From NCBI GenBank assembly GCA_041743795.1, contig JBGTMF010000623.1:11851-75850 (forward strand): a stretch of 64,000 nt of DNA, read 5' to 3'. The translations under genes were made by a program, and so were the position numbers. The notes under the pieces are model-generated. The model made no database searches, was not told where the DNA came from, and saw only the letters and a program-made list of their open reading frames with translations. Origin of the DNA: Thermodesulfobacteriota bacterium (GTDB lineage: Bacteria; Desulfobacterota; Binatia; HRBIN30; CADEER01). This document shows positions 1 through 64,000 of the stretch, piece after piece. Positions within the stretch are counted from its first letter, which is position 1. The number at the start of each line of letters is the position of its first letter.

Positions 1-240
1 AGGGAGCGCCGGCGGCCAGTTCGAAGCGGTCGAATTTCGGCTCGGCCGCGAAATCCGCAAGCGCCGCCGAAAGACCCGTTTCGGCGGCGATCATCGCCTC
101 CAGGCTTTCCCTCGCTCGGTGCTCGATCAGGAAGCTGACGACGGCCTGCTCCGACGCGAGTGAGGCGATCAAGAGGAGAAATGTCGACGCCAGCAGGGTG
201 GTGATCAGTGCCGCGCCGCGTTGTCGGGATTTCCTATCAG
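1..240 (-). CDS. GspK-like minor pseudopilin (3' end of the gene lies outside the window)
   Basis: Reverse-complement of 1-240 translates MANSDRKSRQRGAALITTLLASTFLLLIASLA..., a GspK-type N-terminus (G|AALITTLL followed by a hydrophobic helix). ATG at 238-240 overlaps the stop of the upstream pseudopilin gene (ATGA). Confidence 0.5.
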
Positions 241-860
241 AGTTGGCCATTGCGCAGTCCGACGGAGGTTCGATGTTCGACGGCAATGCGGTCTCGCGAG
301 CCGGCAACGGGGTGCGGCGCACTCAGCCGGAGTGTGATCTCGATCTGCCGAACGTCCGCCCTTTGGCCGGCTTCCAACTCGATACCCTCCGCGCCGATCT
401 CGTTGCCGGCCTCGTCGAGGAAGCGAAAGAGAACCTGCTCGGCATCGACATCTTGGACCATTGGTTGCGGCGATGCGCCGCCAAGCTGACGACGGAGCTG
501 GCCGAACTCGCTGTCGAGCGCGTATCCGACTCGTTCGTTGGCGGAACTCGTTTCTCCGTCCAGGTCGAGATCGCGCGCGAGGCGGATGTGGGTGCCGCTG
601 GCGGCGCGCAGACCGCGGTCGCCGGCGTCCGGCAACCCGTAGCCGACGTCGCGGATGTCACGCGCCATGATGTCGAGTGCGATGCGTGCGGTCTCGTCGA
701 GATCGTCCGCCACCTGGCGAACCCGCAACGCGTGCAGCGAGGTGGTTGCGAAACTTTGCAGAATTCCGGCCAACAGGCCGAGAAACATCATCGACAACAA
801 GGCGTCGACGACCGTCCAACCCCGCCGGTCGAGCCGCCACCAGTTCACAGACCTCGCCAC
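237..860 (-). CDS. GspJ-like minor pseudopilin
   Basis: N-terminus MARSVNWWRLDRRGWTVVDALLSMMFLGLLAG carries a prepilin-type class III signal (G|WTVVD) and hydrophobic helix. It sits third in an H-I-J-K series. Confidence 0.5.
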   Translation of the reverse strand: MARSVNWWRLDRRGWTVVDALLSMMFLGLLAGILQSFATTSLHALRVRQVADDLDETARIALDIMARDIRDVGYGLPDAGDRGLRAASGTHIRLARDLDLDGETSSANERVGYALDSEFGQLRRQLGGASPQPMVQDVDAEQVLFRFLDEAGNEIGAEGIELEAGQRADVRQIEITLRLSAPHPVAGSRDRIAVEHRTSVGLRNGQL

Positions 861-1192
861 AGCAGACCCTCCAACGCCAACTGTCGCTCGCCGCCGGCAC
901 GCCAGCGCACGGTGACGGTGAAGTGCGCCAGTCCCGGGTGGTCGTCGACGGACTGTAAATGCCAGGATGCCTCGAATGACCCGCCCGGCTCATTCACTTC
1001 GGAGCTGCCGCTGCGCAGTTGCTCGACGATGCTCATGGCGTGTTCTGTCGCCTGCAAATGGCGCGAACTGATCACCCGCTGGCTCGTCGTTCGCGCCATC
1101 GCGTCCATCAAGACGGTGCCGACCACTGCGAGCAGGGCGATCGCGGCGAGAGCTTCGACCGTGCTCATTCCCTTCTGGCCGCGTCCCGTCAT
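845..1192 (-). CDS. GspI-like minor pseudopilin
   Basis: MTGRGQKGMSTVEALAAIALLAVVG: prepilin cleavage motif (G|MSTVE) plus TM helix. Size (~115 aa) is typical of GspI/PilV-class proteins. Start overlaps the stop of the gene above. Confidence 0.5.
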   Translation of the reverse strand: MTGRGQKGMSTVEALAAIALLAVVGTVLMDAMARTTSQRVISSRHLQATEHAMSIVEQLRSGSSEVNEPGGSFEASWHLQSVDDHPGLAHFTVTVRWRAGGERQLALEGLLWRGL

Positions 1193-1635
1193 CGACGCAC
1201 CTGAACCCTTCCCACCATGTCGACGACGATGTCGCGTGTCTCACCCGTGTGGCCTCGTAGCGATACGGTGCCGAAGGTGGCGGCGTTGCCGCGCGGGCGG
1301 AATGCGATCGAACCGCCAGGCGCGGTGCATCGGGTTACGGCCACCCCGGCGGGAAGAACGCGCGGTACGCGCGCGTCGACGTATTTGCCGCCATCTGCCT
1401 GAACCTCGCGCCAGTAGGCGTCGGCGGCGGGGTCGAAACGCAGGCGGTGCGTCCGCGCCTCGGCGATTGCGCCGATGCGGGACATGCGCAGATCGAGGAC
1501 TATCTGGCGGACAGTTGCCTGCAGTTGCCACTGATGCCGCAGGTCGCGATAACCGAACCCCGCCAGTCCAAACAATACCGTTGCGATCGAGAGCGCGACG
1601 ACGATCTCGAGTAAGGTGATACCCGCAGGCCGCAT
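1189..1635 (-). CDS. GspH/FimT-family minor pseudopilin
   Basis: MRPAGITLLEIVVALSIATVLFGLA: canonical G|ITLLE prepilin motif with E5, ~148 aa. Lies immediately downstream of pilD. Confidence 0.6.
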   Translation of the reverse strand: MRPAGITLLEIVVALSIATVLFGLAGFGYRDLRHQWQLQATVRQIVLDLRMSRIGAIAEARTHRLRFDPAADAYWREVQADGGKYVDARVPRVLPAGVAVTRCTAPGGSIAFRPRGNAATFGTVSLRGHTGETRDIVVDMVGRVQVRR

Positions 1636-1719
1636 GCCGGGTGATCATAGGGACTTACGGTCTATGTGTCAAATAGTGCAGAGAGGGGTCTCCCGACTAC
1701 TTCGCCGCCCACTTCGTCG

Positions 1720-2484
1720 CTACTGTCGGGTGAGGTTCAAGTACCACTCGATGAGCGGATCGCCGGCGAAGAGGGCGGCAACCGCACCGACGGCGAGGAA
1801 CGGCCCGAACGGGATCGCCATTTGTCGACCTTCCCCACTGCGCAGCATCATGGCGAATCCCAAAGCCGTGCCGGAGAGCGACGCGATCATCAATGTCACT
1901 GGAATGGCCCGCCAACCGAGGAAGGCGCCGATCATGGCGAGAAGTTTGACGTCTCCCCCTCCCATCCCTTCGCGACCGGTCAGGCGAAAGTAGCCCTCCG
2001 CGATCGCCCAGAGGATACCGCCGCCGAGGAGGATGCCGATGAGGGAGTCGGTCCAGGCGGGATCGCCCGGCAAGAACGCTGCGGCGAGACCGATCGCGAT
2101 GCCGGGAAGGCTGATGACGTCGGGAATGATCTGGTGATCGATGTCGATAAACGTGATGACGATCAGCGCACAGAGAAACGCGAAGAAGAGGAGCGCCTGC
2201 GGATCGATGCCGAACACCGCGTAAGTCGCTACGCCGGCCAACCCCGTCAGTGCTTCGACGACCGGATAGCGGATCGAGATACCGGTCTGGCAATGGCGGC
2301 ATCGGCCGCGCAGGATCATGTAGCTGACGATAGGAATATTGTCCCACGGGCGGATGGGAGTGTGGCAGTGTGGACAGTGGGAGGCCGGAAAGGCAATCGA
2401 CTCGTCGCTCGGTATGCGATGGATGCATACATTGAGAAACGAGCCGATCATCGAAGCCAACAGGAAGACGAAGAACACAGTCAT
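1720..2484 (-). CDS. pilD: Prepilin peptidase / N-methyltransferase (A24 family)
   Basis: Tetracysteine motif CPHCHTPIRPW...RGRCRHC, multiple TM helices and the GGGDVKLL motif are characteristic of PilD/GspO. ATG start (MTVFFVF) is taken from inside the longer ORF. Confidence 0.9.
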   Translation of the reverse strand: MTVFFVFLLASMIGSFLNVCIHRIPSDESIAFPASHCPHCHTPIRPWDNIPIVSYMILRGRCRHCQTGISIRYPVVEALTGLAGVATYAVFGIDPQALLFFAFLCALIVITFIDIDHQIIPDVISLPGIAIGLAAAFLPGDPAWTDSLIGILLGGGILWAIAEGYFRLTGREGMGGGDVKLLAMIGAFLGWRAIPVTLMIASLSGTALGFAMMLRSGEGRQMAIPFGPFLAVGAVAALFAGDPLIEWYLNLTRQ

Positions 2485-2571
2485 GCAATCACCGTGGGGT
2501 GGGGACATCCCGACGCATACCGATCTGCGAAACGCGGGAGATGTACGCGAGGGAGTACCGGTCGTTGCGAC

Positions 2572-3537
2572 TCAGGCGGAACCGGACCCGGCGACTTTCT
2601 TCGCGCCGCGTCGAGCCGCCGCGCGTTTGGGCGAGAGCAGTTTGCTCTCGGCCGTCTCCGAGTCTCGAACCGAATCGATGCGCTCGCTGCGCATCAGGGA
2701 GATCTGTTCGGACACCAATCCCAGCATGAAAATGATGACCGCGGTGGAAATGAGCAAAGCCGCCATGTTGGTGAATCGGTGCACAGTGAGGAAGGTGTAC
2801 AGATAGTAGGACGCGCCGGTGGCGAAGAAGAACAGACTCACCGGCAGGAAGACGCGGAACGGCGCAAAAAGGGTCGCGATCTTGGTCAGGATCAAGAGAA
2901 ATCGGGTGCCGTCCTGCCAGATGCGAATCTTGCTCGTGCCGACACGGCGGCGAATGTCGATCGGAACGTAATGCAAGGTCAGGCCGCTGCGAAGGTACGC
3001 CAGGGTCAGGGTGGTCGGATACGAGAACGTATTCGGCAGAATCTCCAAGTAGCGTCGCACCTCGCTGGTCCGCATGGCGCGGAAGCCACTCGTAAGGTCG
3101 CGCACGGGGAACTCGCTTACGTACGTTGCCAGGCGATTGTAGATCGTATTGGCGATCCAGCGATGCCAGCCGGCCTGTCCAGATCCGGGGCGCGCGCCGA
3201 CGACCATGTTGAAGCGCTTCAGATGAGTCACAAGGTTGCGAACATCGGCGGCCTGGTGCTGCCCGTCGGCGTCCATCAGGACGACGTACCGCCGCGACGC
3301 GTGGCGCAAGCCGGTCTTTACCGCCGCGCCGTTGCCAATGTTGTACGCGTGGGAGATCACCCGGGCGCCGTGTGCCGCGGCGATGGCGGGGCTCTCATCG
3401 GTCGAGCCGTCGTCGATCACCAGGATCTCCGCCCCTGGAAGTTCGGCGGAGAGCGAATCTACCAGGAGAGCGATCGACTGCGCCTCGTTGAACGCCGGAA
3501 TGATGATACTGAGTTCGTCGTTGGCAATCGAAGTCAT
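2572..3537 (-). CDS. GT2-family polyprenyl-phosphate glycosyltransferase (DPM1/ArnC/GtrB-like)
   Basis: Internal ATG (MTSIANDELSIIIPAFNEA...ILVIDDGSTDES...MDADGQH) gives ~320 aa with GT-A DxD-type motifs and two C-terminal TM helices. That is the architecture of Pol-P-sugar synthases that feed GT-C enzymes. The N-terminal 150 aa of the listed ORF is Arg/Pro-rich junk. Confidence 0.8.
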   Translation of the reverse strand: MTSIANDELSIIIPAFNEAQSIALLVDSLSAELPGAEILVIDDGSTDESPAIAAAHGARVISHAYNIGNGAAVKTGLRHASRRYVVLMDADGQHQAADVRNLVTHLKRFNMVVGARPGSGQAGWHRWIANTIYNRLATYVSEFPVRDLTSGFRAMRTSEVRRYLEILPNTFSYPTTLTLAYLRSGLTLHYVPIDIRRRVGTSKIRIWQDGTRFLLILTKIATLFAPFRVFLPVSLFFFATGASYYLYTFLTVHRFTNMAALLISTAVIIFMLGLVSEQISLMRSERIDSVRDSETAESKLLSPKRAAARRGAKKVAGSGSA

Positions 3538-3563
3538 CTCCCGCTCTCTTCCGCCGGCCGCGC

Positions 3564-5321
3564 TCAGAGGATCTCGTAGAGCCCGAACGCTCCGTGGCTG
3601 TGGATGAGGCGCAGATGCTGCGTGGCGAAACCGTCCCAGCGCTGCATCTCGGTTGCCGTCAGGTCCTCCTTGAGGAAGCGACCCAGCAGGGGCGCCGAGG
3701 CTGCGATATGGCTGAGTCCCATCTCCTGCAACTGAGCTGACACACCTCTCGGGCTTGCGGCGGTACGTACCGCGTCGCGAATCGTCGTGCCGGAATAGTA
3801 GTAGTCGTATGTATAGGGGCGCTTCCAGTAGTAGCCGCGCTGCCCGAGAAACGCCAGGTGCACATTGGCGTTGGCCGGCAGATTCTCGCTGGCAAACCTG
3901 GAAAGTGGGTACTCGGGGACGAAACGGGTGATGAACTCCTGCCGACTTTCGCGGCCGCGGAGATAGGCTCCCGGCGACATGAGATTCCAATAGTCCGCGA
4001 AGTGCCAGAGGTTGAACGCGAGCGCAGCGGCACCGAGCGCGGGCAGGAGAAGACGCGCGCTCGGCAATGCCGTTCGCCAGCGATCCAGCAGCGCCGCCGT
4101 GAGAATTGCCAGTGCGACCAAAGAGGCGATCGCGTAGCGGCTGCGGAACGTGGTGAGGAGAAAAACCATCGCCAGGACGGCGAGCGCGAAGATCCAGAGG
4201 TAATCCATCTTGGCGGTTCGGCGACCGCTGAGAATTGCGGCGAATCCGAAGAGGAAAAGCGGGTTGAACGCACCGTCGAAGCGCGCCGGGTCGCCGAAGC
4301 GGCCGATGACGAAGGCGCGAAATGGCGTCGTCAGAATCTCGATCCAGGATTCGTTGTAGAGAAACATGCGCTTGGTGAAAATGTCGATGGATGGCGAATC
4401 GGCGCGCGGCGGACCGCCCAGGGTGCCGCGCAAAAGCGGGAATACAGGGTTGCCGGTCTCGAAGTAGTTGCGGAGCAACCAGGGTGCCAGCGGTACGATG
4501 GCCAGAGCGCCGAAGATCGCGATATTGCGCAGGATGGAAACCGCGTCACGCCGCGGTGCAAGAGTGATCGTGCCGACCAGGAGCAAGGGCAGCGTCAGGT
4601 AGCCGTTGTACTTGACCGAGGCCGCGCAGCCGGCGGCAAATCCGGCCAGGCCGAGCAGGCCGGTTTGCTCGCTCTCCGACCAGCGCAGCAGCGCGACGAC
4701 CGAGACGGTGGTGAAGAAGAGCAGGCCGAGATCGACGTAGGCGCTGGATGCGAGAGTCGCGAATGTGGGAGTCGTCAAGATCAGCAGCGCGACAAAGGCG
4801 GCGACGCCAATCGCCACGGTCGATGAAAGGTAGACGTAGAGGATGGCGACGCTGGCCAGGCCAAAGAACATATGTAGGTACTTCGGCGCGCTCTCCCAAC
4901 CCTGGGCGAGAAGCGGCGTGTACAGCAACGTCAGTTGCATGGGGAAATACGACTGTTCGGCGAACGGATACACCACGGCGCGTCCTTCCTCGAGGAACAG
5001 CGCCGGAAGGGCGAGATGGTGGGTCAGCTCGTCTCGCGCTACGGGAGGGAGTAGGTTCAAGACGACGAGCGCCGCGACGAAGACGAGCCCAGCGGCGAGG
5101 AACAACCAACTCGCGGTGTTCCGCGCGGCCGCGGCGAACGCGCTGACGACGATCGCGATCAGCAGCAGGGCGACGCTTCCGGGCACTAGCAAGCCGGCGA
5201 CGGATGCGATGCCGTGACCATTCGCGGCGAGAATGAAGTAGAGCGTGCCGATCACCCCAACCGCACCGCCACTCCACAGCGACCGATCCAGTGCGAGGGT
5301 CGTGTCGCGATCGCCGATCAC
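3564..5321 (-). CDS. GT-C fold membrane glycosyltransferase (GT39/GT83, PMT/ArnT-like)
   Basis: 585 aa with ~11 predicted TM helices. The first periplasmic loop has the ARDELTHH (DE) motif typical of PMT/ArnT lipid-carrier-dependent glycosyltransferases. GTG start at 5319-5321 overlaps the TGA stop of the ABC permease (GTGA coupling). Confidence 0.7.
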   Translation of the reverse strand: MIGDRDTTLALDRSLWSGGAVGVIGTLYFILAANGHGIASVAGLLVPGSVALLLIAIVVSAFAAAARNTASWLFLAAGLVFVAALVVLNLLPPVARDELTHHLALPALFLEEGRAVVYPFAEQSYFPMQLTLLYTPLLAQGWESAPKYLHMFFGLASVAILYVYLSSTVAIGVAAFVALLILTTPTFATLASSAYVDLGLLFFTTVSVVALLRWSESEQTGLLGLAGFAAGCAASVKYNGYLTLPLLLVGTITLAPRRDAVSILRNIAIFGALAIVPLAPWLLRNYFETGNPVFPLLRGTLGGPPRADSPSIDIFTKRMFLYNESWIEILTTPFRAFVIGRFGDPARFDGAFNPLFLFGFAAILSGRRTAKMDYLWIFALAVLAMVFLLTTFRSRYAIASLVALAILTAALLDRWRTALPSARLLLPALGAAALAFNLWHFADYWNLMSPGAYLRGRESRQEFITRFVPEYPLSRFASENLPANANVHLAFLGQRGYYWKRPYTYDYYYSGTTIRDAVRTAASPRGVSAQLQEMGLSHIAASAPLLGRFLKEDLTATEMQRWDGFATQHLRLIHSHGAFGLYEIL

Positions 5322-6088
5322 TTGAACTCTCGGCGTGCGAACAGTCCGACGGCGAGGAGAAGAAGCACGGCGCTGTACGAAAGAGCGTAGGCCGTCAAAA
5401 ATAGCATGGTGCCGACGGCGACCGACTCTCCGTAGACCAAACGATCGGCGAGCAGGAAGTGATCCAGTCGTGGTAGCGCGGCGTGTAGGACCTTGGCCGC
5501 GACGCGGAGCAGGGAGTTGGTGGTGTCGGAGAGGAAATAGTCGAGGTACTGCGTCGAGCGCCCGGCGATGAAACAGCCGATCGTAAACATGCCGGCGAGG
5601 GTCGGCGTGACGACCAGGGAAGAGAAGAATACCGCGAAAGCGACGACGATCATGATCTCGAGCAGCGACGCCGCGGCGGCGACGAGGATTCCCGGATCAA
5701 ATCGCCCTTCGAGGAACCACAGAAACATTGCCAGGCCGGCTGCCATGCTGACGATCACGGCGACCAGGGTGGCGAAGAGACCGAGAAACTTGCCGAGGAC
5801 GAACTGCCAGCGCGCGACCGGTTTCGACAGTGTATTTAGGATCGTCTTGTGTTGCAGCTCCTGCTGCAGCAGGTTGACGCCGAGGACGACGGCGATGATG
5901 ACCCCGAAGAGGGAGATGCTCATCAGGCTGAAATCCTTGATATAGCGGATCTGATCGCCGATCGACGCCGATCCGAAGATCGTAGAGATGCCGACCATCA
6001 AAATGGCAAACGCGAGAATCGAGTAGAGAACCCGGCTGCGAACCGCTTCTCGCGTCGTGTTCAACGCCAATGCTAGTACCTTGTTCAT
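5318..6088 (-). CDS. ABC-2 type transporter permease (PilI-like by position)
   Basis: MNKVLALALNTTREAVRSRVLYSILAFAILMVG..., ~256 aa, six hydrophobic segments, ABC-2 permease-like. Immediately downstream of the ABC ATPase. Confidence 0.75.
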   Translation of the reverse strand: MNKVLALALNTTREAVRSRVLYSILAFAILMVGISTIFGSASIGDQIRYIKDFSLMSISLFGVIIAVVLGVNLLQQELQHKTILNTLSKPVARWQFVLGKFLGLFATLVAVIVSMAAGLAMFLWFLEGRFDPGILVAAAASLLEIMIVVAFAVFFSSLVVTPTLAGMFTIGCFIAGRSTQYLDYFLSDTTNSLLRVAAKVLHAALPRLDHFLLADRLVYGESVAVGTMLFLTAYALSYSAVLLLLAVGLFARREFK

Positions 6089-6202
6089 GGTCGCAACGCC
6101 TCTGGGATCGCGCGCCGCTTCGCCGCACGCACTTCGCTTTCGCGCGGATGCATCCACTGCACGCGATCGGCACCGCCGTCCCACCGACTCGACTGCGAGT
6201 TG

Positions 6203-7120
6203 CTAGTTGCCGGCATGGCGAAGAAATCGCTCCTCGAGAGTGGTGTGGCGCGGTGTAATTCGTTCGATCGAGGCGGAGTTTCGGCGAATCAGGTCGACGG
6301 CTTCGTCCACCAGTTTCAGTCCAGGCACCGTGATCAAATGCACGCCATCGCGCGTTACCACCGATGTTCCGGGAAGTTGGGCGAGGGCGTCGGGGATCGC
6401 TCCGTTGCTGCTGCGGACTTCCAACTCGTAGGATGTCGCGTCTGAATGGTCCGCCACCGTGATGATCTCGCGCAGTCGACCGGCTGTAAGTATACCGACG
6501 CGGTCGCACAGCGTTTCGGCGTCGGACAGGATGTGTGACGAGAAAATGATACTGGTGCCGCCGTTGCGCAGGTCGAGGATCAGATCGCGCATCTCCCGGC
6601 GGCCTACCGGGTCGAGGCCGGACATGGGCTCGTCGAGAATCAGCAAACGCGGTCGGTTGAGAATCGCCTGCGCGACGCCGACTCGCTGTAGCAAACCCTT
6701 CGACAGCGTGCGCATCGCGGCACGCCGCTTTTCTTGCAGGCCCAGGCGTTCGATCACCTCGTCGATGCGCGCGGTCCGTGGCGAACGCTCGATCCCGTAC
6801 AAATTGCCGAACAGCCGAAGGGTTTCCTGAACCGTCAGGTACTCGTAGAAGTAGGGGTGTTCGGGCAAAAAGCCGATCTCCGCCTTGGCGGCGGCAGTCA
6901 AAGGTTGGTCGTCGAAGAGAATCTGCCCCGAGGTCGGCCGCAGGAAACCGAGGATCAGCTTGAACGTCGTCGTCTTTCCGGCGCCATTCGGGCCGAGTAG
7001 GCCGAAGCACTCGCCGCTCCGCACTGCCAGGTCGATTGCGTTGAGGACCCGTGTCGGCCGGAAGGTCCAGTCGCTTCGGTAGTCCTTGCAGAGTTTTCGA
7101 ATGTCCAGGATATCAGCCAT
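6203..7120 (-). CDS. ABC transporter ATP-binding protein (PilH-like by position)
   Basis: Walker A GPNGAGKTT, signature LSKGLLQRVGVAQA, Walker B LLILDEPMSGLD, H-loop SSHIL. Confidence 0.85.
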   Translation of the reverse strand: MADILDIRKLCKDYRSDWTFRPTRVLNAIDLAVRSGECFGLLGPNGAGKTTTFKLILGFLRPTSGQILFDDQPLTAAAKAEIGFLPEHPYFYEYLTVQETLRLFGNLYGIERSPRTARIDEVIERLGLQEKRRAAMRTLSKGLLQRVGVAQAILNRPRLLILDEPMSGLDPVGRREMRDLILDLRNGGTSIIFSSHILSDAETLCDRVGILTAGRLREIITVADHSDATSYELEVRSSNGAIPDALAQLPGTSVVTRDGVHLITVPGLKLVDEAVDLIRRNSASIERITPRHTTLEERFLRHAGN

Positions 7121-7128
7121 CGGATTGC

Positions 7129-8049
7129 CTATTGGCCGAGCAACTCAGCGCCGTATTTGCCTTGCAGGGCGCGCTCTCGAATCTTGCTGCGGTAGCTCCG
7201 CGTTGGCGATCTACCGGTGGAGGACTGCGCCTTGCCATCGGGACCGATCTCGAAGTGTCCGCCCATTGGGTCGTGCGGAATTCCCTGCAGGAGGCCGGCG
7301 GTGACCATCTCCTCGAGGGACGATGGCGCTCGGCCGTTGGACTTCTCGAACGCTTCGATCTGGTTGTCGAGATCGAGGAGGATCGAGGCAGCGGTGGCTT
7401 CTTTCAGGTTGCGCTGGATGACGTCGCGAATCTGTTGCGACTCCGCGTTCTGTTCGAGATCGCGCAGGAAGGCCATTGCCGTTTCTGGGCCGGAGGTTTC
7501 CGTCGTGACGATCGTCGCCAGGCGCGCCACTGCAGGGTGCGCGCCGGGAAGGCGTACGGAGCGCTGTAAGTATTCGGAAGCGCGCTCTCCGTCGTTGTTG
7601 AAGAAGAAGTGCAGGAAACCGAGGTAGTACGAAAGGTCCCAGGCATCGGGGATGGCGTTCACGCCTTTCTCGAGAATGCGGATTCCGGCGTCGACCTCGC
7701 CGGCCTCCCAGGGGAGGATCAACCCGGCGAAGCGGTAGACGTGCTCGGCGCGGGGATCGAGGTCGGTGACCAACTCGCAGATGTGGGCGAGCCAGGGGTA
7801 GGTGCGATCACTGCGGTAGTGTTTGCCGAAATAGCTGATCGCGCGGAACCACAGGACGTCGGCGAGGACGTTGTGGTAGCCCAACGAAAGCGGACGCAGC
7901 AACTCGGCTCGCGGCAGATAGACAGGCTCTTCCAATTTCTCGGCTGACATCTCGTGTCGGTCGAGCGTGGCGCGAAACATCCCCGTCGTTGCGCTGAGCA
8001 ACGTCAGCGCTATGGCGAAGAGGGCACAACGTATGGCCAGTGCCGAATT
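7129..8049 (-). CDS. Secreted/lipoprotein-like hypothetical protein in the pilG position
   Basis: Internal start MNSALAIRCALFAIALTLLSATTG (signal peptide). No recognisable catalytic motifs. Located between pilA and the ABC ATPase, as pilG is in M. xanthus. Confidence 0.45.
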   Translation of the reverse strand, partial: NSALAIRCALFAIALTLLSATTGMFRATLDRHEMSAEKLEEPVYLPRAELLRPLSLGYHNVLADVLWFRAISYFGKHYRSDRTYPWLAHICELVTDLDPRAEHVYRFAGLILPWEAGEVDAGIRILEKGVNAIPDAWDLSYYLGFLHFFFNNDGERASEYLQRSVRLPGAHPAVARLATIVTTETSGPETAMAFLRDLEQNAESQQIRDVIQRNLKEATAASILLDLDNQIEAFEKSNGRAPSSLEEMVTAGLLQGIPHDPMGGHFEIGPDGKAQSSTGRSPTRSYRSKIRERALQGKYGAELLGQ

Positions 8050-8181
8050 CATCTGGGTCGGGATTATACCTGCTGCGGGCAGCATGCGAAGTCGAATGTT
8101 GCGTCGCCTACGATGAGGGAAGAGGAGCCGGTATCGCCGCCATCCAGACACGGTGAGAGCTGTCGGCTCGCCGCGGCGGGG

Positions 8182-8213
8182 AAAAAAAAAGGGAGGGCTC
8201 GAAAGCCCTCCCT
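8182..8213 (-). terminator. Rho-independent terminator downstream of pilA
   Basis: Perfect 10-bp stem (agggagggct / agccctccct) with cgaa loop at 8190-8213. On the minus strand it is followed by a T9 run (plus-strand A-run 8182-8190). It lies 22 nt after the pilA stop. Confidence 0.75.
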
Positions 8214-8234
8214 TTGGTCGTTGCGGGGCAACCC

Positions 8235-16192: not shown

Positions 16193-18975
16193 GGATCGGG
16201 ATGAACGCCGAGCGCCGCGTGCGCCGCGGCGAGCCGTGCGACCGGCACGCGATAGGGCGAGCAGGACACGTAATCCAAGCCGAGGTGATGGCAGAACATG
16301 ACCGAGGCCGGTTCGCCGCCGTGTTCGCCGCAGATTCCGAGCTTGATGTCTGGGCGGGTCTTGCGGCCGCGCTCGACCGCGATCGAGATGAGCTCGCCGA
16401 CCCCGGTGCGATCGAGGACGGCGAACGGGTCCTCGGGTAGGATTCCGTTCTTGACGTAACTGGGAAGAAACTGGCCGGCATCGTCGCGGCTGAGGCCGTA
16501 GGTGCACTGGGTCAGGTCATTGGTACCAAATGAGAAGAACTCTGCTTCGCTAGCGATCTCTCCGGCGGTGAGAGCGGCCCGCGGCAACTCGATCATCGTG
16601 CCGATCGGCGGCGTCAGCCGCAGCCCGTACTGCTCGGCCGTGACGGCGAGCGCCGCCAGGGTCTGCTTCCGAACCACGGCGAGTTCGCGGACATGGCTGA
16701 CCAGTGGAATCATGATCTCGGGGAATACCTTGAGCCCTTCGTTGCGCAATTCACAGGTGGCTTCGCCGAGGGCCCGCACCTGCATCTGGTAGATTTCCGG
16801 GTACGTGATTCCCAGCCGACAACCCCGCAATCCGAGCATCGGGTTCACTTCGGACAGGGTGTCGCGTGCCTCTCGCAAGCGATCGACCGAGGCACCGAGC
16901 TTGTCCGCCAACTCGATCAACTCGTCGTCCGTCGCCGGCAGGAACTCGTGTAGCGGCGGATCGAGCAGGCGGACGGTCACAGGTCGGTCGACCATGACGC
17001 GCAAGATGGCGAGAAAGTCGAGCTTCTGCATCGGCAGCAGCTTGGCCAGCGCGCGCTCGCGACCGTCGCGGTCGGCGGCGAGAATCATTTCCCGCACAGT
17101 GTCGATGCGATCGCCGTCGAAAAACATGTGCTCGGTGCGGCAGAGGCCGATTCCCTCTGCGCCGAATAGTCGCGCAACCGTTGCATCGCGCGGCGTATCG
17201 GCGTTGGCGCGAACGCGTAGCTTGCGAAAGCCGTCGGCCCACTTCATGAACGTGGCGAAGCTGCCGCCGGGTTCGGGAATGGTCGTCGCCACGGTGCCTG
17301 CGAAGATCTCTCCGCTCGACCCGTCGAGAGTGATCCAATCGCCGGGGCGAACTTGGTGCTCGCCGATTCTCGCGCTCTGCGCTGCATAGTCGACGTGCAG
17401 ATCCCCGCAGCCCGAAACGCAACATTTGCCCATACCCCGGGCGACCACGGCCGCATGCGACGTCATCCCGCCGCGCGCCGTGAGAATCCCCTGGGCAACG
17501 CTCATTCCGTGGATGTCTTCAGGCGACGTTTCGATGCGTACGAGGATGACGCGCTTGCCCCGTTGATCCGCCTGCACGGCCTGATCGGCGGAAAAGACCA
17601 CCTCGCCCGAGACGGCGCCGGGCGACGCGGGAAGCCCTTTGGCGATCGGTTTCGGCCGCGCCTTGGGGTCGATCTGCGGGTGCAGGAGTTGATCGAGCTG
17701 GGCCGGCGCGACGCGGAGCACCGCGGTCTTCCGGTCAATGAGCTTTTCCGCCTCCATGTCGACGGCGATCTTAACGGCCGCGTGCGCGGTTCTCTTCCCC
17801 GATCTCGTCTGCAGCATCCACAGCTTCGATCGCTCGATCGTGAACTCGAGATCTTGCATGTCGCTGTAGTGCTGTTCGAGTTGGCGCGCGATGCGTTTCA
17901 GCTGGCTGAAACACCGCGGCATCAACTCTTCGAGCGACCTTGGCCGCAATTCTTCAGCCACATCGGAAGCGCGCGCCTGCTCGATCGCCGCGGCACGTGT
18001 GATCGACTGTGGCGTGCGCGTGCCGGCGACGACGTCTTCGCCCTGGGCGTTGACGAGGAACTCGCCGTACAGGCCTTTCGCCCCGGTGGCGGGGCTGCGC
18101 GTGAAGGCGACGCCGGTCGCGCAGTCGTCGCCGAGGTTGCCAAACACCATGGCCTGGATGTTGACCGCGGTGCCCCATTCGTCGGGAATGCGGTTCAGTC
18201 GGCGATACGTGTTCGCACGGGGGTTGTCCCACGAGCGAAAGACGGCGCCGATCGCAGCCCACAACTGTTCGCGCGGATCCTCGGGAAATGCGACACCGAG
18301 GCGCTTGCCGATCAGCTGCCGGAAGTCTTCGGCGAGATCGCGTAAGTCGTCGGCGCCGAGGTCGGTATCGAGAGTCGCGCCACGCGCCGCTTTGCGCCGC
18401 TGCAAGACTTTCTCGAAGGGGTCCTCCTCCTCGTCGGAGGACGGTCGCAGTCCGAGAACCACATCGCCGAACATCTGGACGAAGCGGCGGTAACAATCGT
18501 AGCCGAAACGCGCGCTGCCCGATTCTCGGATGAGTCCGAGAACCGTAGAGGAATTCAGTCCGAGGTTGAGTACCGTGTCCATCATCCCCGGCATCGAAGT
18601 GCGCGATCCCGAGCGCACCGACAACAGCAGAGGTGCCTGCGAATCTCCGAAGCGGCGGCTGAGGCGCGACTCCATGCGCGCCAGGGCCTTGTCGACCTGC
18701 TCGCGCAAGGCGTCCGGGTAATCCCCGCCGTGGGCGCGGTAGTAGGTGCAGACGTCGGTGGTGATGGTGAATCCCGGTGGCACCGGAACGCCGAGCAGCG
18801 ACATCTCCGCCAGATTGGCGCCCTTGCCTCCAAGTGTATTCCGCAGGCCGGCGCCGCCTTCCGCACGGCCGTCACCGAAGGAGTAGACCAGCTTGTCGCC
18901 GCGCTTCGCTTGTCCCGTTCCGGACCGCGCCCGCCTCGCCGCCGGCGCGGCCCGCTTCGACGTCTTCGCACCCAT
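16189..18975 (-). CDS. ppdK: Pyruvate, phosphate dikinase
   Basis: ...KLVYSFGDGRAEGG...GGKGANLAEMSLLGVPVPPGFTITTDVC... and the central phospho-His and PEP-utilising domains through to a TIM-barrel C-terminus. Start taken at MGAKTSK; the true start may lie nearer KLVYSF. Confidence 0.9.
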   Translation of the reverse strand: MGAKTSKRAAPAARRARSGTGQAKRGDKLVYSFGDGRAEGGAGLRNTLGGKGANLAEMSLLGVPVPPGFTITTDVCTYYRAHGGDYPDALREQVDKALARMESRLSRRFGDSQAPLLLSVRSGSRTSMPGMMDTVLNLGLNSSTVLGLIRESGSARFGYDCYRRFVQMFGDVVLGLRPSSDEEEDPFEKVLQRRKAARGATLDTDLGADDLRDLAEDFRQLIGKRLGVAFPEDPREQLWAAIGAVFRSWDNPRANTYRRLNRIPDEWGTAVNIQAMVFGNLGDDCATGVAFTRSPATGAKGLYGEFLVNAQGEDVVAGTRTPQSITRAAAIEQARASDVAEELRPRSLEELMPRCFSQLKRIARQLEQHYSDMQDLEFTIERSKLWMLQTRSGKRTAHAAVKIAVDMEAEKLIDRKTAVLRVAPAQLDQLLHPQIDPKARPKPIAKGLPASPGAVSGEVVFSADQAVQADQRGKRVILVRIETSPEDIHGMSVAQGILTARGGMTSHAAVVARGMGKCCVSGCGDLHVDYAAQSARIGEHQVRPGDWITLDGSSGEIFAGTVATTIPEPGGSFATFMKWADGFRKLRVRANADTPRDATVARLFGAEGIGLCRTEHMFFDGDRIDTVREMILAADRDGRERALAKLLPMQKLDFLAILRVMVDRPVTVRLLDPPLHEFLPATDDELIELADKLGASVDRLREARDTLSEVNPMLGLRGCRLGITYPEIYQMQVRALGEATCELRNEGLKVFPEIMIPLVSHVRELAVVRKQTLAALAVTAEQYGLRLTPPIGTMIELPRAALTAGEIASEAEFFSFGTNDLTQCTYGLSRDDAGQFLPSYVKNGILPEDPFAVLDRTGVGELISIAVERGRKTRPDIKLGICGEHGGEPASVMFCHHLGLDYVSCSPYRVPVARLAAAHAALGVHPDP

Positions 18976-18976
18976 C

Positions 18977-20317
18977 CTATCTAGTCCACGGTTGCGCCAG
19001 GCGCCGGTGCAGCTCGGGCGCCAGGGCCTCAATCTTGATTCGCTCCTGCGCCATCGAATCGCGTTCGCGCAGTGTGACCGTATCGTCTTCGGCCGTTTGG
19101 TGGTCGATGGTGACGGCGAAGGGAGTGCCGATTTCGTCCTGACGGCGGTAACGACGGCCGATCGAACCGGCCTGGTCGTACTGGACAGTGAAACTGTCGC
19201 GCATCGCGGCGGCGATCTTCTCGGCGCGCTCGGGTTGTCCCTCTTTGCGCATCAGTGGAAGCACCGCGACTTTCACCGGGGCGAGCGCCGGGTGGAAGCG
19301 CAGTACCGCGCGCGCTTCTCCGTCCGCCTCGTCCTCGTCGTAGGCATCGACGAGAAAAGCCAGTGTCGCGCGATCGGCGCCGGCCGCCGGTTCGATGACG
19401 AAAGGGAAGTAGTGCTCGCGTGCCGCCTCATCGAAGAAGCGCAGGTCTTTGCCGCTGAACTCGGAATGCTTGCGCAGATCGAAGTCCGTGCGGTTGGCGA
19501 TGCCCTCCAACTCCGACCAGCCGATCGGGAACTTGTACTCGACGTCGACGCAGGCTTTCGCGTAGTGAGCGAGTTCGTCCTCGGAGTGCACGCGCAGGCG
19601 GAGGTTCTCGTCGCGGATGCCCAACCGACGGTACCAGTCCAGGCGTTCCTTCGACCAGTAATCGTACCAGGTGTCGTCTTCCCCGGGTTTGACGAAGAAC
19701 TCCATCTCCATCTGCTCGAACTCTCGCGTGCGAAACAGGAAGTTACCGGGCGTGATCTCGTTGCGGAAGGATTTTCCGATCTGTGCGATGCCGAACGGAA
19801 TGCGCTGGCGCGCTGTCGTCTGGACATTCTGGAAGTTGACGAAAATGCCCTGAGCCGTCTCCGGCCGCATGTATACGACGCTGGCAGTGTCTTCGACCGG
19901 CCCCATGAACGTCTTGAACATCAAATTGAACTGACGCGCCTCTGTCAGGTCACATTCGCTGTGCTCGCCAGGCTTCTTGCTCGGTTTCAAGGTGCACTGG
20001 GCCTGTTCGATCTGGTCGGCGCGGAAGCGAGACTTGCACTTCCGGCAATCGACGAGTGGGTCGGTGAACCCCTCGAGGTGCCCGGATGCCTCCCACACCC
20101 TCGGATGCATCAGGATCGAGCAATCAATTCCCTCGATGTCGGCGCGCGACTCGACCATCGCTCGCCACCATGCGTCTTTCACGTTGCGCTTGAGGGCTAT
20201 TCCCAGGGGCCCGTAATCCCAACAACTCGAAAGTCCGCCGTAGATTTCGCTCGATTGGAACGTGAAACCCCGCCGCTTGGCGAGGTTCACGATCTTTTCC
20301 ATGGTCACTTCGCTCAT
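18977..20317 (-). CDS. glyQS: Glycine--tRNA ligase, single-chain alpha2 (class II) type
   Basis: [28 protein letters not shown]...GPLG...[25 protein letters not shown]...: class II motifs and the anticodon-binding C-terminus of alpha2-type GlyRS. Confidence 0.85.
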
Positions 20318-20470
20318 AGCGTTCGCGTTACTCCGGAAGGGCGCCACCGGAACACTCGCCGCCGCGGGCAGCTTCGAGCGATCGGCGCGAATTGAGGCTG
20401 AAACGTGATGCCGCTCGGAAAACGCTGCAAATAGCACGCACCTTGCTGAGCGGCAATCACCAGCGCCTCA

Positions 20471-21232
20471 TCACGAGCGCCCTTTCGTCAGTTGTTCGAT
20501 CAGGCGGATGGACTTCAGCGGCCTCACCAGGTGAAGCGCCAGAAGCTGACTGGTGAGGCGCGCGGCCTCTTGGCGCCCGGCATCGAGCGGGTTCTCACGG
20601 GATCGGCTGAGCGGCACCTGGCGCAATGCGCGCAACTGCGCCACCAGGTCAGTTGCCACCGCGACCAGTCCGTCGCCGCCGCCGCGGCAGCGGCTGCACC
20701 AAAAGGCCCCCTGCGACGGGCTGAAGAAGCTGTCGACCGTTTCGTGCAGGGGGAGGGTACATTGCTGACAATTCTCCAGTGGAACCGCGAAACCGGCGCG
20801 CTCGAGTAGCTGCAGTTCGTAGGCGCGGACAAACGAGGCGGTGGCCGGACCGCTCTCGAGGGATCCCAGAGCTTCGTCGAGAAGTGCGTAGATCTCCGGC
20901 GAGGGGTTCCACTCGACCGTCATCTGCTCTGCCAGCTCCGCCAGGTAGGCGCCGTAGGCCAGGCGCTCCGGGTCGTGCATCGCCGCACCGGGGCTGACAA
21001 GTTCGCAACTCTCGAGGAATGCCAGGCTGGCGTCGGGACGTTGACGAAACTGAACTCTCACCTGCGCCAGAAGCTCCAGCGAATTGGGAAACCGCCGCTT
21101 CGAATTCCTCGCGCCCTTGCCGATGCCGGTGATTTTGCCGAAGTCTCGCGTCAGGAAGGTCACGATCTTGTCGCTCTCCCCGTAGGCCCTCCACCGCAGC
21201 ACCACGGCCGGACTCGCGTGCGAGTTCACCAT
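20471..21232 (-). CDS. recO: DNA repair protein RecO
   Basis: N-terminal OB-fold region (VVLRWRAYGESDKIVTFLTRDFGKITGIGKGARNSKRRF) and a C-terminal Cys4 zinc motif (CQQC...CSRC). Confidence 0.85.
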   Translation of the reverse strand: MVNSHASPAVVLRWRAYGESDKIVTFLTRDFGKITGIGKGARNSKRRFPNSLELLAQVRVQFRQRPDASLAFLESCELVSPGAAMHDPERLAYGAYLAELAEQMTVEWNPSPEIYALLDEALGSLESGPATASFVRAYELQLLERAGFAVPLENCQQCTLPLHETVDSFFSPSQGAFWCSRCRGGGDGLVAVATDLVAQLRALRQVPLSRSRENPLDAGRQEAARLTSQLLALHLVRPLKSIRLIEQLTKGRS

Positions 21233-21267
21233 CGCCGCACCGCAGCCTCATCGTCTCCGACGATTCC

Positions 21268-21296
21268 TTGACAACTTGATGACACGTCCTTAGCTT
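21268..21296 (+). promoter_or_regulatory. Candidate sigma70-type promoter upstream of grpE
   Basis: TTGACA-N17-TAGCTT ~55 nt upstream of grpE. No CIRCE (TTAGCACTC-N9-GAGTGCTAA) inverted repeat seen. Confidence 0.25.
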
Positions 21297-21348
21297 CCCG
21301 CACGTTTTTCTCACACCCGCCGATTGCCAAGGCAACCTACCGAAATTC

Positions 21349-21960
21349 ATGGAGCCAATGAAGCCCGACGCAGAAAAAGGAACAGCGTTTGACGAAGCTC
21401 CGATCGAACCTCACGACGTGGCAACGCCGCCGCTCGATGCGGTTCCGCAAGGGGACGGATCGGCGAGTTCGGCACTGATGGAGCAACTCCGGGAGGAGTT
21501 GGAGGCGGCATCGCGATCGGCCGCGGAGAGCCAAGATCACTACTTGCGGTCGCTCGCCGAGTTGGAGAATTTCAAGAAGCGCTCGCTGCGCGAACGCGGC
21601 GAGGCCCTGCGCTATGCGGCCGAGCCTCTGGCCAGGGATGTGATTCCCCTGGTGGACAATCTGGAGAGAGCTCTCGAGCACGCGCGCGCCAGTGGCGATG
21701 CAAGCCCGGTCGTCGCCGGCGTCGAGATGGTACTGAAGGACGCGCTCGAAACCCTGCAGCGCCACGGAGTGGAGCGTATCGACGCGCTAGGGCAGGCGTT
21801 CGATCCGGCCTTCCACGAGGCGGTCGCACAGGTCGCGGACGGCGAGACGCCGGCCAATCATGTGGTCCAGCAGTTCCTGCCGGGGTACCGGCTGCATGAG
21901 CGTTTATTGCGTGCCGCTCAAGTCAGCGTCGCGATGGACCAGGGGCCGGGCGCGAAATGA
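21349..21960 (+). CDS. grpE: Nucleotide exchange factor GrpE
   Basis: LRSLAELENFKKRSLRERGEALRYA...PLVDNLERALEH... coiled-coil then the GrpE beta-domain. Immediately upstream of dnaK. Confidence 0.85.
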   Translation: MEPMKPDAEKGTAFDEAPIEPHDVATPPLDAVPQGDGSASSALMEQLREELEAASRSAAESQDHYLRSLAELENFKKRSLRERGEALRYAAEPLARDVIPLVDNLERALEHARASGDASPVVAGVEMVLKDALETLQRHGVERIDALGQAFDPAFHEAVAQVADGETPANHVVQQFLPGYRLHERLLRAAQVSVAMDQGPGAK

Positions 21961-22029
21961 AAATACGACAAGGGATCAGGCGATCGAGTCTCGCAACACG
22001 AACCGTCTCGATGCCCAAGGAGATGAATC

Positions 22030-23943
22030 ATGGGTAAAGTCATTGGAATTGATTTGGGAACGACAAATTCTTGCGTCGCTGTGATGGAGGGTGGCGATCC
22101 TCAGGTGATCGCCAACTCCGAAGGAAGCCGCACTACTCCCTCGGTGGTCGCGTTCTCTGAGTCCGGCGAGCGCTTGGTGGGCCAGATCGCCCGCCGCCAG
22201 GCGGTCACCAATCCCGAGAACACCGTGCATGCGGTGAAACGGTTGATTGGTCGCCGTTACGAGGATGCGGAAACGAGGAAGGCCGAGGCACTCTCGCCAT
22301 ACAAAATCGTCAAAGCGGACGGAGGAGACGCCTGGGTCGAGGTTCGCGGCAAGAAATACAGTCCGCCGGAGATCTCCGCATTCATCCTGCAGAAGATGAA
22401 GCAAACGGCAGAGGACTACCTCGGAGAGCCCGTTACCGAGGCGGTGATCACCGTTCCGGCGTATTTCAATGATAGCCAGCGCCAAGCTACAAAGGACGCC
22501 GGTCGCATCGCGGGTCTCGACGTTCTGCGCATCATCAATGAGCCGACGGCGGCGTCGCTGGCCTACGGCCTGGACAAGAAGAAGGACGAGAAGATTGCCG
22601 TATTCGACCTTGGCGGCGGCACGTTCGACGTCTCGATTCTCGAACTCGGCGACGGCGTCTTCGAAGTCAAGGCGACCAACGGCGACACCTATTTGGGTGG
22701 CGAGGACTTCGACCAGCAGGTGATCGACTACCTGGCGACGGAGTTCAAGAAGGATCAAGGGATCGATCTGCGCCAGGACCGCATGGCGCTGCAACGTCTC
22801 AAGGAGGCGGCGGAGAAGGCGAAGTGCGAGCTCTCGACGGTGGCGGAGACGGACATCAATCTGCCGTTCGTCACGGCCGACCAGAGCGGCCCCAAGCACC
22901 TTTCGATGAAATTGTCGCGCGCCAAGCTGGAAGCGCTCTGTGGCGAGTTGCTGGATCGACTGGACGGTCCCTGCAAAATGGCGCTGCGCGACGCGGGCAT
23001 CGCTGCCAGTGACGTCGACGAGGTGATACTCGTCGGTGGAATGACGCGCATGCCTGCGGTGCAGTCGCGCGTGCAGAAGATCTTCGGCAAAGAACCGAGC
23101 AAGGGCGTCAACCCGGACGAGGTGGTTGCGATCGGCGCCGCGATTCAGGGCGGAGTGCTGAAGGGCGACGTCAAGGACGTGTTGTTGCTCGACGTCACGC
23201 CGCTGTCGTTGGGGATCGAGACTCAGGGCGGTGTTTTCACCAAGCTGATCGAGAAGAACACGACGATTCCAGCCAAGAAGAGCCAGATCTTCAGCACCGC
23301 GGCGGACAGCCAGACGGCGGTTACGATCAGCGTCTACCAAGGTGAGAGAGAGATGGCGAGCGGCAACAAGTTGCTCGGTCAGTTCAATCTCGAGGGAATT
23401 CCGCCCGCGCCGCGTGGCGTGCCGCAGATCGAGGTGACCTTCGATATCGATGCCAACGGTATCGTCCACGTCGCCGCCAAGGACAAGGGCACCGGCAAGG
23501 AGCAGTCCATCCGTATCACCGCCTCGAGTGGTTTGAGCGAGGACGAGATCAAGAAGATGATCCGCGACGCGGAAGATCATGCCGAGGAAGATCGCAAACG
23601 CCGCCAGGCGGTGGATGCGAGGAATCAACTGGATACGCTGATTCACCAGACGGAGAAACACCTCGGCGAGCACGGCGCCGATCTCTCGCCTGAGGACAAG
23701 AGCGCCATCGACTCCGCCCTGGAGGGTGCCAAGAGTGTGCTCGAGAGCGAGGATGCCGATGTGCTCAAATCGGCTCTCGACAAGCTGACCCAGGTGCAAC
23801 ACAGTCTGGCGGAGAAGATGTATGCGAAAGCGGCGCAGGATTCGGCGTCTGGCGATTCGCAGGGCGGCGGTGCCGCGTCGGATTCGAGTGGCCGAGCGGA
23901 CGACGATGTCGTCGACGCTGATTTCGAGGAAGTGAAGGAATAG
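22030..23943 (+). CDS. dnaK: Molecular chaperone DnaK (Hsp70)
   Basis: [22 protein letters not shown]...[12 protein letters not shown]...[11 protein letters not shown]...: full-length Hsp70 with the acidic C-terminal ...EEVKE tail. Confidence 0.95.
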
Positions 23944-23971
23944 AGAAACCTCACGGCAACCAACAGTGAGC

Positions 23972-24008
23972 GAAAGCCCTCGCCGCACGAAGTGCGGAGA
24001 GGGCTTTC
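23972..24008 (+). terminator. Strong hairpin between dnaK and dnaJ (partial terminator/attenuator)
   Basis: gaaagccctc-gccgcac-gaa-gtgcggc(a)-gagggctttc: 10-bp outer plus 6-bp inner stem, 28 nt after the dnaK stop. There is no T-run, so it is likely a read-through attenuator or mRNA stabiliser. Confidence 0.4.
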
Positions 24009-24100
24009 GTGCGCTTGCAAGATCGCGGGATTGTGGTCCGGCGCGATGAGCAACGAGCCGCACGGAACGATATCCGGCGAGCTGCGACGACGGAGAATTC

Positions 24101-25204
24101 GTGGCGAAGAGAGATTATTACGAGATTCTGGGAGTCGAACGCGCGGCCGGGGCGGACGAGATCAAGAAGGCCTATCGCAAAGTCGCGCTGCAACATCACC
24201 CGGACCGCAACCAGGGAGACCGGGATGCCGAGGAGAAGTTCAAGGAGGCCTCCGAGGCCTATCGCGTTCTCGGCGATCCCGAGCGTCGCGCCCAATACGA
24301 CCGCTTCGGCCACGCGGCGTTCGAACAGGGCGGCGGCTTCGACTTCAATGCCGGAGGCTTCGAGGACATCTTCGGCGACATTTTCGGTGACTTCTTCGGC
24401 GGCGGTCGCGGCCGTGGTCGCGGCCGCGCGAGCCGTGGCGACGATCTGCGCTACGACCTGGAAATCGAATTCGAGGAGGCCCTGTTCGGCGTCGAGAAGA
24501 CGATCCGGATCCCGCGTCTGGCCGGGTGCGAGGCTTGCGGTGGCGAGGGGACGCGCGATGGCAGCGCGCGCGAGACCTGCCTCGCTTGCGCCGGAGCTGG
24601 GCAGATGCGCTACCAGCAAGGGCTTTTCAGCATCGCCAAAACCTGTCCCGAGTGTCAGGGTGCCGGCAAGGTGATTCGCGACCCTTGCCCGGAGTGTCGC
24701 GGCGCTGGTGCGCTGCGCAAGCAGCAGTCGTTGAGCGTCAAGATTCCGGCCGGCGTCGATCACGGATCGCGACTGAAGCTGCGCGGTGAGGGGGAGACGG
24801 GCCAGCGCGGCGGTCCCGCAGGAGACCTCTATGTCGTCATTCATGTTCGCGAGCATGCGATCTTCCGTCGCGAGGGCAGCGACGTCATTTGCGACGTTCC
24901 CATCGGAATGACGCAGGCCGCATTGGGCGCTGATCTGGAGATTCCGACGCCGCACGGCGTCGTCAAGATGAAGGTCCCGCCGGGAACCCAGTCGGGTAAG
25001 GTTTTTCGCTTGAAAGGAAAGGGCGCGCCGGATCTTCGAGGTTACGGCACCGGCGACATGTTGGCTCGCGTTCAGGTCGAGGTTCCGCGAAAGCTGACGA
25101 AACGACAGAAGGAATTGTTGGAGGAATTCGCCAGCCTGTCGGGAGAGGACGTGCATCCCCAGTCCAAGGGGTTCCTCGACATGGTGAAGGAGATGTTCGA
25201 CTGA
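24101..25204 (+). CDS. dnaJ: Molecular chaperone DnaJ
   Basis: J-domain (DYYEILGV...HPDRN), a G/F-rich region, and four CxxCxGxG zinc-finger repeats ([32 protein letters not shown]). Confidence 0.95.
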
Positions 25205-25354
25205 GACCCGGCTTTCGGCATCGGCCTTTTGCACGAGATCCGCGCCTGGGATATCTCGGGGAGCTTGAGGAATGCGTCAGGCGAGAGATTGACGAGGTTC
25301 GGATGCGCCCGCGAAATCCCGGCGCCGCCGGTTCGTGCGCGAGTTGGAGAGTTG

Positions 25355-27064
25355 ATGACGGTGTGTAGCCATTCGGGTTTCGTTCGTCCGGTTGTCTCGG
25401 TTTTGTTCTTGGTGTTGCTTGCGGGTTGTTCGTCGCGTCTCCCGGTCGAGCGCGCTCCGCTGGCCTTCCGCCAGGCGGAGGATTCCTTCAAGCTCGGGCA
25501 CTACGACCGAGCAGTGCACGGGTATCGGATCTTCATCGATTCGAACCAGGTCGCGGAGTTGGTGCCGCGCGCGTACTTCAAGCTCGCGCGCGCGGAGTTT
25601 CGCCTCGGTCACTACGACCGTTGCATCGCCGCACTGGATGAACTCGAGCGACGCTATCCGGATGACGAGTGGCGGCAAGTGTGGGAGTTGCGCGGCAATG
25701 CTGAGAACGCCCGCGGCAATCCGGTCAGTGCGATCCATTATTGGGAACGCGCGATGGAACTGTCGGACCGGCCCAAGCGCGCACTGCTGCGTCGGCAGAT
25801 TTCCGACATGGTTCAGAAGATGGATGCGGAGACGGTCGCACGCGCGCGCACGGTGGTGACCAGGGACGAGACCCGAGCCTTGATCGACGCGGCCTCGGGA
25901 GGGGGTCCCCCTACGGCAGCGACGCGGGCCATTGCCGTCGTGGCGCCGACTCCGGGTGTCGCGGCGGTGCCGGGACAGACGCCGCTTGGTTCCGCGAAAG
26001 TCGGCGTACTGCTGCCGCTGACAGGGAAGTATGAGGCATACGGCAGTCGATCGCTGGCGGGGATCAAGCTTGCCATGGCCGACTCCGGAATTGAGCTGGT
26101 GGTTCGCGACACGGGGGGCGAGGCGCACCTGGCGCGCGCCGCCATCGACGAGCTCGCCGCCCAACCCGAGATTCTCGCGGTGATCGGCCCGCTGCGCTCC
26201 AAGGAAGCCCAGGGCGTGAGCCCGCGCGCCGAACGCGTCGGCCTGCCTCTCTTCTCTCTGGCACAGAGCAGAAACCTCAGCGGTCGTTTCATTCTGCAGA
26301 CGGCAATGACGCACGAGATGCAGGCGTCGCGCCTGGCGGAGTTCGCGACCGGCGCCGGCATGCTGCGCAAGTTCGGCGTGCTGTTTCCGCGCGACGCCTA
26401 CGGCATGGCCTTGGCGGACGCATTTCAGGACGAGGTGAAGCGTCGCGGCGGCACGATCGTCGGGTCGATTGCCTACGAGCCGGGCGCCAAGGAGTTTTTC
26501 GTCGAGGTCCTGACCCTGCAGCGCTGGGTCGACTCCGACGGTCTGCAAGCCGTGTTCATTCCCGATTTTGCCGCCACAGCGGGATTGCTGTCCCGCGCGT
26601 TGCGCGAGGTGCGCCCGAACATTGTCCTCCTCGGTAGCAACGGGTGGCACGACCCGGGCCAACTCGGGGAGGAAGCGCAGGCTCTCGATGGCGCCGTGTT
26701 CGTCGACGGCTTCTTCGTCGGCAGCCAACGCGCGGCGACGCAAGAATTTCTCAGAGCCTACCGAGCTACGCACGACGACACTCCCGGTGTACTCGAAGCG
26801 CAGGCGTACGACGCTTCGATGGTGGTGCGGCGGGCTTTCGAGTCGGGTGCAAGCGGATCGCGCCCAGCTTTGATTGACGCCGTGCGGCGGCTGGGACGAT
26901 TCGAAGGCGCCGCCGGCACCCTGAGTTTCGGCGACGGCGACGTCGAACGCGAGCTGTTTCTGCTGAAGCTCGACGGCAGGCGGATTCGCGAGATCACTGC
27001 GGCAGAGATGGGTGGCTCGAGGATCGATCTCCCCGCCCCGTCGACGGCGGTGGCGGCGCCGTGA
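25355..27064 (+). CDS. LpoA/LppC-like lipoprotein (TPR N-domain + periplasmic-binding-protein type I C-domain)
   Basis: Lipobox LLAGC|SS. TPR-like helices (FKLGHYDRAVHGY...FRLGHYDRCIAALDEL) are followed by a LivJ-like PBP1 fold (VGVLLPLTGKYEAYGSRSLAGIKLAMAD...LAVIGPLRS). Confidence 0.55.
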   Translation: MTVCSHSGFVRPVVSVLFLVLLAGCSSRLPVERAPLAFRQAEDSFKLGHYDRAVHGYRIFIDSNQVAELVPRAYFKLARAEFRLGHYDRCIAALDELERRYPDDEWRQVWELRGNAENARGNPVSAIHYWERAMELSDRPKRALLRRQISDMVQKMDAETVARARTVVTRDETRALIDAASGGGPPTAATRAIAVVAPTPGVAAVPGQTPLGSAKVGVLLPLTGKYEAYGSRSLAGIKLAMADSGIELVVRDTGGEAHLARAAIDELAAQPEILAVIGPLRSKEAQGVSPRAERVGLPLFSLAQSRNLSGRFILQTAMTHEMQASRLAEFATGAGMLRKFGVLFPRDAYGMALADAFQDEVKRRGGTIVGSIAYEPGAKEFFVEVLTLQRWVDSDGLQAVFIPDFAATAGLLSRALREVRPNIVLLGSNGWHDPGQLGEEAQALDGAVFVDGFFVGSQRAATQEFLRAYRATHDDTPGVLEAQAYDASMVVRRAFESGASGSRPALIDAVRRLGRFEGAAGTLSFGDGDVERELFLLKLDGRRIREITAAEMGGSRIDLPAPSTAVAAP

Positions 27065-27116
27065 GTTCCAAACCAGGGATCCGCCGCGCCCGGCCGGGCG
27101 GCGGAGGATTGGGTGG

Positions 27117-28130
27117 ATGACACGGCGGCGCGCTCGGCGGACTCTCGCCGATGTCGGCGAGCAGCAAATCGTCAGTCAGCTCACCGCCGACGAGCAACTG
27201 TCTGCCGAGGTCATCACCGGTCCCGGGGATGATTGCGCGCACTTGCGCCTGGCTGGCCGCGATTGGATCTGGACCACCGACTCACAGATCGAGGGCACGC
27301 ATTTCGAGTCTTCATGGATGACACCGCAGCAGGTGGGTGCGAAGGCCTATCTCGTCAACGCCAGCGACATCGCCGCGATGGGGGGAAGACCACGTTTCGC
27401 TCTGGTCAGCCTCGCCGCACCGGAAACGTTCCCTGCGCGCGGCATGCTTGCCGTTCAGCGCGGTATCCGCGAAATGGCGGAGCGGGATGAAGTGTCGATC
27501 GTCGGCGGCAACGTGGCGCGCTCTCCGCTGCTGGCAGTAACGGTGTCGTTGCTCGGCGAGTCGCCCCGCCATCCCGTGCTGCGCTCGGGTGCGCGCGCAG
27601 GCGATTCGATCTACGTATCTGGAACGTTGGGCGACGCAGCCCTCGGGCTGCGTCGCCTGCGCGCCGATGCGAAAGCGACGGGATCCACGGTGCAGCGGTT
27701 CCGGCGACCGCAACCACGCTTGCGAGCCGGAGCCGTGCTCGCCGCTCGGCGCGTCGCCTCGGCGATGATCGACGTCAGTGACGGGCTCGCAGTCGATCTC
27801 GAACGCCTCTGCCTGGCGAGTGATGTGGGCGCGCGAATCGACGCCGGCCTCCTCCCCGTTTCCCGAGCCGTCGCTCGCGCCGACAGGTCGCTTGCTCTCC
27901 ACGGAGGTGAGGACTACGAGTTGTTGTGTGCCGTCCCGGCCCGAAAAGAGAAGTTCGTGGCTGAGGTTTCGGCGGATCTCGGCTGTTCGATGACGCGCAT
28001 CGGGGTGTTCTGCGATGCCGACGATGGAATCGTAGTCGCCGGCTTGCCGGACCATGCCAGGCGCGCCGCGCGCGGAGTAGCGAAGGGCGGGTTCTCGCAT
28101 TTCTCGCACAACGTGCGGATCCGCGGATGA
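27117..28130 (+). CDS. thiL: Thiamine-monophosphate kinase
   Basis: AIR-synthase-related fold: GPGDDCAHL...WTTDSQIEGTHF...AYLVNASDIAAMGGRPRFALVSLAAP...VSIVGGNVA. ATG at 27117. Confidence 0.8.
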   Translation: MTRRRARRTLADVGEQQIVSQLTADEQLSAEVITGPGDDCAHLRLAGRDWIWTTDSQIEGTHFESSWMTPQQVGAKAYLVNASDIAAMGGRPRFALVSLAAPETFPARGMLAVQRGIREMAERDEVSIVGGNVARSPLLAVTVSLLGESPRHPVLRSGARAGDSIYVSGTLGDAALGLRRLRADAKATGSTVQRFRRPQPRLRAGAVLAARRVASAMIDVSDGLAVDLERLCLASDVGARIDAGLLPVSRAVARADRSLALHGGEDYELLCAVPARKEKFVAEVSADLGCSMTRIGVFCDADDGIVVAGLPDHARRAARGVAKGGFSHFSHNVRIRG

Positions 28131-28876
28131 CGCCGGAGAAATTGCGCGAGGTCCTCGCGTCGGTGGCGTCCAGCCAACTGTCGGTCGACGATGCGCTCGA
28201 TCGCCTGCGGGTTCTCCCGTTCGAAGACCTCGGTTTTGCCAAGGTCGACCACCATCGGGCGTTGCGGACTGGGATTCCGGAAGTGATTCTCGCCGAAGGG
28301 AAGACGGCGGCGCAGGTGGCCCAGATCGCCGCCCGTGTGCGCGATGACGGCGATCGAGTTCTGATCACGCGCCTCGATCCGCAGGCGGCGGTCGAAGTGT
28401 TGGCGGCGGTGCCGGAGCTGACCTACCGGGAGGTACCGCGACTGGCGCTGCTCGAAAGCGGGCGCGCGGCTCGACCCGGCCGCGGTATGGTGCTGGTGCT
28501 CGCTGCCGGAACTTCCGACTTGCGCGTCGCTGAAGAGGCGGCGGTGACGGCCGAGTACATGGGCAGCGAGGTCGAGCGGGTGTATGATGTCGGGGTGGCT
28601 GGACTTCATCGATTACTGGCGCATGCCGCGACGCTGCGGCGGGCGCGCGTGGTGATTGCCGTTGCCGGCATGGAGGGCGCCCTGGCGAGTGTCGTCGGTG
28701 GGTTGGTCGAGCGGCCGGTGATCGCCGTGCCGACCAGCATCGGATACGGGGCGAGTTTTGGTGGACTGGCGGCCCTACTCGCGATGCTGAACTCTTGTGC
28801 CGCGGGTATCACGGTCGTCAACATCGACAATGGATTCGGCGCCGGTATTGCGGCCGCGCTGATCAACCGAGACTGA
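28127..28876 (+). CDS. larB: LarB-like PurE-family carboxylase (nickel-pincer cofactor biosynthesis)
   Basis: ~249 aa with an N-terminal LarB-specific region then a PurE-like Rossmann domain (MVLVLAAGTSDLRVAEEA...VIAVAGMEGALASVVGGL...VIAVPTS). Start ATGA-overlaps the thiL stop. Confidence 0.65.
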   Translation: MTPEKLREVLASVASSQLSVDDALDRLRVLPFEDLGFAKVDHHRALRTGIPEVILAEGKTAAQVAQIAARVRDDGDRVLITRLDPQAAVEVLAAVPELTYREVPRLALLESGRAARPGRGMVLVLAAGTSDLRVAEEAAVTAEYMGSEVERVYDVGVAGLHRLLAHAATLRRARVVIAVAGMEGALASVVGGLVERPVIAVPTSIGYGASFGGLAALLAMLNSCAAGITVVNIDNGFGAGIAAALINRD

Positions 28877-28896
28877 CGGCTCCGGGGTCGAGGACG

Positions 28897-30222
28897 ATGA
28901 CGGCGAAGAAGAGCCCAAAGCTGACGAAGGGGCGCACCAAGCGGGTCCTCAAAGTCGGCGGCGTCGCCACCAGCGTCGGATCGAGTTACCTGATGGAGGC
29001 CCTGCGCAAGCCTTTTCGTTCGGCCGGCGTTCATCAGAAGTCCCTGCTGGATACGCACGTGCGCAACGCGATGCGCATCGTCGAGAGTTCGAACGAGCTC
29101 AAGGGTGCGTTCATGAAGCTCGTGCAAATGCTATCGATGCGCGACGATATTCTCCCAGCCGAGGCTCTCGACGTCCTCTCGCTCGTCCAATCCCAGGTGC
29201 CGCCGATGCACTATTCCGAGATTCGGCAGCAGATGATTAGCGAGCTCGGCGGCGATCCGGAGGAACTCTTCGCGGCATTCGACCGCAAGGCCTTTGCCGC
29301 CGCCTCGCTCGGTCAGGTGCACCGAGCGACGACGCACTCGGGCGAGGCGGTCGTCGTCAAAGTTCAGTATCCGGGAGTCGACGAAACGGTCGACCAGGAT
29401 CTCCGCAACATCAAGGCGCTGCTCAACACGCTGACGCGTTTCGGCCGCGATGTGATGCAGCAAGAAATCGATCACGCCGAAGTCATTCAGGAGCTCGAGG
29501 AACGCCTGTCGGAGGAGTTGGATTACGAGAACGAAGCGAAGAACAATCTGAAGTTTCGCAAGATGTTCGCGGATGATCCCGAGGTGGAAGTGCCGGTGGT
29601 CGTTGCGGAGCTATCCTCTCGCCGGGTCCTGACCATGAGCCTTCTCGAGGGCTACCCGTTCGCCGATATCCTCAAGCCGGGGATCGATCAGGCGCTGAAG
29701 GACTGGGTTGCCGTGAAGTACTTCCAGATCCTCTGGCGACAAGTGTTCGAGTTCGGTGTGTTGCACACCGATCCGCACCCCGGCAACTACCTGGTGACCT
29801 ACCACCCGCACCTGGGCATGATGGACTTTGGCAGTATTCGCATCTTCCCGACGAAGATTCGCAAGGCGTATCTCGGTTTCGCGATCGGAATGCTGGAACG
29901 GGACCACGCGTCGGTTGGCAACTACTTGCTGCAGCTCGGGTTCATCGGTGAACGCGATGATCCGGCGCCGATGATCCGTATGATGGAGATCTTCTGCGAA
30001 CCGATCCTGCAGGACCGGGAGTTCGACCCGCGCGAATACGACTCCATGGAGAAGACCATGGAGATTGCGCAAATTGGATTCGAGAACAGGCTTTTTCGCG
30101 CCCCGGGCCATCGGTTGTTCCTCGGCCGTGCGCTGGTTGGATTGGATGCCTACCTCAAGCAGCTGGGTACGGTGCGAAACTGGCATCGCTTGTTCGCCGA
30201 GTGCGTCGATCACGCGCGCTGA
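28897..30222 (+). CDS. ABC1/UbiB-family atypical protein kinase
   Basis: AAASLGQVHRATTHSGEAVVVKVQYPGV..., LHTDPHPGNYLV, and the DFG-equivalent (MMDFGSI). Confidence 0.8.
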   Translation: MTAKKSPKLTKGRTKRVLKVGGVATSVGSSYLMEALRKPFRSAGVHQKSLLDTHVRNAMRIVESSNELKGAFMKLVQMLSMRDDILPAEALDVLSLVQSQVPPMHYSEIRQQMISELGGDPEELFAAFDRKAFAAASLGQVHRATTHSGEAVVVKVQYPGVDETVDQDLRNIKALLNTLTRFGRDVMQQEIDHAEVIQELEERLSEELDYENEAKNNLKFRKMFADDPEVEVPVVVAELSSRRVLTMSLLEGYPFADILKPGIDQALKDWVAVKYFQILWRQVFEFGVLHTDPHPGNYLVTYHPHLGMMDFGSIRIFPTKIRKAYLGFAIGMLERDHASVGNYLLQLGFIGERDDPAPMIRMMEIFCEPILQDREFDPREYDSMEKTMEIAQIGFENRLFRAPGHRLFLGRALVGLDAYLKQLGTVRNWHRLFAECVDHAR

Positions 30223-30369
30223 CAGCCCGTTGAGAACCCGGGCACGCGCTGGACGGGCGCGAGTTGAGCTCGGCCGCCTTTCGTCTGGCGGAGGATCTCG
30301 CGAGTGGTTGACCTGCCTCGCGGTTGGGTCGTAAGCAGGGCGGACGGTTCCCTCTCTACCCCTTGAACT

Positions 30370-31185
30370 ATGCGCACTCGGTCTATCGACGTCGGCGACG
30401 TCGTCGTCAGTTACGTTCATTCGGATATGTCGCCTACCGACGGAGGCCGACCACCGTTCGACGCCGGGGAGATGTTCGTCTTCGTTCACGACGTCGGCGA
30501 GAATGCGCGCATGTGGCACCGACAGATCGATATCCTCGGAGTTGCTCACTCGGCCCTGGCGGTGGACCTACCCGGGCACGGCGCCTCCGGTGGAGCCGGT
30601 GGGCTGGCATCGGTTGCGGAGTACGCGACGTTCCTCTCCGCCTTCGTCGAGAAATTGGCGCTGCGCCCATTCGTTCTGATCGGCAAGGGCTTGGGTGCCT
30701 CGGTGGCACTGCACTTCGGTGCTGCGAACATCCGACGCACGCGCGGCCTCGTCCTACTCAGCGGCGCAGCGAAGCCGGAGATTGCGGCGGAGACGCTGGC
30801 GGCTTGGCAGGATCCGATCCAAGCGGCAGTGGCACAGCCGACGGTGGACGAGTTGTTCTCACCGACCACGTCGCTCGAGGTTCGAAGCGCGGTGTGGAGC
30901 GAGCTCGAGGGAAGCGACCCCCGCATCCGCGGACTCGACCTGGTGGCTTGGACGAGCGACGATTTCCGATCGAGATTGAGTGAGATCCGCCAACCAGTTC
31001 TCGTCGTTGCCGGGGCCGATGATCGGATCGTGGCGCCGGAGACATCGCAGGATCTCTGTCCGCAACTGGCCAATGCGCGCCTGGAGATCATCGAGAATGC
31101 CGGACACGTCGCGGAGTTGGAGCAGGCCGATGTGCTCGCAGCGAGGATCGACGAGTTCGTCAGATCTCTCGACCGAGAGCATTGA
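30370..31185 (+). CDS. Alpha/beta-fold hydrolase
   Basis: HG oxyanion motif (FVHDVGENARMWH), nucleophile elbow GKGLGAS, and C-terminal Asp/His region (VVAGADDRIV...NAGHVAELEQ). Confidence 0.7.
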   Translation: MRTRSIDVGDVVVSYVHSDMSPTDGGRPPFDAGEMFVFVHDVGENARMWHRQIDILGVAHSALAVDLPGHGASGGAGGLASVAEYATFLSAFVEKLALRPFVLIGKGLGASVALHFGAANIRRTRGLVLLSGAAKPEIAAETLAAWQDPIQAAVAQPTVDELFSPTTSLEVRSAVWSELEGSDPRIRGLDLVAWTSDDFRSRLSEIRQPVLVVAGADDRIVAPETSQDLCPQLANARLEIIENAGHVAELEQADVLAARIDEFVRSLDREH

Positions 31186-32402
31186 GGATGGTCATTTGGC
31201 TTGTAGGGGGCGCGGCGGCGATTCTTTTCGCCGCCTGTACGCCGGCGACGAGGCCAGCGTCGTTTCCGGAAAAGATGGCATTTGAATCTCCCGACCTACC
31301 GAGCCGTGCGGTGAGCGGCCCGGACGGAGCATTCTCGACGGTGATCCTCGGAGCCTTGCAACGGCCGATGCGCGACATGGAGGATGGCGCCGGGGTGTCG
31401 GCGTTCGTCGATATCGGTTCGGAGGCACCGGTCGAGTGTACGTTCTTTCAAGGCGATCTCGACCTCGCCTCGGCGATGGTCGAGTTTTCCGAACGCGGTT
31501 TCGAGAAACTGACCCGGCACTTCGGACCCATCCTCTCCAAACAGCCGCACACGATTTCCGCTGGCGCGATTGGAGATTCGCCGACCCTGTCTCTGTCCTG
31601 GCGATATCGGGTCGGTGCCGAGACGGGATTGATCAAGCATCGCATCGGCTCGGTCAACGGTCACGGCTTGTACTGTCGGCATGCCGAGACCGGTTACGTG
31701 AAGACGTTTGCCCGGTTGTTCGAGACTATCGTCCAGCATCTCGAACGCCGCGACGTAGATTCGCCCGAGGCCTTCTACACCGTCGTCGCGCGCACCAAAC
31801 TTCGCGGTCGGCCGCGCGGCGTCGAAAAGCTGGTCGCCACCGAGGTCGGCGATGAGACGGTGCGCATCGAGAGCCGTTCGTCGATGCTGGTGGCCTCTCT
31901 ATACGGTCGCCTCTCCGCGGTCGATTCGGTTTTCGTTCGCTTTGTGAGGCGTGACGGCTCCTTGATCAACGCCGTCTATGCACGCTCCGAAGACGGTGCG
32001 CTGGTGACCAATCTCTCGCTCGATCCGCAATCCGCGGGATGGGCGATCGCGGGTATCCGCAATGGCTTGCCGTATGAGCGGCAGATTCCGGGTGTCACGG
32101 CACTGACCTCGACGCTGGGCGAGGTGCAATCGTTGCGCGCGACGATGCGCGAACAGGGAACCGGCGGTTCGGCGGAAACTCGTGGATGGTACCCGCGGAT
32201 CGATCCATCGGATCTGGCGACGCAAGTCGTGATCCTCGGCCCGAGGCGCGACCCCGATCATTTTCATGTGATGTCGCAGATCGGTTCGGTCGTCGTCGAG
32301 TCGGTGGTCGACGTGACGGGAGAGGCGCAGTGGAGTCGTTGGCTCGACGCCAAAATCGGAGTCTTGGAGACCGAGCGCCTCTTTCGTGCGGGACGGTTTT
32401 GA
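31182..32402 (+). CDS. Hypothetical lipoprotein
   Basis: MRMVIWLVGGAAAILFAAC|TPA signal/lipobox. No recognisable catalytic motifs. Start ATGA-overlaps the upstream hydrolase. Confidence 0.5.
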   Translation: MRMVIWLVGGAAAILFAACTPATRPASFPEKMAFESPDLPSRAVSGPDGAFSTVILGALQRPMRDMEDGAGVSAFVDIGSEAPVECTFFQGDLDLASAMVEFSERGFEKLTRHFGPILSKQPHTISAGAIGDSPTLSLSWRYRVGAETGLIKHRIGSVNGHGLYCRHAETGYVKTFARLFETIVQHLERRDVDSPEAFYTVVARTKLRGRPRGVEKLVATEVGDETVRIESRSSMLVASLYGRLSAVDSVFVRFVRRDGSLINAVYARSEDGALVTNLSLDPQSAGWAIAGIRNGLPYERQIPGVTALTSTLGEVQSLRATMREQGTGGSAETRGWYPRIDPSDLATQVVILGPRRDPDHFHVMSQIGSVVVESVVDVTGEAQWSRWLDAKIGVLETERLFRAGRF

Positions 32403-32500
32403 CCGCCGCTCGCGGCGGGGGATACTTGACTTCGTCGAGGGCGCCAGAAAACCTGTTGCAGAATGCGACGCGCAAGCTGGAAGCTGCATGACCTGAGCGT

Positions 32501-33181
32501 ATGTCGCCCTCGGCGCCCCGGAAAATGATCCTCGATCTTCACGCGCACACCGACGCTTCCGACGACAGCCGCGCGCCAATCGAGGGTTACCTGAAGTGGC
32601 TGGACAAGAAGCGCAGTATCATCCCGATCGACGGTATCGTCCTGACGGAGCATCGTCAGTGGAAATCCGGAGTCGAGTATCGTGACCTCGAAGACCGCTA
32701 CGGGATTTTGATCCTGCGCGGCGCCGAGGTTGAAACCGACTACGGCCATATTCTTCTGTACGGGGTTACCGACGAAATGGTTCGGCGCTTCGATTTCGCC
32801 GATGTCCATCTCGATGCCCAGCAACTCATCGTCGAGGTGGAGCGAATGGGCGGCATCGCCGCACCCTGTCACCCCGGGCGTCCGACGATCGGTCTTTGCG
32901 AGCACTACCAGGTGAAGGCGCCACTGCAGGGTGTCCGGGCCGTGGAGGCGCTCAATGGAGGCAGCCGGCGGGGGGAGAACGAGCGGGTCGAACAGGTCAT
33001 GGATGAGTTCGGCTACAAGGGCTTCGGCGGCAGCGACGCCCACCTGGTATCGCTGATCGGCGTATGCGCCACTGAGTTCGCTTGCGAGATCCGCGACGTC
33101 GAGGAATTGGTCCGCGAGTTGCGCGGAGGCACCTATCAGGCCGTCGACTTTCGCGACCGGTTGCCGGCCGCGCGAGGCTGA
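32501..33181 (+). CDS. PHP-domain metal-dependent phosphoesterase
   Basis: ILDLHAHTDASDDS...VLTEHRQ...CHPGRP...GGSDAH His/Asp ligand pattern of PHP domains. Confidence 0.7.
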   Translation: MSPSAPRKMILDLHAHTDASDDSRAPIEGYLKWLDKKRSIIPIDGIVLTEHRQWKSGVEYRDLEDRYGILILRGAEVETDYGHILLYGVTDEMVRRFDFADVHLDAQQLIVEVERMGGIAAPCHPGRPTIGLCEHYQVKAPLQGVRAVEALNGGSRRGENERVEQVMDEFGYKGFGGSDAHLVSLIGVCATEFACEIRDVEELVRELRGGTYQAVDFRDRLPAARG

Positions 33182-33235
33182 GCCGGCTGGTCGGCAACCG
33201 CGTCGGGCGAATCGGTTCCCTCGCCACGGCCGCCG

Positions 33236-34300
33236 TCACGCCGCGAGCGTAGCCCGCTTTTCGGCAATCAGCTCAAGCAGTGCCTTGTGCGGGTCGGCGA
33301 ACTTGGCGACACCTTCGCGCATCAAAACTTCTTCCAAGTCTGTCGTGTCGACCAAGGCGTCGACCTCATCGAGCACCGCCTGATCCGGCATCTGGTCGAT
33401 GGTCCGGCCATAGCGCTTGCCAAGTGCCTCGATGGCCTCGTTGATCTGCGGCGGATTGGTCTGGATGTCGCTGCCGACCAGCGCGCCGACGTATTTGTCG
33501 ACCGCGTCGCTGGCCTTCTTGACCCCGGTGCTGGCGAAGATGATCTCCTGCTGCAGTGGCAGGTTCTTTTCGGCCCAAAAGCGCTGATTGGAAGCCCAAA
33601 TCCGTTTGACGCCTATCAGGCCGACCTCGCCCCGCGCCGCCTCGCTGAGTGCCGGCACATGGGCTTCGGTATAGACGTCGACGCGTGAGACGAAAATGCT
33701 GTAGACGCTCTTGAACGAATCCAGAGTGGTGCGGCGCCGGGCACCGCGCCACACGGCTTCGCGGGCGAGCTGGTATTGCCGGTCGGTGAAGATCAGCGTC
33801 ACGTTGAGGGTGACTCCGGCGGCACACAGGTCTTCGAGCGCGTCAATGCCTGCCGGCGTTGCCGGAACCTTGATCATCCGATTTTTGTGGCCGGCGCTCC
33901 ACTTCGCGCCGAGTTCGATGTAGCGCGCAACCCGTTCGTCGTGCGGGGGCCCGAGGACGCTGTCTTCCAGCAATGGGTCGAGTTCGAAGCTGACGTAGCC
34001 GTCGTTTCCCGCGGTGCTTTGCCAAACCGGAAGGAAGACCTCCTGGGCGGAACGCACCAATTGATCGGTCATCGCCCAGGCGATGGCCTCATCGTCGAGA
34101 CCCTCGCGCATGCGTCCCGTGAGATCGTTGTCGAAGCGGCCGCTCTTGATGAGATCGGCGACGATGATCGGATTCGACGTCGCACCGGTGGCGCCGAGGG
34201 CGCGGTTCTTCTCGACGAGCGCGGGATCGATCGAATCGAGCCAGAGTTTCGTGCCTGCTTGTATGATCGACTGCAGGGGTGAATCCATTCGAACCTCCAA
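33236..34300 (-). CDS. tal: Transaldolase
   Basis: [10 protein letters not shown]...GATSNPII...VSFELDP... and the Schiff-base Lys region. Alternative ATG 12 nt inside. Confidence 0.85.
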
Positions 34301-34333
34301 CTGGGTCTTGCGCGCAATGTTGCGACGGCTGAA

Positions 34334-35485
<1,152 letters not shown>

Positions 35486-35564
35486 TCAAATCCTATCTCG
35501 ATCTTTCCTGCATTCGTGTGAACATCGACGCAACTGGCCCCGCGCCGCAAGCCCGTCACCCCTG

Positions 35565-36770
35565 TCACTTACTCTTCGCCATCCCAAGTACCCGCTCGCC
35601 GAGAATGTTGCGCTGGATCTCGCTGGTACCGGCGGCGATCGTCATGCCGAAGGAGTTGAGATAGGCTAACGGCCAGTCGCCGCCGTGCGGAGCGCGCTCG
35701 TCCTGCACGTAAAGTGAGCCGTGCGCGCCGGTGATCTCGAGTCCGACCGCCGCGGCATCCTGCATCAGCTCGGTCATCAAAACCTTGCCTTGTAACGGCA
35801 AGCGCATGGGATGATCGACCAGGCCCTCGACGCGACCGCGACGCGCCATCTGGCGTAGGCCGGCGGCGCGAATGGCGATCTGCACGATGCGGTCGCGCAG
35901 CACCGCGTCATCCCAAGCGGTTGCCCTGCCGCGCGGCGTCTTCTTGGCGAGTTCGATGAGTCCGTCGATGCGACCTTCGATGCCGGCGCCGCCGCCGCTG
36001 CCGGCGCCTTCGGCCGCGCCGCGCTCGTGCAGAAGCGTCGTCATTGCCACCGTCCAGCCCTTGCCGACATCGTCGAGGCGCATGGCGTCGGGAATGACGA
36101 CATCCTCGAACAACACCTCGTTGAAGCCGGTGCCGCCGGTGATCTTGATCAGCGGGCGCACGGTGACGCCGGGAGTATCGGCGACCGGGGTGATGAAATA
36201 CGTCAGTCCTTTGTACTTGTCCTCGTTGCTGTGGCGAGCGAGGATGATCATCCACTTGGCAAAGGTTGCGAGGCTGGTCCAGACCTTGTGGCCGTTGAGG
36301 ATCCAGTTGTCGCCATCGCGCACCGCCGATGTCTTGGCGCTGGCCAGATCGCTGCCGGCGCCCGGCTCGGAAAAGCCCTGGCACCAGATTTCGTCGGCGG
36401 CGAAGAGTGGCGGCAGGTAGTTCCGCTTCTGCTCCTCGGTGCCGTGGTGCAGGATCGTCGGCGCCGCCATGCCGAGTCCGATTACGTTGATCAGGAACGG
36501 TACCTGGGCGCGGCCCATCTCCTGGTTGGCGATGCGCTGGAAGCCGTCATGGCCACCGCCGCCGTACTCGCTCGGGTAATCGCAGGCGACGAGACCGGCC
36601 TCATAACACTTTCTCTGCCAAGCACAGAGGTACTCGCGGTGCTCCTCGCTGGAGACTTCGATCGCCAACTCGGGGAGGCGTGTGCGCGGCGGCGCCGGTC
36701 GGTTCTCGTCCAGCCAGCGCCGGCAGTGTTCACGAAAATCGGCCTGTTCCGGCGTGTCCTTCTTCGCCAT
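35565..36770 (-). CDS. Acyl-CoA dehydrogenase
   Basis: MAKKDTPEQADFREHCRRWL...CQGFSEPGAGSDLAS...: ACAD middle beta-barrel and C-terminal helical domain. ATG inside the listed ORF. Confidence 0.85.
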   Translation of the reverse strand: MAKKDTPEQADFREHCRRWLDENRPAPPRTRLPELAIEVSSEEHREYLCAWQRKCYEAGLVACDYPSEYGGGGHDGFQRIANQEMGRAQVPFLINVIGLGMAAPTILHHGTEEQKRNYLPPLFAADEIWCQGFSEPGAGSDLASAKTSAVRDGDNWILNGHKVWTSLATFAKWMIILARHSNEDKYKGLTYFITPVADTPGVTVRPLIKITGGTGFNEVLFEDVVIPDAMRLDDVGKGWTVAMTTLLHERGAAEGAGSGGGAGIEGRIDGLIELAKKTPRGRATAWDDAVLRDRIVQIAIRAAGLRQMARRGRVEGLVDHPMRLPLQGKVLMTELMQDAAAVGLEITGAHGSLYVQDERAPHGGDWPLAYLNSFGMTIAAGTSEIQRNILGERVLGMAKSK

Positions 36771-36850
36771 CGTTCGAGACTCCTGAAGTTCTGTTGGAAG
36801 TGAAATGGGTACCGCGGATGAACGCCGCACAAGGCTGTTGCCGATTGCGA

Positions 36851-37543
36851 ATGTCAATTGTAAGCGTTAGCCCGGTGCGCCCGAGCATCGACTACATGTG
36901 GCGGCATCTCTGGGGAAAACCCGACCGACACCCAAACCCGTACGCGACCCATCTACCGCTGCTCGTCGGGCTCGGTCAAGGCGTGCGTATCCGACGTGTT
37001 CTCGAACTCGGTGCCGGCGCCTACAGCACGGGCCAGCTCTTGAGTCGGGAGATATTCCCGCATCTGCAGGCGCTCGACTCCCATGACGACGATGCATCGT
37101 GGGTAAGTACCGTTGCGGCCATGGCAGAGGGAGACCGGCGCCTGCGGCTCCATACCTGCGCTACCTCAGTTGCGGAGGCCGTTGAGGAGATGGACATCGA
37201 CGGCTACGACCTGATCTTCATCGACGATTCACGTAGCGAGGACGCACGCGTGCGGACCATCAGGGCGATCGCGGCGAAACGGCCCCCCGGCATCGTGGTG
37301 ATTCACGACTTCGAGATCGAGAGCTACCGCCGCGCGGCTGCGGCATTCGAGAACCGATACTGGTTCAAAGCGCTCAATCCCAACTGCGGCATCCTGTGGA
37401 ACGCTTTTTCCCTCGATGTCGGAGGACTGGAACGGATCTCCAGGATCGTCCGTCTCCGCCCGTGGATCTTGCCCACGGACGATCAGCGCTGGCGCCGGCT
37501 GTTCTCCGGAATCTCCCTTCGCGCGGAACCGCCAAGGCGCTGA
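36851..37543 (+). CDS. Class I SAM-dependent (O-)methyltransferase-like protein (TylF/OMT family-3-like)
   Basis: Motif I VLELGAGAYSTG and the downstream DLIFIDDSRSEDARVRTIRAIAAKRPPGIVVIHDF, resembling DxxFIDAD...LRPGGxIVxDD of family-3 O-MTases. Start is ambiguous (36818 or 36851). Confidence 0.5.
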   Translation: MSIVSVSPVRPSIDYMWRHLWGKPDRHPNPYATHLPLLVGLGQGVRIRRVLELGAGAYSTGQLLSREIFPHLQALDSHDDDASWVSTVAAMAEGDRRLRLHTCATSVAEAVEEMDIDGYDLIFIDDSRSEDARVRTIRAIAAKRPPGIVVIHDFEIESYRRAAAAFENRYWFKALNPNCGILWNAFSLDVGGLERISRIVRLRPWILPTDDQRWRRLFSGISLRAEPPRR

Positions 37544-37825
37544 GACACGGGCCGCGGCCTGTGCCTACACGTCCTACGAAGCCCGAAGGGCGAAGGAAGA
37601 TGCCCCTGCCGACCTGTCCTCCGAAGCTCGAAGATGCGAAGGGGGATGCCTACGAGCAAAACGAGTTTCAAGCTAGGTACATCTCCGGAGTTGCGTCCAC
37701 TTCTCCTTTCGCTAGACAACCTTTGCCCCGCTGCTGTCCGGCATGTGCGCACCTGTTAGCAGGCCGGCCGAGGTCGAGAATGGGCGGGGGGAGTCAGTTG
37801 CTTCAAACTCTATTGTGAGGACGCC

Positions 37826-40800
37826 ATGTCGAGGGAACGCTCTACCCGGATTCTGGTCAAGCTTCGCGCGACCACGTCACTTCGGGCAGCCGAGTCGCGG
37901 GCTAACCTGCGACCGCTGTACGACGCGACGGCGGAGGAGGACAGCGCTGTGTCACCGCTTGGCGTTGCGCCGCCTGGCCAAAGCCGCGGCAATGCGCCGC
38001 GCTGGTATCTCGCGGATGTGCCCGACGGCCGCGACAATCCCTGGGATCTCGCGCATGCGCGCCTCGCCGATCAACTCGGCGTCGCTGAATCGGACGTCTT
38101 GTTTGCCGAGCCTGACCTGATCCAACCGGTTCAAAAGGACCCGTTCAATCGCGAGGCCCAGGGACTTCCGCTCGGAGAGGAATGCACTGAGTGCACGCAG
38201 GAGGATGGTGGCGGACGGGCGAAGGGCCCAGATACCTTCGCTTGGCATCTCGGCGACGATTTCACGCAGCTGAAACGCGCGCGCGAGGAGGTGGAGTTCA
38301 CGGATCGCCGCACGCGCATTGCGCACTTCGACACCGGCTACTATCGCGACCACGTCACCCTGCCGAAACACATCCGCACGGATCTGGAACGTAACTTCGC
38401 GGATGGGGATGAGGACTCGGCCGACGACCCGGGCAAACGTCGCTTGCTGCTCGATAACGCGGGACATGGCACGGGTACGTTGTCGATCCTTGCGGGCGGA
38501 CGCTACCCACGTGCCGGGGGCGAGTACATGGGAGCCGCACCTGGCGCGGATGTGGTGCCGATCCGGGTCGCAAGAAGCGTCATACTGCTGCGCACGAGCG
38601 CCTTTGCACGGGCGCTCGACTACGCTCGCACGCACGACTGCGATGTCGTGGCGATGAGCATGGGCGGGCTTCCCTCGAACGCCTGGAAAGAAGCGGTCGA
38701 CGATGCCTATCTCGCAGGGGTCTGCATCGTCTCGGCCGCCGGCAACAACTATAGCGGAGTTCTTACAAGGAACATTGTGTATCCGGCTCGCTACGGTCGG
38801 GTGATCGCCGTCGTCGGTGTCATGGCCGATGGCCGACCCTACGCAGACCTCGATTTCCGCACGATGGAAGGAAATCACGGTCCATCATCGAAGATGAGCA
38901 GCGCGATTGCAGCCTATACACCGAACATTCCGTGGGCTCGATTCGGCTGCCCCGAGATCGTGCGGTTGAACGGTGAGGGCACCTCCGCTGCGACACCGCA
39001 GGTCGCGGCCGCCGCGGCGCTGTGGCTGGAGAAGTACAAGGGAGTGCTGCGACCCGACTGGAGGCGCGTCGAGGCAGTGCGCCACGCGCTCTTCAGCAAG
39101 GCGCGCGGGACAAATTCCGACCGATCTCGGCTGGGCAATGGGATTCTCCGGGCGCATGCGGCGCTCGCCGTCGAGCCCGATCTTGAGCGCCGGCAGACCA
39201 AATCGGATAGCGACTGGCTCCCTGCCCTTCGAGTGATCACCGGTCTCGGCGTAGCCGAACCGCCGCCGCGAGAGCGGATGTTCAATCTGGAGTTTGCCCA
39301 ACGCTGGCTCTTGAACCCAGCGCTGCAAGCGCTCCTGCCGGATCCCGATGCCGACAGGCCGGTCGACGAGAGGGCATTGCGCGCCCTGATGGAGGCGGTG
39401 ATCGAGGACAGTGACGCGTCGCTGGCGCTGCGGCGACAGGTTGTCGCCCGTTACCCGTTGGTCACGGGCCGAATGGTCCCGACGGGCAAAGCGCCGGCGG
39501 ACGTCGTTCCGCCGGTGCTGGCGGTCACCGAATCGACCGCGCCGCCGCGACTGGTTCCCCCGGCACAGCGGCGCGTGCGGGTGTACGCAGTGGACCCCAG
39601 CTTCTCGACAAAGCTCGATTCGGCGAGCGCCAATGACGTGCGACTTAATGTGCGGTGGGAAAAACTGGCGCCGGGCCCTGTCGGCGAGTACCTCGAGGTA
39701 AGCGATGTCGATGCACTCGGCAACCGCCACGCGCCAGTCGATCTCAATGCCCCTGAGTTACTCGCGCAAGACGGATGGGCGCCGTCCGAAGGGAATCCGC
39801 AGTTCCATCAGCAGATGGTGTACGCCGTGGCGATGAAGACGATCGAACACTTCGAGCGCGCGCTCGGCCGGCCGGTGCTCTGGCGCCCGCGGCCGTCGCC
39901 GAAGCGGCCGAATGACGATAGCCAGTTCGTGCGCCGGCTCGCCGTGCACCCGCACGCGATCCGTCACGCCAATGCGTTCTACAGTCCTCAGGACGTCGCG
40001 CTCCAGTTCGGCTACTTCGAGGCGCCGAGTCATGACCCGGGTGAACTCGTCCCCGGAAGCCGTATCTACGCTTGCCTCTCGCACGACATCATCGCCCACG
40101 AGACGACGCACGCAGTCTTGGACGGGATGCACCGGCGGTTCACGGAGCCCTCCAATCTGGATGTGCTGGCGTTCCACGAGGCGTTCGCCGACATCATCGC
40201 GCTCATGCAGCACTTCACGATCCCCGAGATTCTGGAACGGGAGATCGCCCGGTCGCGCGGCGACCTCGAGAGCGAGTCCATTCTGGGTAGCCTCGCGGTG
40301 CAATTCGGCCGCGCGGTCGGGGGCCACGCTGCCTTGCGGGACGCCATCGGTCGCGTAGAGAACGGTGTGTGGCAGCGCTTTGCTGCTGATGCCACGGAGC
40401 TGGCGCGGCGTGAAACGCCGCATGCCCGTGGAGCCATACTGGTCGCGGCGGTCTTCGACGCGTTCCTGGCGATCTACCGCACGCGGAGCGCTGACCTTCT
40501 CCGCCTCTATACGGCGGGGACCGGCGTGCTGCCGAACGGCGCCATCCACCCGGACCTCGTGCAGCGTCTTGCGCGAGAGGCTGCGACGTCGGCCCGGCAC
40601 GTACTCGGTATTTGCATCCGTGCCCTCGACTATCTCCCTCCGGTCGACGTGACATTCTTCGAGTATCTGCGCGCGTTGATCACGGCTGACTTCGACGTGG
40701 TCGCGGAGGATCCCTTGAACTACCGGGTTGCCTTCGTCGAGGCATTTCGTCGCCGCGGGATCTATCCCGTGGACATGGGCTCTGTCGACGCGGACACGCC

Positions 40801-41410
40801 GCGAACCCTCGCGCCAGACACATTGCGGTGGAAGGGACTGGACGAGGCTGATCTGAGCGCAGCGGCACGCGTGCGGATCGAACAGCAGTACGCGGCGATG
40901 ATCAGCGGGCTCAAGGAACACGCCACCGCCTGCATCTATCTTCGCGACCGCGAGGCGCTCTTCGACGCGACGCGGGCGCAGCGTAGATCGCTGCACGGGC
41001 AACTCGCGGCGTCATTCGCAGAGTCTGAGGAATTTTGTAACTGGCTCGGACTCGTTCCAAAGCGATCCTTCGAGGTGCACGAGCTTCGCTGCGCGCTACG
41101 TAGTCGACCCGACGGTACGACGGCGCCGCAGATCGTGATCGCGCTGACACAGTCGATGCGGATCAAGAGAAATGCGAAGACGGGTGCGCCGGCGCACCAT
41201 TTCCTGGGTGGCTCTACGCTTCTCGTCGACCTCGTGGCGCCGCGTGTCAGCTACCGCATCGTCAAACGCATCTCGAGTGTGGATCGCCAGGCGCGGACCG
41301 CGGCGTTCGTGCGGCAGACCGCCGCCGATCCATTGCGTGCCCTATTCTATTCGCCGGACCGAAAAGAACCGTTTGCCGCGCTTCACGCGCTCGGGGAGGC
41401 GGGGGTGTAG
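37826..41410 (+). CDS. 1194-aa fusion protein: subtilisin-like S8 peptidase domain + thermolysin-like (HExxH...E) metallopeptidase domain, no signal peptide
   Basis: S8 catalytic triad contexts IAHFDTGY (Asp), AGHGTGTLSI (His), NGEGTSAATPQVAAAAAL (Ser). C-terminal half has IIAHETTHAVLDG...(23 aa)...FHEAFADII, matching the M4 gluzincin HExxH + NEAxSD arrangement. GGAGG-like RBS 5 nt before the ATG. N-terminus is not a Sec/Tat signal. Confidence 0.8.
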   Translation: MSRERSTRILVKLRATTSLRAAESRANLRPLYDATAEEDSAVSPLGVAPPGQSRGNAPRWYLADVPDGRDNPWDLAHARLADQLGVAESDVLFAEPDLIQPVQKDPFNREAQGLPLGEECTECTQEDGGGRAKGPDTFAWHLGDDFTQLKRAREEVEFTDRRTRIAHFDTGYYRDHVTLPKHIRTDLERNFADGDEDSADDPGKRRLLLDNAGHGTGTLSILAGGRYPRAGGEYMGAAPGADVVPIRVARSVILLRTSAFARALDYARTHDCDVVAMSMGGLPSNAWKEAVDDAYLAGVCIVSAAGNNYSGVLTRNIVYPARYGRVIAVVGVMADGRPYADLDFRTMEGNHGPSSKMSSAIAAYTPNIPWARFGCPEIVRLNGEGTSAATPQVAAAAALWLEKYKGVLRPDWRRVEAVRHALFSKARGTNSDRSRLGNGILRAHAALAVEPDLERRQTKSDSDWLPALRVITGLGVAEPPPRERMFNLEFAQRWLLNPALQALLPDPDADRPVDERALRALMEAVIEDSDASLALRRQVVARYPLVTGRMVPTGKAPADVVPPVLAVTESTAPPRLVPPAQRRVRVYAVDPSFSTKLDSASANDVRLNVRWEKLAPGPVGEYLEVSDVDALGNRHAPVDLNAPELLAQDGWAPSEGNPQFHQQMVYAVAMKTIEHFERALGRPVLWRPRPSPKRPNDDSQFVRRLAVHPHAIRHANAFYSPQDVALQFGYFEAPSHDPGELVPGSRIYACLSHDIIAHETTHAVLDGMHRRFTEPSNLDVLAFHEAFADIIALMQHFTIPEILEREIARSRGDLESESILGSLAVQFGRAVGGHAALRDAIGRVENGVWQRFAADATELARRETPHARGAILVAAVFDAFLAIYRTRSADLLRLYTAGTGVLPNGAIHPDLVQRLAREAATSARHVLGICIRALDYLPPVDVTFFEYLRALITADFDVVAEDPLNYRVAFVEAFRRRGIYPVDMGSVDADTPRTLAPDTLRWKGLDEADLSAAARVRIEQQYAAMISGLKEHATACIYLRDREALFDATRAQRRSLHGQLAASFAESEEFCNWLGLVPKRSFEVHELRCALRSRPDGTTAPQIVIALTQSMRIKRNAKTGAPAHHFLGGSTLLVDLVAPRVSYRIVKRISSVDRQARTAAFVRQTAADPLRALFYSPDRKEPFAALHALGEAGV

Positions 41411-41484
41411 CGCTCAGCCCGCTTGGGGCTTTGCAGGGATTCGCGCAGATCCCTCTGGATTCGGGATCGAAAATTCAGGATTCT

Positions 41485-42333
41485 ATGCAGATTGTGCTCG
41501 ACCCCGAGATCAGATCCAGATTGCGCTACGTGCGGGCCAACGGCTCCGAGGACTTGGCGCTGTTTCCCGATTTCCTCATCGTCGGACCGCAGCGCACCGG
41601 TACGACGTGGCTGCACGCGCATCTTCGCTTCCACCCGCAGATCATGCTCTCCGAGCCGAAGGAGATCTTCTATTTCAACCGGTTGAAGGATCCCAACCAC
41701 CCACGCTTCGAATCAGCCGACCTTTCCTGGTACCTCGATCATTTCCGCGAGCCATGGGCTCGGCGCTGTGCCAAGACGGCAATCGCGCTATGGCGCTTCC
41801 GCGAGTTCTACCGCCCGGTGGTGCGCGGCGAAGCGACCGCCAGTTACGCCGCCATGGAGCCCGACCTGATCGACGAGGTGGTGTCCCTGAAGGCGGACGT
41901 GCGCGTCATCATGATGATACGCGATCCCGTAGATCGGGCCTGGTCACACGCCAAGAAGGATCTCGTTCGCAAGACCGGCCGCCGCGTCGATCAGGTGCCG
42001 GCGGAGGAGTTTCGCGAGTTCTTTCGCGACGAATACCAGGTGAGCTGCGGCCGCTATGTGCGCAATCACGACAACTGGCAGTCTCGCCTGCGCCCCGGAC
42101 ACCTATACGTAGGTGCCTTCGAAGAGATTACCCGTCGACCTCACGAAATGATGCTCGAAGTCATGTCGTTTCTCGGCGTGCGCAGCGATCCACACTACAT
42201 CAGTGCCGATGTGCGCGAGGAAGTGAATCCGACCGCCAAGTCGAGCGTTCCGGCGGAGTATCGCGCTTACCTGGAGGACCTCTTCGACGACGAGATCGCG
42301 TCCCTGGAGGCCCGCTTCGGCTACCGCCGATAG
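41485..42333 (+). CDS. Sulfotransferase-family protein
   Basis: 5'-PSB motif FLIVGPQRTGTTWLH and 3'-PB-like region (IMMIRDPVDRAWSH). ATG at 41485 with a CAGGA RBS. The listed ORF start at 41431 is TTG. Confidence 0.75.
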   Translation: MQIVLDPEIRSRLRYVRANGSEDLALFPDFLIVGPQRTGTTWLHAHLRFHPQIMLSEPKEIFYFNRLKDPNHPRFESADLSWYLDHFREPWARRCAKTAIALWRFREFYRPVVRGEATASYAAMEPDLIDEVVSLKADVRVIMMIRDPVDRAWSHAKKDLVRKTGRRVDQVPAEEFREFFRDEYQVSCGRYVRNHDNWQSRLRPGHLYVGAFEEITRRPHEMMLEVMSFLGVRSDPHYISADVREEVNPTAKSSVPAEYRAYLEDLFDDEIASLEARFGYRR

Positions 42334-42495
42334 TTCGCCAATGGCCGATCCCGCACCTGCGAGTCGTCGCGCCCACCGAGGAAGCCCTCGGCGAAAGCCG
42401 AGTTCGAATTTCGCGTAATACGGCGGCGGGCTTTTTCTCCGGCGATCGACTATCCATGCACGAGTCCGGATCCACTGCTGGTTTACGGATTGGAC

Positions 42496-42661
42496 CTAGT
42501 GTCCTGAGTCAGAGATTCGTCACATTATTCGGCGGCCCTTGGCGCCCATGCCGGCGTTGCTCCTCCTCGAAATATTGCAAATATTCCTTCGTCGTCGCGC
42601 CTTGGCATGGGCGCCAATTGCTCGCCGACTAATGCAACGAACTTCCAACTCAGGACACTAG
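42496..42661. repeat. 166-bp nested-palindrome element (possible structured leader / MITE-like)
   Basis: Outer perfect 14-bp inverted repeat ctagtgtcctgagt (42496-42509) / actcaggacactag (42648-42661). Inner perfect 14-bp inverted repeat ttggcgcccatgcc (42539-42552) / ggcatgggcgccaa (42604-42617). AT-rich palindromic core aatatt-gca-aatatt (42571-42585). Ends 17 nt before the CBS gene. Confidence 0.5.
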
Positions 42662-42678
42662 AAAGGGAGGGAGTCACC

Positions 42679-43104
42679 TTGAAAGCCATCGAATGGATGA
42701 GCAAGCCGCTGCTGGCGGTCAAGCCGCTCGACCGCATCACGCACGCTCGCGAACTGATGATCAAGAAGCGCGTCAACCAACTGGGGGTGGTGCGCGACGG
42801 CCAACTGGTGGGTATCGTTACCGACCGCGACCTGCGCGACGCCTTCCCATCGGCCTTCGAGGCGGCCTGGGCCGATTCCCGCCGCAAGCAGTCGATGGAC
42901 CCGGAGAAGGTAGCGGTGGAGAGTGTGATGTCCGCAGACGTGGCTACTCTCGACGTCAACGCCACCCTCGGCGACGCCGCCGAGTTGATGCGTGAGCGGC
43001 GCATTGGCGCCGTGCCGATCATCGACGCCGGCAAGCCTGTCGGCATCGTTACGCGCTCCGACGTCCTGCGCGCTTTCATCGCCCTCTCCGCAAAGACCGA
43101 CTGA
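42679..43104 (+). CDS. CBS-pair domain protein
   Basis: Two CBS motifs (GVVRDGQLVGIVTDRDL... and GAVPIIDAGKPVGIVTRSDVL). TTG start 7 nt after a GGGAGGG Shine-Dalgarno. Confidence 0.7.
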   Translation: MKAIEWMSKPLLAVKPLDRITHARELMIKKRVNQLGVVRDGQLVGIVTDRDLRDAFPSAFEAAWADSRRKQSMDPEKVAVESVMSADVATLDVNATLGDAAELMRERRIGAVPIIDAGKPVGIVTRSDVLRAFIALSAKTD

Positions 43105-43133
43105 GCGGCGGCACGCGGTCAAGCGCCGACGCT

Positions 43134-44066
43134 TCAAGAGCGCAGCACGGAGGGTCGGTATTTAGCTTTGCTCGCCGTGCTGCCGTCTGACTCTGGTTCC
43201 CAGGCCGGTTCACCCTCGATGCGCACCAAACGCTGGAACTCCTCGCGCAGGCGAAGCGTGATCGGTCCGACCTTGCCGTTGCCGATCGAGCGCGCATCGA
43301 ACTTGGCGATAGGCATCAACTCGGCGCCGGTGCCGGTGAGAAAGGCCTCATCGGCTGTGTGTAGGTCGTAACGAGTGAGCCGGGCCTCTCGCGCGGGAAG
43401 TCCCGCCTGTTGCGCGAGTTGCAGGATGACGCCGCGGGTGATGCCCTCGAGCGCGCCGTCCTGCGGCGAGGGGGTCAGAATCGCGCCGTTGCGGACGACA
43501 AATAGGTTGTCGGCGGTGCATTCGGCGATGAAACCCTCCGCGTTGAGGAGGATGGCTTCATGCGCGTTGGCCACCCGCGCGTCGATCTTGGCAAGGATGT
43601 TCTTGAGATAGTTGAGCGATTTGATGCGCGGATCGACCGACTCGTGCGACACCTGACGGGTCGGCGAGGTGACGACGCTGACGCCGCATTCGTAGAGTTC
43701 GCGCGGATAGACGGCGACCTGGTCGACGATGACGATGATCGTCGGCTGCAGGCACGACCCCGGATCGATGCCCAATGCTCCTTCGCCTCGGGTGACGATG
43801 AGCCGGATGTAGCCGTCCTCACAGCGGTTGCGTGCCACCGCCTCGGCGACCGTTCCACTGAGTTGCTCGTTGGTGACCGGAATCTCAAGGGCGATCGCCC
43901 GCGCCGAGCGGTAGAGGCGATCCAAGTGGTCGCGCAGGCGGAAGATGCGCCGCGAATATACGCGAATTCCTTCGAAGACACCGTCGCCGTAGAGTAGCCC
44001 GTGGTCGAAGACCGAAACCTTGGCATCCTCGCGGTCCAGCCAACTTCCGTCGATGTATACCTGCAT
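43134..44066 (-). CDS. ilvE: Branched-chain-amino-acid (class IV) aminotransferase
   Basis: Fold-type IV PLP enzyme: MQVYIDGSWLDREDAKVSVFDHGLLYGDGVFEGIRVY..., EAFLTGTGAEL region. ATG inside the listed ORF. Confidence 0.8.
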   Translation of the reverse strand: MQVYIDGSWLDREDAKVSVFDHGLLYGDGVFEGIRVYSRRIFRLRDHLDRLYRSARAIALEIPVTNEQLSGTVAEAVARNRCEDGYIRLIVTRGEGALGIDPGSCLQPTIIVIVDQVAVYPRELYECGVSVVTSPTRQVSHESVDPRIKSLNYLKNILAKIDARVANAHEAILLNAEGFIAECTADNLFVVRNGAILTPSPQDGALEGITRGVILQLAQQAGLPAREARLTRYDLHTADEAFLTGTGAELMPIAKFDARSIGNGKVGPITLRLREEFQRLVRIEGEPAWEPESDGSTASKAKYRPSVLRS

Positions 44067-44187
44067 GGGGCTGGCAGTTTCCGGCTTCGCGGCGGAACTT
44101 GCAAGCTCGAGGTCGACGTCTTCCAACTTCGTCGAATCGCAGCGGAGCAACGCGCTAGCGGCGCGACCCCAATCCGACGCACCCGTG

Positions 44188-45033
44188 TCAGCGCCGGGTT
44201 GGCGCGGCGGAGCTGATGCGTTCGAACTTCGGCGGACGCTTCTCGAGGAACGCTTGCACGCCTTCGCGAAAGTCGGGTGCCTTGAAGCTCTCCAACATCA
44301 GCGCGAAGGCCTCCTTTTCGGCCCCGTCGAGAGAATCCATGAGGTTGCGGTAGACTTGGCGCTTGATGGTCGCCATCGAAGTTGGCGAACAGTTGGCCGC
44401 CAACTCGTCGATGTAGCTGCGCGCCGCGCCGAGTAACTCCTCGTGTGGGACGACGCGATTGACCAGCCCCATGCGGTAGGCTTCGTCCGCATCGATCTTG
44501 CGCCCCGATAGAAGGAGATCGAGCGCGTTGGCCGGCCCGATTAATCGCGGCAGCAGCCATCCGCTGCCCCACTCGGCGACCAACCCGCGCTGCGGGAACG
44601 CAGTGAGGAAGGACGCGCGTTCGGATGCGAAGCGGAGGTCACAGCAGGCAATGATCGGTATGGCCATTCCGGCAACCGGGCCGTTCACCACCGCAAGGAT
44701 CGGCTTCCGCACCGACATCAAATAAGTATAGGTACCGCGAAAGCCGTCCCCCATCGCCGCGTCACCCGGATCGGCGTCGAGTTCCGCGGGGATTCCGCCG
44801 TCGCCCTCGCCGCGGGAGAGGCCCTGCAGTACTTTCATGTCCGCGCCGGCGCAGAAGCCGCGGCCGGCTCCGGTGAGAATGATGGCGACGACCGTCTCCT
44901 CCGCCTCGGCTTGCGCGATGGCGTGCTTGACCTCGGCCGCCATCCGAGTGGTCCACGCGTTGAGCTGCTGCGGACGGTTCAGCGTGATGATCGCTGCCGG
45001 CTCGGCGACTTCGAAAACGATCTCATCGTACAT
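44188..45033 (-). CDS. Enoyl-CoA hydratase/isomerase (crotonase fold)
   Basis: IITLNRPQQLNAW...ILTGAGRGFCAGADMK oxyanion-hole motif. Confidence 0.8.
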   Translation of the reverse strand: MYDEIVFEVAEPAAIITLNRPQQLNAWTTRMAAEVKHAIAQAEAEETVVAIILTGAGRGFCAGADMKVLQGLSRGEGDGGIPAELDADPGDAAMGDGFRGTYTYLMSVRKPILAVVNGPVAGMAIPIIACCDLRFASERASFLTAFPQRGLVAEWGSGWLLPRLIGPANALDLLLSGRKIDADEAYRMGLVNRVVPHEELLGAARSYIDELAANCSPTSMATIKRQVYRNLMDSLDGAEKEAFALMLESFKAPDFREGVQAFLEKRPPKFERISSAAPTRR

Positions 45034-45120
45034 TGGTGGAGTCTCGGTTTTCGCATGGCGGATTTCAAGACTCTGCCCCTATCGCTTGAATTCCGATTTT
45101 CGAAATCTGAAGCTGCCGGC

Positions 45121-45837
45121 ATGAAGGTTCAAATAGCAGGCGTGTCGTCCCTCGAAGAGGCGCTGTTCTGCGAACGCGCCGGCGCCGACGCGATTGGCTT
45201 TACGGTTCGTCTCCCGGGCGGACTGCATGACGGGCTGACGGAAGAGTCGGCGCGTAGCATCGTCTCGGCTTTGCCGCCGTTCGTCGCCTCCGTGGCCATC
45301 ACTTACGTCGACAACGCTCGCGAAGCGGTGGAGTTGTGTCGCTACCTCGGCGTCTCGACCCTGCAGCTGCACGGGGAGTTCCCTACGTCCGAAGTTCCGT
45401 TGCTCCGTGCCGGATTGCCCCATTTGCGTATCATCCGTGCTGTAAACGTCGTGGGAGCCGAGTCGATCGAGCGTGCGCGGGAGGTGCAGCGCCGCGTCGA
45501 CGCGATCATTCTCGACACCTACGATCCGGCGACGGGACATCGCGGCGCGACCGGCAAAACGCACGATTGGGACATCAGCCGCGAGATCGTCGCGCGCGCC
45601 CGTGTTCCTGTCCTCCTTGCCGGCGGGCTGACTCCGGAAAATGTCGCCGCCGCAATCGCAGCGGTCGGTCCGTGGGGTGTCGACGTCCATACCGGGGTGG
45701 AACATGAGGACGGGCGCCGTAATCTCGAGAAGATTCGTTCTTTTGTGGTAAATGCCAAATCCGCCGCCGGGCGGGTGGATGAAGGCGGCGCGGATTCGCC
45801 GACGGAGGGTGCAGCGCGGCTGCGGCGCTGGAAGTAA
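45121..45837 (+). CDS. trpF: Phosphoribosylanthranilate isomerase
   Basis: MKVQIAGVSSLEEALFCERAGADAIGF...LQLHGEF...GVDVHTGVE: TIM-barrel PRAI motifs. ATG at 45121. Confidence 0.8.
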   Translation: MKVQIAGVSSLEEALFCERAGADAIGFTVRLPGGLHDGLTEESARSIVSALPPFVASVAITYVDNAREAVELCRYLGVSTLQLHGEFPTSEVPLLRAGLPHLRIIRAVNVVGAESIERAREVQRRVDAIILDTYDPATGHRGATGKTHDWDISREIVARARVPVLLAGGLTPENVAAAIAAVGPWGVDVHTGVEHEDGRRNLEKIRSFVVNAKSAAGRVDEGGADSPTEGAARLRRWK

Positions 45838-46036
45838 AACGAATTTGAGATGCCAAGCCGAGCGACGTTGCGATCGGAGGAACCGCGTTTCTCGACCTGC
45901 GCCAAGGGCACCTCGCTTTGCTGTGGCAAAAGCCTGACCGCATCGGTAGAGGTGGAAGACCCCCCTATTTGATCTATTGATGGCGCATCCTCCAACCCCC
46001 ACTCCTTCAGGCCCATTCCCGCGCGGTTCCCACCTT

Positions 46037-48775
46037 ATGGTGGGAGTTCGCGTCCGACCTGCGATTCGCCTCGCCGCTCTCGTCGCGGCGTTCGTTTCGA
46101 TGTCGGCGGGAAATGCGGTGAGCGGGCCGGTGCCGTCGTGCACATTCTATGTCCGCGCTGGTTTTGTCCCCGCTGGCGGAATGGTTGCGGACGGCGCGGC
46201 GCCGCGAACCGCCTTCCCGACGATCGGAGATGCGGCGCAAGCGCTGCGCAATTGGGGCGACGTCGTCTGTGTCGGCCCAGGCGTCTACGTCGAAAGGGAC
46301 ATCACGCCGCGGCGCTCCGGCATCGCGAGCCAGCCGATCGTCTTTCGCGCGGATCCGAGCGGGCAGAGCACGCAAGATCCCCCTGGACCGGTGCGCCTGG
46401 TATCGCCCCCACCCGGTGGCGTCTCGCTCCCGGCGGGCTTTCGCGTGCTCGGGCAGAGCCACCTCGTGATCGAGGGTTTCACCATGGAGGGGTACGAAGA
46501 TCCGGCGATTCAGGTCCGCTCGGCCGTGGGCACCCCCGGTAACAGCACCGACGTCACGATCCGCAACAACAGAATTCGACAGGTCGTTCGCACCGGTATC
46601 GACGTCACCGCGGAGGGCGTCATCGTCATTGAGGGCAACCACGTAATCGGCGCCGGTGGCAGTGGAATTTCCGTGCAGAGCTGCGTCGGCGCTCTGCCGT
46701 TCGGTGATCCGAACGCATCGCCGGTTTGCCGCGGTGGGCCGAGTGATGAGGTGCAGCCGATCATCGACAGCAACCGCGTCGGCATCAACTACGGCCACGG
46801 CATTTTCGTGCGCGACGCAAGTTTCGGAGTAATTCAGAACAACGTCGTTTACAGCAATGAGTTCACCGGGATCACGTTGCGCAACGCTCCCGATTTCACC
46901 GTTGTCAACAACCTCGTCTACGACAACCTCGACCAAGGTCTAGCCGCCGGCACGAACGATCTGCCGTCGCCGCGCCTGAAGGTAGTCAACAACACATTCT
47001 ACCGCAATTTCGACTGGGGCATTCTCATCGGAAGTGGAAATGTTGCGTCCGAAGGGGCCATGGTCGTCAACAATATCTTGATGCTCAACAGTAACGGCGC
47101 AAAAGGGATTGGCGTGCCCAATGAGTCCGGCTCGGACCCGCGCTCGACCTGCGGTTACGTCGCAGGCTTCAACGTTACGGCGGACGCCTACGGACTCGAT
47201 ACTCCTTTCAATGTGTACGATTTCGCCGGCGACCCGCAGTTCGCCGGCGCAGTCGAGGGGGCGGACGGTGTGCTGGGGGGCTATCGCGACGGCAGTGAGA
47301 TCGTCGACGGATCGGCCGACGACAGCTTCACCCTGCGACAGCCGGGTGCACCGCCGGTGAGCCGCGCCGTCGACGCCGGGTATGCCGCGGTTGAAGACGT
47401 CGGGATCTTCGGCTCGACAGCTCCTGACGGCCGGCCCGATACGGGCATACTCGACGCCGGCTACCACTACGGGGTCGAACCCGGCATGGTCCCCGTATTC
47501 CCGACTCCTTTCATGCCGGTGTTCGTCCGACTCGGCGGCAACAATTCCAGCAACGGCAAGTCCCCCAACGTGGCGATTGCCAGCATCAAGGTCGCCGCAT
47601 TGCGGGCCCGCGCTGGGGTGACGATTGTCGTCGGGCCAGGCGTCTACCGCGAGTGCCAGATCAAACCGCCGCCGGACATGGGACGCGCAATTTTCCAGGC
47701 GGACCCCGAGGGGGTGCTGACCGGTGACTCGCCGGGCCATGTGGTCGTTGACGCCGGTTGCTGCGAGATCAATCCCGTTGGGAACCACTGCCGCCCGGGG
47801 GATGACGGCTTCAACATTCCCAATTCCTGTAACGTCGTCGTCGACGGCTTCTATGTCCGCGGTGCGCACGAGAGCGGCATCATGATCCAGACCGGATCGC
47901 ACGGTGCCGAGGTCCGCAACAATGTGACCTTCTCCAGCGACAGGCGCGGCATCGGCGTCATCGACGCGCATGACGTGCGCATCTTCAACAATCTCGTTTA
48001 CGACAACCTCGGTGGCGGTATCCAAGTCGGCGGCGGTGTCTGCAGGGCTGGCGCCGATTGTTCGCTACTCGGATCGCGTCGTGTGCTGATCGAGAACAAC
48101 ACTTGCTACGCCAATGGAGTCAATGGAATCCTGATTGGCTCCGGTCCCGGCCACTCGACCTATGCCACCGTCCGCTACAACATCATGCACGTTGGAATGG
48201 GGGAGGGACTTCCTCCCGGCCGCAACGGTATTCAACTCGGCAGCAACACCACTCTGCAGAATCACCTCGAAGGCTATACTGCATACTTCAACATCAATTT
48301 CGAAGGGCGCTACGGCGGATCGACACCGCGACCGCCGAGCGACCGCGAGGACGATCCGCTGTTCGTGCTTCCCGCCGGTCCCGACGGCATTCTCGGCGGC
48401 AGCGGTTTCGCCGACGACCGCTTTCAGCTGTCCCAACGAGCCGCCGGGCAATTGGTCGATAGCCCTGGGGTCGACGTCGGTGACATCACCGCCGAGGCTT
48501 TACTCCTCGACACACGAACGACGCGTACCGACCTGGTAACAGATCACGGCCAGCTGGATCTCGGTTTCCACTACCCGCTGTACGTCCCGCGCGTGGTCGG
48601 CGACTGCAACGACGACGGCATCGTCACCGTCAGCGAATTGGTGCGCGCGGTGAGCATCGCCCTCGGGCGGATCCCGCTGGAGCGGTGCCCCAACGTGGAT
48701 GCGAACGGCGATGGCTCGGTCAGCATCGCCGAGCTTACCCTGGCCGTACGCAGCGCCCTCTTCAGCTTTCGCTAG
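46037..48775 (+). CDS. Secreted right-handed parallel beta-helix repeat protein with C-terminal dockerin-like module
   Basis: Signal peptide (MVGVRVRPAIRLAALVAAFVSMSAGNA). Many PbH1-type repeats (NNxIxxNxxxGIxL/V: IRNNRIRQV, VIQNNVVYSNEFTGITL, VVNNLVYDNLDQGL, FNNLVYDNLGGGIQV, IENNTCYANGVNGILI). C-terminal duplicated DxNxDGxVxxxE loops (GDCNDDGIVTVSELV / DANGDGSVSIAELT). Confidence 0.7.
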   Translation: MVGVRVRPAIRLAALVAAFVSMSAGNAVSGPVPSCTFYVRAGFVPAGGMVADGAAPRTAFPTIGDAAQALRNWGDVVCVGPGVYVERDITPRRSGIASQPIVFRADPSGQSTQDPPGPVRLVSPPPGGVSLPAGFRVLGQSHLVIEGFTMEGYEDPAIQVRSAVGTPGNSTDVTIRNNRIRQVVRTGIDVTAEGVIVIEGNHVIGAGGSGISVQSCVGALPFGDPNASPVCRGGPSDEVQPIIDSNRVGINYGHGIFVRDASFGVIQNNVVYSNEFTGITLRNAPDFTVVNNLVYDNLDQGLAAGTNDLPSPRLKVVNNTFYRNFDWGILIGSGNVASEGAMVVNNILMLNSNGAKGIGVPNESGSDPRSTCGYVAGFNVTADAYGLDTPFNVYDFAGDPQFAGAVEGADGVLGGYRDGSEIVDGSADDSFTLRQPGAPPVSRAVDAGYAAVEDVGIFGSTAPDGRPDTGILDAGYHYGVEPGMVPVFPTPFMPVFVRLGGNNSSNGKSPNVAIASIKVAALRARAGVTIVVGPGVYRECQIKPPPDMGRAIFQADPEGVLTGDSPGHVVVDAGCCEINPVGNHCRPGDDGFNIPNSCNVVVDGFYVRGAHESGIMIQTGSHGAEVRNNVTFSSDRRGIGVIDAHDVRIFNNLVYDNLGGGIQVGGGVCRAGADCSLLGSRRVLIENNTCYANGVNGILIGSGPGHSTYATVRYNIMHVGMGEGLPPGRNGIQLGSNTTLQNHLEGYTAYFNINFEGRYGGSTPRPPSDREDDPLFVLPAGPDGILGGSGFADDRFQLSQRAAGQLVDSPGVDVGDITAEALLLDTRTTRTDLVTDHGQLDLGFHYPLYVPRVVGDCNDDGIVTVSELVRAVSIALGRIPLERCPNVDANGDGSVSIAELTLAVRSALFSFR

Positions 48776-48939
48776 ACCGTCCGGCGATCGCGAGTCGGCC
48801 CGTCGCACACCTGCGTCACCGCGTCTTGCAAGTCGCCGTTCGAAGCCCGAGACTGCGGCGCATGGCCGGAAGTCGCGAAGTCGATCACTCCCATCGCGAG
48901 TCTCGCGCGCAGCGCGCACATCAGCCAAAACGGTAGGTC

Positions 48940-51057
48940 GTGCTGGCTGACTCTCTGGTAAATCGCCGCGACGCGCACGCACCGGTGACGCGGTGGAGTC
49001 GCCTGCTGCTGTTGGGGTCGTTGGTCGGGATCGGCGGTGGCCTCGCCGCGGTGGCGCTCGAGTGGGGCCTCGTCACCGGCAGTGAACTGCTGCTGAATGG
49101 GATCATCGGCGCGCGCGTCGATCCCGGCGGGTTGGCGTTGTTGGTATTCGATTGGCGCATCGTGTTGTTGCCGGCCGCCGGTGGCCTGATGTCCGGATTG
49201 GTGGTGCAACTGTTGTTTCGCCAATCGACCGGTCATGGCACGGACCTGCTGACACGCGCCTTCCACACTGGGCTTGGCGTCCTGCCGTTGAAGGGGCCGC
49301 TGGTGAAGAGCGTCGCGGCGGTAGGTGTCATTTCCTGCGGCGGATCGGCGGGACCAGAGGGCCCGATCGCCGCGTTGGGCGCGGCGATCGGGTCGTCGAC
49401 GGCGCGCCTCTTCGGCCTCAGTCCGCGCGAGCGGCGGATATTGTTGATCGCCGGATGCGCCGCCGGCGTCGGCGCGATTTTCGGCTGTCCGCTGGGCGGC
49501 GCTCTCTTCGCGACCAGCCTGCCGTATCGCGAACCCGAGTTCGAATCGGATGCGATGGTGCCTGCCTTCTTCGCTTCGGTATTCGGCTACTCGACGTTCC
49601 TCTACCTGTTGCCTCCCGAGGAGACCAGCCGGCTCCTCGGCGATGTGCGAAACCTCGGATTCTCCCACCCGTTGGAGCTCGTGCCCTACCTGTTGTTGGG
49701 GCCCCTTTGTGGCTTCTTCAGCATCTTCTTCGCTTCGACCTTGCATTCCTCCGAGCGCAACTTCTCCAAGCTCACGCCGCTCCCGACGTGGCTGCGACCG
49801 GCGTTAGGCGGCTTGGCCACCGGCTTGATCGCCTGTGTCGTGCCCCAGGTCATGGATGGAACCTATTCGTTGACGCGCACCACGATGGACCTCGATATCC
49901 ACGATTTCAGTTCGGGAGCATTCGGCGTGTGGCGCCTGCCGTTGTTCTTCGCCGTGGTCGTGGTCGCAAAGTGCCTGGCGACTTCGCTGACGGTCGGCAG
50001 TGGCGCATCCGGTGGTGTGCTTGGACCGAGCGTCTTCGTCGGCGGCGTAGTCGGGGCTCTTCTCGGTTCCGTTTTGCAGGCCCTCGGCGTTGGCGAGTTC
50101 GACGCGTCGCTTCGCCAGGCTCTGATTCCCGTCGGTATGGCGGGTGTTCTTGCCGGCAGCATGCGCACGCCGCTGGCTGCGATCGTCATGGTGACCGAGA
50201 TGACCGGCAGCTACGGGCTGATCGTCCCACTGATGCTGGTATGTATGAGCTCCTATGTCATTGGCCGGCGGCACGGGCTCAATCGCGAGCAGCTGCGCGG
50301 ATCGGCTGATTCACCGGCGCACGCCGCCGACGGACTGATCCACATCCTGGAGTCGTGGCGAGTCGGCGACCTGATGGAGGACAGTCCCCTGTCGGTAGCG
50401 CCGAGTACCTCGCTGGGCGAGATGCTGCGGATGGTGAAACCGGCAACCCGGCCGGTGTTCGCGGTGATTGATGGCGATCGCCTTCTCGGCGTCGTGTCGT
50501 TGCCGGACATCGAAAAGGTCGTCAGCGAATCGGATTCGACGTTCTTGGCTACCGTCATCGCCGCGGACATCATGACGACGCAGGTGACGACGGTCGTACC
50601 CGAGGACGACGTGTACGAGGTGCTCAATCGCTTTCGCGCCAGTCGCCACGATGTGCTGCCGGTCATCTCGGCTCAGTCACCGGCGAAGTGGTTGGGCATG
50701 TTGTCGCGCCGGGCGATATTCGACGCGCTGCGCGAGCGCACCGAGGAGATCCACCGAATGGTCCTCGTGGAACATTCGGGGCTGCAGACGATCGATCAGG
50801 AAGGGCGCGTATCCGAGCTGGCGATGACCGTATCGCCGGGGAATCGGGAACTCATCCAGCGCCGGATGGTACCGACCGATGCGCTGGGGAAATCTCTACG
50901 CGAGGCTGATTTTCGCCGCGTCTACGGGGTCATCGTCCTCGGCGTCGAGTTGCCCGATGGCTCATTGCAGTTTCCCCCGGATCTCGACATGCCGCTGGAG
51001 GCCGAGCACCGCCTCATCGCGACCGTCCAGGAGTCGCTGGCCAAGTTGCGTGCGTGA
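48940..51057 (+). CDS. ClC-family chloride channel/transporter with C-terminal CBS pair
   Basis: GSGASGGVLGPS, GCPLGGALFA and GMAGVLAGSMRTPL selectivity-filter motifs. C-terminal ~200 aa hold two CBS motifs. Confidence 0.85.
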   Translation: MLADSLVNRRDAHAPVTRWSRLLLLGSLVGIGGGLAAVALEWGLVTGSELLLNGIIGARVDPGGLALLVFDWRIVLLPAAGGLMSGLVVQLLFRQSTGHGTDLLTRAFHTGLGVLPLKGPLVKSVAAVGVISCGGSAGPEGPIAALGAAIGSSTARLFGLSPRERRILLIAGCAAGVGAIFGCPLGGALFATSLPYREPEFESDAMVPAFFASVFGYSTFLYLLPPEETSRLLGDVRNLGFSHPLELVPYLLLGPLCGFFSIFFASTLHSSERNFSKLTPLPTWLRPALGGLATGLIACVVPQVMDGTYSLTRTTMDLDIHDFSSGAFGVWRLPLFFAVVVVAKCLATSLTVGSGASGGVLGPSVFVGGVVGALLGSVLQALGVGEFDASLRQALIPVGMAGVLAGSMRTPLAAIVMVTEMTGSYGLIVPLMLVCMSSYVIGRRHGLNREQLRGSADSPAHAADGLIHILESWRVGDLMEDSPLSVAPSTSLGEMLRMVKPATRPVFAVIDGDRLLGVVSLPDIEKVVSESDSTFLATVIAADIMTTQVTTVVPEDDVYEVLNRFRASRHDVLPVISAQSPAKWLGMLSRRAIFDALRERTEEIHRMVLVEHSGLQTIDQEGRVSELAMTVSPGNRELIQRRMVPTDALGKSLREADFRRVYGVIVLGVELPDGSLQFPPDLDMPLEAEHRLIATVQESLAKLRA

Positions 51058-51187
51058 TCGGCCGGTCGGAATCGCGCTTCGCCGTCGCGTGCGTCGACTC
51101 GGCCGGCGTTAGTCCCGGATATTGCTTCCCACGGACGATCGGGCTTGGTATGGCGGGACACCGATCTCCGACGAGAGGAAACGCGCG

Positions 51188-52597
51188 ATGACCTTCGACC
51201 CGTTCACTCCGGCTCACGAATTAGCTGACAGAATCAACCAGCGGATGCTTTCGCCAGTCGAGGTGATGGAGGCGTATCTGGGGCGCATCGAGCGCCACAA
51301 CCCGGAGTTGAACGCGCTGGTGACGTTGCACGCGGATCGCGCCTTGGACGAAGCGAGGGCAATGGAAGTTCGTCTCGGCAAGGGCGATAAAATCGGCCCG
51401 CTGGCCGGGCTACCCTTTGCGGTGAAAGACCTGGAGGACGTCGCCGGTATGCGGACGACGCACGGCTCGCCGCTGTACCGGGACCATATCGCCGAGCGGG
51501 ACTCGATCAACGTCGCGCGGATGCGCGCCGCCGGGGCGATTCCCGTCGGCAAATCGAACACGCCGGAGTTCGGCGCGTATATGCAGACGTCGAACCAGGT
51601 CTTCGGCGTCACGCGTAATCCCTGGAATCTCGATCGCACGCCCGGTGGTTCCAGCGGTGGATCGGCCTCTGCATTGGTGGCGGGCCTGGTCCCTCTAGTG
51701 ACCGCGTCCGACGGCGGCGGGTCGATTCGGATTCCCGCCTGCTTCACCGGATGTGTCGGCCTCAAGCCGACGTTTCGCCGCGTGCCGCAGCGGCCCGACC
51801 CGATACTCGTCTTCGACGACACCGCCGTCTGGGGGCCGTTGACCCTGACGGTACGCGACGCTGCGCGCTTGGCCGATTGTACGTTCGGCGCGCACGAAGC
51901 CGATCCTACTGCGGTCCCGCGGCCAGACGAGTCCTATGAGGAAACCCTGGATAGACCGCTCGGGACACTGCGCATCGGCTACTGCGCGAGTTTCGGAACA
52001 CGCGTCCAGTCCGACGTCGCCAGAGAGGTCGATGCGGCGGTACGAGCGCTGGCCGCGCTCGGCCACCAGGTGGAGATTCACGCGGAGGCGATCCCGTTTG
52101 CCGGCAAAGCCTGGAGCATCATTTCGGTCACCTCGGTATATTTGCGCCAGCACAAGTCACTCGACGAAGAGCCGGAGAAGATCGATCCGATGATGCGGCA
52201 CGGTATGGAGCGGGTGCGCAGCCGCGGCGCCGACGATCTCGCCTATGCCTACCGCCGGCGCACGGAGTTGGGACAGTGGACCGAGGCGGCCTTCGAGAAA
52301 TACGATTTGCTGGCTCTGCCGACGTTGCCCCTCGAGGCATTTCCCGTCGAGCAGCTGCATCCAAGCACGATCGAGGGGGAGCGGGTGCGCACCCACGACG
52401 CGTTCCCGTTCACCTATCCGTTCAACCTCACCGGACACCCGGCGATTTCTCTGCCGGCCGGCATGACCGATAGCGGCTTACCTGTCGGCGTGCAGTTGGT
52501 AGCGCCCCGTTTTCGCGAGGACCTCTTGCTGCGAGTCGCGCGGCGCTTTGAAGAGGCGCGGCCATGGCAGAAGACCCCGGCATCCTACCGCGATTGA
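51188..52597 (+). CDS. Amidase-signature family amidase
   Basis: GLPFAVKDL, GGSSGGSASALVAG...DGGGSIRIPA (Ser-cisSer-Lys triad region). Confidence 0.85.
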   Translation: MTFDPFTPAHELADRINQRMLSPVEVMEAYLGRIERHNPELNALVTLHADRALDEARAMEVRLGKGDKIGPLAGLPFAVKDLEDVAGMRTTHGSPLYRDHIAERDSINVARMRAAGAIPVGKSNTPEFGAYMQTSNQVFGVTRNPWNLDRTPGGSSGGSASALVAGLVPLVTASDGGGSIRIPACFTGCVGLKPTFRRVPQRPDPILVFDDTAVWGPLTLTVRDAARLADCTFGAHEADPTAVPRPDESYEETLDRPLGTLRIGYCASFGTRVQSDVAREVDAAVRALAALGHQVEIHAEAIPFAGKAWSIISVTSVYLRQHKSLDEEPEKIDPMMRHGMERVRSRGADDLAYAYRRRTELGQWTEAAFEKYDLLALPTLPLEAFPVEQLHPSTIEGERVRTHDAFPFTYPFNLTGHPAISLPAGMTDSGLPVGVQLVAPRFREDLLLRVARRFEEARPWQKTPASYRD

Positions 52598-52691
52598 GCG
52601 AGTTTCGATTGGAACTTACCCGTTGCCACGCGGCTCCGTTTTGGTGGAGACGCGCCGGCTGACTCTTGCGCTGGCATCGTGTGGAAATGAG

Positions 52692-53495
52692 GTGCGCGTG
52701 GACGACCTTCGCTTGATCCGGGGAGCTTTGCGTGGACGAAGCGCGGATTTCGCCGTGCTCGTCGACCGCCATCAGGAAGCGATCTACGGATTCGTCCTGC
52801 AGCAACTGGGCGATCGGCATGCCGCCGCCGAACTCACCCAGGTGGTGTTTGTCCGCGCCTACACGGGGCTGCGAGGGTACCGCGGCGACGTTTCTTTGCC
52901 GACGTGGTTGCAGCAGATCGCCGGCAGCGAATGCCGGTCTCGGCAGTTGATCGACCGGCGGCGCCACACGATGCCACTCGACGATGTCGCCGAAGCGGCC
53001 GAGGCGGGTGAGGGGCCAGAGTCCGCCGGCGCGGTCGACTCCACGGGATTGCGGCAGGTCCAGTCAATTCTCACCTGCGGAGAGGCATTGGTGCCGCCTG
53101 CATGGTCCGACCAGCTCAGCCGGATCATGGCTTTGGTCGACGAGGTCGCGGTGGCGGAGAAGGCGAGGACGGCGGGGTTCGATGCGCGAATTTTTCTCCC
53201 GTTGGTCGCCGCGGCGGTAATCTCCGTTGCCGGTATCGTCAGCCTCCAGTCGGGCAACGAGAGTTCATCGCATACGCGACCGGCCCTCGCCGCCCTGCGC
53301 ATCACGATGCAGGACCCGCGGGCAATCGCCCAGCTGTCCGATGTCCTCGGTGAACCGGTGCTGTTTTCGGAGCCGCTCTGGGCGGCGAGCGAGATGGACG
53401 TCGTGGAACTCGGACCGTGGTCGGAACCGGACATGGAGGAGATGGCGATGCCTCACCGGGAACTGGATGAAGGTGAAGCAGTGGCGGTAGAGTGA
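52692..53495 (+). CDS. ECF-like sigma-70 region-2 protein with C-terminal TM segment (possible sigma/anti-sigma fusion)
   Basis: Region 2 pattern LIRGALRGRSADFAVLVDRHQEAIYGFVLQQLGDRHAAAELTQVVFVRAYTGLRGYRGDVSLPTWL. No clear region 4. Hydrophobic helix IFLPLVAAAVISVAGIV and an acidic C-terminus. GTG start is inferred because the listed ORF overlaps the amidase. Confidence 0.4.
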   Translation: MRVDDLRLIRGALRGRSADFAVLVDRHQEAIYGFVLQQLGDRHAAAELTQVVFVRAYTGLRGYRGDVSLPTWLQQIAGSECRSRQLIDRRRHTMPLDDVAEAAEAGEGPESAGAVDSTGLRQVQSILTCGEALVPPAWSDQLSRIMALVDEVAVAEKARTAGFDARIFLPLVAAAVISVAGIVSLQSGNESSSHTRPALAALRITMQDPRAIAQLSDVLGEPVLFSEPLWAASEMDVVELGPWSEPDMEEMAMPHRELDEGEAVAVE

Positions 53496-53536
53496 AGCCC
53501 TGGCGTTGCTGCAGATGATTGAATCAGGAGGTTGAG

Positions 53537-54058
53537 ATGAAGAAGATTTCCAAATTCTCGGGTGTCGTGGCCTTGGCCGTCCTCGTCGCCGGCAGTGCCG
53601 CGGCGGAGGGTGACGAGGAGGGGCAGCGCGGCGGGCGGGCGCGAACCTTTCTCGTCCTTCGCATCGCCGAAGCTCTCGAACTGAGCGAGGACAAGGCCCT
53701 GCGGATCAGCAAGATCCTCAGCGCCGCAGAGGACCGCCGCGCGGCCATCCGCAGTGAGCGCGCCGCGCTGGCTCCCGGACTGAAGCAGGCCATCACGGCG
53801 GCAGATGAGACGGCGCTGGCCGACCTCGTTGCCAAGGCACGCGAATTGGACCGCCAACAGGTGATGGTCGTCAACGACAGTTTCGACGAGGTCGACCAGG
53901 TACTGACCGTGATCGAGCGGGGAAAGCTCGCGCTGCTGATGCCGGAGATCCGAAGCCAGTTGGGGCGCGGTGGACGTCGCGGGCCTGGGGCGCCGCGGCG
54001 CGATCCGGGACGGCGAATGCAGGTACCCAACCCAGACGCAGGCGAGCGAAAGAACTGA
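53537..54058 (+). CDS. Periplasmic Spy/CpxP-like (LTxxQ-type) helical protein
   Basis: Signal peptide MKKISKFSGVVALAVLVAGSAAAEG, an Ala/Arg/Glu-rich helical body, and an LTxxQ-like LTVIERGKL segment. Follows an ECF-like sigma gene. Confidence 0.4.
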   Translation: MKKISKFSGVVALAVLVAGSAAAEGDEEGQRGGRARTFLVLRIAEALELSEDKALRISKILSAAEDRRAAIRSERAALAPGLKQAITAADETALADLVAKARELDRQQVMVVNDSFDEVDQVLTVIERGKLALLMPEIRSQLGRGGRRGPGAPRRDPGRRMQVPNPDAGERKN

Positions 54059-54114
54059 CCGCGAAGAGAGGGGAACCTCCCTCATAGAGACTGTCGATTT
54101 TCTCCGAAACGAGG

Positions 54115-54189
54115 CTTCGACAAGCTCAGCTGAGCGGCTGGAGGGTTGTTTTCAAAGGACTTTCTCCGCTCACCCTGAGCTTGTCGAAG
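54115..54189. terminator. Long imperfect hairpin in a convergent intergenic region
   Basis: cttcgacaagctcag-c-tgagcgg ...loop... ccgctca-ccctgagcttgtcgaag (~22 paired bp) in a lower-GC 270-bp gap between the ends of a plus-strand gene and the minus-strand VWA gene. Only weak T-tracts. Confidence 0.3.
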
Positions 54190-54327
54190 GGTGTTTCCAC
54201 ATTTATCGACAGTCTTCACATAGGCATAGGGATCACCTGGAAAGCTGTCGGTGGCGCGGATTATCAGCTGAACGTCGCCGAGAATGGGATGAATCGACTT
54301 CGCGGATTCACCGGCATCCCGTTCTCT

Positions 54328-57009
54328 TCACTGAGTCTCGCTGTCACGGTGGAGAATCGAGGTTCGGCGGGATTGCGCGCCCTGTGAGTTGAGGCGACGA
54401 AGGGCGATGTCGGTGAAAAACGCGGCCATTGCCATCGGGATCAGCCAACCCGCGAGCGGATACGAGGCGGTGCGACCACCGACCGGGCGGTCGAGGACGT
54501 CGCGGACGGTTGGGTTCAACTTGCCACCGGTACGCGTCGCCAGCTGGCGAAGCAGTGTCGTGTTGTCGCCGCCATGATCGAACTCTTTCCGTTCCTCGTC
54601 GAACTGTGCCGGCACGGCTACGACTGTGTCGATCTCGCGCGGCGACCCGTCGGCGCGCATTCGAAGCCGCAGCGGATAACGACCTGGCGACAGTGGGATG
54701 GTGCGCGCCTCGAAGTCGGTGGGGCCGATCGGGTTGAAATCGACGTCGATTCGCGTGCCGGCGGCGTCGAGGACAGCGGAGACATTGCCACTGGGAGCAA
54801 TGTGGCGAAAACTGCGCGCGGACAAGACCGTCGCGTGGCGGTGGCGAACGGCTTCGACGACCAGATCGTCGTCGCTCTCGCGCCGAGCCGCCCAGAATGC
54901 AAGCTGCGACCAGAAGCGAGAGAACCCCGTCCAGGACGGCCAGCCCTCGGCGTCTTCGCCCGGGCTGGCAGTGAAGGCGCCGACGCGCCCCAGGCCGTAC
55001 CGCCACACGCTGAGGATCGGATCTCTCCGTTCCGCGCGAGTGACGTGCAGGAGCGTTTCACTGGAAGGTCGGGGTTTGCTGAACGCGTAGTCCCGCAGGG
55101 GCGGAATCTCTCCCTCGTCTGTTCCGACAAGTAGCTGGTGCTGCACGCCGATCGCGGGAAAGTACTGATCGGTGCTGGGAGAGAGAGGCTGCAGCGCGCG
55201 CGAGGTGTCGCGCAGCATCAGGTCGGGCAGCATCTGCACGTTCTCGACGTGGTGAAACGTTCCGCCCGTGCTTTGCGAGATATCTTGCAAGAGCTTCAGG
55301 TTGACCGTGTTGTCGCCGATGCGAATGGTGGTAACGCTGATGCCATCGCGGGCGAGTTTCGCAGTCAGCTTTCGATACTCCCCGCGATCGGCGCGGTTGG
55401 TGTCGCCGTCGGTCAGCAGGACGATGTGTTTTCGCGCTACCCGCGACTTTGCGAGTTGATCGCCGGCGGAGACCATGGCGTCGAAGAAATCCGTGCCTCC
55501 ACTCTCGACGATGCGGGGGAGAGCGTCGAGGAGTCTTTGCCGGTTCGCCTTGAGGGGACGCAGCGGGGCGATCTCGTGTGGACGCGCGTCGAAGGCGATG
55601 ACGCCTACGCGGTCGTGGTCTCGCAGCTGTTGGACGACCGCCACTCCCGCCTTGATCGCGTAGCGAAGCTTCTCGCCGTCGCGTAGGGTTCCAATGCGGC
55701 TGTTGAATCCCATGCTGTTCGAGCGATCGATGACGAGGAAGAGCGCAAGCGGGTCGCGTTTTCCCGGTCGCGGGCGGTGCGGTTCGAGGCTGATCGGCAG
55801 CACCTTCTCGATCTCGGTACCGTGGAAGGCGCGATCGCCGAACGACGCGCGTCCACCGACGAACAGCAGGCCGCCGCCGTGAATCCGAAGGAATTGCTCG
55901 AGAGCCGACGCGGCGCGGGAACTCACGTCGGCGGCGCGCGGGTCTTCCAATACGACCAGGTGCACATGCGAGTACCCGCTCGGAGCGACGGGCAACTGAG
56001 AGGGGCGAATTCGTTGCAAGAGGACTCCCCGTGCCTCGAGTGCCTCGGCGAGTGCCGAGTAACGGCGATTCGTCGCCAGGAGAACGTGTGTGTCGGCGCG
56101 AACGGTGAGGGATCGTTCGCGCGAACGAAGGGCGACTGTTGCGTCGCCGTCGCCGTCTAGGACTACCTCGGCGCGGATGACGTGACCGCCTGGGGCGGGG
56201 ATGGAAAGGAGGAAGTCGAAGGTGTTGAGGCCGGCTGCGAGTTCGACGGCGACGCTGTCGGTGATGCGATTGTCGAGGTAGAGATTCAGCACCGCGGGAT
56301 GAGCGCCGCGACCGTTTCTGATCACGACGCGAAGCGGAACGGGTCGCTCGGGCGCGGCGATCGCCGGAGCGGTGAGCCGAGCGATCCGCACCGCGGCCTC
56401 GACTGGTTGCGCCGGTGATACGGCATCGATGCGCACAGCCAGAGCGCGCAGAGTTTCGATCCGGCGTTTGCTGTCGCCGGTTGTTTCATTCCCATCGCTC
56501 AGAAGCAGGAGCGATTTTTGCGACGCCGCCGGGAAGAGGCCCATCGCCTGGTCGATGGCCGCGGCAATGTTCGTCCCCGCCGCCTCGCCCGACCGCTCAA
56601 TGCTCTCGATGTCGTGCTCCTCGGCTGCGATCGACTGGATTGCCGGCGAATCGGCAAATGTGAGGACGGACAGCCGATCCCCTGGTGCCAGGGAAGATCG
56701 CAGCGAATGGAGAAAACGTCGCGACCACTCGATTCCCGCGTCGCTGATACTGCTGGAAACGTCTACCGCAGCGACGATCGACAACTCCTTGGATGGCAGC
56801 GATGTCGTAAGACTGAGCCCGGCAAGGCTGGCGACGATGCAGGCAACCGCCGCCGCGCGCAGCGCCGCCACCCGCCGACCTGCCGCGTCAATCGGCACCA
56901 GGAAAAACAGCGCGGCGGCGGCGAGAAGCAGCAGGAAGAGAGGCTTCTCCGCGGCCAACCCGAGCGACGTCGGGTGGGCCAGAAGATAAGAGAGCGGTAC
57001 GCTATCCAT
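54328..57009 (-). CDS. Large VWA-domain membrane protein (BatB-like)
   Basis: N-terminal TM helices. VWA MIDAS motifs (DVSSSIS; VIDRSNSMGF...GGTDFFDA...VLLTDGD). 893 aa. Overlaps the upstream BatA-like gene by 8 nt. Confidence 0.75.
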   Translation of the reverse strand: MDSVPLSYLLAHPTSLGLAAEKPLFLLLLAAAALFFLVPIDAAGRRVAALRAAAVACIVASLAGLSLTTSLPSKELSIVAAVDVSSSISDAGIEWSRRFLHSLRSSLAPGDRLSVLTFADSPAIQSIAAEEHDIESIERSGEAAGTNIAAAIDQAMGLFPAASQKSLLLLSDGNETTGDSKRRIETLRALAVRIDAVSPAQPVEAAVRIARLTAPAIAAPERPVPLRVVIRNGRGAHPAVLNLYLDNRITDSVAVELAAGLNTFDFLLSIPAPGGHVIRAEVVLDGDGDATVALRSRERSLTVRADTHVLLATNRRYSALAEALEARGVLLQRIRPSQLPVAPSGYSHVHLVVLEDPRAADVSSRAASALEQFLRIHGGGLLFVGGRASFGDRAFHGTEIEKVLPISLEPHRPRPGKRDPLALFLVIDRSNSMGFNSRIGTLRDGEKLRYAIKAGVAVVQQLRDHDRVGVIAFDARPHEIAPLRPLKANRQRLLDALPRIVESGGTDFFDAMVSAGDQLAKSRVARKHIVLLTDGDTNRADRGEYRKLTAKLARDGISVTTIRIGDNTVNLKLLQDISQSTGGTFHHVENVQMLPDLMLRDTSRALQPLSPSTDQYFPAIGVQHQLLVGTDEGEIPPLRDYAFSKPRPSSETLLHVTRAERRDPILSVWRYGLGRVGAFTASPGEDAEGWPSWTGFSRFWSQLAFWAARRESDDDLVVEAVRHRHATVLSARSFRHIAPSGNVSAVLDAAGTRIDVDFNPIGPTDFEARTIPLSPGRYPLRLRMRADGSPREIDTVVAVPAQFDEERKEFDHGGDNTTLLRQLATRTGGKLNPTVRDVLDRPVGGRTASYPLAGWLIPMAMAAFFTDIALRRLNSQGAQSRRTSILHRDSETQ

Positions 57010-58849
57010 CGGCGGGAACTCGCGACGCCGCCAGCCACTCCGCGATCAGGAGAAGGACGGCTGAAAGATAGAGAAACGGGGGCAGCTTGCCGGTAACGGC
57101 TGCCGAAGTGGTGGCGCCGGGTTCGAGTTCGGCGCGGTGCGCGACCGACGGCGGGCGGCCGATGTCCGATTCGTTGGCGTCTTGGAAATTGGCGAATAGC
57201 AGCACCGGGGCTTGCCCTGGACTGTGCAGTTCGTATGTGCCGGCGTGATCGAACGGCAGCGATCTGCGGGACTCCCCGGAAAGGTCGACGTCTCGACCGC
57301 GCGGATCGATGACCCTCGAGACCGTTGCGGGGATATCATCGAGGTTCAACGACTCGCCGGTTCGCACCACCCGGAGCCAATCGGCCTCAGCGGTCAACCA
57401 GTCGAGCAGATTGAGGAAGAGGAGCAAGTTGGTCTCGCTGTTGGTCGGCAGCAATCCCTCCTCAGCCAGGTCGGGCGCGACGATAGCGGCGCGATGCGAG
57501 CCGGCGCGCCCTGCCACGAGGAGTGGAACTTCACGCCCACCGACCAGGCCGGTAAGTACCGTTTCGCCCCAGGAGGGTACTGTGACCGGACGCACACCCC
57601 GGAACGTATGAAAGAGCTGCGGGTCGATACCGCGCAACGCGGCGTGATCATCCCGCCAGTCGACGACCTCGACACGGTTGTATACGTCGCCCTCGCCTGG
57701 AACATCAGCACCGTCCTTCGGGGCGATCAGCAGGGTCGGTCGATCGGGTAGATCGGCAACGGCAGTGCGGTGCAGGATCACCAGGTCGACGTCCTTACCC
57801 CCGCCGCCGTCCTCCCACTGCTCAACAGACATAGTTCCCGAAGCGTCGGCAATCCGTTCCAGCGCCCCTCTCAACTCCGGGTGCGAGGACGCCAGGGCGA
57901 TCCGCAATTGGCGTGTCGGCGGAATAAACGAGCGCCAACGATCGTCAACGGCCAGGGCGCCGCCGTCCTGCAACGACGCTTCGAACAACCCCGGTCCTGT
58001 CAGCCCGGAAAATTGGAATCTCTGTTCCGAGCGAGGTTTCGCAGTGAAGAGTTCGGTGGCCGCCACCTGGCCGTCGACGGAGACCGACAGCGATGCGTGT
58101 TTGTCGTCGCGGCCGAAGTTTCGCACGATGACGTGGACGACTGGATTACGGTCGCTGCCGAGAATCGCGCTGCTGGTCTCGACGCCGACGATCGCCAAGT
58201 TGTCGCCCGTCGCGCCGAACGGCCACCAGTGCATGTCCTTGCGCCATCGCTCCTCGACCGAGTTGCGCGGGACGTCGGTGAGTACGTGGATTTCAACCGG
58301 TTCGTCCGCCTGCATTGCCAGGCGTCGGGCCGTGGCCAGCGCAGGTTCGAGGTTGCTCGCCACGTCCCTCGTCTCGAGATCTCTGACGACAGTGATGAGA
58401 GACTCCCGGTCCTCGGAGTACGGTGCTACGACGACCGGCTCGCGCGCGGCGGCAATCACCATGAAGCGAGTGTCGCCACTCGACGATTCGATGATCCGCA
58501 CCGCCTCGGCTTGCGCCAGCTCGAACCGCCTGCCGGCGGGCTCTAACGCTTGCATACTTGCGGACGCATCGAGCACGAGGATGGCGTTCCTCGCCGAGCT
58601 GTCTTGCAGCGAGCCGTGAAGGCGGGGATCCGCCAGTCCCAGGATGAGGGCGGCGAGACCTGCCAATTGCAGCCAGAAGAGCAGATCTGGTTGGAATCGT
58701 GTGCGACGGACGACGGCCTCTGGAACCACGTCCCAGAACATCAGCGATGGCACAGCGATCCGTTGGCGGTTGCGTTGCCACAGATAGAGTATGATCAGCC
58801 CGGCGACGAAAACGGAAAAGGCCAGCGCTGCCGGATTGGCGAAACTCAT
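57002..58849 (-). CDS. BatA-like VWA protein with N-terminal double-TM aerotolerance domain
   Basis: MSFANPAALAFSVFVAGLIILYLWQRNRQR...LLFWLQLAGLAALILGL, then VWA (ILVLDASASM). Confidence 0.75.
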   Translation of the reverse strand: MSFANPAALAFSVFVAGLIILYLWQRNRQRIAVPSLMFWDVVPEAVVRRTRFQPDLLFWLQLAGLAALILGLADPRLHGSLQDSSARNAILVLDASASMQALEPAGRRFELAQAEAVRIIESSSGDTRFMVIAAAREPVVVAPYSEDRESLITVVRDLETRDVASNLEPALATARRLAMQADEPVEIHVLTDVPRNSVEERWRKDMHWWPFGATGDNLAIVGVETSSAILGSDRNPVVHVIVRNFGRDDKHASLSVSVDGQVAATELFTAKPRSEQRFQFSGLTGPGLFEASLQDGGALAVDDRWRSFIPPTRQLRIALASSHPELRGALERIADASGTMSVEQWEDGGGGKDVDLVILHRTAVADLPDRPTLLIAPKDGADVPGEGDVYNRVEVVDWRDDHAALRGIDPQLFHTFRGVRPVTVPSWGETVLTGLVGGREVPLLVAGRAGSHRAAIVAPDLAEEGLLPTNSETNLLLFLNLLDWLTAEADWLRVVRTGESLNLDDIPATVSRVIDPRGRDVDLSGESRRSLPFDHAGTYELHSPGQAPVLLFANFQDANESDIGRPPSVAHRAELEPGATTSAAVTGKLPPFLYLSAVLLLIAEWLAASRVPADG

Positions 58850-58874
58850 GGTTGTTCTGGGGATTCTCCGTTCG

Positions 58875-59807
58875 TCAACGAAGGATTCCCGCGCGTGGAA
58901 GGCGATCGATCATGGCGACGCTGGGAGGCTGGCTCGTGTCGACGACGCAGACCGGAATTGCGTTTGCGGCGCACCATCCGCTCAGGACTTCGTTGTGATC
59001 CTCCAAGGCGCGGAGATAGCGGGCGCGATTCTGCAGGGTCAGGTCGATGATCCGATCGCGTCCGGTTTCTACGTCATAGAGACGGAGGCGACCCGTGCGG
59101 AGAGTTGGATCGCGATCTTGCCTTCCCAGCACTCGGATGGCGGCAACCGCATACCCGCCTGCCTGCAGGCGCCGCAGGGCGCGCTGGTAGTTCTCGGCCG
59201 GGACGAAGAAGTCGGAGATGACGATGGCGATCCCCGGCAGCCGCGTCAGTCGCAGATACCCGTCGATACCGCGCTCGAGATCCGTCGTCCCTGACGGTGG
59301 CCTGGCGGTGATTCCGTCGACGACCATTTGCAACCGATTGGGGTGTCGCAACAGCGGTGCTATCTGCTGCGTCCCCAATTGGTCCATCGTCGCCACCCGC
59401 ACCGGATCGCGGTTGCGCAGCGATACATAGGCGAGACAGGTAGCGATCGCCACCGCGGCGTACGGCTTCTCGTCTTCGGGCGGAACCGCCATCGAAGCGC
59501 TGTGGTCGACCAGGATGTGCAGCGGCGCCTCGCGTTCGGCGCGGAACGTCTTGACCAGCGTGGTATCCTGACGCGCCAGGGCGATCCAGTCGATGTGGCG
59601 CAGATCGTCGCCTGGAACGTAGGGGCGTTGTTTCGAGAACTCCAAGCCACTGTCTTGGGTCGCCGACGAGACGGGGTTGTTGCCAGGGTGCAGAGTAGTG
59701 CCGCGGCGCACGTGAATGCGCATCCGATCGAGCCTGCAGAGGAACGCTGGACTGCTCGCTTTGCTCCAACGGTCCGCCGTCTCAGCGGTGGAGGCGCTTG
59801 GCGGCAT
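58875..59807 (-). CDS. DUF58-family protein
   Basis: GDDLRHIDWIALARQDTTLVKTFRAEREAPLHILVDHSASM is the DUF58 signature. Start is chosen inside the listed ORF because its 5' end overlaps moxR. Confidence 0.7.
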   Translation of the reverse strand: MPPSASTAETADRWSKASSPAFLCRLDRMRIHVRRGTTLHPGNNPVSSATQDSGLEFSKQRPYVPGDDLRHIDWIALARQDTTLVKTFRAEREAPLHILVDHSASMAVPPEDEKPYAAVAIATCLAYVSLRNRDPVRVATMDQLGTQQIAPLLRHPNRLQMVVDGITARPPSGTTDLERGIDGYLRLTRLPGIAIVISDFFVPAENYQRALRRLQAGGYAVAAIRVLGRQDRDPTLRTGRLRLYDVETGRDRIIDLTLQNRARYLRALEDHNEVLSGWCAANAIPVCVVDTSQPPSVAMIDRLPRAGILR

Positions 59808-60828
59808 CGAGCACACTTCCAATGAGCGCTCGCGGATCAACTCCTTCCGCCTGGGCGGAGAAGTTGAGGACGAGACGGTGATTGAGGGCGGAAACCGCGA
59901 CCGAATCGATGTCGCCGTGAGTGACGTTGACGCGGCCATCGAGAAGGGCGCGGACCTTTGCGCCTAGCAGCAACGCCTGGCCTCCGCGCGGACTCGAACC
60001 AAACGACACATATCGCCGAACCTGGTCGTTGGCGGGGAGGACGGACTTCCCCGTCGGTGCGTACTTCGAATCGTCCGGTACGGTGGCGCGAACCAGCGCC
60101 GCGGCGTATTCCTCGAGGTGTGGAGCGACGAGGACTTCGCGCACGAGTCGCTTCATCTCTTCGATTCGCGTCGCCGCCACGCGCTCTTCCAGCACGGGAT
60201 CGACCGTCGGCAGGTCGGCGCGCGTGGTGGAACTGAGAATCTGTCGCATTTCGTCAGCGGTGGGATACGGCAGATAGATCTTGAAGAGAAAACGATCGAG
60301 CTGTGCCTCTGGCAGCGGGTAGGTTCCTTCCATCTCGATCGGGTTCAAGGTGGCGAGCACGAAGAAGGGGAGATCGAGGGCGAACGTCGACCCGCCCGAG
60401 GTGACCTGGTTTTCCGCCATTGCTTCGAGGAGAGCGGACTGCGTTTTTGGGGTTGCGCGATTGATCTCGTCGGCGAGCAGTACGTTTGTGAAGATCGGCC
60501 CCGGCGTGAAGACCAACTCCCGCCGCCCGTCTTGTTCGAAGAGCATGCGGGTGCCGGTGACGTCGGCGGGGAGCACGTCGACGGTGAATTGAATCCGGTT
60601 GAACGGCAGGTTGAGCGCCTCCGCCATGGTGCGTACTAGCAGCGTCTTTCCCGTCCCGGGAACTCCTTCGAGCAGCACGTGTCCGCCGGCAAACAGCGCG
60701 ATGAGAATCTGCTCGATGACGTCCTGATGGCCGACGACGACGCGACCGATCTGGTGACGGATCTGGTCGAAGGTCGTCTGGAACTGGCTGACGGGGTTTT
60801 CTTTGGTTCGCGGCCGAGGCGCAGTCAT
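59782..60828 (-). CDS. MoxR-family AAA+ ATPase
   Basis: VVVGHQDVIEQILIALFAGGHVLLEGVPGTGKTLL Walker A, LLADEINRATPKTQSALLEAM Walker B/sensor region. Confidence 0.9.
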   Translation of the reverse strand: MTAPRPRTKENPVSQFQTTFDQIRHQIGRVVVGHQDVIEQILIALFAGGHVLLEGVPGTGKTLLVRTMAEALNLPFNRIQFTVDVLPADVTGTRMLFEQDGRRELVFTPGPIFTNVLLADEINRATPKTQSALLEAMAENQVTSGGSTFALDLPFFVLATLNPIEMEGTYPLPEAQLDRFLFKIYLPYPTADEMRQILSSTTRADLPTVDPVLEERVAATRIEEMKRLVREVLVAPHLEEYAAALVRATVPDDSKYAPTGKSVLPANDQVRRYVSFGSSPRGGQALLLGAKVRALLDGRVNVTHGDIDSVAVSALNHRLVLNFSAQAEGVDPRALIGSVLDAAKRLHR

Positions 60829-60906
60829 AGATGCCTATCTTCTGGCGTGGCGGATCGGATCCACGCGCGACGGCGGCACGATACCATTCGATCAACCGCG
60901 GGGACA

Positions 60907-62436
60907 CTACTCGCCGGTCGGCGTGAACATATCGCGCAGGAACGCCTGATGGACACGCGAGACGAATGATCGTTGCAGCATCCAGTCCTCGGCTTGGGTC
61001 GCCGCGATGGGTACCTGTTCCTCGGCTGCCGCGCTCGCCTCACCGCCCGCGGTGCCTTTGCCGACGCCTTGCGACTCCAAGCGATCGATCGGGTTGGTCG
61101 CGAACGCGTTGAGTTGGATCACCATAGGCTGCGCCTCATCCGACTGGGTCGTCGGCGCGATGCCCGGCTGCCGTAGCAAGCTCTCGCTGCCGCCGTCCTT
61201 TCCCTTCATCGGGTTGTTTGTCGCCGACTTCGAACCGCCAGGCCCGACGGGTGAAACGCCCGACGGCGGCGGATTGCTCACATCGCTCTTCACGTCGTCC
61301 GCGGTCTGTGCCCCTTCCCCTCGATCGCGGCTGCTCGTATCCGCGGAAGGTTTCTCGGCTAGGCCGGCCGGCTGTGCCGCGGCCGGTTGCGGCGCTTGAT
61401 CGCGCCGGCGCGACTTTGCCCGAGGCGGTGGGGTGTCGCTGGAACCGCGGGTAGCGCCGCGGTCCTGTGAAGCCAGGTCTGGATTCGTCCCGCCCTCGCT
61501 GTCGGGTTGCCCCGCCGCTGGCTCGTCCTCGCCGCCGCTACCGGATCGTCGGCTGGGATCTTGATCGGCACCACCCGGCTCGCCTTGTGCGTCAGCGGCG
61601 CGGTTGCGGCCGGATTGTTCCTCCGATGCTTCGCTCGCGTCGTTGTCTCCCGGCTGCCCCCCGTTTTCAGCGCCGGTGAGATCTGGGTGCTGCGCGTCCT
61701 CTCCGCCGTTGTCTCCCCGCCGCTCTGCGCCCTCGCGCTTGGGCTGCCCAAGTGGGGAACTCTCGGCCTGCAGCGCGCGAGCCGATGCGCCCGATCCATT
61801 CCGGCGCTGCGACGGGGAGTCCGTCGCAGCGAGGCGAAGCGGCGAAACGCCGTCGCTCGAATTGTCTCCTGCGTCCCCGTCGTGCGTGGCGCTTGTGGCG
61901 ACCCTCCCGGGGCCGTGCGGCGGCGGGTCTTTCTGCCGCGGCGGAGCAAGGAGAAGGGCTGTGGCGAACACCGCCACAGCTGCTGCGCAGGCGAGCATCG
62001 GGCGCCCGATGCGCCACGGCGCGACCTTGTCGACGTCCCAACTCGATGAGTGTTCGAAGATCTGCCAGAGAAGGATTGGTCGCAGTGGTGACGTTGCGTC
62101 CGCCTGCGGATGCGCCAGCAAGGTAGCAACGCGGGCGTCCATCGACGCGCAGCGGTCGACATGGATGGCGGTTCCTTGCAGATCCAGCCACCTCCCGCGC
62201 AACCGCCAAATCGACACGGCGATCGCCGCGACGGCAGCGGCTAGCGCTGCGCGGTACACCCAGGTGAAGAACTCCTCCGAGAGAGCCGCCGCCGCGACCA
62301 GCGACAGGGTGCCCGCCAGCAGAAGGCAAGCCGCGCTGATGCACAGTGCTTCCACGAGCGAGTGGAGATTGACCCGCCGCCGAATTCGCTTGAGGCGCGC
62401 CTCGAACTCTGAAAATCCAACTGTGATTGCCGGCAT
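60907..62436 (-). CDS. Membrane protein with long acidic/Gly/Pro-rich disordered region, upstream of moxR
   Basis: Internal ATG (MPAITVGF...). Two TM helices. ~250 aa of low-complexity D/E/G/P/S-rich sequence, then a more ordered C-terminus. The listed ORF extends further 5' but would overlap purB on the opposite strand. Confidence 0.45.
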   Translation of the reverse strand: MPAITVGFSEFEARLKRIRRRVNLHSLVEALCISAACLLLAGTLSLVAAAALSEEFFTWVYRAALAAAVAAIAVSIWRLRGRWLDLQGTAIHVDRCASMDARVATLLAHPQADATSPLRPILLWQIFEHSSSWDVDKVAPWRIGRPMLACAAAVAVFATALLLAPPRQKDPPPHGPGRVATSATHDGDAGDNSSDGVSPLRLAATDSPSQRRNGSGASARALQAESSPLGQPKREGAERRGDNGGEDAQHPDLTGAENGGQPGDNDASEASEEQSGRNRAADAQGEPGGADQDPSRRSGSGGEDEPAAGQPDSEGGTNPDLASQDRGATRGSSDTPPPRAKSRRRDQAPQPAAAQPAGLAEKPSADTSSRDRGEGAQTADDVKSDVSNPPPSGVSPVGPGGSKSATNNPMKGKDGGSESLLRQPGIAPTTQSDEAQPMVIQLNAFATNPIDRLESQGVGKGTAGGEASAAAEEQVPIAATQAEDWMLQRSFVSRVHQAFLRDMFTPTGE

Positions 62437-62607
62437 TCCGTGGATCCGCCGCCGCCCCGAGAGGAGGCGCCGCCTGCGGTGACGATAGGGAAGGACGCAG
62501 GCGTGGTCAACGCGCTGATCGGTGCGATCCTTGATCGCATGCCGAAGGCTGGCGATACTGCGGCTGCCTTGGAGGGCCTCGGTGTGAGCGATGAAGTGAT
62601 TCCGGAC

Positions 62608-64000
62608 GTGTTGGCGGATCGTTACGCCAGCGATGCGATCAAGTCCATTTGGTCCCCGCGCGCCAAGGTCCGTCTCGAGAGGGAACTTTGGATCTCCGTC
62701 ATGCGAGCTCAGCGTGCCTGCGGTGTCGAGATTCCTGAGGCGGCGATCGAGGCGTACGCCGCGGTCGCGGAACGAGTGGACCTCGCCAGTATTCGCGCTC
62801 GCGAACGCGTCACGCGTCACGACGTGAAAGCACGCATCGACGAATTCTGTTCGCTGGCTGGGTACGAGCACATCCACAAAGGCCTGACCAGCCGAGATCT
62901 GACGGAGAACGTCGAGCAGTTGCAGATACTGCGCTCGCTGCAGTTGTTTCGCGTCAAATACGCGGCTGCGTTGTCGCGCTTGGCGGACCGCGCAGCGGAG
63001 TATCGCGACGTCGCCATCACCGCGCGAACACACAACGTGCCGGCGCAGGTCACTACGGTAGGCAAACGGCTGGCGATGTTCGGTCAGGAAATGCTGTTGG
63101 CATTCGCCCGCCTCGAAAACCTACTTTCCAGCTATCCGTTCCGCGGACTCAAGGGCCCGGTGGGGACACAGCTCGATCTCGTCACCCTGCTCGACGGCGA
63201 TGCGGACGGCGCCGGACGGTTGGAGGAATCGATCGCCGAACGGCTGGGTTTTGCCAGCGTGCTGGGCAGCGTCGGACAGGTCTATCCGCGCAGCCTCGAT
63301 TTCGAGGTCGTATCGACGTTGTATCAGTTGGCCTCGGGGCCCAGCAGCTTCGCCAAGACGCTGCGCTTGATGGCTGGGCACGAACTCGCAAGCGAGGGAT
63401 TTCAGAAGGGGCAGGTTGGCTCATCCGCCATGCCGCACAAGATCAACTCCCGCAGCTGTGAGCGCATTGGCGGATTTCAATCCGTACTCAATGGGTACCT
63501 CAACATGGTCGCGGCCCTCGCCGGCGATCAGTGGAACGAAGGCGATGTCTCATGTTCGGTCGTCCGCCGGGTAGCGCTTCCCGGCAGCGTCTTTGCGACC
63601 GACGGGCTGCTCGAAACCTTTCTCACGGTCGTCCGTGAGATGGAGGTGATACCGGCGCGCGTCGATGCCGAACGCAGGCAGCAACTGCCATTTCTCGCAT
63701 CAACGACCATACTGATGGAGGCGGTTCGCCGCGGTGCCGGGCGCGAGACAGCGCACGAAGCCATCAAGGAACACTCGATCGCCGCGGCAATGGCGCTGCG
63801 CCAAGGCCAGGCGATGCCGACAGACCTGCTGGATCGTCTGGCGGCGGACGTACGATTGGGGCTGGCCCGCGAAGACCTGGAGGCGATTCTCGCGAATGAG
63901 CGTGGATTTACCGGAAACGCGGCGATCCAGACCGACACCTTCGTCGCGGCGGTGCGCCAACTGGTTGACGGTATTGCCGGCGCGGCACAGCTGGAGCCGG
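62608..64000 (+). CDS. purB: Adenylosuccinate lyase (Bacillus-type PurB), 3' end outside window
   Basis: VLADRYASDAIKSIWSPRAKVRLERELWISVMRAQ... resembles the [28 protein letters not shown] start of class-I PurB, with downstream GLTSRDLTENV and KGQVGSSAMPHKINS motifs. Absent from the ORF track because no stop falls in the window. Start could be GTG 62608, TTG 62611 or ATG 62539. Confidence 0.8.
   Translation, partial: MLADRYASDAIKSIWSPRAKVRLERELWISVMRAQRACGVEIPEAAIEAYAAVAERVDLASIRARERVTRHDVKARIDEFCSLAGYEHIHKGLTSRDLTENVEQLQILRSLQLFRVKYAAALSRLADRAAEYRDVAITARTHNVPAQVTTVGKRLAMFGQEMLLAFARLENLLSSYPFRGLKGPVGTQLDLVTLLDGDADGAGRLEESIAERLGFASVLGSVGQVYPRSLDFEVVSTLYQLASGPSSFAKTLRLMAGHELASEGFQKGQVGSSAMPHKINSRSCERIGGFQSVLNGYLNMVAALAGDQWNEGDVSCSVVRRVALPGSVFATDGLLETFLTVVREMEVIPARVDAERRQQLPFLASTTILMEAVRRGAGRETAHEAIKEHSIAAAMALRQGQAMPTDLLDRLAADVRLGLAREDLEAILANERGFTGNAAIQTDTFVAAVRQLVDGIAGAAQLEP

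Follow-up and report, generated by a model that had tools for sequence, protein, structure and literature searches.

To our knowledge, pilin-glycosylating enzymes are known in two kinds, the Wzy_C-type O-oligosaccharyltransferases (TfpO/PglL) and TfpW. TfpO/PilO, which is encoded beside pilA, and PglL are Wzy_C-domain enzymes that glycosylate pilin in the periplasm by moving preassembled Und-PP-linked oligosaccharides. TfpW, the pilin D-arabinofuranosyltransferase of Pseudomonas aeruginosa group IV strains (Pa5196/PA7), is an ArnT-like GT-C enzyme encoded beside pilA that glycosylates the pilin from a lipid-monophosphate sugar (bioRxiv 10.1101/2020.04.19.049825; PMC11194591). This membrane enzyme, modelled on ArnT, O-glycosylates Ser/Thr residues of the pilin at the periplasmic face; its gene is located directly after pilA, the protein ends in a TPR domain and bears both a DDX motif and a proline-rich chain-length motif, and its donor is supplied by DprE1/DprE2-type enzymes and not by a GT2 enzyme. 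In the Ppm1/Pmt system of actinobacteria and the DPM1 and PMT1/2 enzymes of eukaryotes (GT39), a GT2 enzyme makes a polyprenyl-phosphate sugar and a GT-C enzyme puts the single sugar on Ser/Thr residues of exported proteins, and the same pairing of GT2 and GT-C enzymes is seen in ArnC/ArnT (GT83), which act in the aminoarabinose modification of lipid A. Three-component systems (GtrABC, CsbB/GtcA/YfhO and the pentofuranose system of Kelly et al.) also combine a lipid-linked monosaccharide synthase with a GT-C enzyme acting after export, together with a flippase of their own and glycan or teichoic-acid acceptors (PMC11194591, PMC5836110).

The stretch of DNA analyzed here (64,000 nucleotides, referred to as the window) has the backbone pilB-pilT-pilC-regulator-pilA-ABC transporter-pilD in common with the Myxococcus xanthus pil locus and the Geobacter xapD region. 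In Myxococcus, pilus biogenesis has long been known to depend on PilGHI, and no glycosyltransferase is known to be encoded between pilI and pilD of M. xanthus. For Desulfuromonadales, insertions in the interval from pilH to pilD have been described (PMC6060248). In the window, a GT-C glycosyltransferase gene (3564-5321, 585 aa) and a gene for a GT2 enzyme of the polyprenyl-phosphate sugar synthase type (2572-3537, 321 aa) are present, both on the minus strand and both where the preliminary description had placed them. The flanking genes, all on the minus strand as well, were also as described there: upstream lie pilA for the major type IVa prepilin (8235-8633; NCBIfam prepilin N-terminal domain), a pilG-like accessory gene (7129-8052) whose product has one N-terminal membrane helix, matched no Pfam family and was assigned on its conservation beside pilH and pilI in related loci, a pilH-like ABC transporter ATPase gene (6203-7120; Pfam ABC_tran, E 5.5e-32) and a pilI-like ABC-2 permease gene (5318-6088; Pfam ABC2_membrane_2 and alignment), while pilD for the prepilin peptidase/N-methyltransferase (1720-2508; Pfam A24_N_bact, E 1e-35, and Peptidase_A24, E 6e-24) follows 63 bp after the GT2 stop codon. 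Three minor-pilin-like ORFs (1189-1635, 845-1192 and 237-860) with prepilin-like N-termini (MRPAG/ITLLEIVVAL, QKG/MSTVEALAAIAL and RRG/WTVVDALLSMMF) prolong the operon past pilD in an order that is matched in the related locus L081. The genes from pilG through pilD are tightly packed, and the GTG start codon of the GT-C gene (5321) overlaps the TGA stop codon of the permease gene (5318-5320) as GTGA in the context AAGTGATC, in agreement with the translational coupling that had been proposed. Gene calls in the relatives L081 and L082 show this 4-nt overlap too, and it is kept from Binatia to Desulfococcus. Directly 3′ of pilA, a terminator-like hairpin with a 12-bp stem followed by a T run (8188-8215, minus strand) was detected, so that the pair, whose GT-C gene starts 2.9 kb downstream of pilA and behind pilGHI, may lack co-transcription with pilA. 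The two glycosyltransferase genes are the only glycan genes in the window. No flippase gene (GtrA/GtcA, ArnEF or MATE) and no small ORF with four transmembrane helices was found in the locus, which differs in this respect from the three-component systems.

The 585-aa protein is a distant member of the PMT/ArnT superfamily of GT-C enzymes, predicted from its structural model to face the periplasm. It passed the gathering threshold of the Pfam PMT family PF02366 (37.7 bits against 22.7), with similarity spanning only about 130 residues, and fell just under that of PMT_2 (23.1 bits against 26.1). A profile search of the PDB returned yeast Pmt2 as the sole match (E 8e-4), whereas a single-sequence phmmer search of the PDB returned chance matches only. 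The AlphaFold2 model (mean pLDDT 93.6, pTM 0.93) has the polytopic GT-C fold, and a Foldseek comparison with solved structures placed ArnT first (5ezm/5f15, E 3e-6, TM 0.53-0.57), followed by STT3/AglB/PglB, AftA, ALG9 and Pmt4, with probability 1.00; identity to the Pmt chains was 14-20%. The preliminary description had located a DE motif in the first extracytoplasmic loop. Three predicted membrane helices precede the periplasmic loop PPVARDELTHHLA, which holds the predicted catalytic Asp97; since distant homologs lack the first ~70 residues, this loop, lying past the first core helix, is nevertheless the counterpart of the first loop in canonical GT-C enzymes. The aspartate of the motif is invariant across 66 sequences of the family, but E98 is variable and is replaced by Ala throughout one subfamily (clade II), so that D97 alone is conserved; other invariant positions include V196, K237, GNP290-292, R318, R335, F348, G350 and R395. 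In the model, the C-terminal part (~450-585) forms a mixed alpha/beta periplasmic domain, and neither a TPR domain (no Pfam family match) nor a MIR protein-binding domain was found in the protein. Like TfpW, the window enzyme is a GT-C protein encoded in a pilin locus, but, compared by description, it has an alpha/beta C-terminal domain in place of a TPR domain, an RDE motif in place of DDX, a gene located behind pilGHI and a GT2 synthase as partner. It differs from Pmt in the lack of MIR, in very low identity, in a Gram-negative-type organism as host and in the pilus locus. A separate GT-C-like protein bearing a TPR domain, with an architecture nearer to that of TfpW than the window enzyme, is encoded in related loci.

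For the GT2 gene, the ATG at 3537 with GGGAG upstream was taken as the start codon, and a 472-aa ORF beginning at 3990 was rejected as an over-extension. The product matched Pfam Glycos_transf_2 (E 7.8e-30) and has, as described before, a GT-A domain (DAD at residues 89-91 as the DXD motif) and two C-terminal hydrophobic segments (~213-241 and ~258-276) that correspond to membrane-anchor helices. Polyprenyl-phosphate sugar synthases (AglJ, PpgS, ArnC, DPMS and GtrB/sll0501) make up all of its best matches in NCBIfam and the PDB, with ArnC being the best PDB sequence match. In NCBIfam, AglJ (125 bits over residues 9-287, cut-off 325), PpgS (84 bits against 370), ArnC (52 bits against 529) and the Dol-P-hexose transferase model were all matched below their equivalog cut-offs. 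As judged from sequence, the class of the enzyme is clear, i.e., that of a polyprenyl-phosphate sugar synthase, with the sugar specificity lying beyond the reach of the equivalog models. The enzymology proposed for the pair, a lipid-carrier sugar synthase and a periplasm-facing GT-C transferase, is therefore upheld by the Pfam, NCBIfam, PDB and structural comparisons. An identity with ArnC/ArnT was rejected given the low ArnC score, the lack of any match to the NCBIfam ArnT model, the absence of arnA/B/D or arnE/F-like genes within the operon and the pilus genes that surround the pair. Likewise, TfpO/PglL identity was ruled out because no Wzy_C domain was matched in either protein in Pfam.

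PilA, the acceptor suggested in the preliminary description, has the leader MKAITIRMKDKG followed by FTLIELLVV and a mature length of 120 aa. Its alignment with 35 further short pilins from related loci extends through to the C-terminal residue, and the unusual Ser/Thr-rich C-terminal tail that had been ascribed to it does not exist as an extra segment; the Ser/Thr-rich stretch is the ordinary beta-sheet globular domain of a short pilin. When the presence of such a tail was compared with the presence of the pair across loci, there was consequently no tail to score. The median Ser/Thr content was 0.26 in pilins linked to the GT-C gene and 0.19 in pilins from PilI loci without the pair (Mann-Whitney p 2e-5); since the two sets differ in length (108-130 and 137-201 aa, respectively) and in lineage, this difference is confounded and is not counted as evidence.

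Comparative analysis showed that the GT-C protein belongs to a large, uncharacterized family whose members come mainly from Candidatus Binatia and Desulfobacterota; a relative is encoded in at least 569 matched stretches of species-representative genomes, and 2,746 proteins were retrieved with a clade II query at E ≤ 1e-10. An exact-sequence lookup of the protein itself matched no recorded contig. In a set of 83 loci seeded by GT-C homology alone, 48 had at least 6 kb of upstream DNA, and an upstream pilin gene on the same strand was present in 23 of these (8 of 9 in clade I, 12 of 15 in clade II and 3 of 24 in clade III); with few pilin genes per genome, chance alone would give about 1 in 48. 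The order pilA-pilG-pilH-pilI-GT-C-GT2-pilD was seen in every close relative (L001-L003, L081 and L087), and the window and its five closest relatives keep the pair with no other glycan genes in the locus. Further away, the order pilA-pilGHI-GT-C occurs in Desulfobacter curvatus and Desulfococcus (L050, L054 and L072), pilA directly precedes the GT-C gene by 52 bp (L057), 184 bp (L033) and 265 bp (L067), several clade II loci run from pilA to the GT-C gene with no pilGHI, and locus L166 reads pilA-pilG-pilH-pilI-(TPR GT-C-like)-GT-C-minor pilins-PilY1, its stop and start codons overlapping. Given that these architectures vary between lineages, selection rather than inheritance alone is suggested, and the link with the pilus proved stronger than originally claimed, the family recurring beside pilA in distant lineages. 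When 80 loci were gathered with PilI as seed, pilH-pilI(-pilG) was as a rule followed straight by pilD, with the pair in the closest relative only, which bears out its description as an insertion into the pil operon and makes it specific to a lineage. A search with a Desulfobacter curvatus member for a link to Geobacter xap/pilA gave only Desulfobacterales-type proteins among the best 120 homologs, and a literature search on PMT-like or ArnT-like enzymes in pilus loci and on Binatota pili gave nothing relevant beyond TfpW.

Taken together, the location of the pair inside a pil cluster and of its relatives beside pilin genes in many bacteria makes it a credible, although unproven, new pilin-glycosylation system, and the earlier interpretation as a whole is partly supported. 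The pair would be a lipid-carrier-dependent system for extracytoplasmic monosaccharide glycosylation that was recruited into a type IVa pilus locus, with the major pilin PilA as its most likely target and minor pilins as possible ones. Going by homology, the GT2 enzyme would transfer one sugar from a nucleotide sugar to undecaprenyl or polyprenyl phosphate at the cytoplasmic face of the inner membrane, and the lipid-linked sugar would then be flipped to the periplasmic leaflet, a step for which the locus offers no gene. The GT-C enzyme, with the fold and the Asp97 loop seen in the model, would move the sugar to a Ser/Thr residue of what is presumed to be the pilin, probably while this is membrane-anchored with its globular domain in the periplasm and before PilD processing and assembly. 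As the window holds no glycan genes besides the pair, a single sugar per site would be expected, as in Ppm1/Pmt or a single-sugar TfpW-like system. That the pair is dedicated to the pilus and puts single sugars on pilin, in a TfpW-like or Pmt-like way, is in our view about as likely to be right as wrong. The enzyme identities, the TfpW precedent, the operon position, the conserved gene order and the family-wide pilin link were counted in its favor; counted against it were the lipid acceptor of ArnT, the closest solved fold, the clade III clusters and glycan islands described below, the lack of TPR and MIR domains, the hairpin and the pilHI loci free of the pair.

As the main alternative, the pair could act in the periplasm to modify a surface glycan or LPS (a side branch of the O-antigen, the core or lipid A), in the manner of GtrB/GtrC, GmlB/GmlC or ArnC/ArnT, its place in the pil locus being a relic of a polysaccharide island between pilA/pilGHI and pilD. 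This is possible but doubtful. The top structural match to ArnT fits it, as does clade III, where the same pair (GT2 54-61% identical to that of the window) mostly heads Wzm/Wzt O-antigen-like clusters with GT4, Wzm (ABC2_membrane), Wzt (ABC_tran and Wzt_C), methyltransferase, UDP-glucose dehydrogenase and epimerase genes and no pilin gene within 10 kb, also in MAGs labeled Verrucomicrobiota, Acidobacteriota-like and Eisenbacteria. With this sister subfamily heading polysaccharide clusters, PilA stays a candidate acceptor, and an unproven one. Some relatives have a whole glycan island between pilA/pilGHI and pilD, the slot being filled in L082, L050 and L078 by GT4, DegT, acetyltransferase, sulfotransferase and LPG_synthase_TM genes. 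Such an island could serve to make a surface polysaccharide, a role proposed for the Geobacter xap genes (PMC5585712, PMC4974642). Against this, the window clade keeps the pair without such genes, so that its acceptor cannot be a glycan from a cluster encoded in the locus; no glycan cluster follows the GT-C gene of L166, which stands after pilI and ahead of the minor pilin/PilY1 genes, the PilI permease is of the ABC2_membrane_2 and not the Wzm type, and no match at equivalog level to the ArnC or ArnT models was obtained. The Geobacter ABC ATPase gene xapD (GSU1501), located near pilA (GSU1496), was reported to belong to an exopolysaccharide exporter (PMC5585712, PMC4974642), but an xapD mutant was later reported to be without PilA (bioRxiv 10.1101/114900), and thus even the xap system may be pilus-related.

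A proposal that we consider unlikely is that envelope proteins other than the major pilin are glycosylated, such as minor pilins, PilY1, secretin-associated proteins or, as with actinobacterial Pmt, many periplasmic proteins. The Pfam PMT match, yeast Pmt2 as the only solved relative by profile and the minor pilin genes after pilD in the window and directly after the GT-C gene in L166 are consistent with it; the recurrent partner across lineages is, however, pilA itself, in places immediately adjacent, and nothing sets this proposal apart from pilin modification. It is more improbable still that the pair and the PilGHI transporter are one machine, in which PilHI flips or delivers the lipid-linked sugar or exports a glycolipid for pilus assembly, with a glycoconjugate and not a glycosylated pilin as the output. 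The conserved pilI/GT-C overlap, the missing dedicated flippase gene and the unexplained part of PilGHI in pilus biogenesis (PMC6060248) speak for it. The GT-C gene is absent from most pilHI(G) loci, and the clade II loci that lack pilGHI argue against it as well. In addition, we know of no ABC-2 transporter of the PilI type that flips polyprenyl-monophosphate sugars. Also rather unlikely, in our view, is the broad claim that the pair is the conserved core of an undescribed pilus-locus pilin O-glycosylation system, widespread in Binatia and Desulfobacterota, in which PilGHI flips or hands over the polyprenyl-phosphate sugar.

If the pair modifies a surface glycan after all, it would be a Gtr/Arn-like system of an ordinary sort that happens to lie in an unusual location. 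Should pilin prove to be the acceptor, the GT-C family would add a third kind to the pilin-glycosylating enzymes, and a coupling to PilGHI, if true, would give this transporter a biochemical role; the conserved pilI/GT-C coupling provides a handle on it. The family is carried by anaerobes and soil bacteria that are uncultured or little studied, and the pili of some of their relatives are discussed for electron transfer and syntrophy. If such pilins carry glycans, their surface chemistry, phage sensitivity and heterologous expression would have to be interpreted differently.

The type IVa pilus genes of the window form a compact cluster on the minus strand (bases 1-16,500), which runs from aroE (15323-16507) through pilB (13570-15288), pilT (about 12416-13600), pilC (10971-12236), a gene for a 700-aa regulator (8865-10967), pilA (8235-8633), a pilG-like gene (7129-8052), a pilH-like ABC ATPase gene (6203-7120), a pilI-like ABC-2 permease gene (5318-6088), the GT-C gene (3564-5321), the GT2 gene (2572-3537) and pilD (1720-2508) to three minor-pilin-like ORFs (1189-1635, 845-1192 and 237-860), all on that strand. 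The gene positions agreed with the preliminary description, which had placed the GT-C/GT2 pair between the ABC permease gene and pilD, as did the overlap of the pilI stop codon by the GTG start of the GT-C gene (AAGTGATC). The gaps from the GT-C to the GT2 gene and from the GT2 gene to pilD are 27 and 63 bp, respectively. Directly 3′ of pilA lies a terminator-like hairpin with a 12-bp stem and a T run (8215-8188, minus strand), and a promoter-like site precedes pilG (8090-8063). These two elements suggest that pilA is transcribed mostly alone, and the pair probably shares a transcript with pilGHI and pilD and not with pilA. The remainder of the window carries housekeeping genes (ppdK, a tRNA synthetase, recO, grpE/dnaK/dnaJ and others), and ORF inspection of the 64-kb window found no further glycan genes in it. 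A 695-aa ORF at 21976-24063 (minus strand) matched the Pfam family NAD-GH (PF10712; E 4e-178); its exact antisense is a dnaK-like ORF (22030-23943, plus strand), and it was rejected as a gene, being almost certainly a shadow ORF. The 700-aa regulator is a single protein that joins, with no histidine-kinase or receiver domain, a six-helix membrane domain of the PilS type (PF25323) and a PAS domain directly to a sigma-54 AAA+ domain plus a Fis-type HTH. The same fusion was called in two related loci, L081 and L082. In other pilus loci its matches are split between a pilS-like and a pilR-like gene; it looks like a one-component substitute for the PilS/PilR two-component pair.

The 585-aa protein scored 37.7 bits against Pfam PMT (threshold 22.7), with the match covering residues 149-279 only, and an AlphaFold2 model built with a 66-sequence alignment was confident (mean pLDDT 93.6, pTM 0.93). 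The best matches of this model among solved structures were to ArnT (E 3e-6, TM 0.53-0.57), followed by the oligosaccharyltransferases STT3/AglB/PglB, AftA, ALG9 and Pmt4, while yeast Pmt2 was the only solved relative by sequence profile (E 8e-4). Together, the Pfam match, the model and the structural matches identify the protein as a GT-C enzyme, and of the PMT/ArnT type that had been proposed for it. The DE motif assigned to its first extracytoplasmic loop stood only in part: D97, within the loop PPVARD(E/A)LTHHLA, is invariant across 66 homologues, as are residues including V196, K237, G290-N291-P292, R318, R335, F348, G350 and R395, whereas E98 varies and is Ala in one subfamily. Three membrane helices precede this loop in the window protein. 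In distant homologues the first ~70 residues are missing and a single helix comes before the loop; the D97 loop is therefore the counterpart of the first external loop in canonical GT-C enzymes.

The GT2 gene starts with an ATG at 3537, preceded by GGGAG, and its 321-aa product matched the Pfam GT2 family (E 7.8e-30). Near matches were all polyprenyl- or dolichyl-phosphate sugar synthases; AglJ (125 bits over residues 9-287), PpgS, a haloarchaeal Dol-P-hexose transferase and ArnC each scored below the equivalog cut-off, and matches in the PDB were ArnC, DPMS and sll0501/GtrB. With a DAD at 89-91 and two C-terminal hydrophobic segments, the protein has the DPM1/ArnC/GtrB-type architecture noted before, and by sequence it clearly appears to be of the polyprenyl-phosphate sugar synthase class, although the matches do not fix the donor sugar. 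In the 71%-identical relative L081, the GT2 position (11785-12731) was called as two short ORFs of 39 and 228 aa, neither with a Pfam match, which may reflect a long-read assembly frameshift or a decaying gene. The GT2 enzyme would make a polyprenyl-P-sugar in the cytoplasm and the GT-C enzyme would move the single sugar at the periplasmic face, an enzymology that we consider secure. No flippase gene of the GtrA, ArnEF or MATE type is present in the locus, so that flipping of the donor is not explained by it; the flippase is the sole component of the classical three-component system missing here (PMC11194591).

In chemistry the pair is like Ppm1/Pmt and ArnC/ArnT. Orthology to ArnT/ArnC, the outcome that the preliminary description had regarded as damaging to its own reading, was rejected because the scores fell below the model cut-offs and arn genes are absent from the operon, and a TfpO/PglL enzyme was rejected because the protein has no Wzy_C domain. 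In presumed biology the pair resembles TfpW, which has a TPR domain that the window GT-C protein lacks.

A word-indexed search returned about 67 close GT-C homologues, every one metagenomic. In a scan limited to one genome per species there were at least 600 matching stretches; at least 569 of them encode a GT-C relative, chiefly from Candidatus Binatia and Desulfobacterota. The relatives nearest to the window are Binatia MAGs, which suggests that the window derives from this phylum. When the Desulfobacter curvatus member was used as query, 2,746 proteins were found at E <= 1e-10, under generic NCBI names ("ArnT family", "family 39" or "phospholipid carrier-dependent" glycosyltransferases). 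The window pilus proteins were mapped onto 83 loci by tblastn and pilin genes were located by their N-terminal motif, pilin counts being taken over loci with at least 6 kb of upstream DNA (48 of 83). A neighbour-joining tree, midpoint-rooted and without bootstrap support values, divided the GT-C proteins into three groups, which are distinct in motif and architecture as well. Clade I, the window and its Binatia relatives (42-72% identity), has an upstream pilin in 8/9 assessable loci, a GT2 orthologue within 30 bp in 9/10 and pilD downstream in 6/7. Clade II (Desulfobacterales, Syntrophales, Desulfobulbales and Desulfarculia; motif RDAL, no N-terminal extension) has an upstream pilin in 12/15, three of them only 52-265 bp away, and an adjacent GT2 orthologue in only 1/26. 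Clade III (30-36% identity) comprises Binatia, "delta" MAGs and a few MAGs labelled Verrucomicrobiota, Acidiferrales or Eisenbacteria; its GT2 orthologue is adjacent in 32/34 and 54-61% identical to the window GT2, and a pilin lies within 10 kb upstream in only 3/24 and pilD within 10 kb downstream in 5/18. Overall, 23 of the 48 assessable loci have a same-strand upstream pilin gene. Genomes of several megabases carry a handful of pilin genes, and therefore about one linked locus of 48 would be expected by chance. Independent gene calls and precomputed Pfam matches agreed with this pattern. In the clearest case, locus L166, pilA, pilG, pilH, pilI and a gene for a 698-aa PMT_2+TPR membrane protein precede the GT-C gene, three N_methyl minor pilins, PilX_N and PilY1 follow it, and stops and starts overlap from pilH through GT-C. 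Cultured carriers of the family include Desulfobacter curvatus DSM 3379, with the order pilA-pilGHI-TPR protein-GT-C (L050), and the deltaproteobacterium NaphS2 (L164).

For the converse comparison, a metagenome scan was seeded with a PilI alignment and yielded 80 loci. Nearly all of these showed the order pilH-pilI-pilG-pilD or pilA-pilG-pilH-pilI(-pilD) with no GT-C gene, and the pair was present only in L087, the closest relative (PilI 86% identical). The pair is thus a lineage-specific insertion into a widespread backbone, in line with the insertion into the pilus operon described earlier, and the linkage is one-sided: the GT-C family favours pilus loci, yet most pilus loci lack the GT-C gene.

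The unusual Ser/Thr-rich C-terminal tail attributed to PilA was not borne out. Mature PilA (120 aa) could be aligned to its last residue with 35 pilins (108-130 aa) encoded upstream of family members, and in this alignment the S/T-rich stretch is the small beta-sheet domain of the pilin and not an appendage. Strand patterns alternate in PilA as usual (TVTxTM, FTGT, TFxYDS), and it carries a motif of clade I, FTGT[SA]xSxxGSG. Pilins of PilI loci without the pair are longer (137-201 aa), and their median S/T content is somewhat lower (0.19, against 0.26 for GT-C-linked pilins), but differences in size and lineage confound this comparison.

Several relatives carry a complete glycan island in the slot between pilA/pilGHI and pilD. 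In L082 a TMTC_DUF1736+TPR protein lies between pilH and pilI, and GT4s, methyltransferases, LPG_synthase_TM and DegT lie 3′ of GT2; the D. curvatus slot (L050) contains a 698-aa TPR membrane protein, an acetyltransferase, a sulfotransferase, a GT4 and more; and in L078 an 822-aa YfhO-like protein (2393-4861) directly after pilA is followed by another PMT_2 enzyme together with a GT2 of its own, the family pair, three GT4s and a sulfotransferase, and then by pilD and minor pilins. These could be pilin-glycan islands or surface-polysaccharide clusters. A second membrane protein, of ~570-700 aa and with TPR repeats, adjoins pilI and/or the GT-C gene in related loci (L082 7519-9240; L050 7847-9943; L166 5908-8004; L165 5804-7918 and 9644-11722), and no such gene is present in the window; that of L166 matched PMT_2 weakly and that of L082 matched TMTC_DUF1736. 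In architecture, a GT-C-like domain plus TPR, these proteins resemble TfpW and the eukaryotic TMTC O-mannosyltransferases. Locus L004 encodes an 861-aa PTPS_related membrane protein (7404-9986) between pilI and the GT-C gene; given the extra large GT-C-like proteins of L078 and L004, some pilus loci hold three different lipid-carrier-dependent transferases. In clade III loci, the gene immediately 5′ of the GT-C gene encodes a small protein (82-85 aa) with a biotinyl/lipoyl-like domain (L078 9644-9901; the locus of P0057, 9599-9847). In Geobacter, only a few genes separate pilA (GSU1496) from xapD (GSU1501), which encodes an ABC ATPase and was reported as an exopolysaccharide exporter (PMC5585712, PMC4974642); according to a later report, however, the xapD mutant lacks PilA (bioRxiv 10.1101/114900). 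Geoalkalibacter and Geopsychrobacter were reported, with no functional comment, to carry 14 kb of inserted DNA between pilD and pilH (PMC6060248).

As to the acceptor, we give the pilin, or the pilin plus minor pilins, about an even chance. A pilus target is favored by the recurrence of linkage to pilA in varied architectures, by the close packing of the pair in one operon with pilI, pilD and minor pilins, by the gene order of L166, and by the retention of the pair in the window clade with all other glycan genes gone. Until assembly, pilin is anchored in the inner membrane and exposes its globular domain to the periplasm, where GT-C enzymes act. TfpW provides a precedent for GT-C action on pilin in the periplasm (bioRxiv 10.1101/2020.04.19.049825). 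A surface glycan or LPS as acceptor is possible, if rather doubtful; it accords with how GT2/GT-C pairs generally behave in Gram-negative bacteria and with clade III, in which the pair stands first in gene clusters of the kind used for ABC-transporter-dependent polysaccharide synthesis (GT4 enzymes, Wzm, Wzt with a Wzt_C domain, methyltransferases, UDP-glucose dehydrogenase and epimerases), with housekeeping genes directly upstream of the pair in at least one locus. The best structural match, ArnT, has a lipid acceptor, and the pilin reading is further complicated by the glycan islands in the slot of relatives, by the lack of a TPR or MIR domain in the window GT-C protein, and by the hairpin that probably keeps the pair off the pilA transcript. 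Other envelope proteins are unlikely acceptors, and a joint PilGHI/glycolipid function of the pair is slightly less likely still.

The literature search found no description of a PMT/ArnT-like GT-C family in pilus loci, in keeping with the earlier view that a Pmt/Ppm-like route in a pil locus is undescribed, and the striking linkage of this large family to the pilus seems not to have been reported. Both GT-C-mediated pilin glycosylation and lipid-carrier modification systems are established concepts. Against this background, and with PilA a candidate acceptor only, we consider the significance of the finding moderate despite the size of the family and its linkage.

Follow-up and report, generated by a model that had tools for sequence, protein, structure and literature searches.

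An apparently cytoplasmic fusion of an S8 subtilase and a putative thermolysin-like metalloprotease from a family in which most relatives adjoin MBL-fold genes

The window, a stretch of 64,000 nucleotides from a Thermodesulfobacteriota bacterium, contains a protease gene (37826..41410, + strand) set between an ORF with methyltransferase-like features and a sulfotransferase gene. The protease gene encodes 1194 amino acids arranged as an I9-like prodomain, an S8 subtilase domain, a helical domain, a disordered linker, a thermolysin-like gluzincin and an α/β C-terminal domain, and its ATG is the first start codon past the upstream stop. The initial annotation had allowed for two genes joined by a frameshift. 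A homologue search with the whole protein returned 1,796 matches, the best 120 of which were all collinear with it and 1155–1231 amino acids long, and the ORF is therefore a genuine single gene rather than a frameshift artefact. The full-length homologues, of which there are more than 1,700 from several phyla, were 61–67% identical to it. As had been annotated, there was no Sec or Tat signal; neither a signal peptide, a Tat motif nor a TM segment was found in the protein, whose Kyte–Doolittle maximum (19-residue window) reached 1.5 over the full length and 0.1 within residues 1–40, and judged from its sequence the protease is apparently cytoplasmic. The AF2 model of the full-length protein had a pLDDT of 77 and a pTM of 0.75.

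The N-terminal half resembles a pro-subtilisin. Residues 1–100 (37826..38125, +) are plausibly an I9-like prodomain, as first proposed, with a predicted β-α-β...α-β order and the end motif DVLFAEPD. The Pfam I9 model gave no match to this segment, and the assignment comes from Foldseek, which ranked unprocessed pro-subtilisin E (3whi) first, aligning 457 columns where mature subtilisins aligned ~307, and from conservation in the homologue alignment: residues 91–97 read V-x-F-A-E-P-D, which we take to match the I9 consensus for the C-terminal strand, with E95, P96 and D97 invariant and V91, F93 and A94 at least 90% conserved. The S8 catalytic domain follows at residues 136–450 (38231..39175, +), where PF00082 spans residues 163–439 (E=2.4e-27), AF2 pLDDT exceeds 90 and Foldseek aligns the model with subtilisins at E~1e-13. 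The triad reported by the initial annotation is complete, with D169 in HFDTGY, H214 in HGTGT and S387 in GTSAATP, together with the oxyanion residue N307; these catalytic residues were kept in 119–120 of 120 sequences from the clade of the window's protein (clade A), the sole change being one D169E, and in 35 of 35 sequences from the MBL-linked clade. An all-helical domain at residues 466–560 (39221..39505, +; AF2 helices 466–547, pLDDT 81–90) has no Pfam match and goes with the S8 domain, being absent from relatives that lack S8; zincin proteins that stand alone begin to align only at about residue 575. Between the two halves lies a linker at residues 561–605 (39506..39640, +) that is predicted to be disordered (pLDDT 34–55) and is the most variable stretch in the homologue alignment.

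Residues 606–1000 (39641..40825, +) probably form a thermolysin-like gluzincin fold, with NAFY at 716–719, HETTH at 758–762, HEAFAD (E785, D789) and a helical C-terminal subdomain. The thermolysin-type zinc site was thus annotated correctly: E785 lies exactly 23 residues past H762, and H758, E759, H762, E785 and D789 were invariant in 183 sequences covering three architectures. Its distance from the S8 site had been put at about 480 residues and is instead 371 from the catalytic Ser and 544 from His214. PF01447 was sub-threshold on the 1194-residue protein (11.9 bits, E=0.32) and above cut-off in three relatives (P0329, P0326 and P0383); the family profile searched against the PDB gave M4 peptidases in nine of ten matches (E 0.056–1), and hhalign aligned 208 columns with eight M4 peptidases (Prob 83–87%, E 4e-6 to 1e-5). 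The fold is assigned from sequence profiles; the AF2 model of this part was of moderate confidence only. Some 350 residues beyond the zinc site had been described as unknown sequence, of which ~215 belong to the thermolysin-like helical subdomain; a domain of ~190 residues at the C-terminus (1005–1194; 40838..41407, +) does lack a match in Pfam, PDB and Foldseek searches. It is modelled as a helical hairpin, a four-stranded sheet and three helices (AF2 pLDDT 83–94), and is 41–58% identical within clade A and about 30% identical to its counterparts in the MBL-linked clade. Substitutions that would mark either half as a pseudo-protease were absent, and the unusual combination of two protease classes in one apparently cytoplasmic protein stands, with both sites complete and strongly conserved.

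The gene lies among genes of fatty-acid and amino-acid metabolism, and its two co-directional neighbours had been read with it as a three-gene operon. The upstream ORF (36851..37543, +) is present as annotated, although its assignment as O-methyltransferase-like is sub-threshold: Methyltransf_24 scored 20.9 bits (E=6.8e-4) against a cut-off of 26.3 bits, and there is a motif-I-like VLELGAGAYS. Its exact sequence was absent from the protein collection and it had no homologue in syntenic relatives. The downstream gene (41485..42333, +), annotated as a PAPS-type sulfotransferase, is a firm sulfotransferase (PF00685 E=1e-16, PF13469 E=1e-14). The operon itself is not supported. There were 171 related loci in all, and tblastn with both flanking proteins, detailed for the first 85, found no homologue except in L005, from the same organism, so that co-occurrence of the fusion with both genes was not seen elsewhere in those loci; the upstream ORF is separated from the protease gene by a 283-nt gap that contains a GC-rich palindrome; and sulfotransferase orthologues occur in L181 and L182 (87% and 61% identity) without the protease. 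In the syntenic relative L182 the sulfotransferase lies 187 nt from an acyl-CoA dehydrogenase (ACAD) gene, with neither the protease nor the methyltransferase-like ORF between them. Because of this direct adjacency, the protease gene and the methyltransferase-like ORF are recognized as an insertion of ~4.6 kb between ACAD and sulfotransferase relative to L182, and the sulfotransferase as a resident gene at the border, beside which the protease gene was inserted. Neither flanking gene appears to be part of the protease system.

The protease belongs to a large family, as yet uncharacterized, that has spread horizontally. The C-terminal 714 residues matched 3,802 clusters (50% identity) at E<=1e-3. 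A one-genome-per-species collection contained at least 581 matching stretches, in Acidobacteriota, Gemmatimonadota, Deinococcota, Desulfobacterota, Proteobacteria, Methylomirabilota and Rhodothermales; identity across phyla was 60–65%, which indicates horizontal transfer. The constant core of the family is the thermolysin-like zinc protease with its C-terminal domain, a module that is also found without S8 and that in most relatives directly precedes an MBL-fold gene; in some lineages a pro-subtilisin (I9-like prodomain and S8) is additionally fused to its N-terminus. In the sister clade an MBL gene lay directly downstream of the protease in 84 loci (35 S8-fused, 28 without S8, 21 unclassified), with an intergenic gap mostly of −73 to +52 nt in the 26 loci measured. 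Generic Pfam MBL models matched these partners at ~1e-5, less well than did the PADLOC models for LmuA (E down to 1e-15), RTasMBL and Avs1a. Patatin or PLD genes, typical swappable effectors, recurred as extra partners upstream. The architecture census and tree place the window's protein in a monophyletic, always S8-fused clade, in which an MBL gene was absent from all of the ~53 loci whose downstream sequence extended for 2.2 kb or more. The pro-subtilisin has survived in this clade and the MBL-fold pro-nuclease has disappeared from it.

We propose, at what we judge to be an even chance, that the window's protein is a latent, effector-less protease of the defence type, whose zincin module controls the cis-fused pro-subtilisin. 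A protease-based defence or toxin-activation module was among the readings offered by the initial annotation, and it fits the family context, as sister clades pair the zincin with an MBL pro-nuclease. The zincin half, with the C-terminal domain, would act as a trigger-responsive or activating protease, and the pro-subtilisin would take the place of the nuclease as executioner; once activated, the protein may be cleaved at its I9-like prodomain or its linker, and the released S8 domain would degrade cellular or viral proteins in the manner of an effector-less, abortive-infection-type protease. We infer the antiviral role, the direction of the cascade and the substrates alike, and in an alternative cascade the MBL protein of the sister clade could be activated by S8, the zincin serving solely as sensor. 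Several points count against a defence role: clade A is without the nuclease that is the source of the defence link, and its conservation, at 68% mean column identity, is unusual in an immune gene. Nor were defence islands visible around the 36 clade-A loci examined, whose 100 nearest neighbours comprised 115 Pfam families, mostly metabolic and none present in more than three loci.

Another explanation, possible although on balance unlikely, is that this is a regulated intracellular protease with no immune function, descended from the nuclease-linked family and now serving the cell itself, for instance in stress or developmental proteolysis, in protein quality control or in processing a conserved host substrate. 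The missing nuclease partner and the heterogeneous, metabolic neighbourhoods favour this, as does the high conservation within clade A, which suggests a conserved substrate and not an arms race. Its patchy occurrence across phyla and its status as an insertion when compared with a close syntenic relative, however, indicate an accessory, horizontally transferred gene; pro-nucleases of the defence type and patatin effectors are tightly linked to its closest relatives, and TA modules, a transposase or CHAT/C11/patatin genes appear in some clade-A contexts, though only some. Loss of the partner could also mean that the gene is a non-functional remnant, decaying after its effector was lost from an S8–zincin–MBL system, given that the sister clade almost always retains the MBL gene. 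We regard this as very improbable, as the MBL-less state marks a large monophyletic clade across many phyla, its genes are intact with essentially invariant sites, and the opposite of frequent frameshifts or a dN/dS near 1 was observed.

Secretion is the rule among characterized S8 and M4 enzymes that have prodomains, and the best NCBIfam match was the T7SS mycosin TIGR03921 (E=5e-27), so an exported degradative protease or toxin, released by a non-classical route such as a mycosin-like or contact-dependent one, was also considered. It is improbable: the mycosin score was 94.9 against a cut-off of 278.75, the protein has neither an export signal nor a TM anchor, secretion-system genes did not recur beside family members and the partner in sister clades is an intracellular-type pro-nuclease. 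The initial annotation also suggested that the three genes form a set that tailors or processes a peptide or glycoconjugate modified by methylation or sulfation. Synteny and co-occurrence largely refute this reading, which is now scarcely credible. Co-directionality, a spacing of only 20–75 nt between protease and sulfotransferase and a weak NCBIfam likeness of the S8 domain to the maturation proteases PatA/PatG and QhpE speak for it, but those scores are far under their cut-offs (30–36 bits against 165–421) and neither a precursor-peptide gene nor any other RiPP gene was seen.

The protein may be compared with several known systems. With pro-subtilisins and intracellular subtilisins (S8A with I9) it shares the D-H-N-S arrangement, the fold and the β-α-β prodomain with its EPD-type end, and unprocessed pro-subtilisin E is its best structural match; it differs in having no secretion signal, a linker of ~40 residues with an invariant Cys120 between prodomain and catalytic domain, and about 750 more residues after S8 that include the second protease. 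With peptidase family M4 (thermolysin, neutral protease, aureolysin) it shares the NAF(W/Y) substrate strand, the HExxH and ExxxD helices at a spacing of ~20–23 residues and the helical C-terminal subdomain, whereas sequence similarity is marginal, the N-terminal β-subdomain is not alignable, Peptidase_M4_C, FTP and PepSY domains are absent and extra domains are fused on both sides. Protealysin-like M4 members are likewise intracellular and without a signal peptide; they have emfourin inhibitors, whereas the genomic link of the present family is to an MBL protein. IetAS, reportedly described by Gao and colleagues in 2020 as a defence pair of an ATPase and an S8 protease, offers an S8 protease in an anti-phage context, but no IetA-like ATPase is adjacent here and PADLOC gave no IetS match, only its generic "subtilase" model (E=9e-7).

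An effector-less caspase-like protease alone is able to protect (Evans et al. 2025, Discussion and Suppl. Fig. 13, bioRxiv 10.1101/2025.11.14.688446). Like it and PCaspase-type executioners, the window's protein has no dedicated effector partner and may cleave host or phage proteins; it differs in combining serine and metallo classes instead of a cysteine protease, and in carrying two proteases per chain with an I9-like prodomain. The MBL pro-nucleases of Hachiman, Avs, Lamassu, DRT and canu are activated by site-specific proteolysis, those of the LmuA, RTasMBL and Avs1a type being protease-gated (Tuck et al. 2025, PMC12799240; Evans et al. 2025, bioRxiv 10.1101/2025.11.14.688446), and an uncharacterized MBL "Clade 3" adjoins S8 subtilisin-like proteases (Evans et al. 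2025). In contrast to these modules, the MBL gene of the present family is downstream, not upstream, and is missing from the window's clade; the constant MBL-linked protease is a thermolysin-like metalloprotease, a class unreported for those modules, with S8 optional; and there is no attached STAND, Hachiman or RT sensor. What they have in common is the match of the sister-clade MBL neighbours to the LmuA, RTasMBL and Avs1a HMMs, intact protease sites and a modular, horizontally spread architecture.

The 1194-aa fusion protein encoded by the ORF at 37826–41410 (plus strand) belongs to a large family and is not a one-off. Searched against 5.8 billion proteins, it gave 1,796 matches; the best 120 of these, from phyla that include Acidobacteriota, Gemmatimonadota and Desulfobacterota, are all collinear with it, 1155–1231 aa long and 61–67% identical. 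The initial annotation had allowed that the ORF might be two genes joined by a frameshift or sequencing error; the collinear full-length homologues rule this out, and the gene is a single real one. It had also allowed for a pseudo-protease, which is excluded in turn because the residues of each active site show little or no variation in the homologue alignment. The absence of a Sec or Tat signal was borne out, as the protein lacks a signal peptide, a Tat motif and any hydrophobic segment. A mycosin or secreted-protease reading was considered and rejected: the protein scored 94.9 bits against the NCBIfam T7SS mycosin model TIGR03921, short of the cut-off of 278.75, and a search for the signal peptide and C-terminal TM anchor typical of T7SS mycosins found no hydrophobic segment. 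Scans with PADLOC, NCBIfam and PHROGs gave generic subtilase/protease matches only, and none of the defence-specific models matched.

The S8 half is the only part of the protein with a Pfam domain above threshold (PF00082, 96.4 bits where the cut-off is 21.8, E=2.4e-27, aa 163–439, profile positions 4–288 of 288). The complete subtilase triad first described lies at the motifs cited for it, as D169, H214 and S387 in Asp-His-Ser order, together with the oxyanion residue N307; this site is kept in 119–120 of 120 homologues from clade A (the S8-fused clade of the window protein) and in 35 of 35 from its sister, the MBL clade. Foldseek against the PDB matched the S8 region to subtilisins (E 1e-13 to 1e-11, target-normalised TM 0.76–0.86). 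The full-length AF2 model (pLDDT 77, pTM 0.75) comprises a β-α-β prodomain of moderate confidence (aa 1–100), the S8 catalytic domain (aa 136–450, pLDDT above 90), a helical domain (aa 466–560, pLDDT 81–90), a disordered linker (aa 561–605, pLDDT 34–55), a mixed β then helical region that holds the zinc site, again of moderate confidence (about aa 606–1000), and a compact α/β C-terminal domain (CTD; aa 1005–1190, pLDDT 83–94). The top Foldseek match was unprocessed pro-subtilisin E (3whi), with approximately 150 more aligned columns than mature subtilisins, and the prodomain ends in DVLFAEPD, with a V-x-F-A-E-P-D strand, which we take to be an I9-type motif. On these two grounds the N-terminus is tentatively read as an I9-like prodomain, in keeping with the original description as far as fold and motif go; a Pfam scan of aa 1–165 at E≤10 gave no I9 match. 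Two cysteines, Cys120 in the linker between prodomain and catalytic domain (38183–38185) and Cys375 in the S8 ‘FGC’ (38948–38950), are invariant across 120 homologues; a redox or metal switch is one possible role for them.

The thermolysin-type zinc site was likewise found where it had been placed, with HETTH at residues 758–762 and the HEAFAD glutamate, E785, exactly 23 residues past H762. The residues H758, E759, H762, E785 and D789 do not vary among 183 sequences and align with thermolysin HELTH...NEAISD. A family profile built from 45 diverse relatives and run against all PDB sequences gave 10 matches (E 0.056–1), nine of which were M4 peptidases (neutral protease, thermolysin and aureolysin) aligned over HExxH...(N/H)EAxxD; the tenth was endothelin-converting enzyme 1, an M13 enzyme. 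When two family alignments (A3 and A4) were compared by hhalign with eight bona fide M4 enzymes from plasmid records, they matched over 208 columns with a Prob of 83–87% (E 4e-6 to 1e-5). The aligned stretch begins at the M4 NAFW substrate strand (N716-A717-F-Y in the fusion protein), takes in both zinc-site helices and reaches the end of the helical subdomain. PF01447 fell short of its cut-off on the fusion protein (E=0.32, 11.9 bits against 22.4) and PF02868 gave no match, although PF01447 reached its cut-off in the relatives P0329 (26.3 bits), P0326 (23.6) and P0383 (22.5). From these comparisons of sequence, the second protease domain is probably a remote thermolysin-like gluzincin (zincin) and not a bona fide M4 member; the S8 domain and the thermolysin-like site of the dual protease that was first proposed both stand. 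Searches with single queries were uninformative: the C-terminal 714 aa matched no PDB sequence at E≤10; the AF2 model of the isolated C-terminal 620 aa was poor (pLDDT 55) and gave nothing significant in Foldseek (best E=0.13); and the top 50 Foldseek matches listed for the full-length model were all S8, so that a zincin match could not show there.

Some relatives depart from this architecture. P0329 (L092, 7001–10372), P0326 and P0383 are S8-less long forms of 1100–1140 aa that match PF01447 (Peptidase_M4) near the N-terminus (for example at aa 135–186) and carry the family zincin at about aa 573–952, which points to two thermolysin-like domains in tandem, the additional zincin standing in for S8. 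The S8–zincin relative P0157 (1498 aa) has an additional C-terminal GDPD (glycerophosphodiester phosphodiesterase) domain. A protealysin-like M4 enzyme with an emfourin inhibitor gene is a known intracellular M4 arrangement, and an emfourin gene follows each of two plasmid-borne, protealysin-like M4 references (L174, 1357–2893; L175, 1354–3015); the fusion-protein family does not share this linkage.

In a full HMMER scan, the C-terminal 714 aa matched 3,802 clusters at 50% identity. Many of the matches are stand-alone proteins of 620–740 aa that start at about query residue 575, and the long members checked carry S8. The family has at least 581 matching stretches in a one-genome-per-species collection, is common in soil Acidobacteriota and Proteobacteria, and is annotated by pipelines only as ‘S8 family serine peptidase’ or ‘hypothetical protein’. 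The 171 related loci assembled for comparison, drawn from species-representative genomes, metagenomes and look-ups, were sorted by a census of their domains and by an NJ tree built on the zincin region. The division is clean, with clade A monophyletic and S8-fused without exception. In the sister clade 84 loci have an MBL-fold gene directly downstream and on the same strand (35 S8-fused and 28 S8-less, the S8 state not being assigned in 21), mostly with an intergenic gap of −73 to +52 nt in the 26 loci measured. These MBL partners matched the PADLOC HMMs LmuA (E=1e-12 to 1e-15), RTasMBL (5e-9 to 1e-5) and Avs1a (6e-8 to 1e-4), compared with about 1e-5 for generic Pfam MBL models, and on these profile matches they are assigned to the defence pro-nuclease family. 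No MBL gene was found in clade A among approximately 53 loci with enough downstream sequence, nor any MBL homologue in the whole 64-kb window, and the window gene thus lacks the adjacent MBL gene that marks a protease-gated MBL module. The sole S8-fused member outside clade A without an MBL gene within 10 kb downstream, from the cultured Desulfatitalea alkaliphila M08but (L061), branches at the base of the MBL clade.

The genes around clade-A members are varied and for the most part metabolic. Clustering of neighbours gave no conserved partner, and a Pfam survey of 100 clade-A neighbours gave neither a recurrent partner nor an obvious defence-island signal. At least 10 loci of the MBL clade, and one of clade A, have a patatin gene upstream. 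Those immediately upstream of a zincin or S8–zincin gene (L053, L067, L073, L077, L092, L120, L143–L145 and L170) belong to a set of patatin-like phospholipase genes with 54–64% identity between loci; the clade-A example is a 966-aa gene 34 nt upstream (L086/L050, 5067–7967), and a PLD-family gene takes the same position once (L091, 5501–6940). Such an arrangement resembles swapping of effectors, or else three-gene systems. One clade-A gene and one stand-alone zincin–MBL pair are preceded, at a distance of a few kb, by genes for a C11 peptidase and/or TPR-CHAT (caspase-like) proteins that have ECF sigma factor genes near them (L001, 842–6057; L091, 1192–4380); this could reflect co-location of distinct protease-based systems.

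Within the window, the protease ORF stands between a co-directional MTase-like ORF (36851–37543) and a sulfotransferase gene (start at 41431 or 41485, end at 42333). That these three ORFs are present and co-directional was confirmed; that they form an operon was not. A tblastn search with the MTase-like and sulfotransferase proteins found neither in the first 85 loci beyond L005, a contig of the same organism. Close relatives of the host were found through the branched-chain aminotransferase (BCAT), and one of them (L182) has the order transaldolase, two acyl-CoA dehydrogenases (ACADs), sulfotransferase, BCAT and ECH, and lacks both the protease gene and the MTase-like ORF; its flanking proteins are 75–83% identical to those of the window and its sulfotransferase 61%, and this sulfotransferase lies directly next to an ACAD gene, 187 nt away. 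In L181 the sulfotransferase is 87% identical to that of the window and the protease gene is again absent. The sulfotransferase, a clear member of Pfam Sulfotransfer_1/3, is therefore a resident gene, and the window from about 36858 to 41430 is an insertion, at whose borders no direct or inverted repeats were found. A RiPP or MTase–protease–sulfotransferase tailoring operon was rejected, as the three genes show no conserved co-occurrence in the first 85 loci or in L182. For the MTase-like ORF the sole Pfam match (Methyltransf_24) is sub-threshold, its exact sequence is absent from a collection of 15 billion proteins, and its proposed start (36851–36857) overlaps by 7 nt the start of a divergent ACAD ORF (35565–36857, minus strand); perhaps the ORF is not a called gene, or its true start lies elsewhere. 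Between it and the protease gene are 283 nt and a GC-rich palindrome, AGACACGGGCCGCGGCCTGTGCCT (37543–37566), which starts at the last base of the MTase-like stop codon, has no T-run and may mark a transcript boundary within the inserted segment. A search for sigma-70-like promoters found none, and terminator-like sites occur at background frequency. Downstream of the housekeeping block is an unrelated gene for a 932-aa right-handed β-helix, NosD-like repeat protein (45977–48775).

The MBL partners are of the ‘gated’ type, pro-nucleases that Tuck et al. (PMC12799240) and Evans et al. (bioRxiv 10.1101/2025.11.14.688446) showed in late 2025 to be switched on in Hachiman, Avs and canu systems when they are cut at a specific site; Evans et al. 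also note an uncharacterised MBL clade that adjoins S8 proteases. A metalloprotease is mentioned in neither paper, and the family, its metalloprotease–nuclease linkage and the nuclease-less two-protease clade appear to be undescribed in the searchable literature. The zincin is the likeliest nuclease-gating enzyme of the family, since zincin and CTD are the constant partner of the MBL gene and some pairs are S8-less; the S8 domain behaves as an optional, swappable module. For clade A, which has kept S8 and prodomain and from which the nuclease is gone, the simplest reading would be that the pro-subtilisin acts as executioner, in parallel to the effector-less caspase that is protective by itself (Evans et al., bioRxiv 10.1101/2025.11.14.688446). 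We consider the chances evenly balanced that clade A is a defence-type latent protease. The case for defence is weakened by the heterogeneous and mostly metabolic neighbourhoods, by the strong conservation of the clade and by the lack of a match between the fusion protein and any defence-specific model. A less likely possibility is that clade A is a regulated protease with no immune function; it would still be an unusual and highly conserved cytosolic dual protease. Other alternatives carry little weight.

That death effectors are commonly licensed by proteolysis in bacterial immunity was established only in late 2025, by two papers. The family would add to this logic a new protease class, a thermolysin-like metalloprotease constantly linked to a pro-nuclease, and a candidate initiator–executioner pair with two proteases per chain, resembling a caspase cascade; clade A would serve as a natural experiment in which one large clade has lost the nuclease and kept the pro-subtilisin. 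The fullest form of this proposal, which we think unlikely as a whole, is that thermolysin-like metalloproteases are a fourth and so far unreported activating class for gated MBL pro-nucleases, besides the trypsin-like, caspase-like and subtilisin-like enzymes, and that in clade A the metalloprotease gates a pro-subtilisin fused in cis. The initiator metalloprotease would then activate the executioner serine protease, a two-step cascade in one polypeptide that would kill or arrest the infected cell without a separate effector.
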